The notes under the pieces were generated by a model. That model had not been told where the DNA came from and did not search any database. It worked only from the letters and a program-made list of their open reading frames with translations. Shown here in pieces: positions 1 to 64,000 of a stretch of 64,000 nt of DNA. Both the position numbers and the translations under genes were made by a program. Source of the stretch: Candidatus Latescibacterota bacterium (GTDB taxonomy: Bacteria; Latescibacterota; UBA2968); the NCBI GenBank assembly GCA_965198115.1, contig OZ240241.1, positions 8,096,001 to 8,160,000 on the forward strand, given 5' to 3'. How positions within the stretch are numbered: the stretch's first letter is position 1; each line of letters opens with the position of its first letter.

Positions 1-388
1 AAATCTGGATGGGATATGCAATCCAGGATACAAGGCGCCGGGCATAAACCACGCCAATCGTCTTTGGAACAATCTCAGAAAATAAAAGAATCACCAGGGT
101 AAATACCGCCGAAAAATGCGGCAACCACGGCTCACCCAGAACTTCTGCTGCTGCCGCTCCAGCAAGGGTAGCTCCAACCGTATGCGCAATTGTGTTAAGA
201 GATAGAATACCCGCAATGGGCGCATCCACATTTTCTCTAAACTTTTTCAATAATCGGCCAGAAGCACTACTAGATTTCGCCAGCGATTCGATATGGCCAA
301 CAGGAACTGAATACAATGCCGCTTCAAAGAGTGAACACAAGAATGAGAAGAAAACGGCAAAACTCACAAAAAAGATCAATTCAAACAT
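1..388 (-). CDS. CNNM/DUF21 (CorB/hemolysin-family) membrane protein, runs off the left window edge
   Basis: Manual translation from ATG at 388 (AGGAG RBS upstream): MFELIFFVSFAVFFSFLCSLFEAALYSVP...PIAGILSLNTIAHTVGA...VFTLVILLFSEIVPKTIG. SFLCSxxEAA, LxLNTIA and SEIxPK are DUF21 hallmarks. Absent from the ORF track because it is truncated. Confidence 0.85.
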   Translation of the reverse strand, partial: MFELIFFVSFAVFFSFLCSLFEAALYSVPVGHIESLAKSSSASGRLLKKFRENVDAPIAGILSLNTIAHTVGATLAGAAAAEVLGEPWLPHFSAVFTLVILLFSEIVPKTIGVVYARRLVSWIAYPIQI

Positions 389-544
389 CTGATTACTCCT
401 CTCGGTCTGGATAGGAAAGATCCAGCATAATCCAGTGAGAATCGAAGAAACTTGATATAAGAGTTATTCGCCGTAGATGGTGTGGTTTTTGGTTTTTGTG
501 CACGATTTGCCGGGGTGGGGTGGTTGGGTTCTTGCGCCGCTTGC

Positions 545-631
545 TCGTAACGGTCCGCGCACTTGCGAACTTGCCGAAGGCAAGTTTGGTCGAGGGCCGT
601 GAGGACCGAGCCGCGAGTGCTGCTGTTAAGT
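545..631 (-). other. attC-like integron recombination site (87 bp)
   Basis: Minus strand: ACTTAAC AG CAGCACTCGCG ... CGCAAGTGCG CGGACC GTTACGA. RYYYAAC and GTT cores enclose an imperfect stem with an unpaired base. Confidence 0.65.
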
Positions 632-736
632 GTTGTGCCGGTGCCAGTGCGTTTGCCAGGGATTGCAAACGCACCTTTCTTTATGGGTGCGACCACGCTA
701 CGCTGTGGTTGCTGGAGTTGCCAAGAAGGCGACTGC

Positions 737-900
737 TTATCCGGTGCAACTGGATGCGCTGAATTGAACGATGTTCTCATTCGTACCTGCGCGGGCGAGA
801 TCGTCCTCCGTCTCGGGCATCGCTTGACACTCGGGGCACGGGACCAGCGCACCGAACTTGATCGCACCACAGCTGATGCAGACGGCGACCGTTGGGCGTC
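737..900 (-). pseudogene. Remnant of a small CxxC...CxxC zinc-ribbon protein
   Basis: VAVCISCGAIKFGALVPCPECQAMPETEDDLA lies within a short ORF that lacks a clear start. Confidence 0.35.
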
Positions 901-1249
901 GACCTCTCGCTTGAGCGCCTTGGGGCGTGAGCTGCAATGACCCCATCGTTCTTTCGAATCTGCTATATTGACTTTGGGAGGTGGTCGATCTTCTATCATC
1001 TCCGCGTAAACGAAGCGCGGACCTCGCGCGCCTGCTCACGCGTCACGAGCACTAGATCTTCGCCGGTCAAGACCCCAACCGCCCAACGGAAACGGACATC
1101 CAGGGTTCCGGCATCCGCTCGAGTGGCGCAGCAGAGCGACACGACAGCTCGTGCTCCTCGTCGTGCTGGGCTGTTTGCACTCATCTTCAGCTGATGTGGA
1201 TCGCACGATCCGGAACGGGAAAGAAGCACGAAAGTAGCTGGCCGCGAAT

Positions 1250-2195
1250 CTACCAGCCTATAGTCCCCATCGCACCGTAGTCGTACTTCTTGCCCTTCTC
1301 CCAATTGATCCTTCTCGTTTTGGGATCAACCTTGCCCAGTCTTCTGTAGAGTCTGCCTTCGTAATTCCCATCAAACGTACTTCCTCTGTGTGTCTCGATC
1401 ACCCAACCGCCCTTCATCTGCACATTCGGGTAAGCCCCCTTGTCGTATTTGATGCTTTCACCCCAATCGATGGTCGCCCCTGGTACATCCAAAACACCGA
1501 CAAGATACCATAGGCCCCCCCTTCGTTTCTGGTGAACCTCAACGATCGTACTTGACTTCCACACTCCAGCCCAGACTATCTTGTTCGGCAACATACTCCC
1601 CGATACGGTAATTCAGGTCCATCCAATACCTGTCTTTGCCCGGGACTTGAAAGACGTGCACAATGGTCTCGCTCTCGGCGGCTAGCTTCTGCCAGGAATG
1701 AACCCGTCCGCCCATCTGCTGCCTGCCGAGCCACTCTATGTCTTTCCGAAGCGTGTCCAGTCTCCCCGTTCGAAACCAGACCCCATTGTCCGAGCCGTAC
1801 ACCATCACCACCGTCTCATCGATCAGAACTAGGTCGGGCGTCCACCCACTCCCATAGTGCCTGGTCTTGTCAGCGTCGGTCTTTGACCACGTGACAGTCT
1901 TGCCAACCGCATCCAAAAATCCAACGTGGTAGTAGATATTCTCTTGCCGTAATCCTGAGTGTGCCTCAACCAGGATGTTCCCGCCTCTTGCCACAGCCGC
2001 TTCTTGTCCGCGATCATAACGCCGACTATCACTCCATTCGACGGCGTTGGTCTCTGTCGACACGTCCCCAACCCGATAGAACAGTCCGATTCCCCCAATC
2101 GTGCCAACGCTTTGGTGCAGCTCAACAAGTACGCTATCGGCATAGACCTGGCCTGAGACGGCTCCGGCGAACAGTATTGCAAGCATCGCTATCAT
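1250..2195 (-). CDS. Secreted repeat protein, probable beta-propeller; frame break near 1540
   Basis: Signal peptide MIAMLAILFAGAVSG with GGAGG RBS. About 6 copies of a V-E-x-H...(L/I)-x-Y-x-x-G...(I/V)-x-W...K/R-Y-D-x-G unit continue across ORFs 1539..2291 and 1250..1594. Confidence 0.6.
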
Positions 2196-2273
2196 TCTAG
2201 CCTCCTTTGGGTGACTACAACCTCTCGATGCGGCCCAGGGAAGGGCCGCCGCTCTTTTTGGCACCGGCATGAC

Positions 2274-2360
2274 ACTTAACGTCTTGGTCACTGGCGAACT
2301 CGGCGTCAGTCGAGTTCGCGGAGGCGCTTAGCGCCGGAGCCGCCAGTGGACCTGTTATCT
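2274..2360 (-). other. attC-like integron recombination site (87 bp)
   Basis: Minus strand: AGATAAC AG GTCCACTGGCG ... CGCCAGTGAC CAAGAC GTTAAGT. The stem GTC(C)ACTGGCG/CGCCAGTGAC has one extrahelical C. Confidence 0.7.
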
Positions 2361-2444
2361 GCAGTCGCAGCCGGCTCGCACCCCGGTCACACCCAGGACG
2401 CTAATCGCTGCTGCCATGGTCGGAGGGCGTCCCCTGCCCGTCCC

Positions 2445-2843
2445 TTAAACGCTGGCGTCACACTCGGTCTTGCTGTCTCTGTGCCCTCTACGCATCCACC
2501 AGCTCACCAAGAAAAACCCAGCCGTGATCGGGATGAGCACAAACGGAAACGACAGCACGCGCCAATTGACGACAGCGGCAATCGCATATGCGACCAATGT
2601 TACCATCCCCCCGATGAACTCCCATTTCCAGGCTATCGCGAGGCCCACGAGCCACGCCCCCATCGTTATCAGGCCGACGTAGTCACTGGCGTTTAGCGGG
2701 CGGGACGCCTCCTCTCCACCGCCGAGTAGGTGCGCGATGAGGAAAAAGCCCCAGAAGATCAGGATCAGCACGCTGAGTATGCGGGCGGCCCAACGCGCTA
2801 CCTTCGCTGTAGTCGGCAAGCGTGGGTTCGTGGAATCACTCAC
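2445..2843 (-). CDS. Small membrane protein (about 4 TM), cassette cargo
   Basis: Hydrophobic segments with a GLAIAWKWEFIGG motif; AAGGAGG RBS before GTG 2843. Confidence 0.7.
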   Translation of the reverse strand: MSDSTNPRLPTTAKVARWAARILSVLILIFWGFFLIAHLLGGGEEASRPLNASDYVGLITMGAWLVGLAIAWKWEFIGGMVTLVAYAIAAVVNWRVLSFPFVLIPITAGFFLVSWWMRRGHRDSKTECDASV

Positions 2844-3572
2844 GGCTTCCTCCTTTACATGTGACTAGTGGAGCAGCTGAGCGGTCGGGATCGTCGGAAC
2901 ACTCCTATTAGGCCGTGACGGCTCACGCGATTGCAGATAACTAAGTACTTACCGCCGTACTTCTCGATACTTCTAAGGTCGTCGGGTTAGGCGAAGTTCG
3001 GTAGTACTGCTTGACGAGGTGGATGGGCGCGGTGCTTCGAGAGGCTCGTTGAGTAGGGAGACTGCGATCTTGCCAGGCTGACCCGGAGGGGCATTGGACA
3101 TCGAGCGGTTGACGAAGAAACCGGATACCGGGTGATTCTGTTGCACGAGGGAGCTGCCCTAGTCTATAATTTACTGAAATGCAATCATTGGGTTAGCATA
3201 GGAGTCGTATCTGTGGCAAAAACCCTTCGGACATATCTCTCACTACGCAGCGCGGTGCGGCGGTCGCTGGGGGAGGTTGTTGGGGACGGTGGAGTGGAGC
3301 GTGTGGCGCGGTACAAGCGGATCGGGGAGATGATCGATTCGCACGTGTTGTTGCGTGCTGATCCCTCCTCCGCTAGAGCTTCAGCGGGCAGGCGGGCGGA
3401 CTATGGGGGCGAGGTGATTCAGCGGTTGTCGAGAGATCTCGAGGTGGGTCGTCAACGACTGTATGAAATGTTGAATGTCCATCGGGCCTATCCAATTGTC
3501 CGCCCGGGCGGACAATTAGGCTGGTCGCATTATGTTGCGTTGTCGGGGATCGAGGATGAGGGCGTGCGGGTG

Positions 3573-4946
3573 GAGCTCAGGTCAATAGGTGTGTAAAAGA
3601 AATCAGGCGGCCATCTTCCCGGCTTCGACCTGCGGTCCGGTTGAGTGTTTCTGATCGTAGACTTGTTGTAGCAAGTGTGGCGCGGTGAGTTTCCTGAATC
3701 GGCTCTCTGCGACCTTGAGCGTACGCCAGATGAGAGCCGTGGCGTTCCTGACTTTCTTGAATCGCCTGGCGGCGTTTGTGCGAAGCCGAACGGAAGCAAA
3801 GGGGCTCTCGACGACGTTCGTGGTTCTCAGGTGTTTCCAGTGTTCCTTCGGGAAGTCGTAGAACGTGACCATCCGATCCCAGTCTCTTTCGAGCGTCTCC
3901 ACGGCGGCAGGGAACTGTGAGCGATACCGTGCGGCAAAGCGTTTCCGGAGCTTCTCGGCCTCCTTTTTCGTGCCGGCATAGGGGATCTGGACGAGCAGTG
4001 CGCGGGCTTCAGCCTGTGCACGCTTGGCGACCTTGTCGAGCACGTTGAGGATCTTGTGGTTCCAGCACCGTTGTTGCCGGCTCTCTGGCCAGACCTGATC
4101 AACGGCCGCCCAGATGCCCATATTCCCGTCCGCGGCGATCAGGACAGGATGTTCGAGCCCGCGATCCCGGAGATCCCGTAGCACCGTGAGCCAGGATTCT
4201 GTAGACTCTCGATAACCGGGTTCTATCGCCAGGATCTCCTTGCTGCCGTCGCTCATCGCGCCGATCACGACCAGCAGACACGCCTTCTCGCGCTCGAGCC
4301 CGGCTTTGACGTAGATGCCATCAGCCCAGGCGTAGACCAGTTCGCGATTATCCAGACGCCTTTCTTTCCAGTCCTGGAAGTCGACCTCCCACTTCCCTCG
4401 AAGACGAGCGATCGAGGTCGGCGAAAGCGGCGCGCCATCACCGAGCAGCGCACGCAAAGACAACTCGAAGTCGCCCTGGGAGAGACCGTGGAGATAAAGG
4501 TCGGGAAGCAGATCTCCAATGGCCCTGGTTCTCCGGGCGAACAGGGGGAGGATGCGGCTTTCAAACCGCTCTTCCAGACCACGAACCCGGGGACGCCGGA
4601 CCTTGATCGTTCCGCAGCTCGTCGAGAGACGCCGGGGCTTGCCGTAGCCGTTCCTGTAGCCCCTGGAGCTATCGACCTCGGCTCGGCGCTCATACCACGA
4701 CCGGCCCAAGAACGCGGTCGCCTCCTCCTCCAGAATGAACTGGAACCGGCCCTGGATCTCTTCACGGATCCAATCGTCAACCGTCTCCCACGTCGGCATG
4801 GACTTCAATGGGGCTCTATGCGTATGTTCCTTCACGGCGATCCTCCTTCCCAACCGGGCCTCTCACCCGGTTTTGTGTGAATCAACTATCTCACGGGAAG
4901 GGTAGGGTCGCCCTTTCTCTTTTTCCACACCTTTTGATTATAGCTC
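3573..4946 (-). mobile_element. IS256-family insertion sequence
   Basis: Imperfect terminal IRs GAGCTCAGGTCAATAGGTGTGTAAAA / GAGCTATAATCAAAAGGTGTGGAAAA; 8-bp TSD TGCGGGTG at 3565-3572 and 4947-4954. Confidence 0.92.
3603..4835 (-). CDS. IS256-family DDE transposase
   Basis: YRNGY, WADGIY, IAADG, QQRCWNH and LRTTNVVES motifs. Confidence 0.95.
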   Translation of the reverse strand: MKEHTHRAPLKSMPTWETVDDWIREEIQGRFQFILEEEATAFLGRSWYERRAEVDSSRGYRNGYGKPRRLSTSCGTIKVRRPRVRGLEERFESRILPLFARRTRAIGDLLPDLYLHGLSQGDFELSLRALLGDGAPLSPTSIARLRGKWEVDFQDWKERRLDNRELVYAWADGIYVKAGLEREKACLLVVIGAMSDGSKEILAIEPGYRESTESWLTVLRDLRDRGLEHPVLIAADGNMGIWAAVDQVWPESRQQRCWNHKILNVLDKVAKRAQAEARALLVQIPYAGTKKEAEKLRKRFAARYRSQFPAAVETLERDWDRMVTFYDFPKEHWKHLRTTNVVESPFASVRLRTNAARRFKKVRNATALIWRTLKVAESRFRKLTAPHLLQQVYDQKHSTGPQVEAGKMAA

Positions 4947-5938
4947 TGCGGGTGGCCTATGAAACGCAAGCCGTGCGAGGGGCGTGGAGCAAGCAGATGC
5001 TTCGCGATCGGATAAGAGCGGGGGTTCTGCTGGATTCGAACGGCAAGTTGAAGGCGGATTGGAGAGCGTCGGTGCCGCCGACACCGAGGCGGGGGACGCC
5101 TTACACTTATCGCGTGAAGGACGTGTCGGGGAAGTCATTGCTGCTGGATTTGGGGATGGGGGTGGAGCACGAGCTTGATTTAAGGAGCGTGTCGCCGTTT
5201 AAGCCCGGCGACACAGTCAAGGTGGAACGGGATCGAGGACTTTACTCAACGAAGCCGGGGGACCACCGCCGGCTTTATGCATTCAGAGCCGAGGTGATTC
5301 GGGTGGTCGATGGGGATACGGTTTGGGTCAAGGTCGACCACGGGTTCAAGTTCTGGCAGCCGCAGAAGATTCGGTTTCGGGGTGTGGATGCACCCGAGTT
5401 GCCAAGTGATGAGGGGGGAGGAGGCGAAGGCGTGGGTGGAGGAGCGACTTGCCGGATTACCGTCGGTGGTGATTACGACTTCGAAGGTAGGGATGTATGG
5501 GCGTTACATTGAAGATGTGTTCATCGGTAGGAGATATCTGAACGCTGAGATGGTGGAGGCGGGGATGGCTGTTGGGCTGGGCTAAGGACGGGGGACCACC
5601 CCTCGATACGCCACTACGTGGCTACTCGGGATAAGCTTCAAACACGAAATGCACGAAATATGGACCGGGGATCGAGGTCCTTAGCCGGGATAGAATTCGG
5701 GATGTCTCGGGGGTGGTACCGACCACTGGTGTTCTGGCCTCTCTGAGAGGATGAACGATCCCTCGATACAGCGGATCAAAGGAGTTCATAAACCGAGGAA
5801 GCTTAACAGGGCGCGTGCCAGACGCCGCTTACTCGCGATGAGCGAGCTGTGCCGTACCCCATCCTTCTGAATACATGCAGGACTGAATACCTATAGTAAT
5901 GAAGGCGAGGCGATCCGATCCGCGGTATCTTGGTCTGC

Positions 5939-7258
5939 GTGAAAGACGTTCTTGCCATTGCCTACCACTACCCGCCGATCGCGTCGCCGGGTGCGGAGCG
6001 GATGCGGGGGTTTGCTCGCGATCTGCCGGCACACGGGTTTCGACTCCTTCCCGTTACGACATCCACCTATGGGGATGATGGCTCGTCTGACGCTATTCGT
6101 GTTGGCGAGCCGGTAGGGCTATTTCGTTCGTTGTTCAATCCAGATCAAAAGACGGCTGCACCTGAGGTGCGTTCGCGGCTGCGGACGGATGCGGGCGTTC
6201 TGTCGGATGTGGCCGGATGGGTGCGCGATCGGGTGATGATTCCCGATGGTCAGATGGCGTGGTGCGCGCCGGCGTTCTTTGCGAGTCTCGCAGCGATCCG
6301 GCGATCGAATGTGAGGCTGATCTATACGTCGTCGCCACCGCATTCGGTTCATCTGTTGGGTATGATGCTGAAGCGTGCGACCGGTCTGCCCTGGGTGGCC
6401 GAGTTTCGCGATACGTGGACCCACGATCCGCTCGATTCCTTTCTGCGCGACGGTCGCTGGCGTCTGCGGGTGGAGGAAGAGATGGAGCGGCGCGTCGGGA
6501 TTGTGGCGGATCGGGTCGTGGGTGTGACGGAGCGCGCGTGCGGGTTCCTCGGGAACTTGGCGTCACCCGAGAAGGTGACGTGCGTGCCGAACGGGTTCGA
6601 CAGATTTGGAACGACACGAAGTCACCCCTCGACTCCGCTCGGGACAGGCTCCGACGCGAAGAAAGACGGGATCTTGGAAGATGATGGGGCTGAGGAGTCT
6701 GGTGGTGAGATCCTGCGTCTTGTGCACGTGGGGTCGTTCTCGGAGAGTCATCCGTTGCGGTCGCCGGACGTCTTGGTGAAGGCAGTTGCTACGTTCGGTG
6801 GGGAGATTGAGCTGAATCTGGTGGGACCGCTGACGGAGGCAGAAAAAGGGCGGGCGCTCAAGCTTGGTGGAAGGCAGGTTCGGGTGACGGGCATGGTGTC
6901 GCGGGAGGAGGCGTTGCGTTGGCAGCGAGAGGCGGATGTGCTCGTGCTGGTCGATCACGCACGACCGCATCCGTCGACGAATGTGCCGAGCAAGTGCTAT
7001 GAGTATCTGGCGGCGGGACGATCGATCCTGGCGTTGACGCCGGAGGGGGCGACGCGGGACCTGTTGAGCGAAGTGGGGGGTGGGGTCTGTGTGGATCCGG
7101 ATGATGTGGGCGGCGTGCGGGACGCGATCGCATCATTCGTTGAGGCGAAATGGAAGGGGATGTTGGAGGGGATGGCGGTCGACCCGGCGCGGTTGGAGGG
7201 GTATCGGCGGGAAGTGATGGCGGGGAGGCTGGCGAGGTGTTTTGGGGAGGTTATTTGA
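5939..7258 (+). CDS. Glycosyltransferase family 4 (GT-B)
   Basis: IAYHYPP, TSSPPHSVHL, PWVAEFRDTW, VPNGFD and PSKCYEYLAAGR motifs. Confidence 0.88.
   Translation: MKDVLAIAYHYPPIASPGAERMRGFARDLPAHGFRLLPVTTSTYGDDGSSDAIRVGEPVGLFRSLFNPDQKTAAPEVRSRLRTDAGVLSDVAGWVRDRVMIPDGQMAWCAPAFFASLAAIRRSNVRLIYTSSPPHSVHLLGMMLKRATGLPWVAEFRDTWTHDPLDSFLRDGRWRLRVEEEMERRVGIVADRVVGVTERACGFLGNLASPEKVTCVPNGFDRFGTTRSHPSTPLGTGSDAKKDGILEDDGAEESGGEILRLVHVGSFSESHPLRSPDVLVKAVATFGGEIELNLVGPLTEAEKGRALKLGGRQVRVTGMVSREEALRWQREADVLVLVDHARPHPSTNVPSKCYEYLAAGRSILALTPEGATRDLLSEVGGGVCVDPDDVGGVRDAIASFVEAKWKGMLEGMAVDPARLEGYRREVMAGRLARCFGEVI
6623..6652. repeat. 30-bp REP-like element inserted in frame in the GT4 gene; second copy at 10282-10311
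   Basis: CACCCCTCGACTCCGCTCGGGACAGGCTCC versus CACCCCTCGACTCCGCTCGGGACCGGCTCC (1 mismatch). Confidence 0.75.
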
Positions 7259-7410
7259 GCGGTAGTGCCTAATGCAATGGCCACCGTTCGCACCTCGATA
7301 TGCGAATCAGTGGCTTGGTTCTCTGACGAAGACAACTAATCACTCTTCGGAAGGTCGCTACTCGGGATGAACGGTGGGGGCGCGATGGTTGGGTCAATGC
7401 ATCGTGAGGG

Positions 7411-7956
7411 TCAGGTCAGGCCGATGTGGGTGAGGAAGCGGTCTTTGTCTTCGCGTTTCGATTTCGCGTTCCACGTGTCGATGAGGTCGAAGTAGGGTCG
7501 CTCTTCTTCGTCTTCCCAGTCGACGAGGGCTTTGATCTGGGCCTTTGTGTAGCGCCCATCGAGTTCGTAGGGGCATTCGACGGAGTCGCTGATGCTCAGG
7601 AGCGTGAGCTCGCCGTTGTCGCCGATTTCGACGTCGAAAGGATAACGGCGGCAGGTGACGGGTCGATGTTCATAGATGCCGCACCGGTCATCTTCCTGCA
7701 AATACTGACATCCGTCCTCGGTCCGGACGAGCCCCATGATGCGAGGTCCCTCGTTCAGTTGGATCCACCCTCGATTGTCGAGGCTCCATTCGATCTCGTC
7801 GGGTGGATAGAAGGCGGTTACTTCGGAGGGGTGTTGCCCGGTGTGACGCACGACGCGCTTGACGTCTTCGTCGGTTACGAGGACGATGGGTTCGCGGCAG
7901 CATTGGCCGCAGCAGGTGCAGCGGAAGTTCAAGAGGTGTTCCCAGTCCTTCCCCAT
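7411..7956 (-). CDS. YkgJ-family cysteine-cluster (Zn/Fe-chelating) protein
   Basis: FRCTCCGQCC, CQYL, CGIYEHRPVTCRRYPF. Confidence 0.88.
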   Translation of the reverse strand: MGKDWEHLLNFRCTCCGQCCREPIVLVTDEDVKRVVRHTGQHPSEVTAFYPPDEIEWSLDNRGWIQLNEGPRIMGLVRTEDGCQYLQEDDRCGIYEHRPVTCRRYPFDVEIGDNGELTLLSISDSVECPYELDGRYTKAQIKALVDWEDEEERPYFDLIDTWNAKSKREDKDRFLTHIGLT

Positions 7957-8037
7957 TCCCTCTCCCTTGTTGATTGCTGCCCGTGATCCTTCGTGCGCCG
8001 AGAAGGTAGGCGCTGACTTGTGTGGGGTCAAGAACTG

Positions 8038-8415
8038 GGAACCACAAATACACACAAATGGACACGAATGGCGTAGGACATGGCTGTGGGGGGCCCGATT
8101 CGGGGAGGGATCGAGGTAGGACGTCACATCGAGTTAAAAGACATGGAACCACGGATGAACCCTTCGGTACACGAGCCGACTGCGCGGCTCGCACTCAGGG
8201 CAGGCGCAGATGCACACGGATGGTCGTAGGCTAAACTGTGGAGGACCGATTCGGGGAATGAATCGAAGTAGGACGGGACTTCAATAAAAGGTATGGAACC
8301 ACCGATGAACCCTTCGGTACACGAGCCGACTGCGCGGCTCGCACTCAGGGCAGGCACAGATGCACACGGATGTTGTGAACCCTGGCTACGCCGATTCGGG
8401 AAGAGGATGGAGGTA
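8038..8415. repeat. Tandem array of modular REP-like units; near-identical ~79-bp cores at 8143 and 8293
   Basis: Unit GGAACCAC..ATG(G/C)ACACG(A/G)ATG..CCGATTCGGG..GTAG occurs three times. Related copies lie near 5595-5670, 10277-10370 and 24021-24080. Confidence 0.75.
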
Positions 8416-8590
8416 GAGCAGAGCCGGTGGTTTCGCGACGTCGATGGGATGCGCTTTGCAACGGTCTCTGAGTTGTACGCGTTCGCGTGTTGTGCGATAA
8501 TTAGGGTTTGAAGGGATGTCGGAAAACGGTTGGGGGAGGTATATTCACGATTTCTTGCTGGAACGTCCGGGTCGGTTGTGGGGATGAGGG

Positions 8591-9446
8591 ATGACGGCGC
8601 TTGTTCTGAACATTGTTCTTACGGTTTTCTTCTTTCATACGATTCGGCTGGCGCAGAGCAGGGGTCGGAACATCATGGTCGTGGCTGTCGTGAATTACGC
8701 GGTCGCCTCACCTGTCTGCTTTGCCCTCAGCTATCAAAGCGGCGTGACGAGTGTTTCTGCCACCGACGCTGTTCTGGGGAACGGTGCAGGGTGTCTGCTT
8801 CATCGGGACCTACTACCTGCTCTGTGGGTCCATGACGGTGAGTGGCATGGCGATCACGACGGCCATTCTGCGTCTGGCGGTGGTGATTCCGGTCGCGGCT
8901 TCGATCGTGGTGTGGGGTGAGTTTCCGACACCCTATCAGATTGTGGGTATTGTCACCTGTCTGGGAGCCCTGCCCCTGATCGGGTTGCGCACAAAGGCCA
9001 AGGCGGGGGAGGCCAGCCAACCGATCACCCTCTCTTCCCTCGTGCTGATCGCCCTGCTTTTCGTGGGGATGGGCATTGCGAACCTGGCGACGAAGGCTTT
9101 CGTGGAATCTGGCGTGCCCGACGCGCGAACGACGTTCGTGGGCACTCTGTTCGGCGTTGCAGGACTGTTGGGGGCGCTCGTCTTTCTGCTGCCTGCGTGG
9201 CGCCAGGATCTGAGCGGTGTGATGGATGGCGTGCGTCTGGGTCTGGTCAACGTAGCGAGTATCACGACGGGCGTGATGGCGCTGGAGCAGGTGCCGGGCA
9301 TCATCGCTTTTCCCGTGCAGGCCGCCGGCGGGATGACGCTTAATGCGCTGTTCGCTGCGTGGGTTTGGGGGGAGCGTTTTGCGGGGAAGACGATTCTGGG
9401 GATGGCACTGGCAGCGCTGGGGCTCGTGTTGATCAACCTCGCTTAG
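8591..9446 (+). CDS. EamA/DMT-family transporter (frameshift near 8755)
   Basis: Two overlapping hydrophobic ORFs join into about 10 TM; NYAVA, LAVVIPV and WVWGER motifs. Confidence 0.75.
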
Positions 9447-9475
9447 GAGGCTTCATCCCTGACTGGCTTTACTCG

Positions 9476-10180
9476 ATGGTGGCTGCCTGGTTCGTGGGGA
9501 TGATGCGCGCCGGTTTCGGAGGTGGCGTGGGGGTGGTGGCCGCACCGTTGCTCGCGATGACGATGCCGGCGAAGGAGACGTTAGGGGTCATCATGCCTCT
9601 CGTCTTCGTGACGGACGCGATTTCGGTTCGGTACTACTGGGGGTATTGGGCAACCTCGACTGCACTGGCGATCGTCCCGGGATGTGTCGTGGGTGTGGCT
9701 GCGGGGTGGTTCCTGCTGGATGCGATCCCGGAGGACGTGTTTCGCCGCCTGCTTGGCGGACTGGCGTGTGTGTTCGCGCTTCTTCAACCCGTACGACATC
9801 GTTTGGGAGCGATGCTTTCGTCACCCGGGCGCATCGCCGGTTCGATGGTCGGTGTTGCGACGGGTCTTGCGTCGACCCTGCTGCACTCCGGGGGCGTCGT
9901 ATTGATGGTTTATCTGATCCCGCAGAATTTGCCGGGACGTCGCTTCGTGGCGACGGCCTTCCTCGTTGGCGTCGCGATCAATCTGTTCAAGTTGGTTCCT
10001 TACCTGGATCTCGAGTTGATCAACCGGTCGACGCTGATGCTGGACGTGAAAATGTTGCCGGCTCTGGGATTGGGGGCGCTTGCGGGGATCCTGTTGAATC
10101 AGAGGATGTCTCACGATTGGTTCAATCGAGTGGTTCTTGTGATTGTCCTGATCGTTGGGTTGAGGTTGGTTCTGGCGTAA
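9476..10180 (+). CDS. TauE/SafE-family (sulfite exporter) membrane protein; start uncertain
   Basis: GFGGGVGVVAAPLL, GLASTLLHSGG and NLFKLVPY motifs. Confidence 0.82.
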   Translation: MVAAWFVGMMRAGFGGGVGVVAAPLLAMTMPAKETLGVIMPLVFVTDAISVRYYWGYWATSTALAIVPGCVVGVAAGWFLLDAIPEDVFRRLLGGLACVFALLQPVRHRLGAMLSSPGRIAGSMVGVATGLASTLLHSGGVVLMVYLIPQNLPGRRFVATAFLVGVAINLFKLVPYLDLELINRSTLMLDVKMLPALGLGALAGILLNQRMSHDWFNRVVLVIVLIVGLRLVLA

Positions 10181-10459
10181 ACCAGTTGTCAGTCGTCAGG
10201 AAGGATGGGAATGGTTTGGCGTGATGAGGCTTGATAACCATTCGCTGATGCCCGGGGCGAGGTCACCAAGAGCTTTGGAACCACCCCTCGACTCCGCTCG
10301 GGACCGGCTCCTGAACACAGATGGACACGAATGGGAGGTACGTTTGCGATCGTGGCCCTATTCGGGGAGGGACCTGGTTGGCGCTCGGAGGATTGACTAC
10401 GCAAGGTCGATGACAATGAGCATAAGCCAACGTCCTGAGAGGATTGGGAGACAGACGCT

Positions 10460-11041
10460 TTGAGTGTGGAGCCACAGGAGAGGACCGGCCAAGCGTTCGG
10501 GGTTGGGCGGAGTCCGTTCTGGACGGTTTCGAACGTGGTGAGTCTGTTGCGGGTCGTTCTGACGGTTCCGACGATCTACTACATTCTCGCCGGTCCCGAT
10601 TATCGATGGCACGTGTTCGGTTTCGTGATGCTGATGGTGATTTCGGATATTGCGGATGGGATGCTGGCTCGGGCTCGTCAGGAGATTACCGAGTGGGGCA
10701 AGATCATCGATCCGATGGCGGACAAGATCTCCATCGACATTATCTCGGTGGTGTTGTGGTACGAGCGCGGGCTTCCGCTGTGGGTGGTGTTGGCGGTGGT
10801 AGGCCGGGACCTATTGATCGTCGTGGGGGGCGTGCTGTTGGCGACACGCGTACGTGTTGTCCCATCGGCCAACGCGTGGGGGAAGGCTACAACGTGCGTG
10901 ATGGCGGCCCTGCTACTCTGCTACGGTATCGATTTCGATCCTCCGAAGGCGTATCTGCTTCCGGTTGCCGGTTTTCTGATCGTGGCTTCGTTCGTGAGTT
11001 ACGCCTACCGGCTCAGGGTCCTGAACCGGCACTCGGCGTGA
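10460..11041 (+). CDS. CDP-alcohol phosphatidyltransferase (PgsA-like)
   Basis: SNVVSLLR and SDIADGMLAR...GKIIDPMADK signature. Confidence 0.9.
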   Translation: MSVEPQERTGQAFGVGRSPFWTVSNVVSLLRVVLTVPTIYYILAGPDYRWHVFGFVMLMVISDIADGMLARARQEITEWGKIIDPMADKISIDIISVVLWYERGLPLWVVLAVVGRDLLIVVGGVLLATRVRVVPSANAWGKATTCVMAALLLCYGIDFDPPKAYLLPVAGFLIVASFVSYAYRLRVLNRHSA

Positions 11042-11751
11042 GCGATTCGGCAGCGATCGAGCTTGCGACGCGAATCAGTGTCGTGATTCCGGTGTTGAAC
11101 GAGGTCGACGCCATCGGCTCGTGTCTTCGCCAGTTCGAGTTCGTGGATGACGATGTGGAGGTGTTGGTCGTCGATGGAGGCAGTGAGGATGATACGCGGG
11201 CGGCGGCGCTGGCGACGGGGAGTGCCCATTGGGTCGAGAGCGAACGAGGACGAGCGCGTCAGATGAACGCCGGAGCTGCGGCGTCCACAGGTGAGGTTCT
11301 TCTTTTTCTCCACGCAGACAGCATCTTACCCCGTGGGTGGGCGGAGGACGTGCGGCGTGCCTTCGATGATGATCGGGTGGTGGGCGGGCGTTTCCGGCTT
11401 GGTCTGTCGGAGGGTGGGCAGTTGTTTCGTCTAATTGCGTGGATGAGTACGTTGAGATCTCGCTACCTGGGCATTACGTATGGCGATCAGGGCATTTTCG
11501 TTCGGCGTTCCGTTTTCGATCGATTGGGCGGGTTTCCCGATCGAGAGATTTTCGAAGATTCCGAGTTTTGTCAAAGCCTCGCCCGCACCGGGTGCTTTGT
11601 GATGGTCGAGGCCTCGGTGACCGCGTCCACCCGTCGGTGGCGGAAGTGGGGGATCTCGAGGACCGTTCTGTGGATGTGGTGGCTTCGATTTCTCTACACG
11701 GTATCCGTGCCCGATGAACGACTGAGTCGCATGTATAAGGATGTGAGGTAG
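11038..11751 (+). CDS. Family 2 glycosyltransferase, TIGR04283-like
   Basis: ISVVIPVLNE, VVDGGSED, GRARQMNAGA, LFLHAD and YGDQGIF motifs; GTG start overlaps the upstream stop. Confidence 0.85.
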   Translation: MSDSAAIELATRISVVIPVLNEVDAIGSCLRQFEFVDDDVEVLVVDGGSEDDTRAAALATGSAHWVESERGRARQMNAGAAASTGEVLLFLHADSILPRGWAEDVRRAFDDDRVVGGRFRLGLSEGGQLFRLIAWMSTLRSRYLGITYGDQGIFVRRSVFDRLGGFPDREIFEDSEFCQSLARTGCFVMVEASVTASTRRWRKWGISRTVLWMWWLRFLYTVSVPDERLSRMYKDVR

Positions 11752-11752
11752 G

Positions 11753-12652
11753 ATGGAGTATCGAACCTTCGGCAGAACCGGGTGGCGTGTGAGCGAGATC
11801 GGTCTGGGAGGATCGTGGTTTTATGGGCGACCCGAGATGGGACTCAAGCCCGTCTCTCACGGCGTGTCCGTCGTCGAGCGCGCTATCGAACTGGGAGTGA
11901 ACTATTTCGACACGGCTCCGCTCTACGGGGCGGGGCGTAGCGAAGAGGTCCTGGGTGAGGCCCTGCGTGGCGTCACCGAGCCCTACTACCTGGCGACGAA
12001 GGTGGGCTACTATCCAGAGCCGTTCAACTACACACGGGACGATGTCTGGCGGGGGATCGACGCGAGTCTGAAACGGCTGAAGCGCGATCACGTTCATCTT
12101 CTTCAGCTTCACGAGTCGGAGATGGCGGGATGGGACGGGATCTTCGGCGCGGGGCGTTCGCTCGAGGCGATGATGGAGGCGAAGGAACAGGGCGTCGCCG
12201 ACGAAGTGGGGCTGACGGGTTCCGACCTGGACCTGATGTCGCGGGTGCTGGAGGAAACAGATGAATTCGTGTCGGTCATTACCTTCCTTAAATACGATTT
12301 GCTCACGCAGGAGGCGAAAGAGCGTTTGATTCCGACGGCGGTCGACAACGATGTGGCCGTGATCCTCGCGTCTCCACTGCACGGCGGGCTGCTCGGGTCG
12401 ACGCGCGACCGATGGTTCGAGCAAGGCCGGTTCAGCGACCTCTACCCGAAGCTGGAGGCGATCGAGTCGCTGCTTTCGGATGAGGAGGAACCGATGGAGC
12501 GTGTCGGATTGCGATACCTGTTGTCCGACCCGGATGTGAACCTCGTTCTGAGCGGCGTACAGGACATCGGCGAGCTCGAGGCTTCTTGTTCGGTTTCTGA
12601 CGGGCAGTTCCTGCCCGAAGGGCTGGTCGAGGCGATCGAGGGGGTGTCGTGA
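11753..12652 (+). CDS. Aldo/keto reductase
   Basis: YRTFGRTGWRVSEIGLG, FDTAPLYG, ATKVG and LLQLH motifs. Confidence 0.9.
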   Translation: MEYRTFGRTGWRVSEIGLGGSWFYGRPEMGLKPVSHGVSVVERAIELGVNYFDTAPLYGAGRSEEVLGEALRGVTEPYYLATKVGYYPEPFNYTRDDVWRGIDASLKRLKRDHVHLLQLHESEMAGWDGIFGAGRSLEAMMEAKEQGVADEVGLTGSDLDLMSRVLEETDEFVSVITFLKYDLLTQEAKERLIPTAVDNDVAVILASPLHGGLLGSTRDRWFEQGRFSDLYPKLEAIESLLSDEEEPMERVGLRYLLSDPDVNLVLSGVQDIGELEASCSVSDGQFLPEGLVEAIEGVS

Positions 12653-13659
12653 TGGATGCGGTGCGGATCGGAATGGTCGGACTCGGTCACATTTCCACGC
12701 GAGCGCATCTGCCGCCCTTGAAGGAGATGGCCGATCGCGGCGAGTTGGTTTTACAGGCTTTCTGTGACGTGAACGAGGAGACCGTGCGCGAGCAGGGGAA
12801 CGCATTCGGTGTGGAAAGGGTCTACACCGATCACCACGCGATGTTCGAAGCAGAAGAATTGGACGCGGTGTATCTGTGTATTCCGCCGACTTTGCACGAT
12901 GACGTGGAGACGATTTGCGCGACGCGTGGCATTGCGATCTTCGTGGAGAAACCGCAGACGCTGGATATGGCTCAGGCGCGCCGGTTCAGCGATGCGATCG
13001 GAGGCAGCGGTATCGTTTCTCAAGTCGGGTTCATGAGCCGTTACTATCCGTCGGCGGAGGCGATGAAGGCACGACTTGCCGAGCGGACGGCGCGTCACGC
13101 TCAACTCCAGCGATTCTACAGTGGCAAGCCGATCCGATTATGGACGAGTCGCTACGATCTTTGCGGTGGGTCTTTCGTGGAGAACACGATCCACTACGTC
13201 GACCTGCTGCGTTACTTTTTGGGGGACATCGAGTCGGTGTCGGCCTTCTACGTCGATCGGAAGCCGGGCGAGGGCATTCCACCGATGGACATGCCGCACG
13301 TTTACAACGTGAACTATCGATTCAAGAGTGGGGCGACGGCCAACGCCACGACGAGCCGGGTGTTGACGAATGTGGATGCCTCGCGGAGTGAGTTCCTCGT
13401 CGTCTCGGACGATTCGATGATGATCTGGTCGGCGGATGGCGTGACGGAGAACGGGGAGGCCGTCGAGGGCATCGAGAAGGCCAATGCCTTCGGGCTTCAG
13501 GCCGAGGCGTTCGTGGCGGCGGTGCGAGCGGGGGAGCCCTCTATGACGCGGAGCGCGTATCCGGATGCACTGAACAGCCTGTCAGCCGTCTTGGGCGCCA
13601 ATGTGTCGGCCGAACGGGGCGGCGAGCTGGTTGCGCTGTCGGATCTGGAGGTGGGATGA
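12649..13659 (+). CDS. Gfo/Idh/MocA oxidoreductase
   Basis: IGMVGLGHI Rossmann motif, FVEKP, and GGSFVENTIHYVD. Confidence 0.9.
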   Translation: MMDAVRIGMVGLGHISTRAHLPPLKEMADRGELVLQAFCDVNEETVREQGNAFGVERVYTDHHAMFEAEELDAVYLCIPPTLHDDVETICATRGIAIFVEKPQTLDMAQARRFSDAIGGSGIVSQVGFMSRYYPSAEAMKARLAERTARHAQLQRFYSGKPIRLWTSRYDLCGGSFVENTIHYVDLLRYFLGDIESVSAFYVDRKPGEGIPPMDMPHVYNVNYRFKSGATANATTSRVLTNVDASRSEFLVVSDDSMMIWSADGVTENGEAVEGIEKANAFGLQAEAFVAAVRAGEPSMTRSAYPDALNSLSAVLGANVSAERGGELVALSDLEVG

Positions 13660-13955
13660 CGGTCGACGAACTGATCGCCCGGTTTCCGGAGATTCCGGCG
13701 GATCTACACGACGAAGCCACGCTCACCCGGCTCGCCGATCGCTTCGGCGATTGGCTGGCCACGGCGACGAAACCGAGTGCCTGCGCCGAGGACCACACAC
13801 CGGAACATCGCGCGTATCTGAAGTTGATCGGACCGATGGACATTTACCGGTATGGATTATCGTCGCGGGAAAAGGTCCTCGACCAGATCGAGGCGTTGCT
13901 GGCCGCTTATGCGTCCGATCCTTCGGCGTTTCGAGCAGAGCTGGAGGCTGGCTGA
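13656..13955 (+). CDS. Hypothetical protein
   Basis: ATGA overlap with the upstream gene and 3-bp gap to the amidase; coding-like composition. Confidence 0.7.
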   Translation: MTVDELIARFPEIPADLHDEATLTRLADRFGDWLATATKPSACAEDHTPEHRAYLKLIGPMDIYRYGLSSREKVLDQIEALLAAYASDPSAFRAELEAG

Positions 13956-13958
13956 GCC

Positions 13959-15344
13959 GTGGATCTTCGGGACCTGACCGTTTCCGACCTGGGTCGTGCC
14001 TATCGCAGCGGAGAGCTGTCGCCCGTGGAGGTGACAGACGCCCACCTGGACCGAATCGAGGCGCTGAATCCGGAAACACACGACTACATCACCGTCACGA
14101 GCGACCGGGCGCGGTCGGATGCGCGTGAAGCGGAAGCCGCCTTCAAGGTGGGTCGGGATGTGGGACCGCTCCAGGGCATTCCGATCGCTCTCAAAGACCT
14201 GGTGGACACGGCGGGGATCGTGACGACGAATGGCACGCGTGTGTGGGCGGATCGTGTTCCGGACCGCGACGGCACGGTCGCGCGGCGATTGGCGAAGGCG
14301 GGAACGATTCTGCTCGGCAAAGCCAACCTTGTCGAATTCGCCTTTGGGCCGTACGGGCTGAACGTTCACTATGGGACGCCCCCGAATCCGTGGAACCCCG
14401 AATGCGTTCCCGGTGGGTCGAGCAGTGGGTCCGGGGGTGCCGTGGGACGTGGGCTGGCGGTTGCAGCGATCGGGACGGATACGGGGGGATCGATTCGTCT
14501 TCCCGCGGCGTTCTGCGGAATCGTGGGACTGAAGCCGACGGTGCAGTCGGTGAGTCGAGCCGGAGTCATGCCGCTGTGCTGGACGCTGGACAGCATCGGG
14601 CCGCTGACACGAACGGTCGAGGACGCGGCTCACGTGTTCGATGCCATTGCCGGACCGGATGAGGACGATCCGATTACGATCGGTACGCCGGTCGCGCGCA
14701 CGGCAGACGCACTGAGTCAAGACGTGCGCGGGTTGCGACTCGGTTTTGTCGATGGCGTCTTTACGGATGGGGCCGAGCCAGAAGTCGTGTCATCGGTCGA
14801 TGAGGCGGCCAGGGTATTCGAATCCCTGGGCACCTACGTTGACCCGTTTGACTTTCCCGAGGCTCGTGAAGAACTCGAGGCCGAGTTGGAGGGGCGTGGT
14901 TCCATTACGCTCATGTGTGTGGAGGGCTACACCTGTCATCGGGAGACCCTCTCTGGGGATGGCGTGTTCGAGCCACGCATCAAGGAGCGAATCGAGTCGG
15001 GCGGGAAGTACAGCGGTGTGGATTACGCGGAGGCCCTTTTGGCGCACGAGAGGCTGAAGCGTGATGCCGTTGCGCGGTTGCGCGACGTCGATGCGTTGCT
15101 GGCTCCGACGAGCCTGTATCCGGCCCCTCGAATCGAGGACGTCGACAAGGCGCCAGCGAGGCTGACGACTCGGCTCGTCAACTACCTGGGGCTCTGCGCG
15201 GTGTCCGTGCCGTGCGGCTTTTCGGAGAGTGGTTTGCCGATCGGTTTACAGATCATCGGGAGGCCTTTTAATGAAGCGCGTATCCTGAAGCTCGCTCACG
15301 CATACGAAAAGGCGACGTCCTGGCATCGACGTCGCCAGGAGTAG
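13959..15344 (+). CDS. Amidase-signature family enzyme
   Basis: PIALKD, PGGSSSGSG and IGTDTGGSIRLPAAFCG. Confidence 0.92.
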   Translation: MDLRDLTVSDLGRAYRSGELSPVEVTDAHLDRIEALNPETHDYITVTSDRARSDAREAEAAFKVGRDVGPLQGIPIALKDLVDTAGIVTTNGTRVWADRVPDRDGTVARRLAKAGTILLGKANLVEFAFGPYGLNVHYGTPPNPWNPECVPGGSSSGSGGAVGRGLAVAAIGTDTGGSIRLPAAFCGIVGLKPTVQSVSRAGVMPLCWTLDSIGPLTRTVEDAAHVFDAIAGPDEDDPITIGTPVARTADALSQDVRGLRLGFVDGVFTDGAEPEVVSSVDEAARVFESLGTYVDPFDFPEAREELEAELEGRGSITLMCVEGYTCHRETLSGDGVFEPRIKERIESGGKYSGVDYAEALLAHERLKRDAVARLRDVDALLAPTSLYPAPRIEDVDKAPARLTTRLVNYLGLCAVSVPCGFSESGLPIGLQIIGRPFNEARILKLAHAYEKATSWHRRRQE

Positions 15345-15349
15345 GGGGC

Positions 15350-16401
15350 ATGCCAAAAGTTCTACTCGCAACAGCACACGAACCGGTTCGCGAACGGTTT
15401 ACGAAGCGTTGTCGCTGGACGGGCACTCTTTCGATATGTGCAGGAATGGCACCGAGGTCGAAGCGGCACTGAAACGGGATCTGCCTGACATCGTGATCGC
15501 CGATGTCGATCTACCGGGGCTGGATGCTTTCGAACTGGTCGGGATATTGACAGCGACAGCGGCAGGAAGAGCGATACCGCCCGTCGTTATGCGGTCAAAC
15601 GAGACCACGTCCGATGGTGAAGATGGTCACTTCGTTTTTATGGGCGGTTCCGATCAGCCCGAAGACCTGCGAGCGCTCGTGCGAGCGCGTCTGGCTGCGG
15701 CCGACGCCGGGCCCAAGCACGGCCGTGTCCTCGTCGCCGACGACGACTGGAGTCTGAGGAAGAGTCTGCAGACCCGGTTGCAATCCGAAGGCTACGAGGT
15801 CCTGACGGCGATGGACGGCCTGGAAGCGTTCGATCGATTGTCGGAACAACCCGATCTGGTCCTGACGGATGTGGACATGCCAGGACTGGATGGGTTGGGG
15901 CTGGTTCAACGGATGCGCTCCACACCCACATTACGGGAGATCCCCGCGATTATCATGACCGCCCACGCGACGGGAGCGGAGGAGGCCGCGGAGGGTCTCA
16001 AGCTGGGCGCGAACGACTACGTACGGAAGCCGTTCGACTGGCTCGAGCTCTCGGCGAGGGTGCAGACGCAGCTGAGGATTCGCGAGGTGTCCCGATTGAC
16101 GGCCGAGAAGCAGCGCGATCTGGCCATTATCGAACTCGCCGGGGCCGCGGCACACGAGATCAACAATCCGCTGGCGGTGATCATGGCGCGGTTGGAGTTG
16201 ATGCTTTCGGATCTGGACGAGTCGGACACCAACTATGAGAGTCTTGAGCAGGTGGACCATCTGGTGCACCGCATTGCGAACGTCGTGCAGAAGATGAGTC
16301 AGGTGCGCCGCTACCAGGTGCAGAACTACTGCGGGGGTGTCAACATCCTGGACTTGGACGCTTCTGCGGAAGATGAATCCGAAGGCGGCGATTCATCCTG
16401 A
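15350..16401 (+). CDS. REC-REC-HisKA signalling protein without an HATPase domain (frameshift near 15400)
   Basis: Two receivers (PDIVIADVDLPG; VLVADDD..LTDVDMPG..KPF), then H-box AAHEINNPL; the protein ends about 80 aa later. Confidence 0.75.
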
Positions 16402-16680
16402 AAGAGGTCGTCAGCATCAATGCGGGTCGGCCGGCCCCGTTGAGCTTCAATGGCGACTGCATCACGACCGGTATTTTCAAGAATCCCGTGAAGAACGTCT
16501 ACCTCACGACAACCGGGTTCCGTGGCGACATTCAAGTCGATCGTGAGAATCACGGTGGCGTTGACAAAGCCGTGTACAGAAAGACGCAGAGTGAGTCTGC
16601 GGTTTCGGATCTGATCGAGGCCCCGGCGCTGTCGGAGGCCTGCGCTCTGTGTTGAGTGGACGCGTTCAAAAATCACTTAT
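16398..16680 (+). pseudogene. Internally deleted MOSC/YiiM-like remnant
   Basis: VVSINAG..ITTGIFKNPV..GDIQVDRENHGGVDKAVY jumps straight to a C-terminal-like LIEAPALSEA. Confidence 0.65.
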
Positions 16681-16692
16681 GGAGTCGAAAGC

Positions 16693-18104
<1,412 letters not shown>

Positions 18105-18216
18105 GCCTTTCGGCCCGATTGAGTGTTCAGAGTCCAGTGTTCAGGCAGACGGGTAACGACCTCGCTCAGTACCCTTCCCGCGCGTTCGATGCATCCATAA
18201 CCTGAGACGGAGTCCC

Positions 18217-19392
18217 GTGGAAATCTGTGATGTGAACGTGCACCGCGTGGCCGTCGCCCGTATCTACACGACGAAGGTGGCGCCGGCGGGAGGTCACGGG
18301 GATGGAAAGGCCGGGTCGGAGTACGTCCTGCTGGAGATGATGGCGGACGATGGGGCGGTCGGTTTGGGTGAGATTTCGGATGTGGAGCCCGACTGGGGCG
18401 CGGTTGCGTGGCAGGATGTGGGTGACGCGATCGCGGACACGGTGTTAGGGCGGTCGGCCGCGAAAAGGATGGAAGCTGTCGATGCCGTGCGATCGGTGCT
18501 TCCATCCACGCTCCACAGAGAACTGCGAGTGGCGATCGAGGCGGCCGTCGAATGCGCGTTGATCGACGTCGCGGCCAGAACTTACGGCGTGCCCGCCTAC
18601 GAGCTGCTCGGTGGCTCGCACCGATCGAGGCTGGTCGTCAGCTGGGTGGCTTTCATTCGTGGGACCGAGGAATTAGAGGCTGAGATTTCATCGAAGGTGG
18701 CCGACGGCTTCACCGCGTTCAAGCTGAAAGTGGGCGAGGACCACGGTCTGGATCTCGAGCGTGTCAAGCTGACGCGGAAACTAGCGGGAACCGGGGCGCA
18801 CATTCGTCTGGATGCGAGTGGCGAGTGGGAGGAGGCCGAAGCGATCGAGGCGATCGATGACCTCGCGTCGGTCGGAGCGGATGCCGTGGAGACGCCGGTT
18901 CGTGCGGCTGCCAGAGCCATCGCCAAGAATACCCCCGAAGAGGTGTCCGAAAACGCTGAAGACGTTGCGGCTTCACTCGCTCGTGTGAAGTCGGCGGTGC
19001 CCGTACCCATCATCGAACACGTCTCGGATTTCGACGATTGCTTCGCGCTCGCCCTGGCAGCACAGCAGGCCGTGGATGTGTTCAACGTGGTTCCGTGTCA
19101 AGCCGGAGGGCCCACGCGTGCCCTGCGGCTGATCCACGTGGCAGAGGCTGCGGGTATCGATGTGCTGCTCGGAAGTACCGTCGAGCTGTCCCCTGGCACA
19201 GCCGCAGCGCTCCACGTCGGCATTGCGGGCAAGGCTGTAAGAGTTGCCTCCGACCTCGTCGGACCCGGTCTGCTGGAAGGGGACGTCTGCGTCGATCCGT
19301 TGAGCTACACGAACGGCGGTCTCGAGGTCTCCAACCCGTGTGGGTTTGGTCTGGAGCTGGACGCGGAGAAGCTCGCACGATTTGCGGTTTGA
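18217..19392 (+). CDS. Mandelate racemase/muconate lactonizing enolase-superfamily enzyme
   Basis: ALIDVAAR..GVPAYELLGG, FKLKVG and IRLDA motifs. Confidence 0.85.
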   Translation: MEICDVNVHRVAVARIYTTKVAPAGGHGDGKAGSEYVLLEMMADDGAVGLGEISDVEPDWGAVAWQDVGDAIADTVLGRSAAKRMEAVDAVRSVLPSTLHRELRVAIEAAVECALIDVAARTYGVPAYELLGGSHRSRLVVSWVAFIRGTEELEAEISSKVADGFTAFKLKVGEDHGLDLERVKLTRKLAGTGAHIRLDASGEWEEAEAIEAIDDLASVGADAVETPVRAAARAIAKNTPEEVSENAEDVAASLARVKSAVPVPIIEHVSDFDDCFALALAAQQAVDVFNVVPCQAGGPTRALRLIHVAEAAGIDVLLGSTVELSPGTAAALHVGIAGKAVRVASDLVGPGLLEGDVCVDPLSYTNGGLEVSNPCGFGLELDAEKLARFAV

Positions 19393-19422
19393 AAACGACG
19401 TCCGATGAAAGGCAGGTGTGAT

Positions 19423-20409
19423 GTGAAAATCGGTACCCGAGTGAGTCCCGACTGGCTGGATCGGCCGGACGATTTGAAGTTCCTGAAGCAGATCGGCGTG
19501 GACTGCGTCGACATTACGCTCGACATGTGTCCCGGCTACACCGAAACAGGCGGCCGCACCAACCGCGAAGGACTGCAGATGATCGCGGATAAGCTGGACG
19601 AGGCGGGGCTGGTCGTGGAGCGGGCAAACTGTCTGAGCAGCAACATGAAGGGCATCTACCTGGGCACGGAAAACACGGACCGGGAGCTGGACCATCTGGT
19701 GAACAACGTCACGCAATGCGGTGAAGTGGGCTTTCCCGTCGTGGGCGTACAGTGTTTTTCGGCCAGTCAGTTTCCGGGGTTGCCCGAGACGGAAACGCAT
19801 TCCTTCGTGGAGGGTCGCGGTGGCTACCGTCACCTGAGGGTCGATGTGGCGAAGTCGCAGGGTCATCCAACGCCGGAGGGGGCGCCCACGGCCGACGAGA
19901 TCTGGGAACGGACACTCGCGATCTATCGCGCCGTCGTACCGGCGGCCGAGACCGTTGGTACGCGAATCGCCATGCACGGCAACGATCCACCCGTTCGGGA
20001 GTTCTACGGTGTTCCTCAAGTGCTCTATGACTTCGACTGTTTCGATCGCCTGTTCACGGAAGTGCCGTCAGACCACAGCGGGATGACGTTCTGTGTGGGG
20101 ACTCGATACGAGTCGGGTCAGGACGTGTTCGAGGGGATTCGACGATTCGGGGGCAAAATTTTTCACGTCCACTTTCGAAATGTGCAGGGACGGATTCCGG
20201 ACCAGGGGTGGTACGCGGAGGGGATTCCGGATGCGGGGGATCTGAACATGTTCGAGGTTGCGCGAGCGTTGAAGGAGGCAGGCTACACGGGTGCGCTCGA
20301 CTACGACCACATCATGCAGCTCGTAGACGATGAGGGTGGGCGGTCTTACATCGCCTACTGTGTTGGCCATACGCGGGGGATTTTGCAGGCACTAGATGCT
20401 CTGGGGTGA
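19423..20409 (+). CDS. Mannonate dehydratase (UxuA)-like TIM barrel
   Basis: AMHGNDPP, GMTFCVGT, IFHVHFRNV and DYDH motifs. Confidence 0.75.
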   Translation: MKIGTRVSPDWLDRPDDLKFLKQIGVDCVDITLDMCPGYTETGGRTNREGLQMIADKLDEAGLVVERANCLSSNMKGIYLGTENTDRELDHLVNNVTQCGEVGFPVVGVQCFSASQFPGLPETETHSFVEGRGGYRHLRVDVAKSQGHPTPEGAPTADEIWERTLAIYRAVVPAAETVGTRIAMHGNDPPVREFYGVPQVLYDFDCFDRLFTEVPSDHSGMTFCVGTRYESGQDVFEGIRRFGGKIFHVHFRNVQGRIPDQGWYAEGIPDAGDLNMFEVARALKEAGYTGALDYDHIMQLVDDEGGRSYIAYCVGHTRGILQALDALG

Positions 20410-20810
20410 GGCTGGATTCGGTCATTCGTTAGACGCCCATTCCTTTCTATTGATTCCTATTTGTGATCCACTCTTTTGTGACCAAAAGAGTGGCAGAAAA
20501 GTCCCGCTCAGGCGCCGCGGAGGCTGGTGGCCTCGGCCGGCAGTTTGTTCTTTAGCAGGGCCGAACATCCAGTAGCCGACGTGCTCTGCCCTGCCTCCCT
20601 TGCCGTCCGCCGGCATCCGGTCCCTTCACAGAAGAGACGCCTGCAGCTGTTGAGCTTGCGGACTAGTCACCGCGGGAGTTGGTAGGTACAGCGGGGCCGC
20701 CTGTCGCCTTTCCCTCGGCGTCATTTCGTGGCTGACAACACGTGCCTGAGGGCCACACAGACGAGCAGCGGAAACAGCATACGGCAGACCGATGATCGAA
20801 AGGATGCGTT

Positions 20811-21617
20811 GTGAAGATCGACTACACGGTATTCACCAAGCCTTGGCCGGATAAGTCGTTGGATGATCTTGGTAAGTTCGTGGCAGGGTTGGGTTTTCAG
20901 GGTGTTGAGTTGCCGGTGCGACCGGGGTTTCAGGTGGAGCCGGAAAACATTTCGTCGGGACTGGGGGAGGCTGCGAGGATCCTGGGTGACCACGGGGTCA
21001 AGATCGGGACGGTGGCAGGGCCGACGGATGAGAGGGCGATCGCAGCCTGCGGCGAAGCCGGTGTGCCGATCATTCGGATCTGCGTGAAGATCGATCCGAA
21101 GAAGGGCTACGTGGCCGAAGAGGATCGAATCAAGAAGGAGTACGAGGCTCTCGTGCCCGTGTTGGAGAAGCACGGTGTGGCGATCGGCATTCAGAATCAC
21201 GCCGATTACAACGTGAATCACGCGATGGGTATTCGCCACCTGATCGAGGGGTTCGACCCGAAGCATTTTTGTGCCGTGCTCGATCAAGCTCATTGTGGGC
21301 TGAATGGCGAACCCCCGGAGTACGCGATCGATATTGTCTGGTCGTACCTCAAGGTCGTGAATCTCAAGAGCTCGTTCTGGATCAGGTCGAACGGTCCGGA
21401 TGCGCCCGAGGCGGAATGGACAAAGCATTGGACGACGGGTCGCCACGGTATGGCCTACTGGACGCGGGTCGTGCGCGAACTGAAGACGCGAGACTACTCT
21501 GGAAACGTCTGCTTGACGGCCGAATACAGCGACCACGACAGAGTCGATGACCTGATTGCGGAAGACATCGTCTATGCGAAGCATCTGTTCGAGACGATCG
21601 GAGGGGACGGTGTCTGA
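20811..21617 (+). CDS. Sugar phosphate isomerase/epimerase (xylose isomerase-like TIM barrel)
   Basis: VFTKPW, GVELPVRPG, IQNH and LDQAH motifs. Confidence 0.82.
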   Translation: MKIDYTVFTKPWPDKSLDDLGKFVAGLGFQGVELPVRPGFQVEPENISSGLGEAARILGDHGVKIGTVAGPTDERAIAACGEAGVPIIRICVKIDPKKGYVAEEDRIKKEYEALVPVLEKHGVAIGIQNHADYNVNHAMGIRHLIEGFDPKHFCAVLDQAHCGLNGEPPEYAIDIVWSYLKVVNLKSSFWIRSNGPDAPEAEWTKHWTTGRHGMAYWTRVVRELKTRDYSGNVCLTAEYSDHDRVDDLIAEDIVYAKHLFETIGGDGV

Positions 21618-21848
21618 CCCTGTGAAGATCGCGATGGTGGGGGCGGGAGGCATGGCGAACAACGTACATTACCCGTCCCTTGCGTCGTTCGACGATGTGG
21701 TGTTTGCCGGTATTTGCGATCTGGACGAAGCGCGAATGAACACGACCGCGGACAAGTTCGGGATCGAACATCGGTTTACCGATTACCGTCTGATGGTTGA
21801 GGAGGTTGCGCCTGACGGCATCTACGTGATAGGCCAGCCTCATTATAT

Positions 21849-23267
21849 GGCTATATCCGGATCTCTCAACGAGATGAAGTGGGTGAAGGTGCCGTGGTTC
21901 CTGGCATGGGGGCGCGGTTAGAGTGTGCGGAACCTCTTCGGAATCTGCTCAGGGATGTTTATGTCTCCGACGGTAAGGAAGATCATATCGTTGAATGCGT
22001 CGAGTGTGCGGAATCCGCTGGCTCGGTTCTTGACGATTTGGACGATTCGGTTGAGGCCTTCGGCGATGGCGTTGGTAAGACGCGTGTTCACGAATGCGAG
22101 GACGCCGAAGAAGTGCTGTCGCAGGGTCCTGACGAACTTTCGCAGGGGTTCACGTCGACTTCTGAGTGCGGACGTCGTCCAGCATTTCAGGAAGCGTTCG
22201 GCAGCCCAGGGCGCTTTGTATTCCCAGAACTGCTCGAACTCGTCCTTGAGTCTCCAGGCTCTATAGATTCGGTAGTTCGCCTTCTCCAGTGCTTTGAGTG
22301 TCCGAGTATCCCCTCTGGAGCGTGTCGCTGAGTGCCGGTAGAGGAGCCATCGGAGGCCCTTCATGGCTTTGCGCTCATCCGGGGCAGCTTTACGCCACTG
22401 GTCCTTACGGACCTCGTCAACGGCGGCATTGAGAGCCTTGACGATGTGAAAGCGATCGAGGACCAGCTTGGCATTCGGACAGTGTTCCTGGATGGCTCCG
22501 ATGTAAGCTTCGCTCATGTCGCAGCAGGCCCACTCGATCTTGGATCTCCGGTAGGGACTGAGAGCCTCTGTGAAGAACCGATCGATCGTTTTACGCGCCC
22601 TGCCGCGGCCAACCCACACCACGCAGGAGCGGTCCAGATCGTAAACGAGCGTGGCGTACCTGTGACGCTTGGCGTAGGAGATCTCGTCGATCCCGATGGT
22701 TTTGAGCCCTCGGATACGATGACCTTCACGAAGCCGCGTGATGGATCGGTGAAGGAGATCCGACAGCGTCGAGGCAGAGATGCGCAGTAACTCGGACGCC
22801 GCCTTCTGCGTCATGGTCTGGCAGTAGCGCAGCATGGCATACTCGAAGCGATACGTCACCCGAGAGAACCGCTCCGCCCACGGAATCTCCTGACCACACG
22901 ACCGTGGGTAGGACACCGAATCTCCCGAGGATGGTAGAGAAGCCAGACCCTCCACCCGCACACCGGAATGTCACGCCACCGACGCGGATGGGGCATTGTG
23001 CGGACGATTTTACCTCGACGGCCGCACTCCGGACAACAACAACCATTCTTATGTGGCTTTACGGCGATGACGAAACAGCTTCTCCCCTCAAACCACCAGC
23101 TGACAACACGGAACCCCTTGAATCTCAGCAGTTTCGATAGTAATCTGCTCCCGGTCATAGGTCGCACCCCCTTCGCTTTGATTGTCCTACACACACAACC
23201 AAGCGTAGGGAACGATCTATGACCTTGTCATTCTATAGTTTCACCGTTGAGAAACCCGGATAGAGCC
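21849..23267 (-). mobile_element. ISL3-family insertion sequence
   Basis: IRs GGCTATATCCGGATCTCTCAACG / GGCTCTATCCGGGTTTCTCAACG; 8-bp TSD CATTATAT at 21841-21848 and 23268-23275. Confidence 0.92.
21918..23158 (-). CDS. ISL3 transposase (frameshift near 22890)
   Basis: N-terminal CPECG zinc finger; IGIDE, CCDMS, VLDRFHIV and TNAIAEGLN motifs. Confidence 0.9.
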
Positions 23268-24178
23268 CATTATATGTATGACATCTGGGTGTGGTGTCTC
23301 CAGCAAGGCCTGAATCTGTATGTCGAGAAGCCGTTGGGTCTGAACTGGCACCAGGCCCGGATGCTGACGGAACTCGCGGAAAAGCACGGTGTGATCACAC
23401 AGGTGAGTCACCAACGCCGGTCGAGTCCGTTGCTCAAGAAGATGAGAGCGGCGTGTTTCGAGCGGGGTCCCATCACACACTCGGTGTGCGAGTTCTATAA
23501 GTTTAACCTCCAGGCGCGGTACGATGCCCGTGACCATATGATGGACGATTCGACGCACGCCATCGATACGGTGCGCTGGATGTGTGGGGGTGAGGTTGAG
23601 GAGATCGAAAGTCGCTGCAAGCGGATCGGTGTTCCCGACATCAACTGGATCGGGGCAACGTTGCATTTCGACAACGGATCGACGGGCTATGTCCTCAACA
23701 ACTGGGCGAGTGGACGCCGGGTGTTTCGCGTTCAGATGCACGCGCCCGGTATCTATTGCGATGCGGAAGTGGGGAGAGGTGCGACGCTCTACGAGGATGG
23801 CGACTACGAAGGCGTCTGGTACGACGCCTACGATGTGGGTGGATCGCCTGAGGATTGGCAATCGCTGGGCTTTCGTGACAAGAATCGGGAGTTCATCGAT
23901 TCGGTCAGGACAGGGAAAGAGGTGACGACGTCTCCGTTCAGGGATTGTGTGAAGACGATGGAGGTGGCGGAGAAGATTTTGGGACAAGCGTTGGTGAGGG
24001 GGGACTGAAGAAAGACCTTTGGAACCACAGATGGACACAGATGGGAGCCCAACCTATAGATAGCGGCCCTATTCGGGGAAGCGGTCTTGGTGGGAACCCG
24101 TCGTCCCTCGGTTTCGTCACATTGATGACAACTGGAGTCCTGTAGAGGGTGGCTCGACGATCGGGCCACCCTTTTGCA

Positions 24179-26158
24179 TCAGGGGCTGACGAGTGAGGAA
24201 GGGAGGTTGACCTCCTTCAACGCTGTGGTCAGTTGGCGTTTTGTGTAGGGCTTCATGTCGGGGCGCCAGGGTTGGATGAGGGTGACGCGTTTACCGAGGG
24301 CGCGGACGCAGTCGGGGAGATCGAAACGTTTGAGCACGCCTCGGGGGACACAGGAGAAGGGCCAATAGACGAAAGGTACCTGGGTCCACTCGTGGTAGGA
24401 GATCGGTCCGTTCTTGAGCGTCACGCTTGCTGCTCGATCGTGCAACAGACCTGCAAAAAGGGCGAGGATCGCGCCCTGTCCACGGCCAATGAGATGGATC
24501 TTACGTGCGCCTTCGGCGGTGAGAAGGTCCATGGTCGACAGGACGTCGTGGGTGCGCCGGCCGACGAAGCTTTCGCCCAACAACGTTGCGTAGCCATCGT
24601 GCATGTAATCGATACCGTATGAGTGGAAGAAGTCGCGATCGTCGTCCGGCCGCGTCTCGCCCAGACCGCGTGGGTCGACGGCGTAGAGGGCACTGTTGCG
24701 CGCAAGACTCCCAGCGTCACGGTCGGTCGTGAACTCCTCTTCCGCCGCGATGTGAGGCACATACAGGCAGAGCTCGCGTTCGACGTCGAGGGTGTGCGTG
24801 TGCGGTGTGTGCATCCGTTTTCGGAGGATGGCGCGAATCCCGTTTTCAGTTTCGACCGCGTAGCGAGCGACACGGGTGCGGTTCTCGGTCCCGCCACGCA
24901 AGGCCCTATGATGCGGGACGCCCGATCGACGGGGGAGAACGAGGACAGCTCTGAGGGCGCGCTTCAGCTCGTTGCGTGTGAGCCGCTTTCTCTTCTCTTG
25001 AAGATCGTTGGCACGCGCGCCGCTGAGTTCGTAGATGGGCGTCGCGCCGGCAGCGATCACCTCGCCACGTGGCGTGACGTTCAGGGGTCGGCGCGGCAGT
25101 GGCTTTGGGGTGGCGCGGGATGGACTCAGTCCGTTGTGAGCGCAGAAAAAGCGGACCATCGCTTTCTGATTGTGGTCGGAGTAGCCGTGTCCCATCGGGC
25201 CGATGAAATAGTCGACATTACGTCGCGGCGCTCCGAGGACGCGATAGAATGCGCGGACATCGTCATACGCTTCTTTGACGCCTCGTCGGTCGAAGAAGTC
25301 GAAATGCTGCCCGAGGATCATGACGGGTTTCGGCGCCTGCGCGATCAGGAAGTCGGCCATTTCCAGTCCGTGCCCGATCACGCCGGGGGGATACTGTTCG
25401 GCGTCGGCGGGTAGTTCGTTTTCGAGGTTGTGCAAGAAGGTCGTGATGAAGCAGCTGGGTGCGGCGAAGGCAAACCGGTCTTCGGCGCCCCAGGTCCACG
25501 TCGTCACGGTTCCACCGCCGGAATTCCCCGTGATGCCGATTCGGTGGGGGTCGACTTCTGGACGTGTTTGGAGGTAATCGAGCGCGCGGATCGCGTCCCA
25601 GTTGCGCCACGCGCCGAACCAGTCGTCTATCAATTGCAGCTGCTTTCCCATCATGTTATGCGCGAGCGTGGACCGGCCAACGATTTCGCGATGCTTCATT
25701 CCATAGTACTGATCCCGTTCGCCCTGGTTGAAGGGATCGATGATGAGGGTGACGAAACCGGATCGGACGAGACGCTGGCAGAAGGCCTGGTAGATGGGTG
25801 TCTGCTTTCCGTCGTCGGAGTGGCCGCAGGATCCGACTACCGCGGGAGCGGGTTCGTCGATCGCGTTCGGCACATACAGGTTTGCAGTCACCAGACATCC
25901 GGGTCGTGATTCAAAAGCGATCTTTTCGATCCTGAAATCGCGCTGTTGGATGACGCCGACGGTCGTTGGTTTGAGCGCTGTTCTGGGTGGGGATGGTCCG
26001 ACCGCCTTACGGATCGGGTCACGGACATCGCGCTGGTAGGCGAGTGCTTGTCTTCTCGTTTTCAAGCCCTCGAGCCGCGCCCTCCGCGCGCGGCGGATCT
26101 CCCGAACCCGATCGATGTAATACTCCTGCACCATATGGCCGTTTCCTGTCCGTCCCAT
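24179..26158 (-). CDS. Two-domain alpha/beta hydrolase (acetyl xylan esterase/dienelactone hydrolase-like)
   Basis: FESRPG..VTANLYVP, CGHS, GQ/GER region and GITGNSGGG nucleophile elbow. Confidence 0.8.
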   Translation of the reverse strand: MGRTGNGHMVQEYYIDRVREIRRARRARLEGLKTRRQALAYQRDVRDPIRKAVGPSPPRTALKPTTVGVIQQRDFRIEKIAFESRPGCLVTANLYVPNAIDEPAPAVVGSCGHSDDGKQTPIYQAFCQRLVRSGFVTLIIDPFNQGERDQYYGMKHREIVGRSTLAHNMMGKQLQLIDDWFGAWRNWDAIRALDYLQTRPEVDPHRIGITGNSGGGTVTTWTWGAEDRFAFAAPSCFITTFLHNLENELPADAEQYPPGVIGHGLEMADFLIAQAPKPVMILGQHFDFFDRRGVKEAYDDVRAFYRVLGAPRRNVDYFIGPMGHGYSDHNQKAMVRFFCAHNGLSPSRATPKPLPRRPLNVTPRGEVIAAGATPIYELSGARANDLQEKRKRLTRNELKRALRAVLVLPRRSGVPHHRALRGGTENRTRVARYAVETENGIRAILRKRMHTPHTHTLDVERELCLYVPHIAAEEEFTTDRDAGSLARNSALYAVDPRGLGETRPDDDRDFFHSYGIDYMHDGYATLLGESFVGRRTHDVLSTMDLLTAEGARKIHLIGRGQGAILALFAGLLHDRAASVTLKNGPISYHEWTQVPFVYWPFSCVPRGVLKRFDLPDCVRALGKRVTLIQPWRPDMKPYTKRQLTTALKEVNLPSSLVSP

Positions 26159-26164
26159 TTCACA

Positions 26165-26353
26165 CTCCTGATCGCGGAGTCAGACCTCGACGTTGAACTG
26201 AAACTAAGATTATGTTAAATAGCCGTTTGCGTCTGCGTAGGTGGCCTTCATCCCTCTTGCAGGGTGGGACGAGCTGCCCGCCAGGTTTCCGGGTTCAGAA
26301 TAAGGGATCATCGGTCGTCGTGCAACGACTCGCGGAGGCCGCTCGACCAGGGA
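26165..26353 (+). ncRNA. ssrS: Probable 6S RNA
   Basis: About 190-nt intergenic stretch. Ends pair (CCTGATCG/CGACCAGG; GAGTC/GACTC), TGAAC..GTTCA closes an AU-rich bubble, and CCCGCC precedes GGGTTCA. Strand inferred. Confidence 0.45.
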
Positions 26354-26473
26354 TTCTGGAATGCAAGTTTTTAAAAATCAACTGGTTGTGAGCATTTCCC
26401 CTCAGTCTTTGCGGTTGCCCCGATTTAGCGCAGCGCTTATATTATTGAGTCTTGGCCCGATCCAGGCTCTACT

Positions 26474-27184
26474 ATGACCCTCGACCTCGAACAACGCGTC
26501 ACATCGATTCGCGACAATCTGCAACGGCTCGAAGAACGGGTTGCTGCAGCGGCGGAGCGATCCGGGCGATCGGGTGAGGACATTACGGTCGTCGCGGTGA
26601 GTAAAACCTGGCCGGTCGAGGTGGTTCAGGCGGCGGTGGAAGCCGGCGCATCCGTTCTTGGCGAGAATCGGGTTCAAGAAGGGCAGGCCAAGATTCCGGC
26701 GGTTGAAGGCGATGTGATCTGGCATCTCGTCGGACATCTGCAGCGGAACAAGGCGAAGGTCGCAGTCGAGTTGTTCGACGTGATCCAGTCGGTCGACAGT
26801 CTGCGGCTTGCCTACGCCCTATCGAGACACGTCGAAGATCGTGACGGGGACTTGCCCATTCTCGTGCAAGTCAACACGTCGGCCGAAGCGTCCAAATCCG
26901 GGTTGTCGCCGGAGGAAACGGCCGACGCCGTTTCGGAGATCGCAGCGATCGACGGTCTTCGGGTAGACGGGTTGATGACGATCGCGACGCTGAGTGACGA
27001 CGAGGGTGAGACGCGTCGCTGCTTCGGGTGTCTTCGCGATCTGAGAGATCGATTGGTGGGGGATGCGGTGTCGAGTGCGCTCCAGCTATCGATGGGAATG
27101 ACGGGCGATTTCGAGGCGGCGATCGAGGAGGGGGCGACCATCGTGAGGATCGGGACGGCGATTTTCGGGCAGCGGGCGGCGTAG
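26474..27184 (+). CDS. yggS: PLP homeostasis protein YggS
   Basis: VAVSKT, GENRVQE, WHLVGHLQRNK, LSMGMTGDF and VRIGTAIFG motifs. Confidence 0.95.
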   Translation: MTLDLEQRVTSIRDNLQRLEERVAAAAERSGRSGEDITVVAVSKTWPVEVVQAAVEAGASVLGENRVQEGQAKIPAVEGDVIWHLVGHLQRNKAKVAVELFDVIQSVDSLRLAYALSRHVEDRDGDLPILVQVNTSAEASKSGLSPEETADAVSEIAAIDGLRVDGLMTIATLSDDEGETRRCFGCLRDLRDRLVGDAVSSALQLSMGMTGDFEAAIEEGATIVRIGTAIFGQRAA

Positions 27185-27190
27185 CCAGTC

Positions 27191-27784
27191 GTGGAATCCG
27201 TCCTCGTTCCGGTCCTGCAGCAGGTCGCCACAGGCGTCAACGTGATCATCAAGATATTGGTGGTCACCGTCATCGTGCTGATGCTGCTGCGGTGGCTGTT
27301 GCTGAAGGTCAGCCCCTTCGGTTGGGCGACCTATCAGGTTCGTCGGGTGACGGATCCGATGGTCTGGCCGCTGGCGCAGTCGTTGCCCATGCCGAACGCC
27401 ATGAGCATCGCACCGCTGATCGTGGTGCTCGTGACGTTGCTCGGCGCTTACTTCCTGCAGCAGATGGTGCAGGAACTTCTGGAGTCGATGTTCATCCTGG
27501 TGCGTGGGATCGCATCGGGGCGGCCGCTCTGGATCCTCGGCGGGGTACTCTACGCAGGCGTTTCGATTCTGCTGTTGTTGATCATCGTGCGGATCGTGGC
27601 CTCGTGGATCCCGTTCATGCGTGACAATCGTGTCGTGTGGGCGATCTACAGTTTGACCGAGCCAATCATGGGCCCCTTTAGACAGATCATTCCCCCGCTC
27701 GGTATGTTCGATCTGTCACCCATTCTTTTGATATTTCTGATGTCATTCGTCAAGAGCGCCATTCGCAGCCTGCTGCTTCAATGA
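27191..27784 (+). CDS. yggT: YggT family membrane protein (two YGGT repeats)
   Basis: VTDP and LTEPIMGPFRQIIPPLGMFDLSP; follows yggS. Confidence 0.9.
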   Translation: MESVLVPVLQQVATGVNVIIKILVVTVIVLMLLRWLLLKVSPFGWATYQVRRVTDPMVWPLAQSLPMPNAMSIAPLIVVLVTLLGAYFLQQMVQELLESMFILVRGIASGRPLWILGGVLYAGVSILLLLIIVRIVASWIPFMRDNRVVWAIYSLTEPIMGPFRQIIPPLGMFDLSPILLIFLMSFVKSAIRSLLLQ

Positions 27785-27851
27785 AATCGACCCCCTTCAC
27801 ACCGATGCTCCGGATTCCCCTTCGGGTGCACGCACCGCGAGGACTTCCGTC

Positions 27852-28385
27852 GTGAAGATCACGCCGCTGGACATACGCAAACAGACTTTCAAAAAGCAGT
27901 TTCGTGGGATCGACGCCGAAGAGGTCCAGGCCTTTTTGGAAATGATCGCCGAGGAATTCGAGCGGCTGAGCAGCGAGAACATCCAGCTGACCGAACGGCA
28001 CCGAACGCTCCAGACGACCGTCGAACGATACCGGGAACTGGAGAAAACGCTTCAGAAAACGCTGAGGACTGCCCAGAAGGCTGCTGACGATGTCCACGAC
28101 AATTCGAAAAAAGAGGGTCGATTGATCGTCAAGGAGGCCGAGATTCGAGGCAACCGGGCGATTGAAAAGGCTCGACAGCAGGTCCAGAGCATTCGGAATG
28201 AGATCGTCGATCTGAAGAATCAGAGAGACCACTTCGTCTCCCGACTACAGGCTTTGATCAAATCCCAATCCGACTATCTGTCCGAACTTTCCTTTATAGA
28301 CGCACCCGTTGTGGATGAAGGGCTCGAGCCGGATGGCGACAACGGGCATCCGATCGTGTCGGTCCAGGAGGAGAAGGGGGACTGA
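27852..28385 (+). CDS. divIVA: DivIVA-domain protein
   Basis: ITPLDIRKQTFKKQFRGIDAEEVQAFL followed by a coiled coil. Confidence 0.9.
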   Translation: MKITPLDIRKQTFKKQFRGIDAEEVQAFLEMIAEEFERLSSENIQLTERHRTLQTTVERYRELEKTLQKTLRTAQKAADDVHDNSKKEGRLIVKEAEIRGNRAIEKARQQVQSIRNEIVDLKNQRDHFVSRLQALIKSQSDYLSELSFIDAPVVDEGLEPDGDNGHPIVSVQEEKGD

Positions 28386-28388
28386 TGC

Positions 28389-29270
28389 GTGGCTGAAGCC
28401 ACTCCCGTCATACTGGGTGTGATCGGCGGGTCCGGTGTTTATGAAATTCAGGGTGTCGATGTGATCGCGGAGCACGACATCGATACGCCGTTCGGGAATC
28501 CGTCCGACTCGATCGTCGAGGCGACGTCGGATGGGCGCACGGTCTATTTTCTTCCGCGTCACGGCCGCGGTCACGTTCATCTGCCGTCGGAAGTCCCCTC
28601 CCGCCCCAACATTTTTGCGCTGAAAACATTTGGTGTGACGCACGTGCTGGCGGTGAGCGCGGTCGGCATTATGAAGGAGCACATTCGACCGGGCGACATG
28701 ATCGTGCCGGACCAGCTGTTCGACCGCACCCGTGGCCAACGGCACTCGACCTTTTTCGGAAACGGCATCGCAGGTCACGTGTCGTTCGCCGATCCGTTTT
28801 GCGACGAGTTGCGAACGACGGCGGTCGAAGCGGCCCACGCGGTCGATGCGACGGTCCACGCGGGGGGCACCTACATCTGCATGGAGGGTCCCCAGTTTTC
28901 GACGCGTGCGGAGAGCCACTTTTACCGGCAAACGTTGGACCCCGTCGTGATCGGCATGACGGCGCTGCCCGAGGCCAAACTGGCACGTGAAGCGGAGATG
29001 TGCTACGCCATGCTCGCGATGGGAACGGACTACGACTGCTGGCACGATGACGAAGAGGATGTGACCGTCGAAGCGGTCATTGCGGTGCTGAAGCAGAACG
29101 CAGAAACGGCGAACGCGATCGTTCGGTCTCTCGTTGCGAAACTGCCGAACACCTCGTCGTGCGAATGCCTCGATTCTGCGCGGTATGCGATCATTACGTC
29201 GCCCGACGCTGTCACGGATGAGGCCCGAGACCGTCTTGCGCCGCTGTATGACAAATACTTCCAGGGATGA
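28389..29270 (+). CDS. mtnP: S-methyl-5'-thioadenosine phosphorylase
   Basis: GVIGGSG, PRHGRGH, EGPQFSTRAES, GMTALPEAKLAREAE and TDYDCW motifs. Confidence 0.93.
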   Translation: MAEATPVILGVIGGSGVYEIQGVDVIAEHDIDTPFGNPSDSIVEATSDGRTVYFLPRHGRGHVHLPSEVPSRPNIFALKTFGVTHVLAVSAVGIMKEHIRPGDMIVPDQLFDRTRGQRHSTFFGNGIAGHVSFADPFCDELRTTAVEAAHAVDATVHAGGTYICMEGPQFSTRAESHFYRQTLDPVVIGMTALPEAKLAREAEMCYAMLAMGTDYDCWHDDEEDVTVEAVIAVLKQNAETANAIVRSLVAKLPNTSSCECLDSARYAIITSPDAVTDEARDRLAPLYDKYFQG

Positions 29271-29749
29271 TAGACGACTCTTACTACGCACGCCCCGCAG
29301 GTGTGCCTTCCTCGATCGCGGCCAGCGGGGTCGTGGCTCGTGTCGAGGATGGTAGGATCCTTGTCGCCGCTGCCTACGAGCGCGACCACGACAGCCCCGT
29401 TCTTCCGAAAGGTCACGTCGAGCCGGGTGAGGACATCGAAGAGGCTGCTCGCAGGGAGATCGGCGAAGAGGTCGGTCTTTCGGATCTGATGTTGCTGGAG
29501 AAGCTGGACACACTCGAACGCCTCGATTTCGCGAAAACCGAATGGAAAATCACGCACTACTATCTCTATCTGACACGGCAGGTCGAAGCCACGCCGTCGG
29601 ACGTGGACGGGCACACGACGATGGCGTGGGTGCCGATCGACTCGCCACCCTCCTTTTTCTGGCCGGAGCAGCAACGTTTGGTCGCGGACAACGCCGAGCG
29701 AATTGCACGGCTCGTGGAGCACGCTACGCGTGAAACAACCGGTGTCTGA
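29267..29749 (+). CDS. NUDIX hydrolase
   Basis: Nudix box GHVEPGEDIEEAARREIGEEVG. Confidence 0.9.
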   Translation: MIDDSYYARPAGVPSSIAASGVVARVEDGRILVAAAYERDHDSPVLPKGHVEPGEDIEEAARREIGEEVGLSDLMLLEKLDTLERLDFAKTEWKITHYYLYLTRQVEATPSDVDGHTTMAWVPIDSPPSFFWPEQQRLVADNAERIARLVEHATRETTGV

Positions 29750-32700
29750 CCCTTTCAAGGCCGTCGGCAGTCAGGTCGACTTTCCAGCGATGGAGCGACG
29801 CATCCTGAAGTTGTGGGACAAGCAGGATACGTTTGCCCGTTCCGTGGAGACGCGCTCGGAAGAAAAGCCATTCATCTTCAACGACGGTCCTCCGTTCGCG
29901 AGCGGTCTGCCACACTATGGCCATCTTCTCGCGTCGATCATCAAGGACGTCGTGCCACGTTACTGGACAATGCGTGGTTACCGCGTCGAGCGACGGTTCG
30001 GTTGGGACTGTCACGGGCTTCCCGTTGAAAACGAGGCGGAGCTGCAACTCGATCTCAAGTCACGACGCGACATTCTGGCATTCGGCGTCGATCGTTTCAA
30101 TGAATTCTGCCGCCAGATCGTCCAGCAATACGCGTCGGAATGGAAACAGGTGATCACGCGCTGCGGCCGATGGGTCGATTGGAACAACCAGTACCGGACG
30201 ATGGACCCCGAGTTCATGGAGTCGGTCTGGTGGGTGTTCAAGCAGCTGTGGGATCAAGGTCTGATTTACGAGGGGTATTATTCGCTGGCCTACTGCCCAC
30301 GCTGTGCGACGCCGCTTTCGAACTTCGAGGTGAACCTGGGGGGCTACCAGGAGACCCAGGACCCATCGATCACCGTCAAATTCAAGGTGCGCGAGGAGCC
30401 GAACACGTCGATCCTGGCGTGGACGACGACGCCCTGGACCCTTCCCGCCAACATGGGGCTGGCCGTGGGCCCCGACATTCCCTACGCGCGCGTTCACACG
30501 ACGTCCGGCGAGCAGCTGATCCTGGCAGAGTCCCGCTACGAAGCGGTGTTCAAACAGCACCAGGACGACGTGGTGAAAGTCGAGCCGCAGCCGCTCGACG
30601 CACTGTTGAAGATGACGTATGACCCCCTGTTCGCTGATTTCGAGGTCATGCGCAATGACGGCGCGTTCCGTGTGGTGCCGGCCGACTTCGTATCGACCGA
30701 GGACGGTACGGGCATCGTTCACACGGCCCCCGGCTTCGGTGAGGACGACCATCAGCTGGGCAAGAAGGAAGGGTTGCCCGTCTTCTGTCCGATCGACGAG
30801 GACTGCGCGTTCACGGATGAGGTTCCGGACTATCAGGGCCAGTTCGTGAAGGACGTCGACAAGACCGTGGTGAGGCGGCTGCGGGATGAGGGGACCCTTT
30901 TCGACGCAGGCACGATCACTCACGCGTATCCCTTCTGCTGGCGGTGCGAGTCCCCACTGATCTACCGTGCGGTTGCGACGTGGTTCGTGTCGATCGATCC
31001 GATCAAGCAGAAGATGATCGATGCGAATGACCAGATCTGGTGGGTGCCCGAACACATCAAGGCGGGGAGGTTCGGTCGTTGGCTCGAGGACGCCCGCGAC
31101 TGGGCGATCAGCCGAAACCGCTACTGGGGCACGCCGCTGCCGATCTGGCGAAACGAGGAAACGGGCGAAGCCGTGTGTGTGGGGAGCCGCGAAGAGCTGG
31201 AGCGGCTGACGGGTCGCGAGGTCGACGACCTGCACAAACACTTTATCGACGAGCTGGAGATTCCGAGTCCGACGGGCAAGGGGACGCTCAAGCGCATCCC
31301 CGAAGTGCTCGACTGCTGGTTCGAGTCGGGGTCGATGCCCTACGGACAGATGCATTACCCGTTCGAGAACAAGGACTATTTTGAGAAAAACTTCCCCGCG
31401 GATTTCATTTCAGAAGGTCTCGATCAGACCCGGGGATGGTTCTACACGCTGACGATCCTGGCGGCAGCCCTGTTCGACAAGCCGGCATTCAGAAACTGCA
31501 TCGTGTCCGGCATGCTGCTGGCCGAGGACGGCCGCAAGATGAGTAAGCGGCTCAAGAACTATCCCGAGCCGACGGAGATGCTGGAAACGTATGGCGCCGA
31601 TGCCCTGCGGCTCTACCTGTTGAACTCGCCCGCGCTTCGGGCCGAGGAGATCCGGATGTCCGAGCAGGGCATCAAGGAAAGCCTGCGCGCGGTGATCATT
31701 CCCCTGTGGAACGCCTACAGCTTTTTCGTGACCTACGCGAACATCGACGGGTGGTCGCCCGATCGTGCGCAGACGTCGCCATCGCCCCATCGGCTGGACC
31801 GATGGATCGTCTCGGAGCTGCAGACGCTCCTGCACGACGTGAACGAAGAGATGGCCGCATATCGGCTCTACCGCACCGTGCCGGCGATGGTCTCCTTCGT
31901 GGAGAAGCTGACGAACTGGTATATCCGGCGGAGCCGACGCCGATTCTGGAAATCGGAAGACGACAGCGACAAGGCCGCCGCCTACGGGACGCTCTACGAG
32001 GTGTTGATCACATTCGCCAAGGCGCTGGCTCCGGTGTTGCCGTTCGTGACGGAAGAGATTTATCAAAATCTCGCACGGAAGACAGGCGACGATGGAGAGG
32101 AAAGTGTCCATCTTTGCGCGATGCCTCAGGCCGACGAAAACCTTCGTGACGCCGAACTGGAGGCGCAGATGAACCTCGCGACACGCGCCGTCGTGCTCGG
32201 GCGATCACTCAGGAGCAAACACGACCTGAAGGTGCGCCAGCCACTGCGCAAGCTGTATCTGCTGCCCCCCGACGAGCACAGTCGTGACGAGCTCGTGGAG
32301 ATGCGCGATCTGATTGCCGATGAACTGAATATCAAAGAAATCGAGCTCGTCGAGGACGAGACCGAATTGAGCGACGTGTCTTACAAGCCCAATTTCAGGG
32401 CCCTCGGCCCGAGGTTCGGCAAGCGGATGAAAGAAGTGGCCGGTCGTGTCCAGAAGCTGACGCAGGATGAGATGAAGACACTCCGTGACGGTGGCGAGTT
32501 GGAAGTGGCAGGCGACCGGATTACGATCGACGACTTGGAGGTCCAGCGTTCGGAAAAGGACGAGCTGATCGTAGCGATCGAGAATAACCTGGGTGTGGGG
32601 TTAGACGTCCATCTCGACGACGACCTCACCGAAGAGTGCACGGCACGCGAATTCGTGAACCGCGTCCAGAACATGAGGAGAGCGGCGGGGTTGAACGTTT

Positions 32701-32900
32701 CGGACAGGATCGAAATAGGTGTTCGAGGCGATGCCCATTTGGAGTCCGCCGTCGATCGACATCGAGACTACATATCTGGTGAAACGTTGGCGACAACGCT
32801 CCTCGTGGGCAACGATCCGGAAGCCTATTCGCTGATTCAGGAATGGCAGGTCAATGGTTATCAAGGAACGATTGGTATTCGTAAACAACGCGACAATTAG
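29742..32900 (+). CDS. ileS: Isoleucine--tRNA ligase (type 2)
   Basis: DGPPFASGLPHYGH, GWDCHGLP, WTTTPWTL, ISRNRYWGTP, EGLDQTRGWFY and KMSKR motifs. Confidence 0.97.
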   Translation: MSDPFKAVGSQVDFPAMERRILKLWDKQDTFARSVETRSEEKPFIFNDGPPFASGLPHYGHLLASIIKDVVPRYWTMRGYRVERRFGWDCHGLPVENEAELQLDLKSRRDILAFGVDRFNEFCRQIVQQYASEWKQVITRCGRWVDWNNQYRTMDPEFMESVWWVFKQLWDQGLIYEGYYSLAYCPRCATPLSNFEVNLGGYQETQDPSITVKFKVREEPNTSILAWTTTPWTLPANMGLAVGPDIPYARVHTTSGEQLILAESRYEAVFKQHQDDVVKVEPQPLDALLKMTYDPLFADFEVMRNDGAFRVVPADFVSTEDGTGIVHTAPGFGEDDHQLGKKEGLPVFCPIDEDCAFTDEVPDYQGQFVKDVDKTVVRRLRDEGTLFDAGTITHAYPFCWRCESPLIYRAVATWFVSIDPIKQKMIDANDQIWWVPEHIKAGRFGRWLEDARDWAISRNRYWGTPLPIWRNEETGEAVCVGSREELERLTGREVDDLHKHFIDELEIPSPTGKGTLKRIPEVLDCWFESGSMPYGQMHYPFENKDYFEKNFPADFISEGLDQTRGWFYTLTILAAALFDKPAFRNCIVSGMLLAEDGRKMSKRLKNYPEPTEMLETYGADALRLYLLNSPALRAEEIRMSEQGIKESLRAVIIPLWNAYSFFVTYANIDGWSPDRAQTSPSPHRLDRWIVSELQTLLHDVNEEMAAYRLYRTVPAMVSFVEKLTNWYIRRSRRRFWKSEDDSDKAAAYGTLYEVLITFAKALAPVLPFVTEEIYQNLARKTGDDGEESVHLCAMPQADENLRDAELEAQMNLATRAVVLGRSLRSKHDLKVRQPLRKLYLLPPDEHSRDELVEMRDLIADELNIKEIELVEDETELSDVSYKPNFRALGPRFGKRMKEVAGRVQKLTQDEMKTLRDGGELEVAGDRITIDDLEVQRSEKDELIVAIENNLGVGLDVHLDDDLTEECTAREFVNRVQNMRRAAGLNVSDRIEIGVRGDAHLESAVDRHRDYISGETLATTLLVGNDPEAYSLIQEWQVNGYQGTIGIRKQRDN

Positions 32901-32982
32901 CGTCGGTGGACGAAGGTTCAGCTGACCCAACCCTATCCCTTGTTTCGAAACACGAGGCAGGGCGGCTTTGAGGAGGCGGAGG

Positions 32983-33363
32983 ATGAAGGCGGAAGATCAC
33001 GATTACTTCAAGCGGATGCTCAAGGAGAAGCGGGAGTCGATCATGCACGACCTGGGTCTGCTCGAGACCCATTCGATGAAAACGACATCCGCAGAGTCTT
33101 CGGGCGATCAGATTTATTCTGACCACATGCCTGATCTGGGCAGCGATGCGATGGAACGGGAAAAAGCGTTCATGTTCGCCTCCCGAGACGGGGTCTATCT
33201 GGGACAGCTCGAAGAAGCGCTGCAACGTTTGGAAAAAGGTACCTACGGGATCTGCCGTGTGTGCCGTGTGGACATTCCGCGTGCTTGACTCGAAGCTGTT
33301 CCGACGACCAAGATCTGTGTCTCCTGCAAAGAGAAGGAACATTCGGAAGAAAAGCGCGCATAG
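32983..33363 (+). CDS. TraR/DksA C4 zinc-finger protein with an in-frame TGA at 33286-33288
   Basis: HMPDLGSD..GTYGICRVC..IPRA*LEAVPTTKICVSC..; the reading frame continues to TAG at 33363. Confidence 0.85.
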
Positions 33364-33371
33364 GGGGTTGG

Positions 33372-33872
33372 TTGCAACGACTCTGGATTTCGGGAATCGC
33401 CCTGTTCCTGGACCAACTGTCGAAGTGGCTGGTGACCGTTCACCTCGAGCCACGGACCTCGGTTCCGGTGCTGGGCGATTTTTTCAAGCTCACCTACATC
33501 CACAACCCGGGAGCGATCTTCGGCATCCGTTTCGGCGGCATCTGGGTTCACGTGATCATTTCTGCCGTGGCGCTGGGCGTGGTTTCGAAGATGTTGTGGA
33601 GCTCGCCGGGGGAGGACCGCGCCGGATCGGTTGGACTGTCGCTCGTCCTCGGAGGGGCTGTGGGGAATCTGTTCGATCGGCTCGAAGTCTTCGTCGCGAC
33701 GGGCGGCGCGGTCGTCGACTTTCTGGACTTCGGGATCGGTTCGCTGAGATGGTATATCTTCAACATTGCCGATGCCTGTGTGACGACGGGTGTGGGTCTT
33801 CTCCTTCTCTCCTACTATGGCACAACACGAGCCGAACGAACCGTGGACGATGGAGGTTCCGGCAACCTTTGA
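33372..33872 (+). CDS. lspA: Lipoprotein signal peptidase II
   Basis: LDQLSK, NPGAIFG, GGAVGNLFDR, VVDFLD and FNIADA motifs. Confidence 0.93.
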   Translation: MQRLWISGIALFLDQLSKWLVTVHLEPRTSVPVLGDFFKLTYIHNPGAIFGIRFGGIWVHVIISAVALGVVSKMLWSSPGEDRAGSVGLSLVLGGAVGNLFDRLEVFVATGGAVVDFLDFGIGSLRWYIFNIADACVTTGVGLLLLSYYGTTRAERTVDDGGSGNL

Positions 33873-34797
33873 GGGGGCCCGGCTCGATCAATTCGTAGCC
33901 GAGCACTGCGACAGCCTGTCGCGTTCCTCCGTCCAGCGTCTGATTGCGGCTCAGTCCGTGCGAGTCAACGATCGATCCCGGCGTTCGAGCCACCGGCTGC
34001 GTGCGGGTGATGAGGTCCAGGTGACGCTGCCCGCGCCCACGCCGTCGGATATCGTTGCCGAGCCGCGTTCCCTTGACATCGTTTATGAGGACGAGCACTT
34101 CCTCCTCGTCAACAAGCCGGCAGGCATGTCGACGCACCCGTCTTCGACTGAATACACGGGCACGCTCGTGAACGCGCTCCTGGCTCATTGCGAGCTGTCG
34201 ACAATCGGACGACCGCTGAGACCCGGTGTCGTTCATCGACTCGACAAGTCCACGACCGGTCTTCTCGTCGTGGCGAAAGACGATACGACCCACCACGCAC
34301 TTTCCGCACGACTGGCGGATCGCAACATCCAGCGTGGGTACGACGCGCTCTGTTGGGGGCATCCCGGGGAGGATGAAAGCGGGGAGATCGACGCGCCGAT
34401 CGGGCGCCATCGGCGGGATCGGACGAAAATGGCCGTCGACCGAGAGGGTCGGGAAGCGATGACACGCTACCGCGTGTGTGCGCGCTACGATTTTCTGTCG
34501 CGACTGGAGCTACAACTCCAGACCGGACGCACGCATCAGATTCGTGTACATTTGGAGCACATTGGCCACGCTGTGTTCGGAGACCCCGTTTATGGCGGTC
34601 GAGAGAAGCGGCTGAAGGGGATTACACCGATGTTTCGCGCCGACGCCGGGCAGCTGTTGAAGCTGACCGATCGGCAGATGCTTCACGCCGCGAGGCTGGA
34701 ATTCGACCATCCACATACGGGAAAGACGATGATGTTCGAGGCGGAGCTGCCGGAGGACTTTCAGACGGTAGTGGAGAAGCTCGAAGCAGGAGGGTGA
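33817..34797 (+). CDS. RluA/RluD-family pseudouridine synthase
   Basis: S4-like N-terminus, VNKPAG, HRLDKSTTG and TGRTHQIRVH motifs. Confidence 0.93.
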   Translation: MAQHEPNEPWTMEVPATFEGARLDQFVAEHCDSLSRSSVQRLIAAQSVRVNDRSRRSSHRLRAGDEVQVTLPAPTPSDIVAEPRSLDIVYEDEHFLLVNKPAGMSTHPSSTEYTGTLVNALLAHCELSTIGRPLRPGVVHRLDKSTTGLLVVAKDDTTHHALSARLADRNIQRGYDALCWGHPGEDESGEIDAPIGRHRRDRTKMAVDREGREAMTRYRVCARYDFLSRLELQLQTGRTHQIRVHLEHIGHAVFGDPVYGGREKRLKGITPMFRADAGQLLKLTDRQMLHAARLEFDHPHTGKTMMFEAELPEDFQTVVEKLEAGG

Positions 34798-34860
34798 AGC
34801 GTGGCCGGCCGATGACGAAGCGTGTTCAGTGTTCAGGAAAAACGGCGACGGTTATAAAAT

Positions 34861-34899
34861 AGAAGGGGCCCGCTACGTTGTGCGAGGGCCCCTTTTTCT
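34861..34899. terminator. Intrinsic terminator between convergent genes (probably bidirectional)
   Basis: AGAAGGGGCCC...GGGCCCCTTTTTCT hairpin. Confidence 0.75.
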
Positions 34900-34919
34900 A
34901 TTGTGACGGTGATTTGGAT

Positions 34920-35537
34920 TCAAATGTGGGGGGCTTCGCCGTTCTGGATTCGGTCGACCATGGATTCGACGTCCTCGATGGGCGGGTCGTTTTCCCGGAT
35001 ATACCGGAAGAGACGGGTTTTGTCACTGTCGTACTCGAGTCGGGATAGAGCCAGGGCACGTCGTTCGTCGATTTCGCCCGTTCGAACGGCCTCCCGAATC
35101 GGGGGTGGTAGCCGATTGAACCGGCGTGCTATGGCGGCCTCCTCTTCCTTCAGTCCAAACCGTGTCGCCAGTTCCTCGTTGGGAAGATGGAACACGTCGG
35201 CACGGCGGAGGAAGTCGACTTCGTCGGCGATGTTGACGCTGTGCGTCTGGAGGTTGGACTGGAAGGCCAGCTCACGGGCGCGTTCCTCGGAGACACGGCG
35301 AACGATGGCGGGAATGGTTGGCATGCCGAGTCGCAGGCACGCCTCGACGCGACGCTGGCCGATGACGAGTTCGTAACGACCGTTCTCGACGGGTCGAACG
35401 ACGATCGGGTCGATCACGCCGTAGCGCTCGATGGACTTGATGAGTGTCGTCAGGTTTTCGGAATCGAGCCTCTGCCGGATCGTCAACTTTCGCGTGTCGA
35501 TGTGTGCGGTCGGGATTTCAAGCAGAGCGTCGGGCAC
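34920..35537 (-). CDS. ParB/Spo0J-like protein (N-terminal ParB domain plus HTH, short C-terminus)
   Basis: LIKSIERYGVIDPIVVR..YELVIGQRRVEA..IPAIV..SNLQ; GAGGAG RBS. Confidence 0.85.
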   Translation of the reverse strand: MPDALLEIPTAHIDTRKLTIRQRLDSENLTTLIKSIERYGVIDPIVVRPVENGRYELVIGQRRVEACLRLGMPTIPAIVRRVSEERARELAFQSNLQTHSVNIADEVDFLRRADVFHLPNEELATRFGLKEEEAAIARRFNRLPPPIREAVRTGEIDERRALALSRLEYDSDKTRLFRYIRENDPPIEDVESMVDRIQNGEAPHI

Positions 35538-35572
35538 CGATCGGGCTCCTCATCGTTCTGACAGTCGTTGTC

Positions 35573-35610
35573 AAAGAAGAAAGCCCAAAGCCCGCGGGGA
35601 GCTTTGGACC
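35573..35610 (-). terminator. Intrinsic terminator/attenuator between the mamK-like and parB-like genes
   Basis: Minus strand GTCCAAAGCT-loop-GGCTTTGGGC followed by TTTCTTCTTT. Confidence 0.55.
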
Positions 35611-35645
35611 TTTTCCTACAGTGGTTGGCGATGATATCGACGAGA

Positions 35646-36737
35646 TCAGGCGGACGTCCATTCCGATTCTGGCATGTCCTGGGCGAGTCGAAGCGCACCG
35701 AGGGCGCCAGCGTAGACGGGATCGTCGACAACCGTCACCCGCGCTGGCCCGAACTCGGCGAGATCGGATTCGATGACGACGGGGAGGCCGCGAATCTGGC
35801 TGCCCCCACCGGCGAGGACGATGTTGTTTCGGAGCTCATCCTGGAATTCGGGTTCGAACGTGGTGATGAGCTCGCGGATCGACGCGAGTGTGTCGGGTAG
35901 AACATCCTCGCACGCCGCTTTGAGCTCTTCGGCGATGTTGTAGAGGACGGCCTTGCCTTCCACCTGAAACTCCACGCTGATCCCTTCGGTGATGGGCGAG
36001 ACGAAGGCGTAACGCTCTTTGATCGACCTGGCCTGGTTTAACGAGATGGGGGAGTCCTTGACCTTTTCCTGGAGCAAGCCGTGGAATTTGTCGTCGATGA
36101 AGCTTCCGGCCTTGTATAGGGTGCGCTGGTCCTCGTCTTCAGGGATCGTGCCGTGCATGCGACAAAGGTCGAGCGTTCCGGCGCCGATGTCGACAACGAG
36201 AGCGTTGTTGTAGAGCCCGAGTCCATAGGCGACTAGGAAGGGTTCGGAGACGACCATGACGGAGTCGACGAGATCCTGGATCACGTCGATGATGGCCTGT
36301 TTGTCGTTCTCGCTCGCGAGCGCGGGGGCGCCGACGACCGCACGGACAGCCTGATTCGGTCGAATTTCGGCCAGTTCGACGACGTGGCGAACCAATTCGC
36401 GTACGGCCTCGACCTCCCGATTGTCGCCTGCCATCGCACCCGGCTGGGGCCGATACCGGAGCACGCCCTTTTCCAAAGGGTAGAACAGATCGAGGGCCAT
36501 CCGGTTGCGGATGCACTCCTCTCCGTAGACGATCGGTTTCTGCAGGAACTTGTAAGCGATCAGATCCTTGGGCCATCCAACGACGCTGGGAACGGTTCGT
36601 GTGACATCGGTGCTGGTCGCAACGGAGCTGTTGGCCGTTCCCAGATCGATGACCATGTAGAGCACATCCTGTGCTGGCGCCGGGGTCTCCTGAATGCGTT
36701 CCGAAGACGCGCGCTCCTGTCCGGTCTCCTCCGGCAT
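35646..36737 (-). CDS. MamK-like bacterial actin
   Basis: IDLGT, SVVGWPKD, YPLEKGVL, VVSEPFLVAYG, VVDIGAGTLDLC, KAG..ID, F.PE.Q, NIVLAGGGSQIRGL and GALRLA..P...W. These match the MamK subfamily blocks (SVVGYPKD, VVSEPF, FQPEYQ) rather than MreB. Confidence 0.88.
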   Translation of the reverse strand: MPEETGQERASSERIQETPAPAQDVLYMVIDLGTANSSVATSTDVTRTVPSVVGWPKDLIAYKFLQKPIVYGEECIRNRMALDLFYPLEKGVLRYRPQPGAMAGDNREVEAVRELVRHVVELAEIRPNQAVRAVVGAPALASENDKQAIIDVIQDLVDSVMVVSEPFLVAYGLGLYNNALVVDIGAGTLDLCRMHGTIPEDEDQRTLYKAGSFIDDKFHGLLQEKVKDSPISLNQARSIKERYAFVSPITEGISVEFQVEGKAVLYNIAEELKAACEDVLPDTLASIRELITTFEPEFQDELRNNIVLAGGGSQIRGLPVVIESDLAEFGPARVTVVDDPVYAGALGALRLAQDMPESEWTSA

Positions 36738-36753
36738 GTTCGACAACTCCTCT

Positions 36754-37104
36754 TCAGTGAGACTGCAATTCGATGGTGATCGGGGCCGTGTCGGTCTCGT
36801 CGTCGGCTGACTCTTCCGAGCTCGAGGGTGTTTCGGGGGGAGGCGTGACGGGTAGACTGGCCTCTTTGACGAACGTTTCTACGATTTGTGTTCGGCGGAT
36901 TCGAAAGCGATCGGCGATGCCACCGGGAATGGCGTGTGGCTCGCTCCTGGGTTCAATCAGCCCGATCCGTGGTGTGGGGGCCACATCCGGTGGGTCGGGG
37001 GGGATCGGGGCGGGCCCATCCGTCCCATCGGGTTCACCTTCGACTCGGCGGCGCCCCTCGACTGCTTCGTTCAATACTTGGTCTGTGAGTGATCGGATGG
37101 ACAC
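36754..37104 (-). CDS. Small acidic Pro-rich, probably disordered protein (116 aa)
   Basis: GTG begins 1 nt after the TPR-gene stop and the ORF ends just before the actin RBS. Sequence includes PAPIPPDPPDVAPTP..TPPPETPSSSEESADDETD. Confidence 0.65.
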   Translation of the reverse strand: MSIRSLTDQVLNEAVEGRRRVEGEPDGTDGPAPIPPDPPDVAPTPRIGLIEPRSEPHAIPGGIADRFRIRRTQIVETFVKEASLPVTPPPETPSSSEESADDETDTAPITIELQSH

Positions 37105-37105
37105 G

Positions 37106-37991
37106 TTAGATCGACTTTTTGAAGAACTCGATCGCTTTGTTGTGCTCGCCCTTGTGTTCGTAGGCGAGCCCGAGACTCTGGTGGATGCCGGGGTGAGCAG
37201 GGTCGAGTTCGACGACGCGGTTGAACGACGTGATGGCGTCGTCGAAACTTCCGCGGGTGTTGTGAACACTCCCGAGTCGGAAATGTGTTTCCGCGTTTTC
37301 GGGTTCTTCGTTCGTTGCCTCGGTCAGACAGCGAACCGCCTCTCCGTAGTTCTCGGTCCGTGTGTAGACTTCGGCCAGTTTGTAGTAGGCCGGGAGGAAG
37401 TGCGAATCGATAGCCATGGCGCTTCGGAGCGCTTCGATGGCTTCTTCGAAAATCGCCGTTGTTGTCGGAGGCGACTCCGAGCTTGTAGCAAGCCGAAGCC
37501 GTACGGTTCAGGTCGACGAGCTTTTGGAAAGAAGCGATGGCCTGCGGATAGTCGCCCTTGTTCTTGTAATTGACCCCGAGATGATCGTGGATCTGCGCCA
37601 GATCCTCACGACCCAATCCAAAGATGTCCTCGAAGAAGGATACGGTCCGATCGGACAGCTGCTTGGCGTAGAGCAGGAAGGTGTAACATGTGCTTTCGAA
37701 GGCGTCGAGCCTCCGTTCGATCCGGTCGAGTCGCGCGAGGACGTCGTCGTCGCCGGGCGAATCGTCGGAGCCTTCGAGGTCCCACTCCTGCGGGAGGCGT
37801 TCTCCGGTGATCTGCGGTGTTGAACTCACGCTGCGTGGTCCTCCGGCGGCCGAGGGGTCGACCTTCCCCACGTATTCGTTGAGAATCTGCTCCTGACGGC
37901 CGCGCTTTCGCTGGCTTCGGGCGATGGCAGGTGTGTCGGGAACAAGGGAGCTTGAACCGACGGCATTCTGGTCTGAGTCTCGGTCGGTCAC
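37106..37991 (-). CDS. MamA-like TPR protein (about 294 aa; 1-nt frameshift in the T-run near 37450)
   Basis: Removing one T joins ..NNGDF to EEAIEALRSAMAIDSHF... Five TPR-like repeats follow an amphipathic LD..Y..L..AK.L..V..F..F segment; C-terminus FRLG..G.FDDAI.SF..AYE..G.H..A..FKK. Confidence 0.72.
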
Positions 37992-39063
37992 GATTCGTCC
38001 TTGGTGACCGCGACACGGCGGTCGTAAGACAGGGAACCCGATCGGACAGATATGTGTGACGCCTTGCGATAATTCTCCGCCCGGCTTAAGCTATTCGCAA
38101 AATAGGCAGAATCGTTTCAATACGGTTAACAGTGGAGACCGTTCCCTAATGAGTTGAGGGTCACCTAAGATCTGGCGGCCATGCGACATAGTGCCATAGG
38201 AGTACTTACAAGGCGCAACGGCCAAAAGCGGTTGTCGGACCTACGCCTGATGTCCCTTTCTTTACGCGAACGCGTTTGGCACATTCCGGGGGATCGGGAC
38301 GCGAAACGCTCTCGATCTCCGACGGGTCCGCCATCGGCAGCACCGCCAGGGAGACGGCCGATTTTCTACCCCGCTTCGCCATTTTCGGGAAGCAGCTTCA
38401 AAGCCGCCTTGTCGACAGACGCAAGCTCTTGTTTTTGCACTGGTTTAAGTGTTTCCGACACCTGAAACCCCCCCTTTCGTCGACAACGGCCGCGATGCGC
38501 CCCCCGGAACGAAAATTAGGACGTTTTAGTAGAAGAAACGGTCCACTTACCGGTGTCCAAAAAAAGAGAGCTGACCGTTTCCACCCCCCCTACCCCCCTA
38601 GTGCGGGCCTCGGGCCAGCGATGCGCCCAGGGCCAACACCGCGCACCCCCTATGCCCGCTGGGACCTGGCCTGGCCACGTCTTGAGCCTAATCGGTCGAA
38701 ACGCGCTATTTTCGCGGTTCGAGAGCCTACTTCTCGCGCGTGTGGGAAAATGAAAAGGGCGCGGTCTACATCGGGACGCCCAGAGAGTTCATCCTCCCTT
38801 ATCTCCGGTCGTCAGTTCTTGGTGCGTGAGAATGCGAATAGCGTTGTCTGGGCGGGAATTTATCGTAAGCCGTAACAAGATATGGGCGGGGTCGTTCGGG
38901 GCCCTTAGGATCGGGCCCGATGGTGCAGGGGGAGGTGTTGGGGGAGCGCCCTGGCGTGAGCCGTAGAGGGCGCAAAATCACGACGAATATATGGGCATCC
39001 CAACAGCCAAGTCAAGCGCTATTTTCAGGTATTACAAGGACATTTGGGCATGTTGGAGCACGG

Positions 39064-39101
39064 AAAAGGGGTGTCGAATTCGTTCGCATTTCGACACCCC
39101 T
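39064..39101 (-). terminator. Intrinsic terminator of the ferredoxin gene
   Basis: Minus strand AGGGGTGTCGAA...TTCGACACCCCTTTT. Confidence 0.75.
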
Positions 39102-39121
39102 CAGACGGGTTCGCGTTTAAA

Positions 39122-39853
39122 TTAGAGACTGTTCGCGGGTAGCCCGTAGGCCTCCTCGACCTGGTCTGTGTCGACCATCTCGATGGCCTCCCAAGGACAG
39201 ATTTTGACGCATTGGACGCAGCCGATACAATCGGCGAGACGTACCTCGCAAAATGTCCCGATGCCGTCGAGGCCGGCTTCGTTCACGTCCACCTCTTCGA
39301 TGCAGTCGGTCGGGCACACTTCGATGCAGGCATTGCAGCCCGTACAATAGTCGGGGTTGATGATGGCGATGATCTTGGGGCGTCGCTTCTTCTCCGTCAT
39401 TCCCGACCGCGATTCGAGCCAGAGGTAGTCGTGATAACCGATCCGTCCGTAGTCGGAGAATCGCTCGGGCCAGTAGGCGCCCGTTCGCGGGGCGAATATG
39501 AATTCCCCTTCGGTGTGGGCGTGACTCAAACGATAGCGATCGGCGGTGATCAATTGGTCGGGATCGTCGTCGTAGACGAAGCTGATAAGGTCGTAGCGAA
39601 CGGAGACGATGCGGGCGGCCCTGTCTCGCCACTTGAAGTGGGTACCCGGCAGAAATTCGAGCACGGGCATGGCCTGGCGCTCTTCCTCGACTGCCTCGGT
39701 CGTCGCCGGTCCAGCCTGTGCGGTTGCTGCCGCCGGAGAGGCGTCGGCGCTGGCCCCACCTTCCCGGTTGGCCTTTCGAACGGCATCGGCCTTGGCTTTT
39801 GCCCGCTCCACACGATCGGTAATGCCATCGAACTGTGACAGGTCTACGTTCAA
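39122..39853 (-). CDS. 2x[4Fe-4S] ferredoxin with long N-terminal extension
   Basis: CTGCNACIEVCP and CIGCVQCVKICP; TTG start with GGAGAG RBS. Confidence 0.88.
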   Translation of the reverse strand: MNVDLSQFDGITDRVERAKAKADAVRKANREGGASADASPAAATAQAGPATTEAVEEERQAMPVLEFLPGTHFKWRDRAARIVSVRYDLISFVYDDDPDQLITADRYRLSHAHTEGEFIFAPRTGAYWPERFSDYGRIGYHDYLWLESRSGMTEKKRRPKIIAIINPDYCTGCNACIEVCPTDCIEEVDVNEAGLDGIGTFCEVRLADCIGCVQCVKICPWEAIEMVDTDQVEEAYGLPANSL

Positions 39854-39901
39854 AACTTCTCTCCACCAGCGTTTTAAACACGCACCGACGAAACCGTGTC
39901 C

Positions 39902-39930
39902 AAGATAGGGCCAACCCCTTCGCGTGTCAA
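39902..39930 (-). promoter_or_regulatory. sigma70-type promoter for the ferredoxin gene
   Basis: Minus strand TTGACA-N17-TATCTT. Confidence 0.6.
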
Positions 39931-39995
39931 GGTCACCCTCCCCGACCGAAGACGCTGAAACCCGCGATCTACAAGCGTTTTCGCCCCCAGGATTC

Positions 39996-40024
39996 TTGAC
40001 TCCCCAGTAGCCGGTGCCTATATT
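39996..40024 (+). promoter_or_regulatory. sigma70-type promoter for the HEAT gene
   Basis: TTGACT-N17-TATATT. Confidence 0.55.
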
Positions 40025-40064
40025 TCGGTCGCTTCAGATGGCCTCACGCCCCGGGAGAATTCGG

Positions 40065-40988
40065 TTGTCGGATGAAGATCAGGATCGGTCCGAGGAAGCC
40101 ACGCAGGCTGCTTCCGACGAGGGTGTGGCCAAATCACCCAACCTGATTTCCCAATTCGTCATCTTCCCCCTTGCCGTCGTCATCGTCGGGGTCTCCATCT
40201 ACCTTTTTTTGGGGATCCTGACCTCCGAAGATCGTAGCGCCCGCGACTACCTGGACACGATCAAACGGGGGGGCATCAACAGCCGCTGGCAGGCCGCCTA
40301 CGAGCTCGTCAAGGTCCTTGCGGCGGAGCGTCGCGAGGGTAGCCTCGATCCCCGGTTTGCCGACGAAATCGTGCGTGTTTTCGAAGATTCCCGCCACGAC
40401 GATCCTCGTGTTCGGCGGTATCTTGCACGGGCGATGGAAATGGTGGACCATCCGAAGGTTGTCGCGGCACTGATTGCCGCGCTCGACGATGCCGACGAGG
40501 AGACCCGACTGTTTGCGATTCATTCCTTGGGATCCTTGGGTGCCGGAGTGGCGATCGACGATCTTCTGCCGTTTGCGAAGAGCCAGGATGCGGGTTTCCG
40601 GAAGGCGACCGTTTACGCCCTCGGGAACATGCGGGACGACAGGGTGGAATCGGTTCTGATGGCGGCCCTGCACGACGCCACACCGGATGTGAGGTGGAAC
40701 GCGGCCCTGCAACTGTCGCGTCGTGGTCGGAATCCGGGCGCGGCGGCTCTGTACGAGATGATGGATCGGCCGTTTTTAACGCGTCTCGTCATGACCGAAG
40801 AGCAGCGTGTGACCCTGATCGTCTACGCCATCCGGGCGACCTCGGCCCTCAGGGAAGAGACCCTACGGGGGCACATCGACACCCTTCGCGAAAGTGACGA
40901 AAGCCTTAAAGTCCGTCAGGCCGCGATCGAGGCTTTGGCGGACTGGGGACGGCCGGAGGTTGGCGCGCCGGTCAGGATCGGAAATTAG
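40065..40988 (+). CDS. Membrane-anchored HEAT-repeat protein
   Basis: N-terminal TM (FVIFPLAVVIVGVSIYLFLG); repeats such as DPRVRRYLARAM, DEETRLFAIHSLG and PDVRWNAALQL. Confidence 0.85.
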   Translation: MSDEDQDRSEEATQAASDEGVAKSPNLISQFVIFPLAVVIVGVSIYLFLGILTSEDRSARDYLDTIKRGGINSRWQAAYELVKVLAAERREGSLDPRFADEIVRVFEDSRHDDPRVRRYLARAMEMVDHPKVVAALIAALDDADEETRLFAIHSLGSLGAGVAIDDLLPFAKSQDAGFRKATVYALGNMRDDRVESVLMAALHDATPDVRWNAALQLSRRGRNPGAAALYEMMDRPFLTRLVMTEEQRVTLIVYAIRATSALREETLRGHIDTLRESDESLKVRQAAIEALADWGRPEVGAPVRIGN

Positions 40989-40989
40989 C

Positions 40990-41018
40990 TTGACACGATC
41001 CCGGACGTTCAATATATT
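40990..41018 (+). promoter_or_regulatory. sigma70-type promoter upstream of the respiratory operon
   Basis: TTGACA-N17-TATATT. Confidence 0.6.
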
Positions 41019-41173
41019 GGCGAGCCAGTGGTATAGAATTGAATCAAGTCCTATGTTTTCAATGACTTCCGACGAATTCGAACCGAGCCCGGGAGGGGTG
41101 GTTCGCCACTTCTCTCCGCAGGTCGAGGCACCCCCGCCTCCACCCCAGGTTCTGCTCTCCGCCCGACCACTAA

Positions 41174-42435
41174 GTGCATGGTTTAATAAATATTATTACG
41201 TATGTCTTGAACATTATTTGTAGCTTATGTTCTCCTTCAAAAGGAGGAGAACAATGCCAAGACGTTCGCCTTATGTGGTGCTACTGTCTGAGAAGGAACG
41301 GGTCGACCTCGAGCGAATGGCTGGACAATATACGTTACCGTATTATCAAGTGATCCGATCGAAAATCGTGCTTCTCGCCGCCGAGGGATTATCCAACAAG
41401 ATTATCGCCCAACGGTTGGATGTCCCGCGTCCGATCGTAAGCAAATGGCGTAAGCGCTTTTTCGAAGAGCGTCTTTCGGGACTCGAAGATAGATCTCGTC
41501 CCGGGCGCCCGCCCGGTTTTCCCCCCTCAGGTGGTCGTTCAGATCAAGGCGCTGGCGTGTGAACTACCGAGCGAGAGCGGGATACCGCTCTCGCGGTTCA
41601 GCTGTTCCGAGATTGCCGCCGAGGCAGTGCAAAGGGGCTTCGTTGCCAAGATCAGCGGCGCCACTGTCTGGCGCTGGTTGAACGAGGACGCGATTCGTCC
41701 TTGGTATCATCGCTCCTGGATTTTCCCACGGGACCCGGACTTCCAAACCAAAGCAGGTAGAGTCCTTGATCTGTATCACCGCCAATGGCAAGGAAAGCCT
41801 TTAGGGCCGAGGGAATATGTACTTTCTGCCGACGAAAAGACCAGTATTCAAGCACGAGCTCGCAAGCACGTTACCCTACCGCCAGCCTCGAACAGAGCGG
41901 CACGCGTTGAAACACGAATACGAGCGGAAAGGAGCCCTGGCCTATCTGGCTGCTCTCGACGTGCACAATGGTCGAATCTTCGGTCTCTGTGAGTCTTCTT
42001 CGGGTATCGAGCCCTTCAACCGGCTCCTGAGCCTGATCATGAGCCGGAAACCCTATTGCTCGGCAAAGAAAGTCTACCTCATCGTGGATAATGGCTCCTC
42101 GCACCGAGGGCAAACATGCATCGACCGTATCCAGGGGAAGTGGCCAAACATCCACCCCGTTCACCTTCCGATCCACGCAAGCTGGCTCAATCAGATCGAG
42201 ATCTACTTCTCGATCCTCAAACGCAAGGCTCTGACACCTATCGAATTTGCATCGCTCGAAGAGCTTGAGGCAAGAATCCTCGGTTTTCAGGAACGCTACG
42301 GACGTATCGCCACACCCTTCAAATGGAAGTTTACACGAACAGATCTCGCGGAGATGATCGACAAACTCAGGTTCTACGATACGCCCTTGGCAAAGTCTGC
42401 TTATAATACGTCACCGTATTTGAGAACAGGAGTAC
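41174..42435 (+). mobile_element. IS630-family element (orfA from 41254, orfB reached by a frameshift)
   Basis: HTH orfA, slippery TTTTCCCCCC near 41517, and DDE motifs SADEKT, IVDNGSSH, HASWLNQIE. Degenerate IRs; TAA repeated at 41171-41173 and 42436-42438; an extra frameshift near 41910. Confidence 0.85.
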
Positions 42436-42516
42436 TAAGCCAGATTTCACGCAAGCCAGAAGCCAACCAGATTTCTCCCGTGCGTCCTGGCGTGTCGCAG
42501 ATCCGGAGACAGACGT

Positions 42517-43515
42517 ATGTCTGAAGAAATCGATCTTTCGCAGTTCGATGACATTCCCGATCGCGTGGAACGGGCGAAGGCCAAGGCTGAGGCCATTCGA
42601 AAGATGCGAGAAGGTGACGACAGCGAAGCGCCCGCCCCAGAGCCTGCGCCGGCACAGGAGCCAGCGGCCGAGGCCGAGAGCCCCGAACCCGCTGAAGAAC
42701 CCGCGCCCGTAGCGAGCGCGTCAGAAGGAGGCGAGGGCGAGGTCGACCTGACCGAGTTCGACCATATCACCGATCGCGTCGAACGTGCCAAGGCCAAGGT
42801 GGAAGCGATGCGCAAAGCCGGTGGCGGCGGTGGCGTGGCTGCTTCGGGCGCGGCTCCGGCCAAGAAGGCACCCGCCAAGAAAGCCGCGAGCGCGGCCGAC
42901 AGGGCAGCAGCGGCTCGAGCTCTGACGGAAAAGGGTGACGGCCCGGGACAAGTGATCGTTCAGACGACACCCGCACCCCCCGACATCCGTCCGGGTCCCG
43001 AACGCATCGTTCCGATTGCGTCGGGCGGCATGACGACGCGACGCGGTTTTTTCTCCTGGTTGACGCTTGCGTGGGTGTCATTCGCGGCAGCCTCGACGGC
43101 CGCGCTGGCCGCGACGGGTCGGTTCCTTTTCCCAAACGTCCTGTTCGAGCCGCCACAATCCTTCAAGATCGGGTTTCCCGAAAACTACGATCTGGGTGTT
43201 GACGAACGATGGAAGGATAAGTTTTCGGTTTGGATCGTGAAGGAAACGGAACAGATGTATGCCCTGATTTCGGTCTGTACGCACCTGGGGTGCACTCCAA
43301 ATTGGCTCGCCGGCGATCAAAAGTTCAAATGCCCTTGCCACGGGAGCGGTTTTTTCAGTACGGGCATCAACTTCGAAGGTCCGGCCCCGCGTCCCCTTGA
43401 ACGTGCGCGAATCGTACTGTCCGAAGACGGACAAATCCTGATCGACAAGAACTCGAAGTACCAGTGGGAAAAGGGACAGTGGGAAAATCCTGAGTCCTTC
43501 CTCAAGTTGATCTGA
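42517..43515 (+). CDS. Rieske Fe-S subunit of a cytochrome bc complex with a long repeat-bearing N-terminal extension
   Basis: CTHLGC, CPCHGS and GPAPRPL motifs; TRRGFF Tat-like motif before the TM helix. Confidence 0.93.
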   Translation: MSEEIDLSQFDDIPDRVERAKAKAEAIRKMREGDDSEAPAPEPAPAQEPAAEAESPEPAEEPAPVASASEGGEGEVDLTEFDHITDRVERAKAKVEAMRKAGGGGGVAASGAAPAKKAPAKKAASAADRAAAARALTEKGDGPGQVIVQTTPAPPDIRPGPERIVPIASGGMTTRRGFFSWLTLAWVSFAAASTAALAATGRFLFPNVLFEPPQSFKIGFPENYDLGVDERWKDKFSVWIVKETEQMYALISVCTHLGCTPNWLAGDQKFKCPCHGSGFFSTGINFEGPAPRPLERARIVLSEDGQILIDKNSKYQWEKGQWENPESFLKLI

Positions 43516-43540
43516 TTCATTCACTCGCTCCGGAGCACAC

Positions 43541-44326
43541 ATGCCGAAGACTTCCGATCTGATGGACCAGGTCAAACGGACCCAGATCTGGCGATCGCTT
43601 TTCAGACACGATATTCCGAGAGACGAACGGGGACGGGCGCAGGTCGTCCTGACGAACGTCTTCCTCCATCTGCACCCTGTGCGAACACCCAAATCGGGTA
43701 TTCGTGTGCGCTATACGTGGTGTATGGGGGGGCTCACGTTTTTCATCTTCATGGTCGAAACGGTGACGGGCATCCTGCTGATGTTCTACTACCGGCCCAC
43801 CCTCGAGTACGCGTATACCGATATCATCGATCTGGGCGAACAGGTTCCGCTGGGCATTATGCGCGAGATCCATCGCTGGGGTGCCCACCTGATGATCATC
43901 ACGGTCTGGCTGCACATGCTTCGAGTGTTTATGACCGGATCCTACAAACCGCCGCGAGAGTTCAATTGGGCGATCGGCGTCATCCTGCTCCTGCTCACGC
44001 TGTTGCTCAGCTTTACGGGTTACTTGCTGCCGTGGGATCAGTTGGCTATCTGGGCGATCACCGTGGGTTCGAACATGGCGAGGGCCACACCGTTCCTGGG
44101 ACACGAGGGCCCGGGTGCCGCTTTCCTGAAGGTTGGCGAAGTGGGCCTGGTTCACGCGGGGGACGATGCCCGGTTCGGGCTGCTCGCGGGACGATTCGTC
44201 GGGGAGGGGGCGCTGCTTCGATTCTACGTGTTGCACTGCCTTGCGATTCCGTTCATCGCGACCATCCTGATGGCCGTTCACTTCTGGCGTGTTCGTAAAG
44301 ATGGGGGCATCTCCGGGCCGATGTAG
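43541..44326 (+). CDS. Cytochrome b6-like N-terminal subunit (split cytochrome b)
   Basis: WCMGG (heme ci Cys), IHRWGAH..LHM, TGYLLPWDQ..WA and FYVLH..HF. Confidence 0.92.
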   Translation: MPKTSDLMDQVKRTQIWRSLFRHDIPRDERGRAQVVLTNVFLHLHPVRTPKSGIRVRYTWCMGGLTFFIFMVETVTGILLMFYYRPTLEYAYTDIIDLGEQVPLGIMREIHRWGAHLMIITVWLHMLRVFMTGSYKPPREFNWAIGVILLLLTLLLSFTGYLLPWDQLAIWAITVGSNMARATPFLGHEGPGAAFLKVGEVGLVHAGDDARFGLLAGRFVGEGALLRFYVLHCLAIPFIATILMAVHFWRVRKDGGISGPM

Positions 44327-44347
44327 ACCTGGCGATTTTGGAGGGAT

Positions 44348-45424
44348 ATGGAAGCCTTTAAGTCTCTAATCAATTGGTTAGCTGCGCCGGAAAAACTGCT
44401 GGGCATGGCCACGGTCTTCGTGTTGGTGGGTCTTCGAACACGTCAGCTCTGGACAAACATGGCTGGCCTGATCGGGCTGATAGCCTTCACCGTTTTCTTT
44501 ATTTTCAGCTTCCAGGATCCGAACTTCCGAATCATCGTCACGAAGCCTGACAACGTCCCGATCGTCCTGCTGTTTCTATTCGTGGGTTTCTTCATGTGGC
44601 TGAGCATGAAGCAGGCGCACGAGAACGACGAGCGAATCGCGGCTGGTGGGGAGCCGATCGAAAAGACCGAATACGAAGAGAAGGTCCTGACCTGGCCCCA
44701 CCTGGTTTACACCGAGCTCATCTGCCTGACGTTGATGACGGTCGCACTCATCCTCTGGTCGATTCTGATTCACGCCCCGCTCGAAGAACCGGCGAATCCC
44801 GCCAAGACGCCCAACCCGTCCAAAGCGCCGTGGTATTTTCTGGGACTGCAGGAGATGCTCGTCTACTACGATCCGTGGATCGCCGGCGTGGTGCTTCCGA
44901 CGCTCGTGATCGTCGGGCTCATGGCGATACCTTATATCGACCGCAACACGAAGGGTGGGGGCTACTACACCTTCAAAGAGCGCCCTTTTGCCATCACGGT
45001 GTTCCTGTTCGGGTTCGTGGTGTTGTGGGTGGCGCTGATCGTGATCGGGACCTTCCTGCGCGGCCCCAACTGGAACTTCTTCGGGCCCTACGAGTATTGG
45101 GATGCTCACAAGCTCGAAGCACTCGTGAACGTCAATCTGTCGGAGTTCATCTTCGTCAAGTGGATGGGAACGGGGTTGCCTCAGTTCTGGCTATTCAGGG
45201 AGGTCTGGGGGCTCATTCTCGTGGCTCTCTACTTCCTGCTACCACCGCCGATCCTGGCCAGAACGCTTTTCAAAGACTTTTACAAACAGCTCGGGATCGA
45301 ACGCTACAGCCTTCTGGTTCTGTTCTTTCTCTGCATGGTGGCGTTGCCCGTGAAGATGTTGCTTCGGTGGACCTTCAACCTCAAGTACATCGTCGCCATT
45401 CCCGAATACTTCTTCAACATCTAA
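44348..45424 (+). CDS. Cytochrome b subunit IV-like membrane subunit
   Basis: APLEEPANP..TPNPSKAPWYF (PEWY-equivalent) and IPYID. Confidence 0.85.
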   Translation: MEAFKSLINWLAAPEKLLGMATVFVLVGLRTRQLWTNMAGLIGLIAFTVFFIFSFQDPNFRIIVTKPDNVPIVLLFLFVGFFMWLSMKQAHENDERIAAGGEPIEKTEYEEKVLTWPHLVYTELICLTLMTVALILWSILIHAPLEEPANPAKTPNPSKAPWYFLGLQEMLVYYDPWIAGVVLPTLVIVGLMAIPYIDRNTKGGGYYTFKERPFAITVFLFGFVVLWVALIVIGTFLRGPNWNFFGPYEYWDAHKLEALVNVNLSEFIFVKWMGTGLPQFWLFREVWGLILVALYFLLPPPILARTLFKDFYKQLGIERYSLLVLFFLCMVALPVKMLLRWTFNLKYIVAIPEYFFNI

Positions 45425-45455
45425 CCTCATCCGCCCGCGTCCTGGAGTCATTTAG

Positions 45456-48400
45456 ATGAACGGTGAGAAGCAAGGCTTTGTCGACTTTGTCTACAACCTC
45501 GACAAGCTGAACATGATCTTTGCACTGTCGAGCGTCGCACTCGCGATCTCGACGGTCTGGATGGTGTGGGCGGACTACGATCGCGAATGGAAGGACGTTC
45601 AGCGTGCGGCGATGGCACTGGAGCAGCACAAGGTCGAATCCGACATCGCCGCCGAAGCAGCTGCGATCGATCAGGATCATCTGGAAGGTATCGAATCGCG
45701 TCTCAAGGAGGTCGAGGCGTCGATCGCGGGCAAGGGCGATGCGCTCACGGTCGTTCAGGACACTCTAGAGATCTTGAGAGGTGAGCATTACATCGCCGAT
45801 CAGAATTTCAAGTTCGAAAAGGCCGAGTACGACGTCGTGAAGTACGAGTACGAGGAGGCCGCCCACCACCACCACGTTGAGGAAGCCGCCGAGAAGAAGG
45901 CGGCGATGGAAGAGATGGAACGGCGGATGGCGGGCTTTCGTCTGGTGCTCGAGGCGGCCGAGGTGCGCCGAGAAGAGCAGCGCGCTAACCTGGCCGAAAT
46001 CGAGAAGGAGAAAATTGCCCTCGAGGCGGAGAAGAACGCGCTGTTTAAGGACACAGGACTTCTGGAGCGACGATTAGCGAACCTCGAACCTTCGTTCCAG
46101 AACCAGTTCCGCAACGCGCCCCTGGTCGACTTCATCGATCCCACCGTCAAAGTCCGACAGATCGTTTTGGGCAACCTGAAGAACGACATCAACTTCATTA
46201 CGGTGCCGAAGGTCGATCGATGCAACAGTTGCCACGTGAACATCGACCGCGAGGGTTTCGAGATCGATTGGGAGACGGCGACGTTCAAGGATGAGGTGCT
46301 GGCCGGCTATGTGGCCGACAACTACGACGAAGATGAACGGATCGGTATGACGAAGGTCCTAGCCTCCCATCCGAATCTGGATCTGTTCATGACGAGCGGG
46401 TCACCCCATCCGATGGAAGGCGTGGGCTGCACGTCGTGCCACCAGGGACGGGATCGAGGCATCACGTTCGTCAACACCGCGCATACGCCGAGCGATGCCG
46501 AGGAGGAAGAGCGATGGCATCGACTCTATGGATGGCACAAGATGCACCACTGGGACTTCCCGATGTACCCGACGCAGTATGTCGAACAGTCGTGCACTAC
46601 GTGTCATCAAGGCGTGGTAGACGTGCCTAAAGCCGTCAACCTGAACCGTGGGATCCACCTTATCAAGACGCTCGGCTGCCACGGGTGCCACAAAATCGAG
46701 GGCTATACCGACCTTCGTAAGGTGGGCCCGGATCTGACCCGTGTCGCGAGCAAGATCAAGCCCGACTGGACACACAAGTGGATTCGCGATCCAAAGGGAT
46801 TCCGTTCGACGACAAAGATGCCCAAGATCTTCGATCTTGAGAACGTGAGCTCGCCCCAAGACCGTGCGCGCAACACCGCCGGGATCGACGCTATTACCAC
46901 CTATCTGTTCGACAAGTCCGAGAAAATAGACTACCCCGAACCCTCGACGAGGGGTGACACCGCCCGAGGCGAAAAGCTGGTCTCTCAAGTGGGCTGCCGG
47001 GCGTGCCACGTGGTCGGCGCGGGCGATGACGCTGGTCAGAACTACGGCCTACGCAACTTCGGTCCGAATCTCAACGATGTGGGCAGCAAGCTCGAAGCCG
47101 GTTGGCTCTTTACCTGGGTCAAAGACCCCACTCAGTACTTCCCCGAAACACTGATGCCCAACCTGCGGTTGACGGACCAGGAGGCAGCCGACATTACGGC
47201 TTACCTCCTGACTCTGCGGAACGTGGACTTCGAGAACCGGCGTCCCGCCGAGGTTGACAAGACGGTACGTGACGACCTGGCGCTCGACTTTCTGAAGGGC
47301 CGGATGCCGGTCAGAGCAGCGGAAGCCGAACTCGCGGGGATGTCTGATCACGATCGGGATGTCTTCCTCGGCGAGCGCATGATTTCGAAGCAGGGCTGCT
47401 ACGGTTGCCACCTTATCGACGGGTTCGAGGGTGTTACGCCCATCGGCACGGAGCTGACACTCGAGGGCAGCAAGGACGTGGCCAAACTCGACTTCGCCCT
47501 GAACCCCACGGAGATCCCTCACACCCGCCACGACTGGTTCTTCACGAAGCTCAAGCAGCCCCGTCTGTTCGATGAAGGCAAGGTCAAGTCGTTCCAGGAC
47601 AAGCTGCGCATGCCGGACTTCGGTCTGAGCGACGAGGATGCGCATTCCCTGACACTTGCCCTCCTGAGCTACAGCAAAAACTTCGTGGAATCGTCGGCAA
47701 TGAGGCACCTGTCGGCAGCAGAGGCGGAGATCGAGCGGGGTCGTAAGCACGTTTATGAACGGAACTGCCGAGGCTGTCACGTCGTTGAAAATGAAGGTGG
47801 TGCCATTCAGGATGTTTTGGCCAGGACGTATGTGACCGAGCTTGTGAGTGCGGCCGAGGCGGTGGGCTTCACGCCGCCGAATCTGAATGGGGAGGGACGG
47901 AAGGTCAAGCCCGAATGGTTGTTCGCCTTCCTTCGGAACGTGTCTCCGATCCGACCGTGGCTGGATGTTCGTATGCCGACGTTCGGGTTCAACGACGAGG
48001 AGTCGGTCGACATCACAACCTACTTCTCACGAGCGGACGAGCAGCCGTTCCCCTATCGAACGTTTGTCGAGATGCAGTTGACGTCTCGTGAGATGCAGGG
48101 AGCTGAGCTCATGTTCACCCCAGACGTCTACAATTGCTGGACGTGCCACCAACAGGGCGACATTCAGCCCAAAGGCGACCCGGCCAGCTGGGCACCCGAT
48201 CTGACGATGGCGCGGGAGCGTCTCAAGGCAGATTGGATTCGAGACTGGCTGATGGACCCGCAGCAGATTCAGCCCGGTACGAAGATGCCGACGTTCTTCG
48301 GTGATGCGCAGACCTATCTGCCCGAAAACATGGCCGCGTATTTGCCACTGCCCGAGGGCGTGGAGCCCGAGTATGGGGTGCTTCAGCTTCCGACCGATAT

Positions 48401-48470
48401 CGTGATCGACGCGCTTACGAACTACGTCGTTCACGGATTGCACCAGAACGTGAGGGTCAGTCAACGCTGA
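45456..48470 (+). CDS. Membrane-anchored multiheme cytochrome c (8 CxxCH) with a coiled-coil stalk
   Basis: CNSCH, CTSCH, CTTCH, CHGCH, CRACH, CYGCH, CRGCH and CWTCH; N-terminal TM. Confidence 0.9.
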   Translation: MNGEKQGFVDFVYNLDKLNMIFALSSVALAISTVWMVWADYDREWKDVQRAAMALEQHKVESDIAAEAAAIDQDHLEGIESRLKEVEASIAGKGDALTVVQDTLEILRGEHYIADQNFKFEKAEYDVVKYEYEEAAHHHHVEEAAEKKAAMEEMERRMAGFRLVLEAAEVRREEQRANLAEIEKEKIALEAEKNALFKDTGLLERRLANLEPSFQNQFRNAPLVDFIDPTVKVRQIVLGNLKNDINFITVPKVDRCNSCHVNIDREGFEIDWETATFKDEVLAGYVADNYDEDERIGMTKVLASHPNLDLFMTSGSPHPMEGVGCTSCHQGRDRGITFVNTAHTPSDAEEEERWHRLYGWHKMHHWDFPMYPTQYVEQSCTTCHQGVVDVPKAVNLNRGIHLIKTLGCHGCHKIEGYTDLRKVGPDLTRVASKIKPDWTHKWIRDPKGFRSTTKMPKIFDLENVSSPQDRARNTAGIDAITTYLFDKSEKIDYPEPSTRGDTARGEKLVSQVGCRACHVVGAGDDAGQNYGLRNFGPNLNDVGSKLEAGWLFTWVKDPTQYFPETLMPNLRLTDQEAADITAYLLTLRNVDFENRRPAEVDKTVRDDLALDFLKGRMPVRAAEAELAGMSDHDRDVFLGERMISKQGCYGCHLIDGFEGVTPIGTELTLEGSKDVAKLDFALNPTEIPHTRHDWFFTKLKQPRLFDEGKVKSFQDKLRMPDFGLSDEDAHSLTLALLSYSKNFVESSAMRHLSAAEAEIERGRKHVYERNCRGCHVVENEGGAIQDVLARTYVTELVSAAEAVGFTPPNLNGEGRKVKPEWLFAFLRNVSPIRPWLDVRMPTFGFNDEESVDITTYFSRADEQPFPYRTFVEMQLTSREMQGAELMFTPDVYNCWTCHQQGDIQPKGDPASWAPDLTMARERLKADWIRDWLMDPQQIQPGTKMPTFFGDAQTYLPENMAAYLPLPEGVEPEYGVLQLPTDIVIDALTNYVVHGLHQNVRVSQR

Positions 48471-48526
48471 TCTGCAGCGACACACCGACACGGTTCAACC
48501 CGGCGGGGTTGAAAGGAGATAGGAAG

Positions 48527-49255
48527 ATGTTTAAAAATGGGATGAAAGTGATGTGGGTTTTTGTTTTAGGCCTCGTGGTGACGGTCGAAGCGACGGCCGG
48601 CGGCAGTGTGGCGGGCAAGGCGACCTTCACGGATGGGCCCCAGAAGCGTCGCGTGATCAAGATGGCGGCCGATCCGGTCTGCGCATCGAAACACACCGAT
48701 GTCGTCAGGAGCGAAGCCCTGCTCGTCGGGGCCGGCAACGGAATGCAGAACGTGTTCGTTTACGTCAGCAAGGGGCTCGAAGGGAAGTCCTTCCCTGTGC
48801 CCGCCGAAGCGGCCGTACTCGATCAGAAGGGATGTCTCTACGTGCCCCGCGTGATGGGTGTGATGGCAGGACAGAAAATCAAAGTCCTCAACAATGACGG
48901 CACGCTTCACAACGTTCATCCCAAGCCTAAGGTCAACACAGAGTTCAACCTGGCCATGCCCAAGTTTTTGAAGGTCAAGGAAGTCAGCCTCGACCAGCCC
49001 GAGGTGATGATTCCCGTCAAGTGCGATGTTCACCCCTGGATGTCGGGTTCGATCGGTGTCCTTACCCATCCGTTCCACAGTGTGACGGGCGAAGCCGGGT
49101 CCTACAGCCTCGACGACGTACCGGCTGGTAGCTATACCTTGACGGCTTGGCACGAGATATTCGGTACCAAGTCACAGGACGTTACTGTCACAGATGGTGG
49201 GGCAGCCTCGGTAGACTTTTCGTTTTCGCTTGCAGATCTGAAGAGGGGCAAGTAA
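48527..49255 (+). CDS. Secreted cupredoxin-like/carboxypeptidase-regulatory-like protein
   Basis: Signal peptide; LDQKGC, LHNVH, CDVHPWM and AWHE motifs. Confidence 0.8.
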   Translation: MFKNGMKVMWVFVLGLVVTVEATAGGSVAGKATFTDGPQKRRVIKMAADPVCASKHTDVVRSEALLVGAGNGMQNVFVYVSKGLEGKSFPVPAEAAVLDQKGCLYVPRVMGVMAGQKIKVLNNDGTLHNVHPKPKVNTEFNLAMPKFLKVKEVSLDQPEVMIPVKCDVHPWMSGSIGVLTHPFHSVTGEAGSYSLDDVPAGSYTLTAWHEIFGTKSQDVTVTDGGAASVDFSFSLADLKRGK

Positions 49256-49267
49256 ATAGGGATCTAC

Positions 49268-49300
49268 GAGAGGAGTCGCGAAGTCAGGCTCCTCTCTTTT
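49268..49300 (+). terminator. Intrinsic terminator-like hairpin between the bc and oxidase sub-clusters
   Basis: GAGAGGAG...CTCCTCTC followed by TTTT. Confidence 0.5.
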
Positions 49301-49333
49301 AGTCTCGCAGAGCTTTCCTAGGGAGGGGCTCGC

Positions 49334-50101
49334 ATGCAAGAAAAGGTCTACGGTTATTGGCTCCCACTCAACGTCTCCGCCCGCGGAGAGGCGATCGACC
49401 AGCTGATCAACGTTACTCACGTTTTCATGCTGGTGCTGTTCGTGGGGTGGGGCATTTTCTTTGTCTATTGCCTGATTCGGTATCGTCAGGGCGCGAATCC
49501 CAACGCGACCTACGATCCGATCAAAGCCAAGCCCTCGAAGTATATAGAGATTTTCATCATTGTCTTCGAGACGGTCCTTCTCGTCGGGCTTTCCATGCCC
49601 GTCTGGTCCCAGTTCAAGTCGGACCTTCCCGCCGAATCCGAGGCCGTCCACATTCGCGTGCTGGGCGAGCAGTTCGCCTGGAACATCCACTACGCCGGGC
49701 AAGACGGTGTCTTTGGGCGAACGGGTCCCCAGTTCATCACGCCCGAGAACCTGCTGGGTCTGGATCCGGACGATCCCAGCGGCAAGGACGATTTCAACTC
49801 CCTCAACAACCTGCACGTGCCCGTCAACAAGCCGATCCTGATCAAGCTGACCACGAAGGACGTGATCCACAGTTTCAAGGTTCCGGTTTTGCGTCTGACC
49901 CAGGACGCCATTCCGGGTCAGGAGATTCCATTCTGGTTCGAGGCGACTCGAACGGGCGATTTCGATATCGCCTGTGCGCAGCTGTGCGGGCTCGGACATT
50001 TTCGCATGCGGGGACGACTGCATATCCAAACACAAGCCGACTACGAAGCCTGGCTTGTAGATCAGGAACCCGAAGAAGATGATGGCGGCTTCGCTTTTTA
50101 A
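49334..50101 (+). CDS. coxB: Cytochrome c oxidase subunit II
   Basis: QFAW, DVIHSF and CuA motif CAQLCGLGHFRM. Confidence 0.95.
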   Translation: MQEKVYGYWLPLNVSARGEAIDQLINVTHVFMLVLFVGWGIFFVYCLIRYRQGANPNATYDPIKAKPSKYIEIFIIVFETVLLVGLSMPVWSQFKSDLPAESEAVHIRVLGEQFAWNIHYAGQDGVFGRTGPQFITPENLLGLDPDDPSGKDDFNSLNNLHVPVNKPILIKLTTKDVIHSFKVPVLRLTQDAIPGQEIPFWFEATRTGDFDIACAQLCGLGHFRMRGRLHIQTQADYEAWLVDQEPEEDDGGFAF

Positions 50102-50113
50102 GGAGAACTTCTG

Positions 50114-51868
50114 ATGAGTGTCGCACACGATAGTCACTCAGAGGCACACGGGCATCACGAGGAGTTGTCCTTCATCTGGAAGTACGTCTTCTCGGCCGAC
50201 CACAAGGTGATCGGCATCCAGTATGCGCTGACTGCGATGGTCTTCCTGCTATCCGGCTTTTCCATGATGATGATGATGCGCTGGCAGCTGGCGTATCCGG
50301 GAGAGCCGCTCCCGCTGATCGGCACGCTCTTCAGCGAGGCGAACATGCCCGGGGGGATCATGGTGCCCGAGTTCTACAACCAGCTCGGGGCCATGCACGG
50401 GACGATCATGGTTTTCATGGGGGTCGTTCCTCTGGCGATCGGCGGGTTCGGGAACTACGTGCTCCCCCTCCAGATCGGGGCACCCGACATGTCGTTTCCG
50501 AGGATCAACATGCTCAGCTACTGGGTCTTCCTGCCCGGCGGCCTGATCATGCTCGCCAGCTTTTTCGCCGAGGGTGGCGCCGCGCAGTCCGGGTGGACAT
50601 CCTACTCGCCTCTCGCCAACATTGCGCCACCGGGACAGACGTGGTGGCTCATCGGCATGATTTTCCTGATCACGTCCTCCTTGTTGGGTGCGCTCAATTT
50701 TATCGTGACGACGGTGCAACTTCGCGCCGAAGGGCTTTCGTTTTTCCGTCTGCCTTTTTTCGTGTGGGCCCAGTTCGTAACGGCCTTCCTGCTCCTGCTG
50801 GCCTTTCCACCTCTGGAGGCGGCAGGGATTCTGCAGTTGATGGACCGTGTAGGGGGAACGAGCTTCTTTCTGCCAGCTGGCCTGGTGATCACGGGGCAGC
50901 CTCTCGAGGTGGCCGGGGGTGGCAGCCCTCTGCTGTGGCAGCATCTGTTCTGGTTTCTCGCACATCCCGAAGTTTACGTGTTGATTCTGCCAGGCATGGG
51001 GATCGTGTCCGAGATCGTTGCCAACAACACACGGCGACCGCTCTGGGGGTATCGCACACTCGTCTATTCTATCGTATTCCTGGGCTTTACGTCGTTCATC
51101 GTGTGGGCTCACCACATGTTCATGACGGGGATGGGCACGGCAATGAGCACGTTCTTCCAGGCAACGACGATGATCATCTCGATTCCTTCGGTGATCATCC
51201 TGACGGCCCTGGCGCTTTCGTTCCACGGTGGGTCGATCCGGTTCAACACGCCCATGCTTTTCGCCCTGACGTTCATCCCGATGTTCGCGATCGGGGGGCT
51301 GACGGGTCTGCCCCTCGGGCTGACGACATCGGACCTTCACCTTCACGACACCTACTACGTGATCGGACACTTCCACTACGTCGTAGCCCCGGGCACTATT
51401 TTCGCCCTGCTCGCAGGCATTTATTTCTGGTTCCCGAAGGCAACGGGGCGCTATATGAGTGAGGGACTAGGCAAGATTCACTTCTGGCTCTCGCTCATTG
51501 GGATGAACGTGGTCTTTATGCCCATGCTGTTCATCGGGATGGCCGGCGTTTCCCGCAGACTCTACGACCAGACACAGTATGCTTACGGCGCCCAGGTCCA
51601 GGACCTGACGACTTTTGGATCCTACGGAGCGTGGCTTCTGGGCGTGGCTCAAATCTTCTTCATTGTCAACCTGATCGTGAGTATGAAGAGCGGTAAGAAG
51701 GTCGAGTCCGACAATCCGTGGAAGGCTACGACGCTCGAATGGGCTACGCCGACGCCTCCGCCCCACGGAAACTTTACGGAAGTGCCCAAGGTCTATCGGG
51801 ACCCTTATGAGTACAGCGTACCCGGCGCCAGTAGCGATTTCACGCCCCAAAACGTAGAGGAGGGCTGA
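50114..51868 (+). CDS. coxA: Cytochrome c oxidase subunit I (A1-type)
   Basis: DHKVIG, MHG, HPEVYVLILP, WAHHM and HDTYYVIGHFHY. Confidence 0.97.
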   Translation: MSVAHDSHSEAHGHHEELSFIWKYVFSADHKVIGIQYALTAMVFLLSGFSMMMMMRWQLAYPGEPLPLIGTLFSEANMPGGIMVPEFYNQLGAMHGTIMVFMGVVPLAIGGFGNYVLPLQIGAPDMSFPRINMLSYWVFLPGGLIMLASFFAEGGAAQSGWTSYSPLANIAPPGQTWWLIGMIFLITSSLLGALNFIVTTVQLRAEGLSFFRLPFFVWAQFVTAFLLLLAFPPLEAAGILQLMDRVGGTSFFLPAGLVITGQPLEVAGGGSPLLWQHLFWFLAHPEVYVLILPGMGIVSEIVANNTRRPLWGYRTLVYSIVFLGFTSFIVWAHHMFMTGMGTAMSTFFQATTMIISIPSVIILTALALSFHGGSIRFNTPMLFALTFIPMFAIGGLTGLPLGLTTSDLHLHDTYYVIGHFHYVVAPGTIFALLAGIYFWFPKATGRYMSEGLGKIHFWLSLIGMNVVFMPMLFIGMAGVSRRLYDQTQYAYGAQVQDLTTFGSYGAWLLGVAQIFFIVNLIVSMKSGKKVESDNPWKATTLEWATPTPPPHGNFTEVPKVYRDPYEYSVPGASSDFTPQNVEEG

Positions 51869-51871
51869 GCG

Positions 51872-52462
51872 ATGGAGATTCCGCACGACGTCAAGCCCCA
51901 TCCGGTAACCGGGGTTTACAACGCCAAGCTCGGCATCTGGCTCTTTTTGGCTTCGGAGGTGATGTTGTTCGGCGCGCTGTTCTCTTCTTACGTTCTCCTG
52001 CGTGTGGGCGCTGATTCGTGGCCGCACGGTTATGACTTGCTGAACGTGCCGCTGGCGACGCTGAACACGGCTGTCCTGATCGCCTCGTCGGTGACCGTGG
52101 TGATGGCGTGGGCGTCTTTGAAGCTGAACGAGCTGGGCAAGGCGAAGATGTATCTGTGGTTGACGGTGGCACTCGCGGCCGTCTTCCTGATCGTCAAGTT
52201 CTTCGAATACGGCGCGAAGTTCGAGCACCACATTACGCCGGCGACGGACAATTTCTACGCGACCTACTTCACGATCACCGGGCTTCACGGGCTCCACGTG
52301 CTTGGTGGGGTTATCGCCTTCCTGATCCTCATTTTCAGGGGTGATGGGATGTGGAAAGACGACTCGGAACACTACACGAATCGCGTCGAATGCTGCGGTC
52401 TCTACTGGCATTTCGTCGATCTGGTCTGGATCTTCCTTTTCCCGACGCTCTACTTGCTGTGA
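51872..52462 (+). CDS. coxC: Cytochrome c oxidase subunit III
   Basis: FLASEVMLFG, TGLHGLHV and YWHFVDLVW. Confidence 0.95.
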   Translation: MEIPHDVKPHPVTGVYNAKLGIWLFLASEVMLFGALFSSYVLLRVGADSWPHGYDLLNVPLATLNTAVLIASSVTVVMAWASLKLNELGKAKMYLWLTVALAAVFLIVKFFEYGAKFEHHITPATDNFYATYFTITGLHGLHVLGGVIAFLILIFRGDGMWKDDSEHYTNRVECCGLYWHFVDLVWIFLFPTLYLL

Positions 52463-52470
52463 GGTCATAG

Positions 52471-52773
52471 ATGGCTGAAAGCGCTGAAGAAATCAGACAC
52501 CACGTCTCGGTCTACCTTAAGGTGTTTCTTGCCCTGTTCGTTTTGACGGGCGTGACGGTCGCTGCCTCGTACATGCACCTGGACTCGATCGCGATGACGG
52601 TGACGATCGCCCTGTTCATCGCGTCGATCAAGGGGGCTCTGGTCGCGTGCTACTTCATGCACCTGATCGATGAGCGGTCGATCATCTACTGGATCCTGCT
52701 GCTCACGCTCGCTTTCTTCATCTTCCTCATGTTCGTGCCGTTGCTGACGAACGTGAACTCCGTCGGGGTCTGA
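52471..52773 (+). CDS. Cytochrome c oxidase subunit IV family protein
   Basis: YLKVFLALFVLT..KGALVACYFMHL. Confidence 0.88.
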   Translation: MAESAEEIRHHVSVYLKVFLALFVLTGVTVAASYMHLDSIAMTVTIALFIASIKGALVACYFMHLIDERSIIYWILLLTLAFFIFLMFVPLLTNVNSVGV

Positions 52774-52775
52774 CG

Positions 52776-52982
52776 GTGGGGCTCAAAGCCTTTCACATTG
52801 CCTTCGTCTCCGTCGCCAGTCTGTTTTCGCTCGGGTTCGGTCTCTGGACGATGCAGATGTTCCTGGACTGGGGCGACGGAATGATGCTGGCCCTCTGTCT
52901 GTTTTCGTTCGGATGCTTTGCCGCCTTGATTGCTTACGGAATCTGGTTCTATCGCAAGGTCAAGGGCTGGAGCTACCTCTGA
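52776..52982 (+). CDS. Small membrane protein
   Basis: Two TM segments, tightly packed in the operon. Confidence 0.7.
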   Translation: MGLKAFHIAFVSVASLFSLGFGLWTMQMFLDWGDGMMLALCLFSFGCFAALIAYGIWFYRKVKGWSYL

Positions 52983-53254
52983 TGAACCGCTGGCTGGTAC
53001 GGGTTTCAGCGTTCTGCGTCTGTCTGGTCTCGGCGACCGAGGTCTACGCCTGCGCGGTCTGTTACGGCGATCCGGACTCGGCCATGGTCAAAGGGGCCGA
53101 GGCCGGCATTCTCGTTCTGTTGGGCGTGATCGGTACGCTACTGCTGTCGATCATAGGGATGATCGTGTTCTGGGCCCGCCGGGCGAAACGGTTGTCCGAG
53201 ACCGAGAATGCCCTGCCCTTCCCCGCGACGGGACGTCCCCTCACGTCGCCGTAA
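52982..53254 (+). CDS. Small CxxC membrane protein
   Basis: Signal-like N-terminus, ACAVCYG, one TM; TGATG overlap with the upstream gene. Confidence 0.7.
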   Translation: MNRWLVRVSAFCVCLVSATEVYACAVCYGDPDSAMVKGAEAGILVLLGVIGTLLLSIIGMIVFWARRAKRLSETENALPFPATGRPLTSP

Positions 53255-54250
53255 ATGTTCCGTCCCGGGTTGCACCGATTCGCGTGGTTCACGGCGGTTA
53301 GCACCTTTGTCCTGATCGTCGCGGGGGGCCTCGTCACGAGCACGGGTTCCGGTCTGGCCGTTCCCGATTGGCCGCTTTCGTATGGAAGTCTGATGCCGCC
53401 CATGGTGGGCGGCATTTTCTATGAGCACGGCCACCGGATGATCGCGAGTTTCGTCGGATTCCTGACGATCGCTCTTACGGTCTGGACGTGGCGTGTCGAA
53501 GTTCCTACCTGGGTGCGCCGGCTGTCGCTCGCTGCGCTCGTCGCCGTCGTCCTACAGGGCCTGCTCGGCGGTCTGACCGTGATCTACCTGCTTCCGACAC
53601 CGGTCTCGGTGTTGCACGCCTGCCTGGCACAGACGTTCTTCTGTATGACGATCGTGCTCGCCCTGGCACTCGGCCGCGAAGGCCGTCGTCCCACGCTGGA
53701 GGAGTCGACGGCGCTCGAACAGGCCCGGACGCCGGCACTCGTGCTGTTCGGCGTGGTCTACGTCCAGCTGATCATTGGGGCGCTCGTACGACACACCGAA
53801 TCGGGACTTGCGATTCCTGACTTCCCACTCGTCTTTGGACACGTCTTTCCGCCGTTTTCGGAGCTGACGACGGACCCGAACGCGCCTTTCCCGGTCGCGC
53901 TCGAGGTGGTCAAACAGCGGGTGCTGACCCACTACCTCCATCGCGTGTGGGCCGTCGTGGTTGCCGGCGTCGTCTTCTGGTTCGCCGTGCGGTTGATTCG
54001 CACGGCCTCACAGATTGGCGAGCTCGTGCAACTCGGGATTTCGTCGGTCGTACTGGTCATCGTGCAGATACTTTTAGGCGCCTCGATCGTATGGAGCCAG
54101 AAGGGGGTCGCCGTCACGACGGCCCACGTGGCCGTCGGTGCTACGATTCTGGCGACGTCCGTAGCGATCGTGGCCAAGAGCCGAAGCTGGACTCCGCTCT
54201 ACACATCGATGGGTGTGACGATGGTTGGAGAACCTGCTCGTGAAGCCTGA
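53255..54250 (+). CDS. ctaA: Heme A synthase (COX15/CtaA family)
   Basis: GGLVTSTGSGLAVPDWP, EHGHR, QGLLGG and LHR motifs. Confidence 0.88.
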   Translation: MFRPGLHRFAWFTAVSTFVLIVAGGLVTSTGSGLAVPDWPLSYGSLMPPMVGGIFYEHGHRMIASFVGFLTIALTVWTWRVEVPTWVRRLSLAALVAVVLQGLLGGLTVIYLLPTPVSVLHACLAQTFFCMTIVLALALGREGRRPTLEESTALEQARTPALVLFGVVYVQLIIGALVRHTESGLAIPDFPLVFGHVFPPFSELTTDPNAPFPVALEVVKQRVLTHYLHRVWAVVVAGVVFWFAVRLIRTASQIGELVQLGISSVVLVIVQILLGASIVWSQKGVAVTTAHVAVGATILATSVAIVAKSRSWTPLYTSMGVTMVGEPAREA

Positions 54251-55136
54251 TGCCGATGTTGGCGTGTTGCGTGCGTCGGGATCTTTGCTGAAGGACATTG
54301 CCGACCTGACGAAAGCGCGGATCGGCGTGTTCGTCGTGATCAGCACGCTCGTCGGTTTCGTCGCCGGTGCCGAAGGTGCTATCGATGTCCTCAGGCTCAT
54401 CCATACGCTCCTGGCGACGTTTCTAGTGGCGGCCGGGGCTTCGGCCCTGAACCAATATCTCGAATGCGACTTCGACGCACGTATGCAGAGGACGGCCGAT
54501 CGCCCACTGCCCGCCGGACGACTGCATCCTGATCAAGTCTATCTCTGCGGGCTCCTGATGCTGGGAGGTGGCATCGTCTATCTCGTGGGGTGGGTGAACT
54601 GGTTGACGGCCGGCATGGCCGCGCTGACAGGTGTTGTGTATCTGTTGCTCTACACACCGCTCAAACGGCACACGACACACAATACACTCGTTGGAGCCGT
54701 TGCGGGTGCGCTGCCCCCCGTCGGCGGATGGACCGCAGCTCGCGGCGATGTGGGGGTCGAGGCCCTCGTTCTGTTCGCCATCGTGTTCGTCTGGCAGTTT
54801 CCGCACTTCTACGCGATTGCGTGGATGTATCGCGACGATTACGCTGAGGGCGGCTACCGGATGTTATCCGTCGAAGATGAGAGTGGAGATCGCACAGCGT
54901 TCCAGATCGTCGTCTACAGCTTTCTTCTGTTGCCGCTCGGACTTCTCCCCACGTTGATGGGTATGGCGGGACCCGGCTACTTTTACGCTGCCTTCGCGCT
55001 GGGGGGCGTGTTGATCGGAGCCAGTCTTTCCTTCTTCAAAACGCGGTCCCACTCGCACGCCCGTCGTCTGATGCATACGACGCTGGTCTACTTGCCCGTA
55101 CTATGGGTGGTGATGATCGTCGATCGGCTGCCGTGA
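54240..55136 (+). CDS. ctaB: Protoheme IX farnesyltransferase
   Basis: NQYLE..DARMQRTADRPLP, YTPLKR and WQFPHF. Confidence 0.93.
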   Translation: MKPDADVGVLRASGSLLKDIADLTKARIGVFVVISTLVGFVAGAEGAIDVLRLIHTLLATFLVAAGASALNQYLECDFDARMQRTADRPLPAGRLHPDQVYLCGLLMLGGGIVYLVGWVNWLTAGMAALTGVVYLLLYTPLKRHTTHNTLVGAVAGALPPVGGWTAARGDVGVEALVLFAIVFVWQFPHFYAIAWMYRDDYAEGGYRMLSVEDESGDRTAFQIVVYSFLLLPLGLLPTLMGMAGPGYFYAAFALGGVLIGASLSFFKTRSHSHARRLMHTTLVYLPVLWVVMIVDRLP

Positions 55137-55212
55137 GCCGCTTTTTCCGTGCGACCTTCCGAGGTGATGGGCGGTTCGCCCGTCACCTTTTCTTTTTTTG
55201 AACGAGACAACG

Positions 55213-56151
55213 ATGTCCGATGCCATTCTGACTGAGCATCTCAGCTACGCCTACGGGGACAGGCAGGCGCTGAACGACGTTCGCTTTTCGGTACGCGAGG
55301 GTGAGATCTATGGATTGCTCGGCCCGAACGGTGGTGGAAAGACGACGCTGTTCCGGATTCTGTCCACCCACCTGCGTCCCCAGTCCGGTCGGGTGCACGT
55401 TTTGGGCCACGACGTGATCCGGGAGGCTCACGCGGTACGTCGGCGGTGTGGAGTGGTGTTCCAGCATCCCGGTTTGGATCCGAAGCTTCGAGTCGTGGAG
55501 AACTTGAGACACCACGGCTGGCTTTACGGGCTGTCGGGAAGACGGTTGGAGGCACGCATCGACGCGCTTCTCTCAGCCTTCGGGCTCGGAGATCGCGGGC
55601 GGGACCTCGTCGAGTCCCTTTCGGGGGGGCTTCAGCGGCGTGTCGAGCTCGCCAAGTCGTTGATCCACGAACCCGACCTGCTCGTGTTCGACGAGCCCTC
55701 GACCGGTCTGGATCCGGGGGCTCGACTGACCTTTTGGGAAGATCTCGAACGTCTCCGGTCGGAATCCGGTGTGACCGTCGTGCTCACGACGCACTTTCTG
55801 GAAGAGGCGGACCGGTGTGATCGCATCGGGCTGATGTCCGAGGGGAACCTTGTGACGGAGGGGGCACCGGACGACCTGAGAACGCGTGTCGGTGAGGACG
55901 TCCTGTCGATCCGGGCGAGACGTGATCCGGCATCATTCTGTAAGGAGATCGAGGAGAGGCTAGGTCTGCGAGGCACCGTCGCAGGGGGCGTCGTGCGGGT
56001 CTCGGGTTCGGGATGCGTGGAACACGTCCCAGACATTTACCGCCGGTATTCGGATCAGATCAAATCTCTGACCGTGGGTAGGCCCACACTGGAGGATGTG
56101 TTCATTTCAGAGACGGGTCGCGTGTTTCGGGTGGAGGACGACGATGGCTGA
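55213..56151 (+). CDS. ABC transporter ATP-binding protein
   Basis: GPNGGGKT, LSGG, FDEP and TTH motifs. Confidence 0.92.
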   Translation: MSDAILTEHLSYAYGDRQALNDVRFSVREGEIYGLLGPNGGGKTTLFRILSTHLRPQSGRVHVLGHDVIREAHAVRRRCGVVFQHPGLDPKLRVVENLRHHGWLYGLSGRRLEARIDALLSAFGLGDRGRDLVESLSGGLQRRVELAKSLIHEPDLLVFDEPSTGLDPGARLTFWEDLERLRSESGVTVVLTTHFLEEADRCDRIGLMSEGNLVTEGAPDDLRTRVGEDVLSIRARRDPASFCKEIEERLGLRGTVAGGVVRVSGSGCVEHVPDIYRRYSDQIKSLTVGRPTLEDVFISETGRVFRVEDDDG

Positions 56152-56923
56152 TGCGGCACGTTTCTTTCTGCCATCCTACTCGCTCTGGCGACGGGAGCTT
56201 ATCCGTTTCGTTCGGGATCGGAGCCGACTCTACGGGTCGATCCTTCAGCCTGCGCTTTTGTGGATTCTGATGGGCTCGGGTCTGAGGGGGTCCTTCACGC
56301 CCGCCGATGGCGGGGATTACCTGGCCTTCATCTACCCCGGGGCGCTGATGTTGATTCTGTTGTTCACCGCGATCTTTTCGACGATCTCGGTCGTGGAAGA
56401 TCGGCGAGAGGGATTCCTGCAGGGCGTGTTGGTGTCGCCCATCAAACCTAGCAGCGTTGCCCTGGGCAAGATCGGGGGTGGCGCGACGTTGGCAGTCGGT
56501 GAGGGTTTGATCTTCCTGGTTATCGCGCCCTTCGTGGGTGTGGGTATGACCGGATGGATTCTAGTTCAGACACTGGGTGTGCTGATCGTCGTCGCAGTGG
56601 CCCTGACCGGACTCGGATTCCGAATCGCGTGGGGGATGACGTCGACCGCGGGGTTTCACGCGGTGATGAATTTGCTGCTGATGCCGATGTGGTTGCTGTC
56701 GGGCGCCTTCTTTCCGTTGACCGGGGTTCCCGTGTGGCTGGAATGGGTGATGCGTCTCAACCCGATGACGTATGCGATGGCGACGTTGCGTGCGGCCGTG
56801 GGGATGGGGCTTCCGCTGTCGGACGGGCTTCCCGAGCTGAGCGTGTGCGCGGCCCTGACCGTCGGGTTCGCCCTGACGACCGTGATCTGGTCGGCGCTGG
56901 AAGTGAGGAGACTCCGACCCTGA
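56144..56923 (+). CDS. ABC-2 type permease
   Basis: EDRREGFLQGVLVSP, LSGAFFP and NPMTY motifs. Confidence 0.9.
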   Translation: MADAARFFLPSYSLWRRELIRFVRDRSRLYGSILQPALLWILMGSGLRGSFTPADGGDYLAFIYPGALMLILLFTAIFSTISVVEDRREGFLQGVLVSPIKPSSVALGKIGGGATLAVGEGLIFLVIAPFVGVGMTGWILVQTLGVLIVVAVALTGLGFRIAWGMTSTAGFHAVMNLLLMPMWLLSGAFFPLTGVPVWLEWVMRLNPMTYAMATLRAAVGMGLPLSDGLPELSVCAALTVGFALTTVIWSALEVRRLRP

Positions 56924-57543
56924 GCTCTCGCGACCCCAGACGTACGCTCTACGCTCTCTTCGGTCTGGCTCTGGTGCTGTTCATAGTGGTGACCGGCGTG
57001 CTCTTTCATTACGAAGTGACGCGTATTCGATCGGAGAAGGCGGAGCGCGCGGACTCGAGTCGAGAGATTCCCGACTTCCGTCTCGTCGACCAGCACGGCC
57101 AGATCTTTCGACGACGCGACCTGGCCGGTCGTGTCTGGATCTTCGGACTCGTCTCGGCCAGTGCGGACGACAGGGACGGCGCGGTAGTCGGAGGTCTGAG
57201 CGATGTTATCGAGCGTGTCGCTGACATCGCCGATGTGGGTGCGGTCCTGATCAGCGTCACTCCCGAGAAGGACGAGGGGGTCCTCGGGCCATTCGTTTCG
57301 ACACTGCCGGTTCCGGAAAAGTGGGTGGCGCTGACGGGCGAGCGTGCCCGTGTCGCGGACCTGGTCCGTGTCGGGTTGGGAGGACGTGTGAGCAGAGAGG
57401 GCAGTGCGGTGCGGATCGAGCGGAGTAGCCAGGTTGCTGTGGTCGATCGGAGGGGGCGTCTGCGGGCCTCGCTCGACGCGAACGACGGGAACTTTAATGA
57501 GCAGGCGCTGACGGCTGTCAAGCACGCTCTGGCGGAGCGATGA
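56920..57543 (+). CDS. SCO1/SenC-fold protein lacking the copper ligands; start uncertain
   Basis: TM, then PDFRLVDQHG..DLAGRVW..ISVTPEKD..WVALTG..VVDRRGRLR; contains no Cys. Confidence 0.7.
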   Translation: MSSRDPRRTLYALFGLALVLFIVVTGVLFHYEVTRIRSEKAERADSSREIPDFRLVDQHGQIFRRRDLAGRVWIFGLVSASADDRDGAVVGGLSDVIERVADIADVGAVLISVTPEKDEGVLGPFVSTLPVPEKWVALTGERARVADLVRVGLGGRVSREGSAVRIERSSQVAVVDRRGRLRASLDANDGNFNEQALTAVKHALAER

Positions 57544-58925
57544 TCAGCTCTGGAGACCGTATTTGTCGAGCCGGTATCGCAGCGTGCCTCGGGTCAGTCC
57601 GAGCAGTTTGGCCGCTCGAACCTGGTTGCCGCCCGTCTGACTGAGTGCCTGCTGAATGAGATCCTTGTTGAGGTCGTCGAGGACGACACCTTCGGGCGGG
57701 AGCTGAAATGGCGACGCGTTGTCGTTGCCACTTCCTTCGGACGGTGCGGACGCCGTCTGCCTGAGGAAGCTGAGGTGTTCGAGCCGTAGCGTGTCGTCCT
57801 CCTCCAGCAGCGCGATGCGTTCGACGGCGTTCCTGAGTTCTCTGACGTTGCCCTTCCACGGGTAGTCGAGCATACGCCGCTCTGCTTCGGGCTCGATCTT
57901 GTTCATCGGGTTGAGTGACCCTGCCGAGAATTCCCTCAGAAACCGATGTATGAGGGGGACGATGTCGTCGGGCCGATCTCTGAGCGGCGGGATGTAGATC
58001 GGTGCGACGTTGAGTCGATAGAACAGGTCTTCGCGGAACTCGCCCTGCTCGGTTACCTCGCGGAGGTTTCGGTTCGTGGCTGCCACGATGGCAGGTCGAC
58101 AGAGACGCTCTTGTTGCCCCCCAGACGATAGAACGATCGCTCTTCGAGCACGCGAAGCAGTTTGATCTGGTTCTCGGGGTCGAGTTCTCCGACTTCGTCG
58201 AGGAAGAGTGTCCCGCGATCGGCCGCTTCGAACTTGCCGATCCTGGATTGCGCCGCTCCGGTGAAGGCCCCCTTTTCGTTTCCGAAGAGCTCTGACTCGA
58301 CGAGGTCCTTGGGTATCGCCCCACAGTTGATGGCGATGAAGGGGCCCTCGGCTTTGGGGCCTTTGTAATGGATCATTTGGGCAATGTGTTCCTTGCCCGT
58401 GCCGCTTTCGCCCTCGATCAGGACGGTCGTGGTATCGCTTTCTGCGATCTTTTGGGACACGCGGATGACGCGTTTGAAGGCGGCGCTTTCCGCGACGATG
58501 TTGTCGATGTCGATCCGTTCGCGCTGAGCGGTGCGCAACACGCTCACCTCGCGCTTGAGACGAACGGTTTCGACGGTCTCTGCGATCAAGAGCTGCAGCT
58601 CTTCGGTGTTGAACGGTTTGGTGATGTAATTCCGGGCCCCGGCTTTCATGGCGGCGACAGCTGTTTCGATGCTTCCTTGCGCAGTGATCATGATGGCATC
58701 GGCCTGAGGCGCATCCTTCTTGATCCTGCGAAGCACTTCTATGCCGTCGATGCCGGGGAGACCGATGTCGAGGAGAATCAGGTCGGGATCCTCCTTTTGT
58801 GCGATCTCGACGGCTTCTTCACCGTTTATCGCGAGCAGAACATCGTACGACTCGGCGGTCAGGACCTTTTCGAGCATGGTCCGGATCGACTGATCGTCGT
58901 CGACGCAGAGGATTTTGGGGGTCAT
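57544..58925 (-). CDS. sigma54-dependent response regulator (NtrC family; frameshift near 58090)
   Basis: REC domain, GESGTGKE, ESELFG, GAFTGA, LFLDE, WKGNVREL and a Fis-type HTH. Confidence 0.92.
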
Positions 58926-59033
58926 GAACGGTGCTGTGAGGTCTTCGGGGTGGTCAACGAATGAGGAGGAAGGATCCGGAACGCATCCGGCGTTTCGAAC
59001 GTTAGCGAAGGAGAATTAAGGTTTGGGCTTCTA

Positions 59034-60200
59034 GTGTCACGTCCCAGGAATAACTAGAAAAATATTCGATTCTGTCGTATGGTTCCTCAAGCACTCATTC
59101 TTGGGAGGAACCGATGGCTAGAGGTCGTCCGTTACAGCCACTGAACATCAGTGATGAGGTCCACGATCAACTCGAGTCATTGTCTCGTTCGCGTAGCATG
59201 TCTCACGCTTTGGTGCGTCGCGCGAAGATCGTCTTGATGAGCGATTGCGGTCTGACCAATCAGGAGATCGCGGAACGAGTCGGGTTGTCCGGAGCGTCTG
59301 TCGGCAAGTGGCGTCGTCGCTTCTGCGAGCAAGGCTTGATGGGACTGTATGACGAATTGCGTCCTGGAGGGCCACGGTCGGTCAGCGACGAAGAGATCTC
59401 CTCCCTCATCTACAAGACGCTCAAGAAGCAACCGAAGGGTGCCACCCACTGGGACCTGTCGTTCGATGGCCGACGAGACGGGGCTCTCCAAGTCCTCGGT
59501 TCAACGTGTATGGAAAGCTTTTGGACTGCAACCGCATCGACAGAAGCACTTCAAACTGTCGAACGATCCCTTCTTCGTCGAGAAAGTCAGGGATATCGTC
59601 GGTCTATACCTGAACCCACCGGACAACGCGATGGTGCTCTGTGTAGACGAGAAGAGCCAGATTCAAGCACTCGAACGGACACAACCGATTCTTCCTTTGG
59701 GTCTCGGATACGTCGAGGGCGTCACTCACAGCTATATCCGGAACGGCACGACCACCCTCTTTGCAGCGCTCAACATCGCATCCGGCAAAGTTCTGACTCA
59801 GTGCAAGCCCAGACACCGCAACAAAGAGTTCCTTCAGTTCCTCAAGCACATCGACAAGAACGTCCCAAAGGATCTCGACATCCATCTGGTCGTCGATAAT
59901 TACGGCACGCACAAGCACCCGAACGTCAAGCGTTGGCTCGCCTCACGGAAACGATATCACGTGCACTACACACCAACATATGCCTCCTGGCTGAACCAGG
60001 TAGAGATCTGGTTCGGTATCATCACCCAAAGAGCCATTCGACGAGGCACCTTCAGAAGCGTCAAGGACCTGATCGCCTGCATCAAGAAATTCACTGATCA
60101 CTACAACGAGAATTCTACACCCTTCGTCTGGACCGCCACGGCAGATTCAATCCTCGAGAAAGTCCATAAACTTTTGAAGCTTATACGCGGGACGTGACAC
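59034..60200 (+). mobile_element. IS630-family insertion sequence
   Basis: Perfect IRs GTGTCACGTCCC/GGGACGTGACAC; TA duplicated at 59032-59033 and 60201-60202. Confidence 0.93.
59114..60197 (+). CDS. IS630 transposase (1-nt frameshift near 59452)
   Basis: CVDEKSQIQAL, VVDNYGTHK and SWLNQVE motifs. Confidence 0.9.
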
Positions 60201-60233
60201 TAGAGTGTCAAGCCCTTTCTCCCCGTGGGTGCG

Positions 60234-60262
60234 TTGACATATTCTTCGCAAAGCACTATATT
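60234..60262 (+). promoter_or_regulatory. sigma70-type promoter
   Basis: TTGACA-N17-TATATT. Confidence 0.6.
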
Positions 60263-60299
60263 ACACGGGTTTACGACGCTCCTAAATCCCATATCCGCC

Positions 60300-61109
60300 A
60301 TGAATGATCGACTCCAAAGTGTCCTCGTGAAGCCTATGCGGCTGCCGGTCCTGCTCGTCCTGATCGGCTGTAGTCTCCTCGACCGGCAGGGGGCCCCGGA
60401 AATCATGGATGTCGTCAAGAATCCTCGAGTCGAGGAGACGATCGCGACGATTGATACGCTCCGGAATCGGGTCCTCGATCAGAACCTCCAGATGGATCGC
60501 CTGGGTCGGGGACAGGCTGTCGACCTCACCTTGTTCACGCACGATCCGGACAACGACGAGCTGGACTACCGGTGGACGGTTCGAAGGATTGACGCGGACC
60601 CGGCGGACACGACCGTTTCGAGTGGGCTTTTCGAAACCAGCGACAACGATACGCTCGTGAACCTGTTCCAGGACTCTGTGACGGTGACCTGGGTCGCCCC
60701 GGCCGATCTCGGAGAGTTTGAGCTGAAGGTCGAGGTCAGTGATGGCATCTCCGGGGAGGTCGTCACGAGCACCGTGCGACTCCGGGTCACGCAGGGTCCC
60801 CCAGTCGCATCGGCGGGTGCCGATGTCCTGGTCGCCTACGGCGACGAACTGAAGGTCGAGCTTGACGGCGTGGGGAGCGTCGATCCCGATGGCGATCCCT
60901 TGAGCTACGTGTGGGTGCAGATCGCCGGCCCGTTGCTTTCGCTCGAGGCTAGGGTGACTGCCACGCCGTCGATGGTTCGCCCGCCTCCGGCCGACTATGT
61001 CTTCGTTCTCGTCGTTCGGGACGATGGGCTCCGCCCGGAGATGGCTCTGGAGAGTATGCCCGATACGGTTCGGGTACGGATTTCGGACCGATTGGGACGC
61101 AGCGGATGA
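60300..61109 (+). CDS. Putative lipoprotein with Ig-like/PKD-type domains
   Basis: Lipobox-like LIGC; DPDNDELDYRW and PVASAG..LDG.GS.DPDGDPLSYVW motifs. Confidence 0.7.
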   Translation: MNDRLQSVLVKPMRLPVLLVLIGCSLLDRQGAPEIMDVVKNPRVEETIATIDTLRNRVLDQNLQMDRLGRGQAVDLTLFTHDPDNDELDYRWTVRRIDADPADTTVSSGLFETSDNDTLVNLFQDSVTVTWVAPADLGEFELKVEVSDGISGEVVTSTVRLRVTQGPPVASAGADVLVAYGDELKVELDGVGSVDPDGDPLSYVWVQIAGPLLSLEARVTATPSMVRPPPADYVFVLVVRDDGLRPEMALESMPDTVRVRISDRLGRSG

Positions 61110-61148
61110 CCGGTTTGGGAGCCCCGGGCTGAGGACGCCCACGTCGTC

Positions 61149-62375
61149 GTGACGGTTTTTACACGAAATGCCCTCCTTCTGACGGCTGAAAAGGCCAGTC
61201 ACCTCACGGGGGCCCTGATCGCGATGGTGTTGGTCGCCCGCAAACTGGGACCCGATATCCTGGCGGACTACGGTTTCGTGATCTCCGTCACGGCCTTTTT
61301 CCTTCCTCTGATCGACGTCGGTCTGAACACCCGTGTGATCAAGGCTTCGGCGGCACGAACAGACCGTGCCAAATCGGCGTTCGAGGAGGCCGTGGGTTAC
61401 CGGCTCGCCGTGTCCCCGGCTTCACTCGCCCTGATGGTCGGAGTCGGTCTGGTGTGGGGACGAACCCCCGACGTCGATCTGGCGGTTCTGCTCGTCGGAT
61501 TGTCGACGGTGGCCATGAGTCTGGGCGATACGGCGAACGCCGTCTTCAAGGGACTTCAGCGAGCGGGTTACAGCTTTCTGTTGATCGGTGGTCTCAACGT
61601 CGTCCTGCTCTGCACCCTGTTCATCACGCTGGAAAGAGGTGGGGGGCTTGCGGCCGTCGGGGCGTGTTACCTCGTCGCACGTCTGGTCTATGCCGTTGCC
61701 GCCTTCGGGCTCGCTCACCAGCGTGCGGGTGTTTCGCTGCCGAAGGCACGTCCGTCGTTCACCCTGTCGGTTGTGATCGACGGGCTGTTCCATCTACCCG
61801 CGCCCTACTTTCTGGGAAACGCACTCGCCGTCGCCTATACCGCGACGTATGTGATTCTGGGGGAGGGGACCGCGGGTCCCTACTACGTGGGATATCGAGC
61901 GGCAGCGGCGGTGTTCATCCTCGTGAGCGCCGGGTTCGAGGCCGTGCTGGCTGCTGCATCGGCCGAGCGTTCAGACGGCCCCGCTCTGCGTCAGAGCGTC
62001 GGAACGACCTTTGCCCTGCTGGCGATCGGCGGAGCCGTGGCTCTCTACGCGATCGCACCCGTCGCGCCGACTTTCTTCGGTGAGGCGTTCGAGGAGAGCG
62101 TGGTCGCCGTTCGCGTGCTGGCCTGGTCCGTGCCTCCGTTCGCCTTCGTCGGGCTCGCCTACACACTCCTGATCGCTCACGATCAGCAGCGCCGGGCTAC
62201 GTATCTTATGCTCGTGCTCCTTTTTATGACCACCTTGACGTCGGTGGCCGCCGCCTACACGATGGGACCGCTGACGACGGCGGCGATACCGGCGCTTTCG
62301 ACCGTGATCCTGTCGGTCGTGTTCTGGACACAACTGCATCGGCTTCGTCGCGCCGGGAGCGGGGTCACGTCGTGA
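61149..62375 (+). CDS. Wzx-like oligosaccharide flippase
   Basis: VARKLGP..YG..DVGL motif; about 12 TM. Confidence 0.8.
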   Translation: MTVFTRNALLLTAEKASHLTGALIAMVLVARKLGPDILADYGFVISVTAFFLPLIDVGLNTRVIKASAARTDRAKSAFEEAVGYRLAVSPASLALMVGVGLVWGRTPDVDLAVLLVGLSTVAMSLGDTANAVFKGLQRAGYSFLLIGGLNVVLLCTLFITLERGGGLAAVGACYLVARLVYAVAAFGLAHQRAGVSLPKARPSFTLSVVIDGLFHLPAPYFLGNALAVAYTATYVILGEGTAGPYYVGYRAAAAVFILVSAGFEAVLAAASAERSDGPALRQSVGTTFALLAIGGAVALYAIAPVAPTFFGEAFEESVVAVRVLAWSVPPFAFVGLAYTLLIAHDQQRRATYLMLVLLFMTTLTSVAAAYTMGPLTTAAIPALSTVILSVVFWTQLHRLRRAGSGVTS

Positions 62376-63220
62376 ATCGTCTGGACGCCACACAGGTCTC
62401 CGAGCCCGCCGGGCCTCTCATCCCGACGGACACCGCCCTCGTGCTGTCGTGGGCGCTTCCCCTGCTCGGTGTGGGCGTGGCCGTCTTCTACGCCTACGCC
62501 AATGCGCCCAACCCGGTCGATCGGGCATTTTTAGCGATGGCCTACGTCCCTCTGGGGTTGATCGCAGGCGACTTCTGGGCGGCGGGTCTGGCACTCCTGC
62601 GGCGGAGGGTCGACACGCCGCTGCGGGTCCCCCTGACGACACCGCTGGTCCTCGGGGGGCTCCATCTGGGGCTCGGGGCGGCAGTGCTCAGGCTGGTGCG
62701 GTTCGACACGCTCTACGAGTACGTTCCCGTAGACGGGATGGGTGGCACCTACGAGATTCGTCTGCTGATCGCGGTGCCCGTCGTCGCTGCGGCGGGTCTT
62801 GCTCTGGTCGTGGCGCTGCTCGAGGGCCGTTTGGTTCGTTGGGTACTCATTTCCGAGCGAACCGCCAAGCCTCGATTCGATCCCGGTTCGGTGCAGCCGG
62901 CAGAAGACCGTGAGCTCGGTCCGGAAAACGTCTACGAGGCGCAGGCGTTGCTCAACAACCTGGGTTACGAGTTCGGCGCGATCGACGGCGTCCTGACGGC
63001 GGACACGTCGTCGGCCCTGGAGCGCTTTCAAAGAGCCGCGGACATCGAAGTGAGCGGAAGGGTGACGGCGCTGACGATGATCGAACTGAGGAACCAGTGG
63101 AAGGCGGCCGAGGAGTCGCCCCGTCGCGCCTCGATGTGGGCCATGGCACGCCACGTCGGGCGCCGACTCGCGCACCCGCTGAGTCAGGCGACGAAGGGAA
63201 TCAGACGGTCGTCGAAATGA
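62372..63220 (+). CDS. Membrane protein with C-terminal peptidoglycan-binding domain
   Basis: About 4 TM, then AQALLNNLGYEFGAIDGVL..TSSALERFQ. Confidence 0.78.
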   Translation: MNRLDATQVSEPAGPLIPTDTALVLSWALPLLGVGVAVFYAYANAPNPVDRAFLAMAYVPLGLIAGDFWAAGLALLRRRVDTPLRVPLTTPLVLGGLHLGLGAAVLRLVRFDTLYEYVPVDGMGGTYEIRLLIAVPVVAAAGLALVVALLEGRLVRWVLISERTAKPRFDPGSVQPAEDRELGPENVYEAQALLNNLGYEFGAIDGVLTADTSSALERFQRAADIEVSGRVTALTMIELRNQWKAAEESPRRASMWAMARHVGRRLAHPLSQATKGIRRSSK

Positions 63221-63253
63221 GAGGCGGCGCGAACCTGTGAAATCGAGAACCGA

Positions 63254-64000
63254 CTACCGAGAGGGCGTCGGTTTTTTTCTGGCCGTGCGCGGTACGTTGA
63301 GGGGGAGCTGATGCGGTGCGATCCCCGTGTTGGGTCGTGTGCGTGTGTGGTGAATGTGGATATGATTACCATCCTGCTCGATCGAAATCCGTTTTGGAAG
63401 ATAGAGGTCCCCGTATCGCTTGTAGTCCGAAACGCGACGGCGTGAGATCAGTGCGCCAAAACGATCGAGCAGCGCATCGTCGAGGAGACCGAGCACCGTT
63501 CTGTCGATCGTGATTCGACGGACACCGATGGGGGAGGCGAAGGCCAGACGATACGTGTTTTCGGTCGCGGAAAAGGAAGTCAGGTGGGCCAGATCTTCAT
63601 GTTTCAGATCCGGTAGGCCGAGGAGAGCTTGGGGCACGTCGTAGTAGCCGAGTTCCATGCCGGTGATGCTTCGCAGAACCGAGTTGGCGCGACCTCTGAG
63701 GAATTCGTTCTCGCGTGGGAGGTAGACGTCGATCGAGTCCCGGTAGAACAGGGCTGACAGCAGGCCGGTGCCGACAGGACCGGTGACTTCGAGGCGGAGG
63801 CTGTCGGGGGACCGGTAGAAGATGACGCCCTGCGCACGTTGGCGGACCCCATCGATCTGAATCGATATGGCAGCGCGAGACTCCGCATCGTGGACACGGG
63901 TGCGGATCTTCTGAACCTGCTGTATGAGTTCGTCGGGTGAGGTGATGTGGGGAGGAGGGGGCCGGCTCGGAGTGGCGCAGGCCGCGAGCGACCACGCGGC
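63254..64000 (-). CDS. LolB-like/DUF4292-type lipoprotein, start lies beyond the right edge
   Basis: The frame is open to the window edge: ..WSLAAC-ATP..PDSLRLEVTGPVG..IDVYLP..LPKRISI. Confidence 0.6.
   Translation of the reverse strand, partial: AAWSLAACATPSRPPPPHITSPDELIQQVQKIRTRVHDAESRAAISIQIDGVRQRAQGVIFYRSPDSLRLEVTGPVGTGLLSALFYRDSIDVYLPRENEFLRGRANSVLRSITGMELGYYDVPQALLGLPDLKHEDLAHLTSFSATENTYRLAFASPIGVRRITIDRTVLGLLDDALLDRFGALISRRRVSDYKRYGDLYLPKRISIEQDGNHIHIHHTRTRPNTGIAPHQLPLNVPRTARKKPTPSR

Follow-up and report, generated by a model that had tools for sequence, protein, structure and literature searches.

A four-gene block of Latescibacterota pairs a MamK-family actin with a MamA-type TPR protein outside magnetosome clusters

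Introduction

What does a MamA-like protein encoded beside a MamK-like actin do in a genome where no magnetosome gene cluster is found? MamA and MamK are two core magnetosome genes that are dispensable for mineral formation, and how the magnetosome chain arose is still an open question. Passages of PMC7449369 describe mamK as a marker for magnetotactic bacteria. The question is raised by a locus of a Candidatus Latescibacterota bacterium, within a window of 64,000 nucleotides (the whole stretch of DNA analyzed; contig OZ240241.1, positions 8,096,001 to 8,160,000). A first-pass annotation of this window described three tightly packed minus-strand genes, for a TPR protein, an acidic Pro-rich protein and an actin, and read them as a vesicle-coat plus filament module or as a relative of the magnetosome positioning machinery.

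Results

Layout of the block

The three genes are packed as described, with 1 nt between the TPR gene (37991-37106) and the linker gene (37104-36754), and 16 nt between the linker gene and the actin gene (36737-35646). The gene count was too low: a fourth gene, encoding a shortened, orphan ParB-like protein of 205 aa (35537-34920), lies in the same interval and had gone undescribed. The block thus consists of four minus-strand genes at 34920..37991, for a MamA-type TPR protein, a disordered linker, a MamK-family actin and the ParB-like protein. The gap between the last two holds a terminator-like hairpin (35580..35612, minus strand), a weak signal, with 3 such sites in the region versus 4.8 expected in shuffles. 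A sigma-70-type promoter-like site at 38986..39015 (minus strand, 10/12 match to consensus) is likely the block's own promoter. Of 17 related loci, 11 share the 8-mer that surrounds its first hexamer, again upstream of their TPR gene; a sigma-28-type promoter, sought in 17 upstream regions, was found in none. Housekeeping genes surround the block, which is not carried by a mobile element, and, as the annotation had stated, no magnetosome gene was recognized among the neighbors scanned. We rejected the nearby ferredoxin, HEAT and Rieske/cytochrome b genes as mad9/mad23-like members, since they remain where the block has been lost and do not lie upstream of it in genus g6.

The actin belongs with MamK

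Judged by its sequence, the actin (363 aa, intact) is MamK-like and not an MreB. It scores 398.9 bits on the NCBIfam MamK model (NF040964, cut-off 400), 194.7 bits on BeeR (NF053558, cut-off 530) and 61.1 bits on MreB, and five close block actins reach 402-414 bits on the MamK model. The curated MamK cut-off is passed by 21 of 168 Latescibacterota genomes. The nearest solved structure is MamK 5LJW (E 8e-86; BeeR 8R2N, E 2e-36), to which the protein aligns over its full length with DxGT, VSEPF and DIGAGT in register; we take the Glu of VSEPF to be catalytic. All the MamK-subfamily motifs listed in the annotation are present, and the protein departs from its family at 1 of 179 conserved columns (family median 3). 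Identity is 42-46% to 16 MamKs of magnetosome clusters versus 22-23% to MreB, from which the trees also place it far away. In these trees it falls within a nine-row clade of block actins (100/99), sister to the actins of family f4 (100/95), in which a 178-189-aa coiled coil takes the place of the TPR protein; that sister actins do without this TPR counts against the reading proposed below. The block clade stands apart from the 16 cluster MamKs (split 93/99, unstarred), all of which are Desulfobacterota-type, in trees whose root was unstable and shifted between the quick and the careful reconstruction. A plasmid collection returned MreB-level matches only (5 records, about 25% identity).

A MamA-type TPR protein

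The TPR protein has a disordered N-terminus, a long helix, a MamA-like pre-repeat segment and five TPRs; its structure model comprises a long helix, a short helix and five helix pairs. Intact homologs score 128-169 bits on the NCBIfam MamA model (NF040959) in 8/8 cases, below the 200-bit cut-off. That MamA is their best NCBIfam family means little: the same is true of 25 of 30 other TPR proteins, and we dropped this test. More specific is a single collinear match to model positions 9-199 in 8/8 homologs, covering the pre-repeat segment and then the five repeats; the pre-repeat piece alone has MamA as its top match in 4/4 (E 0.02-0.07). We built a profile from 56 deltaproteobacterial MamA sequences, with 74 + 147 TPR proteins (221) as controls. 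All 59 module TPR proteins score 108-138 bits, versus at most 102 for the 74 controls and at most 100 for the further 147. The pre-repeat piece of the profile gives 8-19 bits versus at most 3.3 for the controls, with a median of 16.8 against a maximum of 11.4 across 1180 shuffles, and in all six frames of this genome (G000) the module TPR is its sole match at E 10. An unconstrained tree, however, separates module TPR proteins from MamA with control rows in between, although forcing the two together is not rejected (p-AU 0.39), and module TPR proteins are 26% identical to MamA versus 24% to controls. The resemblance to MamA claimed by the annotation, including the segment before the repeats, is thus upheld by the profiles, while the tree neither joins the two nor firmly parts them. 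A cluster-representative search with the TPR protein was overrun by giant repeat proteins, which we reused as TPR controls, and yielded no additional MamA lineages.

The linker and the ParB-like protein

The middle gene encodes, as described, an acidic, Pro-rich protein (116 aa, pI 4.5, 19% D+E, 16% P). It is largely disordered, with three conserved patches: an N-terminal helix, a central PGGxxxRF and a C-terminal ITIELQSH. No family was found for it in Pfam or NCBIfam and no usable homolog match via Atlas, and complex prediction with the actin gave a median of 0.21 (mark 0.32).

The ParB-like protein has ParB_N and HTH_ParB domains and is closer to Noc/ParB (E 1e-21) than to PadC (E 2e-4). 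Aligned with the chromosomal ParB of the same genome, it lacks the ParA-binding N-peptide and the C-terminal dimer domain. The GxRR form of the ParB nucleotide motif (GxxR) is kept in 13/13 aligned block-type rows, and in the same 13/13 the recognition helix of the helix-turn-helix is acidic.

The block is conserved as a unit

As a block, the set is present in 12 of 168 Latescibacterota genomes. A TPR ortholog is found in 13, 12 of which also have the actin, and the ParB-like gene in 11, every one among the 12 with both. The TPR gene lies directly upstream of the actin gene in 11/11 named loci and the ParB-like gene downstream in 10/11, the remaining contig stopping there. In three related genomes (G001, G026, G027) the block is cleanly missing from the same site, with the flanking ferredoxin and rluD genes about 100-400 bp apart; synteny in relatives, a check proposed by the annotation, thus speaks for one unit. 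Across three families the block proteins are 55-87% identical, with intact frames and a conserved promoter, and the TPR protein has 75 invariant positions in nine aligned rows, which argues for lasting selection on the block.

No magnetosome gene set detected elsewhere in the genome

A complete magnetosome gene set elsewhere would have made this a split cluster, and no such set was found. Models of MamB and MamM had no match at E 0.001 in the 100%-complete genome G000, versus matches in 13 of 14 control genomes, and no CDF match whatever appeared in G000, G036 and G077 (1-2 contigs each, 96-100% complete). LemA/MamQ matched in 0 of 5 near-complete genomes, G000 included, and in 6 of 14 controls; MamI and magnetochrome each matched in 0 of the 5, the controls being silent as well. 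The 215 proteins of 21 magnetosome-cluster loci, used as queries, found no CDF, MamN-like or coiled-coil match. For MamL, MamO and MamP, coverage came from the MamE-like proteins of the cluster loci alone, which matched one HtrA locus at 35-40% identity. A CDF of cluster locus L167 scores 258 bits on the MamB/MamM models. Across the phylum, the curated MamB cut-off, which deep-branching MamB can also miss, is passed by 0 of 168 genomes, and the neighbors of the top CDF matches (5 loci, by inspection) are not magnetosome-like.

This copy is damaged

The frameshift reported near 37450 consists of one extra base within a four-T run (37452-37449), which splits the TPR gene. The annotation had proposed to repair it and to check it against reads; separately assembled contigs from two runs of the same sample show 0 differences and 0 gaps over 36600-38083, so that an assembly error is unsupported. 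Upstream, an 823-bp MITE-like mobile repeat (38055..38877), which is not part of the conserved block, has inserted ahead of the TPR start and parts the block genes from their conserved promoter. The genome contains about 20 copies of it, 90-99% identical, and its termini are 45-nt inverted repeats (76% complementary). The TPR break is probably recent, judging from the lack of excess substitutions at conserved columns (2 of 76, with as many in 13 of 57 kin). It could be unrelated to motility, because the genome is damaged elsewhere too, with 94 matches to one insertion element and, outside the flagellar cluster, 1 other frameshift among 38 rows.

Association with flagellar genes

Flagellar motility is the best correlate of the block that we found. 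Within the class, flhA is present in 26 of 31 actin-bearing versus 19 of 101 other genomes; for the three full-block families the counts are 10 of 12 versus 4 of 44. The actin is missing from all 7 genera that have no flhA. In G000 itself flhA and its neighbors are missing and the genes read as fliF, fliI and fliA carry lesions, matched by the same-sample contigs. The link is not exclusive: 19 genomes (the same-genus G001 among them) have flhA but no such actin, CheW accompanies the block in 5 of its 12 genomes only, and the block is not adjacent to flagellar genes. The link may only mark a free-living lifestyle, since related genomes are not independent data points and lineages living with hosts shed many genes together.

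As to other cargo, gas vesicles were rejected (GvpA in 1 of 132 genomes), and so were microcompartments, whose shells occur in every genome of the order (53 of 53) and therefore cannot explain a patchy block.

Discussion

A set of genes kept mostly by flagellated relatives, and broken here, likely positions another cargo in swimming cells. We suggest, with a probability of about one half, that the block builds an ATP-driven MamK-type filament tied to a non-magnetic, membrane-side cargo of flagellated cells, and that this copy is being lost together with the flagellum. By analogy with its family, the actin would polymerize into a long cytoplasmic filament, and the TPR protein would use its pre-repeat segment to self-assemble, coating the cargo on its cytoplasmic side. 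Like MamJ, the linker would bridge coat and filament, with the short conserved patches as its contact points. The ParB-like protein may be a PadC-like nucleotide switch that has given up reading parS, and possibly links the filament to the nucleoid or to ParA. Within this explanation, the leading candidate cargo, at slightly below even odds, is a swimming-related structure at the pole or along the cell axis; the main alternative is an inclusion or vesicle of free-living cells.

The closest known system is the MamK, MamA and MamJ chain machinery (compared through PDB 5LJW/5JYG and NF040964 for MamK, and 3VTX, 3AS5, 4XI0 and NF040959 for MamA). The block shares with it the MamK-family actin, a TPR protein with pre-repeat segment and five repeats, and an acidic disordered gene immediately upstream of the actin. 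It differs in that its genome has no detected mamB/M/Q/I, magnetochrome or mad-type genes, its TPR falls under the MamA cut-off, its linker has no library family, its actin does not group with the Desulfobacterota-type MamKs and a ParB-like gene is obligate. Orphan MamK-like actins have already been published. BeeR of Verrucomicrobiota (PMC11929497; PDB 8R2N) is likewise a MamK-related actin of non-magnetotactic hosts whose function is not known, and its disordered N-terminal extension is counted as a likeness; BeeR is, however, three-stranded and 25-30% identical to MamK, to which the block actin is much closer. Bbp, the big bacteria protein (PMC10580974), is also a MamK-like actin outside magnetosome clusters beside a hypothetical partner gene, but is described from giant bacteria among the Desulfobacterota and Gammaproteobacteria, where its neighbor is Kelch-like; the text of that paper mentions neither Latescibacteria nor KSB1. 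The PadC-bactofilin scaffold of Myxococcus xanthus, as presented in parts of PMC12704722 (PDB 6RYK), also joins an orphan ParB-fold nucleotide switch to a cytoskeletal polymer, although PadC binds bactofilin and has a ParA-binding motif, whereas the block protein has no canonical motif and sits with an actin. In the literature searched we found no pairing of a MamA-type TPR with a MamK-family actin outside magnetosome clusters.

Several other readings share part of this evidence. The block could coat and align a non-magnetic vesicle or inclusion of free-living Latescibacterota, motility being a lifestyle marker; this would agree with the retained pre-repeat segment, the non-exclusive flhA link and passages of PMC4482739 in which MamA coats the magnetosome membrane. 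We nevertheless consider it unlikely, as no cargo-forming gene accompanies the block, gas vesicles fit ill and microcompartment shells are ubiquitous. Of the annotation's own proposal, kinship with the magnetosome positioning machinery stands, but a vesicle or organelle coat is not borne out, because no membrane- or vesicle-forming gene can be read in the block, motility is the best correlate and this copy is damaged. Actin-based partitioning of DNA or the nucleoid, in which the ParB-like protein would be the DNA adaptor and the TPR protein and linker would assist, would explain the strict coupling of a ParB_N and HTH_ParB protein to the actin, and in three loci (L110, L125, L150) a ParA-type gene comes next within a few genes. 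It is nonetheless doubtful in view of the acidic recognition helix, the missing ParA-binding peptide and dimer domain, and the housekeeping surroundings; moreover, the G000 chromosome encodes a complete parAB pair of its own, and just two parS-like sites were found, both about 2.1 Mb from the block.

It is improbable that the block is merely what remains, inert or fading, of an ancestral magnetosome cluster. Two magnetosome-type genes adjoin and this copy is broken; a FeoB and/or DtxR-like gene adjoins the sister actins in L112, L126, L129 and L150, just as in cluster loci it adjoins MamK, and about 7 kb further along L150 there are MamE-like and MamP-like genes. Against a lack of present function stand the signs of selection described above, in identity, invariant TPR positions, intact frames and promoter. 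The block may still have begun as a relic and later taken on a new role, a course that the explanation we prefer includes. Finally, the organism could be magnetotactic and the block a piece of a split cluster, given that passages of PMC7602337 and PMC7449369 report a magnetotactic Latescibacterota lineage. This is close to refuted by the absence of CDF matches in G000, G036 and G077 and of LemA, MamI and magnetochrome matches in 5 of 5 near-complete genomes, with controls silent for the last two; mamBIMQ are essential according to passages of PMC7602337.

Matches to mamA-like and mamK genes thus do not show magnetotaxis, because the MamK cut-off is passed by 21 of 168 genomes of the phylum and that of MamB by none. 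The block lets a precursor of the magnetosome positioning machinery be tested against a recycled one. We tentatively raise the unlikely possibility that MamA and MamK constitute a scaffold of motile cells that is older and does not depend on mineral, of which the block, with coat, tether, actin track and ParB-derived switch, would be the living form, positioning polar or organelle cargo. If this is true, magnetotaxis would have arisen by hooking crystal-making vesicles onto a pre-existing track.

A four-gene block with a MamK-family actin

The genome holding the window is a single contig of 8.43 Mb (completeness 100%, contamination 5.1%). On its minus strand a TPR gene (37991-37106) is followed by an acidic, Pro-rich linker gene (116 aa, 37104-36754), an actin gene (363 aa, 36737-35646) and a ParB-like gene (205 aa, 35537-34920). 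The first-pass annotation had described a module of three genes separated by gaps of 1 and 16 nt; these genes and both gaps are as described, and the ParB-like gene, a fourth lying within the same interval, had been left undescribed. Three short patches of the linker are kept across 18 aligned rows, the C-terminal one being absent from rows of family f3 type and from two sister loci (L110, L119).

The actin scores 398.9 bits on the NCBIfam MamK model (cut-off 400), 194.7 on BeeR (cut-off 530) and 61.1 on MreB, and its best solved relatives are MamK (E 8e-86), then BeeR (2e-36) and MreB (7e-9 or weaker). It is 42%-46% identical to 16 MamKs, drawn from loci resembling magnetosome clusters, versus 22%-23% to four MreBs, and so stands far from MreB. 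We take such loci as magnetosome clusters because of the gene content of one of them, L167: a CDF protein with 258 bits on MamB/MamM, a MamN-like gene, FeoB, a MamK above cut-off and a second, divergent actin. The labels "Desulfobacterota-type" and "Mad28" are our inference. In a tree of 67 rows, the actin falls within a nine-row clade formed by block actins (100/99), with those of family f4 as its sister group (100/95); block, f4, KSB1-like and unnamed actins separate from the cluster MamKs with support of 93/99, which falls short of a star. The root position changed from the quick tree to the careful one, and the MamK rows were Desulfobacterota-type, with no alphaproteobacterial or Nitrospirota MamK, BeeR (PMC11929497) or Bbp (PMC10580974) among the rows; on these trees the block may equally be a relic or a precursor.

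The TPR protein and MamA

Intact homologues of the TPR protein score 128-169 bits on MamA (cut-off 200), in a single collinear stretch over model positions 9-199 (8/8). Having MamA as best family was rejected as a test, since 25 of 30 other TPR proteins give the same result; P0232 (247 bits), among these, is a true MamA. We used profiles built from 56 MamA-type proteins gathered with P0232, two of which carry the MamA name from source. On the full profile all 59 block TPRs score 108-138 bits, whereas 74 control TPR proteins do not exceed 102 and 147 giant repeat proteins do not exceed 100; the window's protein, read with X at its break, scores 115.8. On the pre-repeat piece, block TPRs score 8-19 bits and controls at most 3.3, and a six-frame search of the genome at E 10 matches the window's TPR gene alone. 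Real pre-repeat pieces have a median of 16.8 versus a maximum of 11.4 among 1180 shuffles, the lowest real piece scoring -2.8 in that script. One long helix, one short helix and five helix pairs make up the predicted structure (pLDDT 88.5); among natural proteins it matches MamA (3VTX/3VTY) best, with two designed repeats ranking higher. The specific affinity to MamA proposed earlier holds in the profile tests. Against it, block TPRs and MamA are not joined in a tree of 40 rows, and mean identity is 26% to MamA versus 24% to controls; a topology forcing the two together is not rejected (p-AU 0.39). We conclude, mainly from the pre-repeat segment, that the protein is probably a remote but specific MamA homologue.

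Damage to the window's copy

The frameshift reported near 37450 is present, as one extra base at 37452-37449; the frame is intact in each of the named relatives (11 of 11) as well as in P0170, a close kin. Contigs from two runs of one sample match 36600-38083 with 0 differences and 0 gaps, which argues against an assembly slip; since the genome may itself derive from this sample, the match is no second observation. A MITE-like element of 823 bp (38055-38877), with 45-nt terminal inverted repeats and ~20 genome copies at 90%-99% identity, sits between a promoter-like site (39015-38986) and the TPR start codon. The actin, linker and ParB-like genes are intact. In a close relative (P0184; P0036, an 8.1-Mb contig), the record joins TPR and linker out of frame and truncates the actin, through either decay or long-read errors.

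Further upstream, an insertion element (~41170-42440) between a HEAT gene and the Rieske gene, by our own reading probably IS630-like, has 94 blastn matches across the genome, and identity is at least 99% in the top 15; these near-identical copies point to recent expansion. The neighboring ferredoxin (39122-39853) and Rieske protein (42517-43515) have a short N-terminal motif in common, which is kept in relatives and which the window's Rieske protein carries in two copies; it may serve this cytochrome bc cluster as a shared docking peptide.

Distribution and association with flagella

The actin occurs in 31 of 168 genomes of the phylum, all within one class, and the named relatives that carry it are mostly labeled Candidatus Latescibacterota. 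The TPR orthologue is found in 13, of which 12 also have the actin; the thirteenth is 80% complete, with the TPR gene at a contig end. The ParB-like gene occurs in 11 genomes, each of them one of these 12, the twelfth's contig stopping after the actin. In G001, of the same genus, and in G026 and G027, the flanking genes, ferredoxin and rluD, adjoin each other with no block between them; G002 has the two on separate contigs, and G014 has no ferredoxin match. None of the 19 f4 actins is paired with a block TPR. In the f4 loci read (L058 9375-11047, L059, L064, L070; 32 loci in the clustering), the actin is followed by a conserved coiled coil of 178-189 aa, whose N-terminus is hydrophobic and whose C-terminal Trp is conserved. 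L110 and L119 have the linker upstream of a sister actin and the ParB-like gene downstream, with no TPR in the locus. Their low-GC lineage (L110 2396-7422, L119, L125) has linker, short coiled coil, actin, ParB-like gene, Lys-rich disordered gene and ParA in a row, the TPR being absent from the locus. Other sister actins (L150 2072-4738 and 17641-20990, L112, L126, L129) lie beside FeoB and/or a DtxR-like gene; L150 also has MamE-like, MamP-like and Cys-rich genes nearby, the latter without CxxCH, and such loci could represent a magnetosome-like cluster from an unnamed lineage.

Within the class, the flagellar gene flhA is present in 26 of 31 genomes with the actin versus 19 of 101 without it; for the families that have the full block, the counts are 10 of 12 versus 4 of 44. 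These counts treat kin genomes as if independent, and both traits may follow from lifestyle. By genus, the actin occurs in 0 of 7 without flhA and 19 of 24 with it. Five actin-bearing genomes lack flhA: four are 83%-92% complete, and the fifth is the genome studied here. Its flagellar cluster (G000:C1:4514500-4522500) has lost the flhA to flgD region, and the genes that we read as fliF, fliI and fliA carry lesions; 7 of its 12 rows are damaged, one being an antisense ORF, and the 38 rows outside it show two frameshifts (one in the block TPR), one doubtful stop and two partial rows. The sample's contigs match this region exactly. A search of 17 upstream regions gave no sigma-28 site, and CheW is present in 5 of 12 block genomes.

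Proposed function of the block

We consider it very improbable that the block is one piece of a magnetosome cluster split across the genome. According to PMC7602337, the magnetosome core is mamABIKMQ and the essential genes are mamBIMQ. MamB/MamM models at E 0.001 and LemA give no match in this genome (controls matched in 13 of 14 and 6 of 14 genomes), nor do MamI and magnetochrome, on which control genomes are silent too. Searched with 215 proteins of 21 cluster loci, the genome yields only the actin, one additional unnamed family, and HEAT, ferredoxin, regulator, FeoB, DtxR-like and HtrA genes of generic kind. With these models and queries, the earlier statement that no magnetosome set is recognizable extends to the whole genome. 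None of the 168 genomes passes the MamB cut-off; because a true cluster CDF also falls below it, the telling fact is that this genome, G036 and G077 have no CDF match of any kind. A published screen kept 227 of 2798 MamK-like hits for having other mam genes (PMC7449369).

DNA partition we think unlikely. The ParB-like protein keeps GxRR, but its N-terminal ParA-binding peptide and C-terminal domain are absent and its recognition helix is acidic; a full parAB is encoded separately in the genome. Two parS-like sites (G000:C1:6021034 and 6021689) lie ~2.15 Mb from the chromosomal parAB. Orphan ParBs, including PadC, are treated in PMC12704722, whose passages on them mention neither MamK nor TPR. 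That the block serves an unknown vesicle or inclusion is somewhat less improbable, though still unlikely. Shell proteins occur in 53 of 53 genomes of the order, and GvpA in 1 of 132 genomes of the class, G079 (three matches), a block genome. An inert relic seems quite improbable: the broken TPR gene would fit it, and the frames kept in relatives speak against it.

The reading we prefer, at a probability of about 0.5, is a positioning scaffold of motile cells, in which the actin would form a filament, the TPR protein a MamA-like self-assembled coat, the linker a disordered tether, and the ParB-like protein a ParB-derived switch not reading parS. It starts from the composition, linkage and correlations of the block, which are observed, and adds polymerisation, contacts and cargo, which we infer. 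Our literature search, which covered mainly open-access papers, PMC12748827 and PMC4482739 among them, found no paper on such a block, though genomes of this kind may appear in the supplements of MamK screens. The block is a real and conserved four-gene variant of the magnetosome positioning kit, apparently not yet described, in bacteria that are not magnetotactic; in this genome it is decaying.
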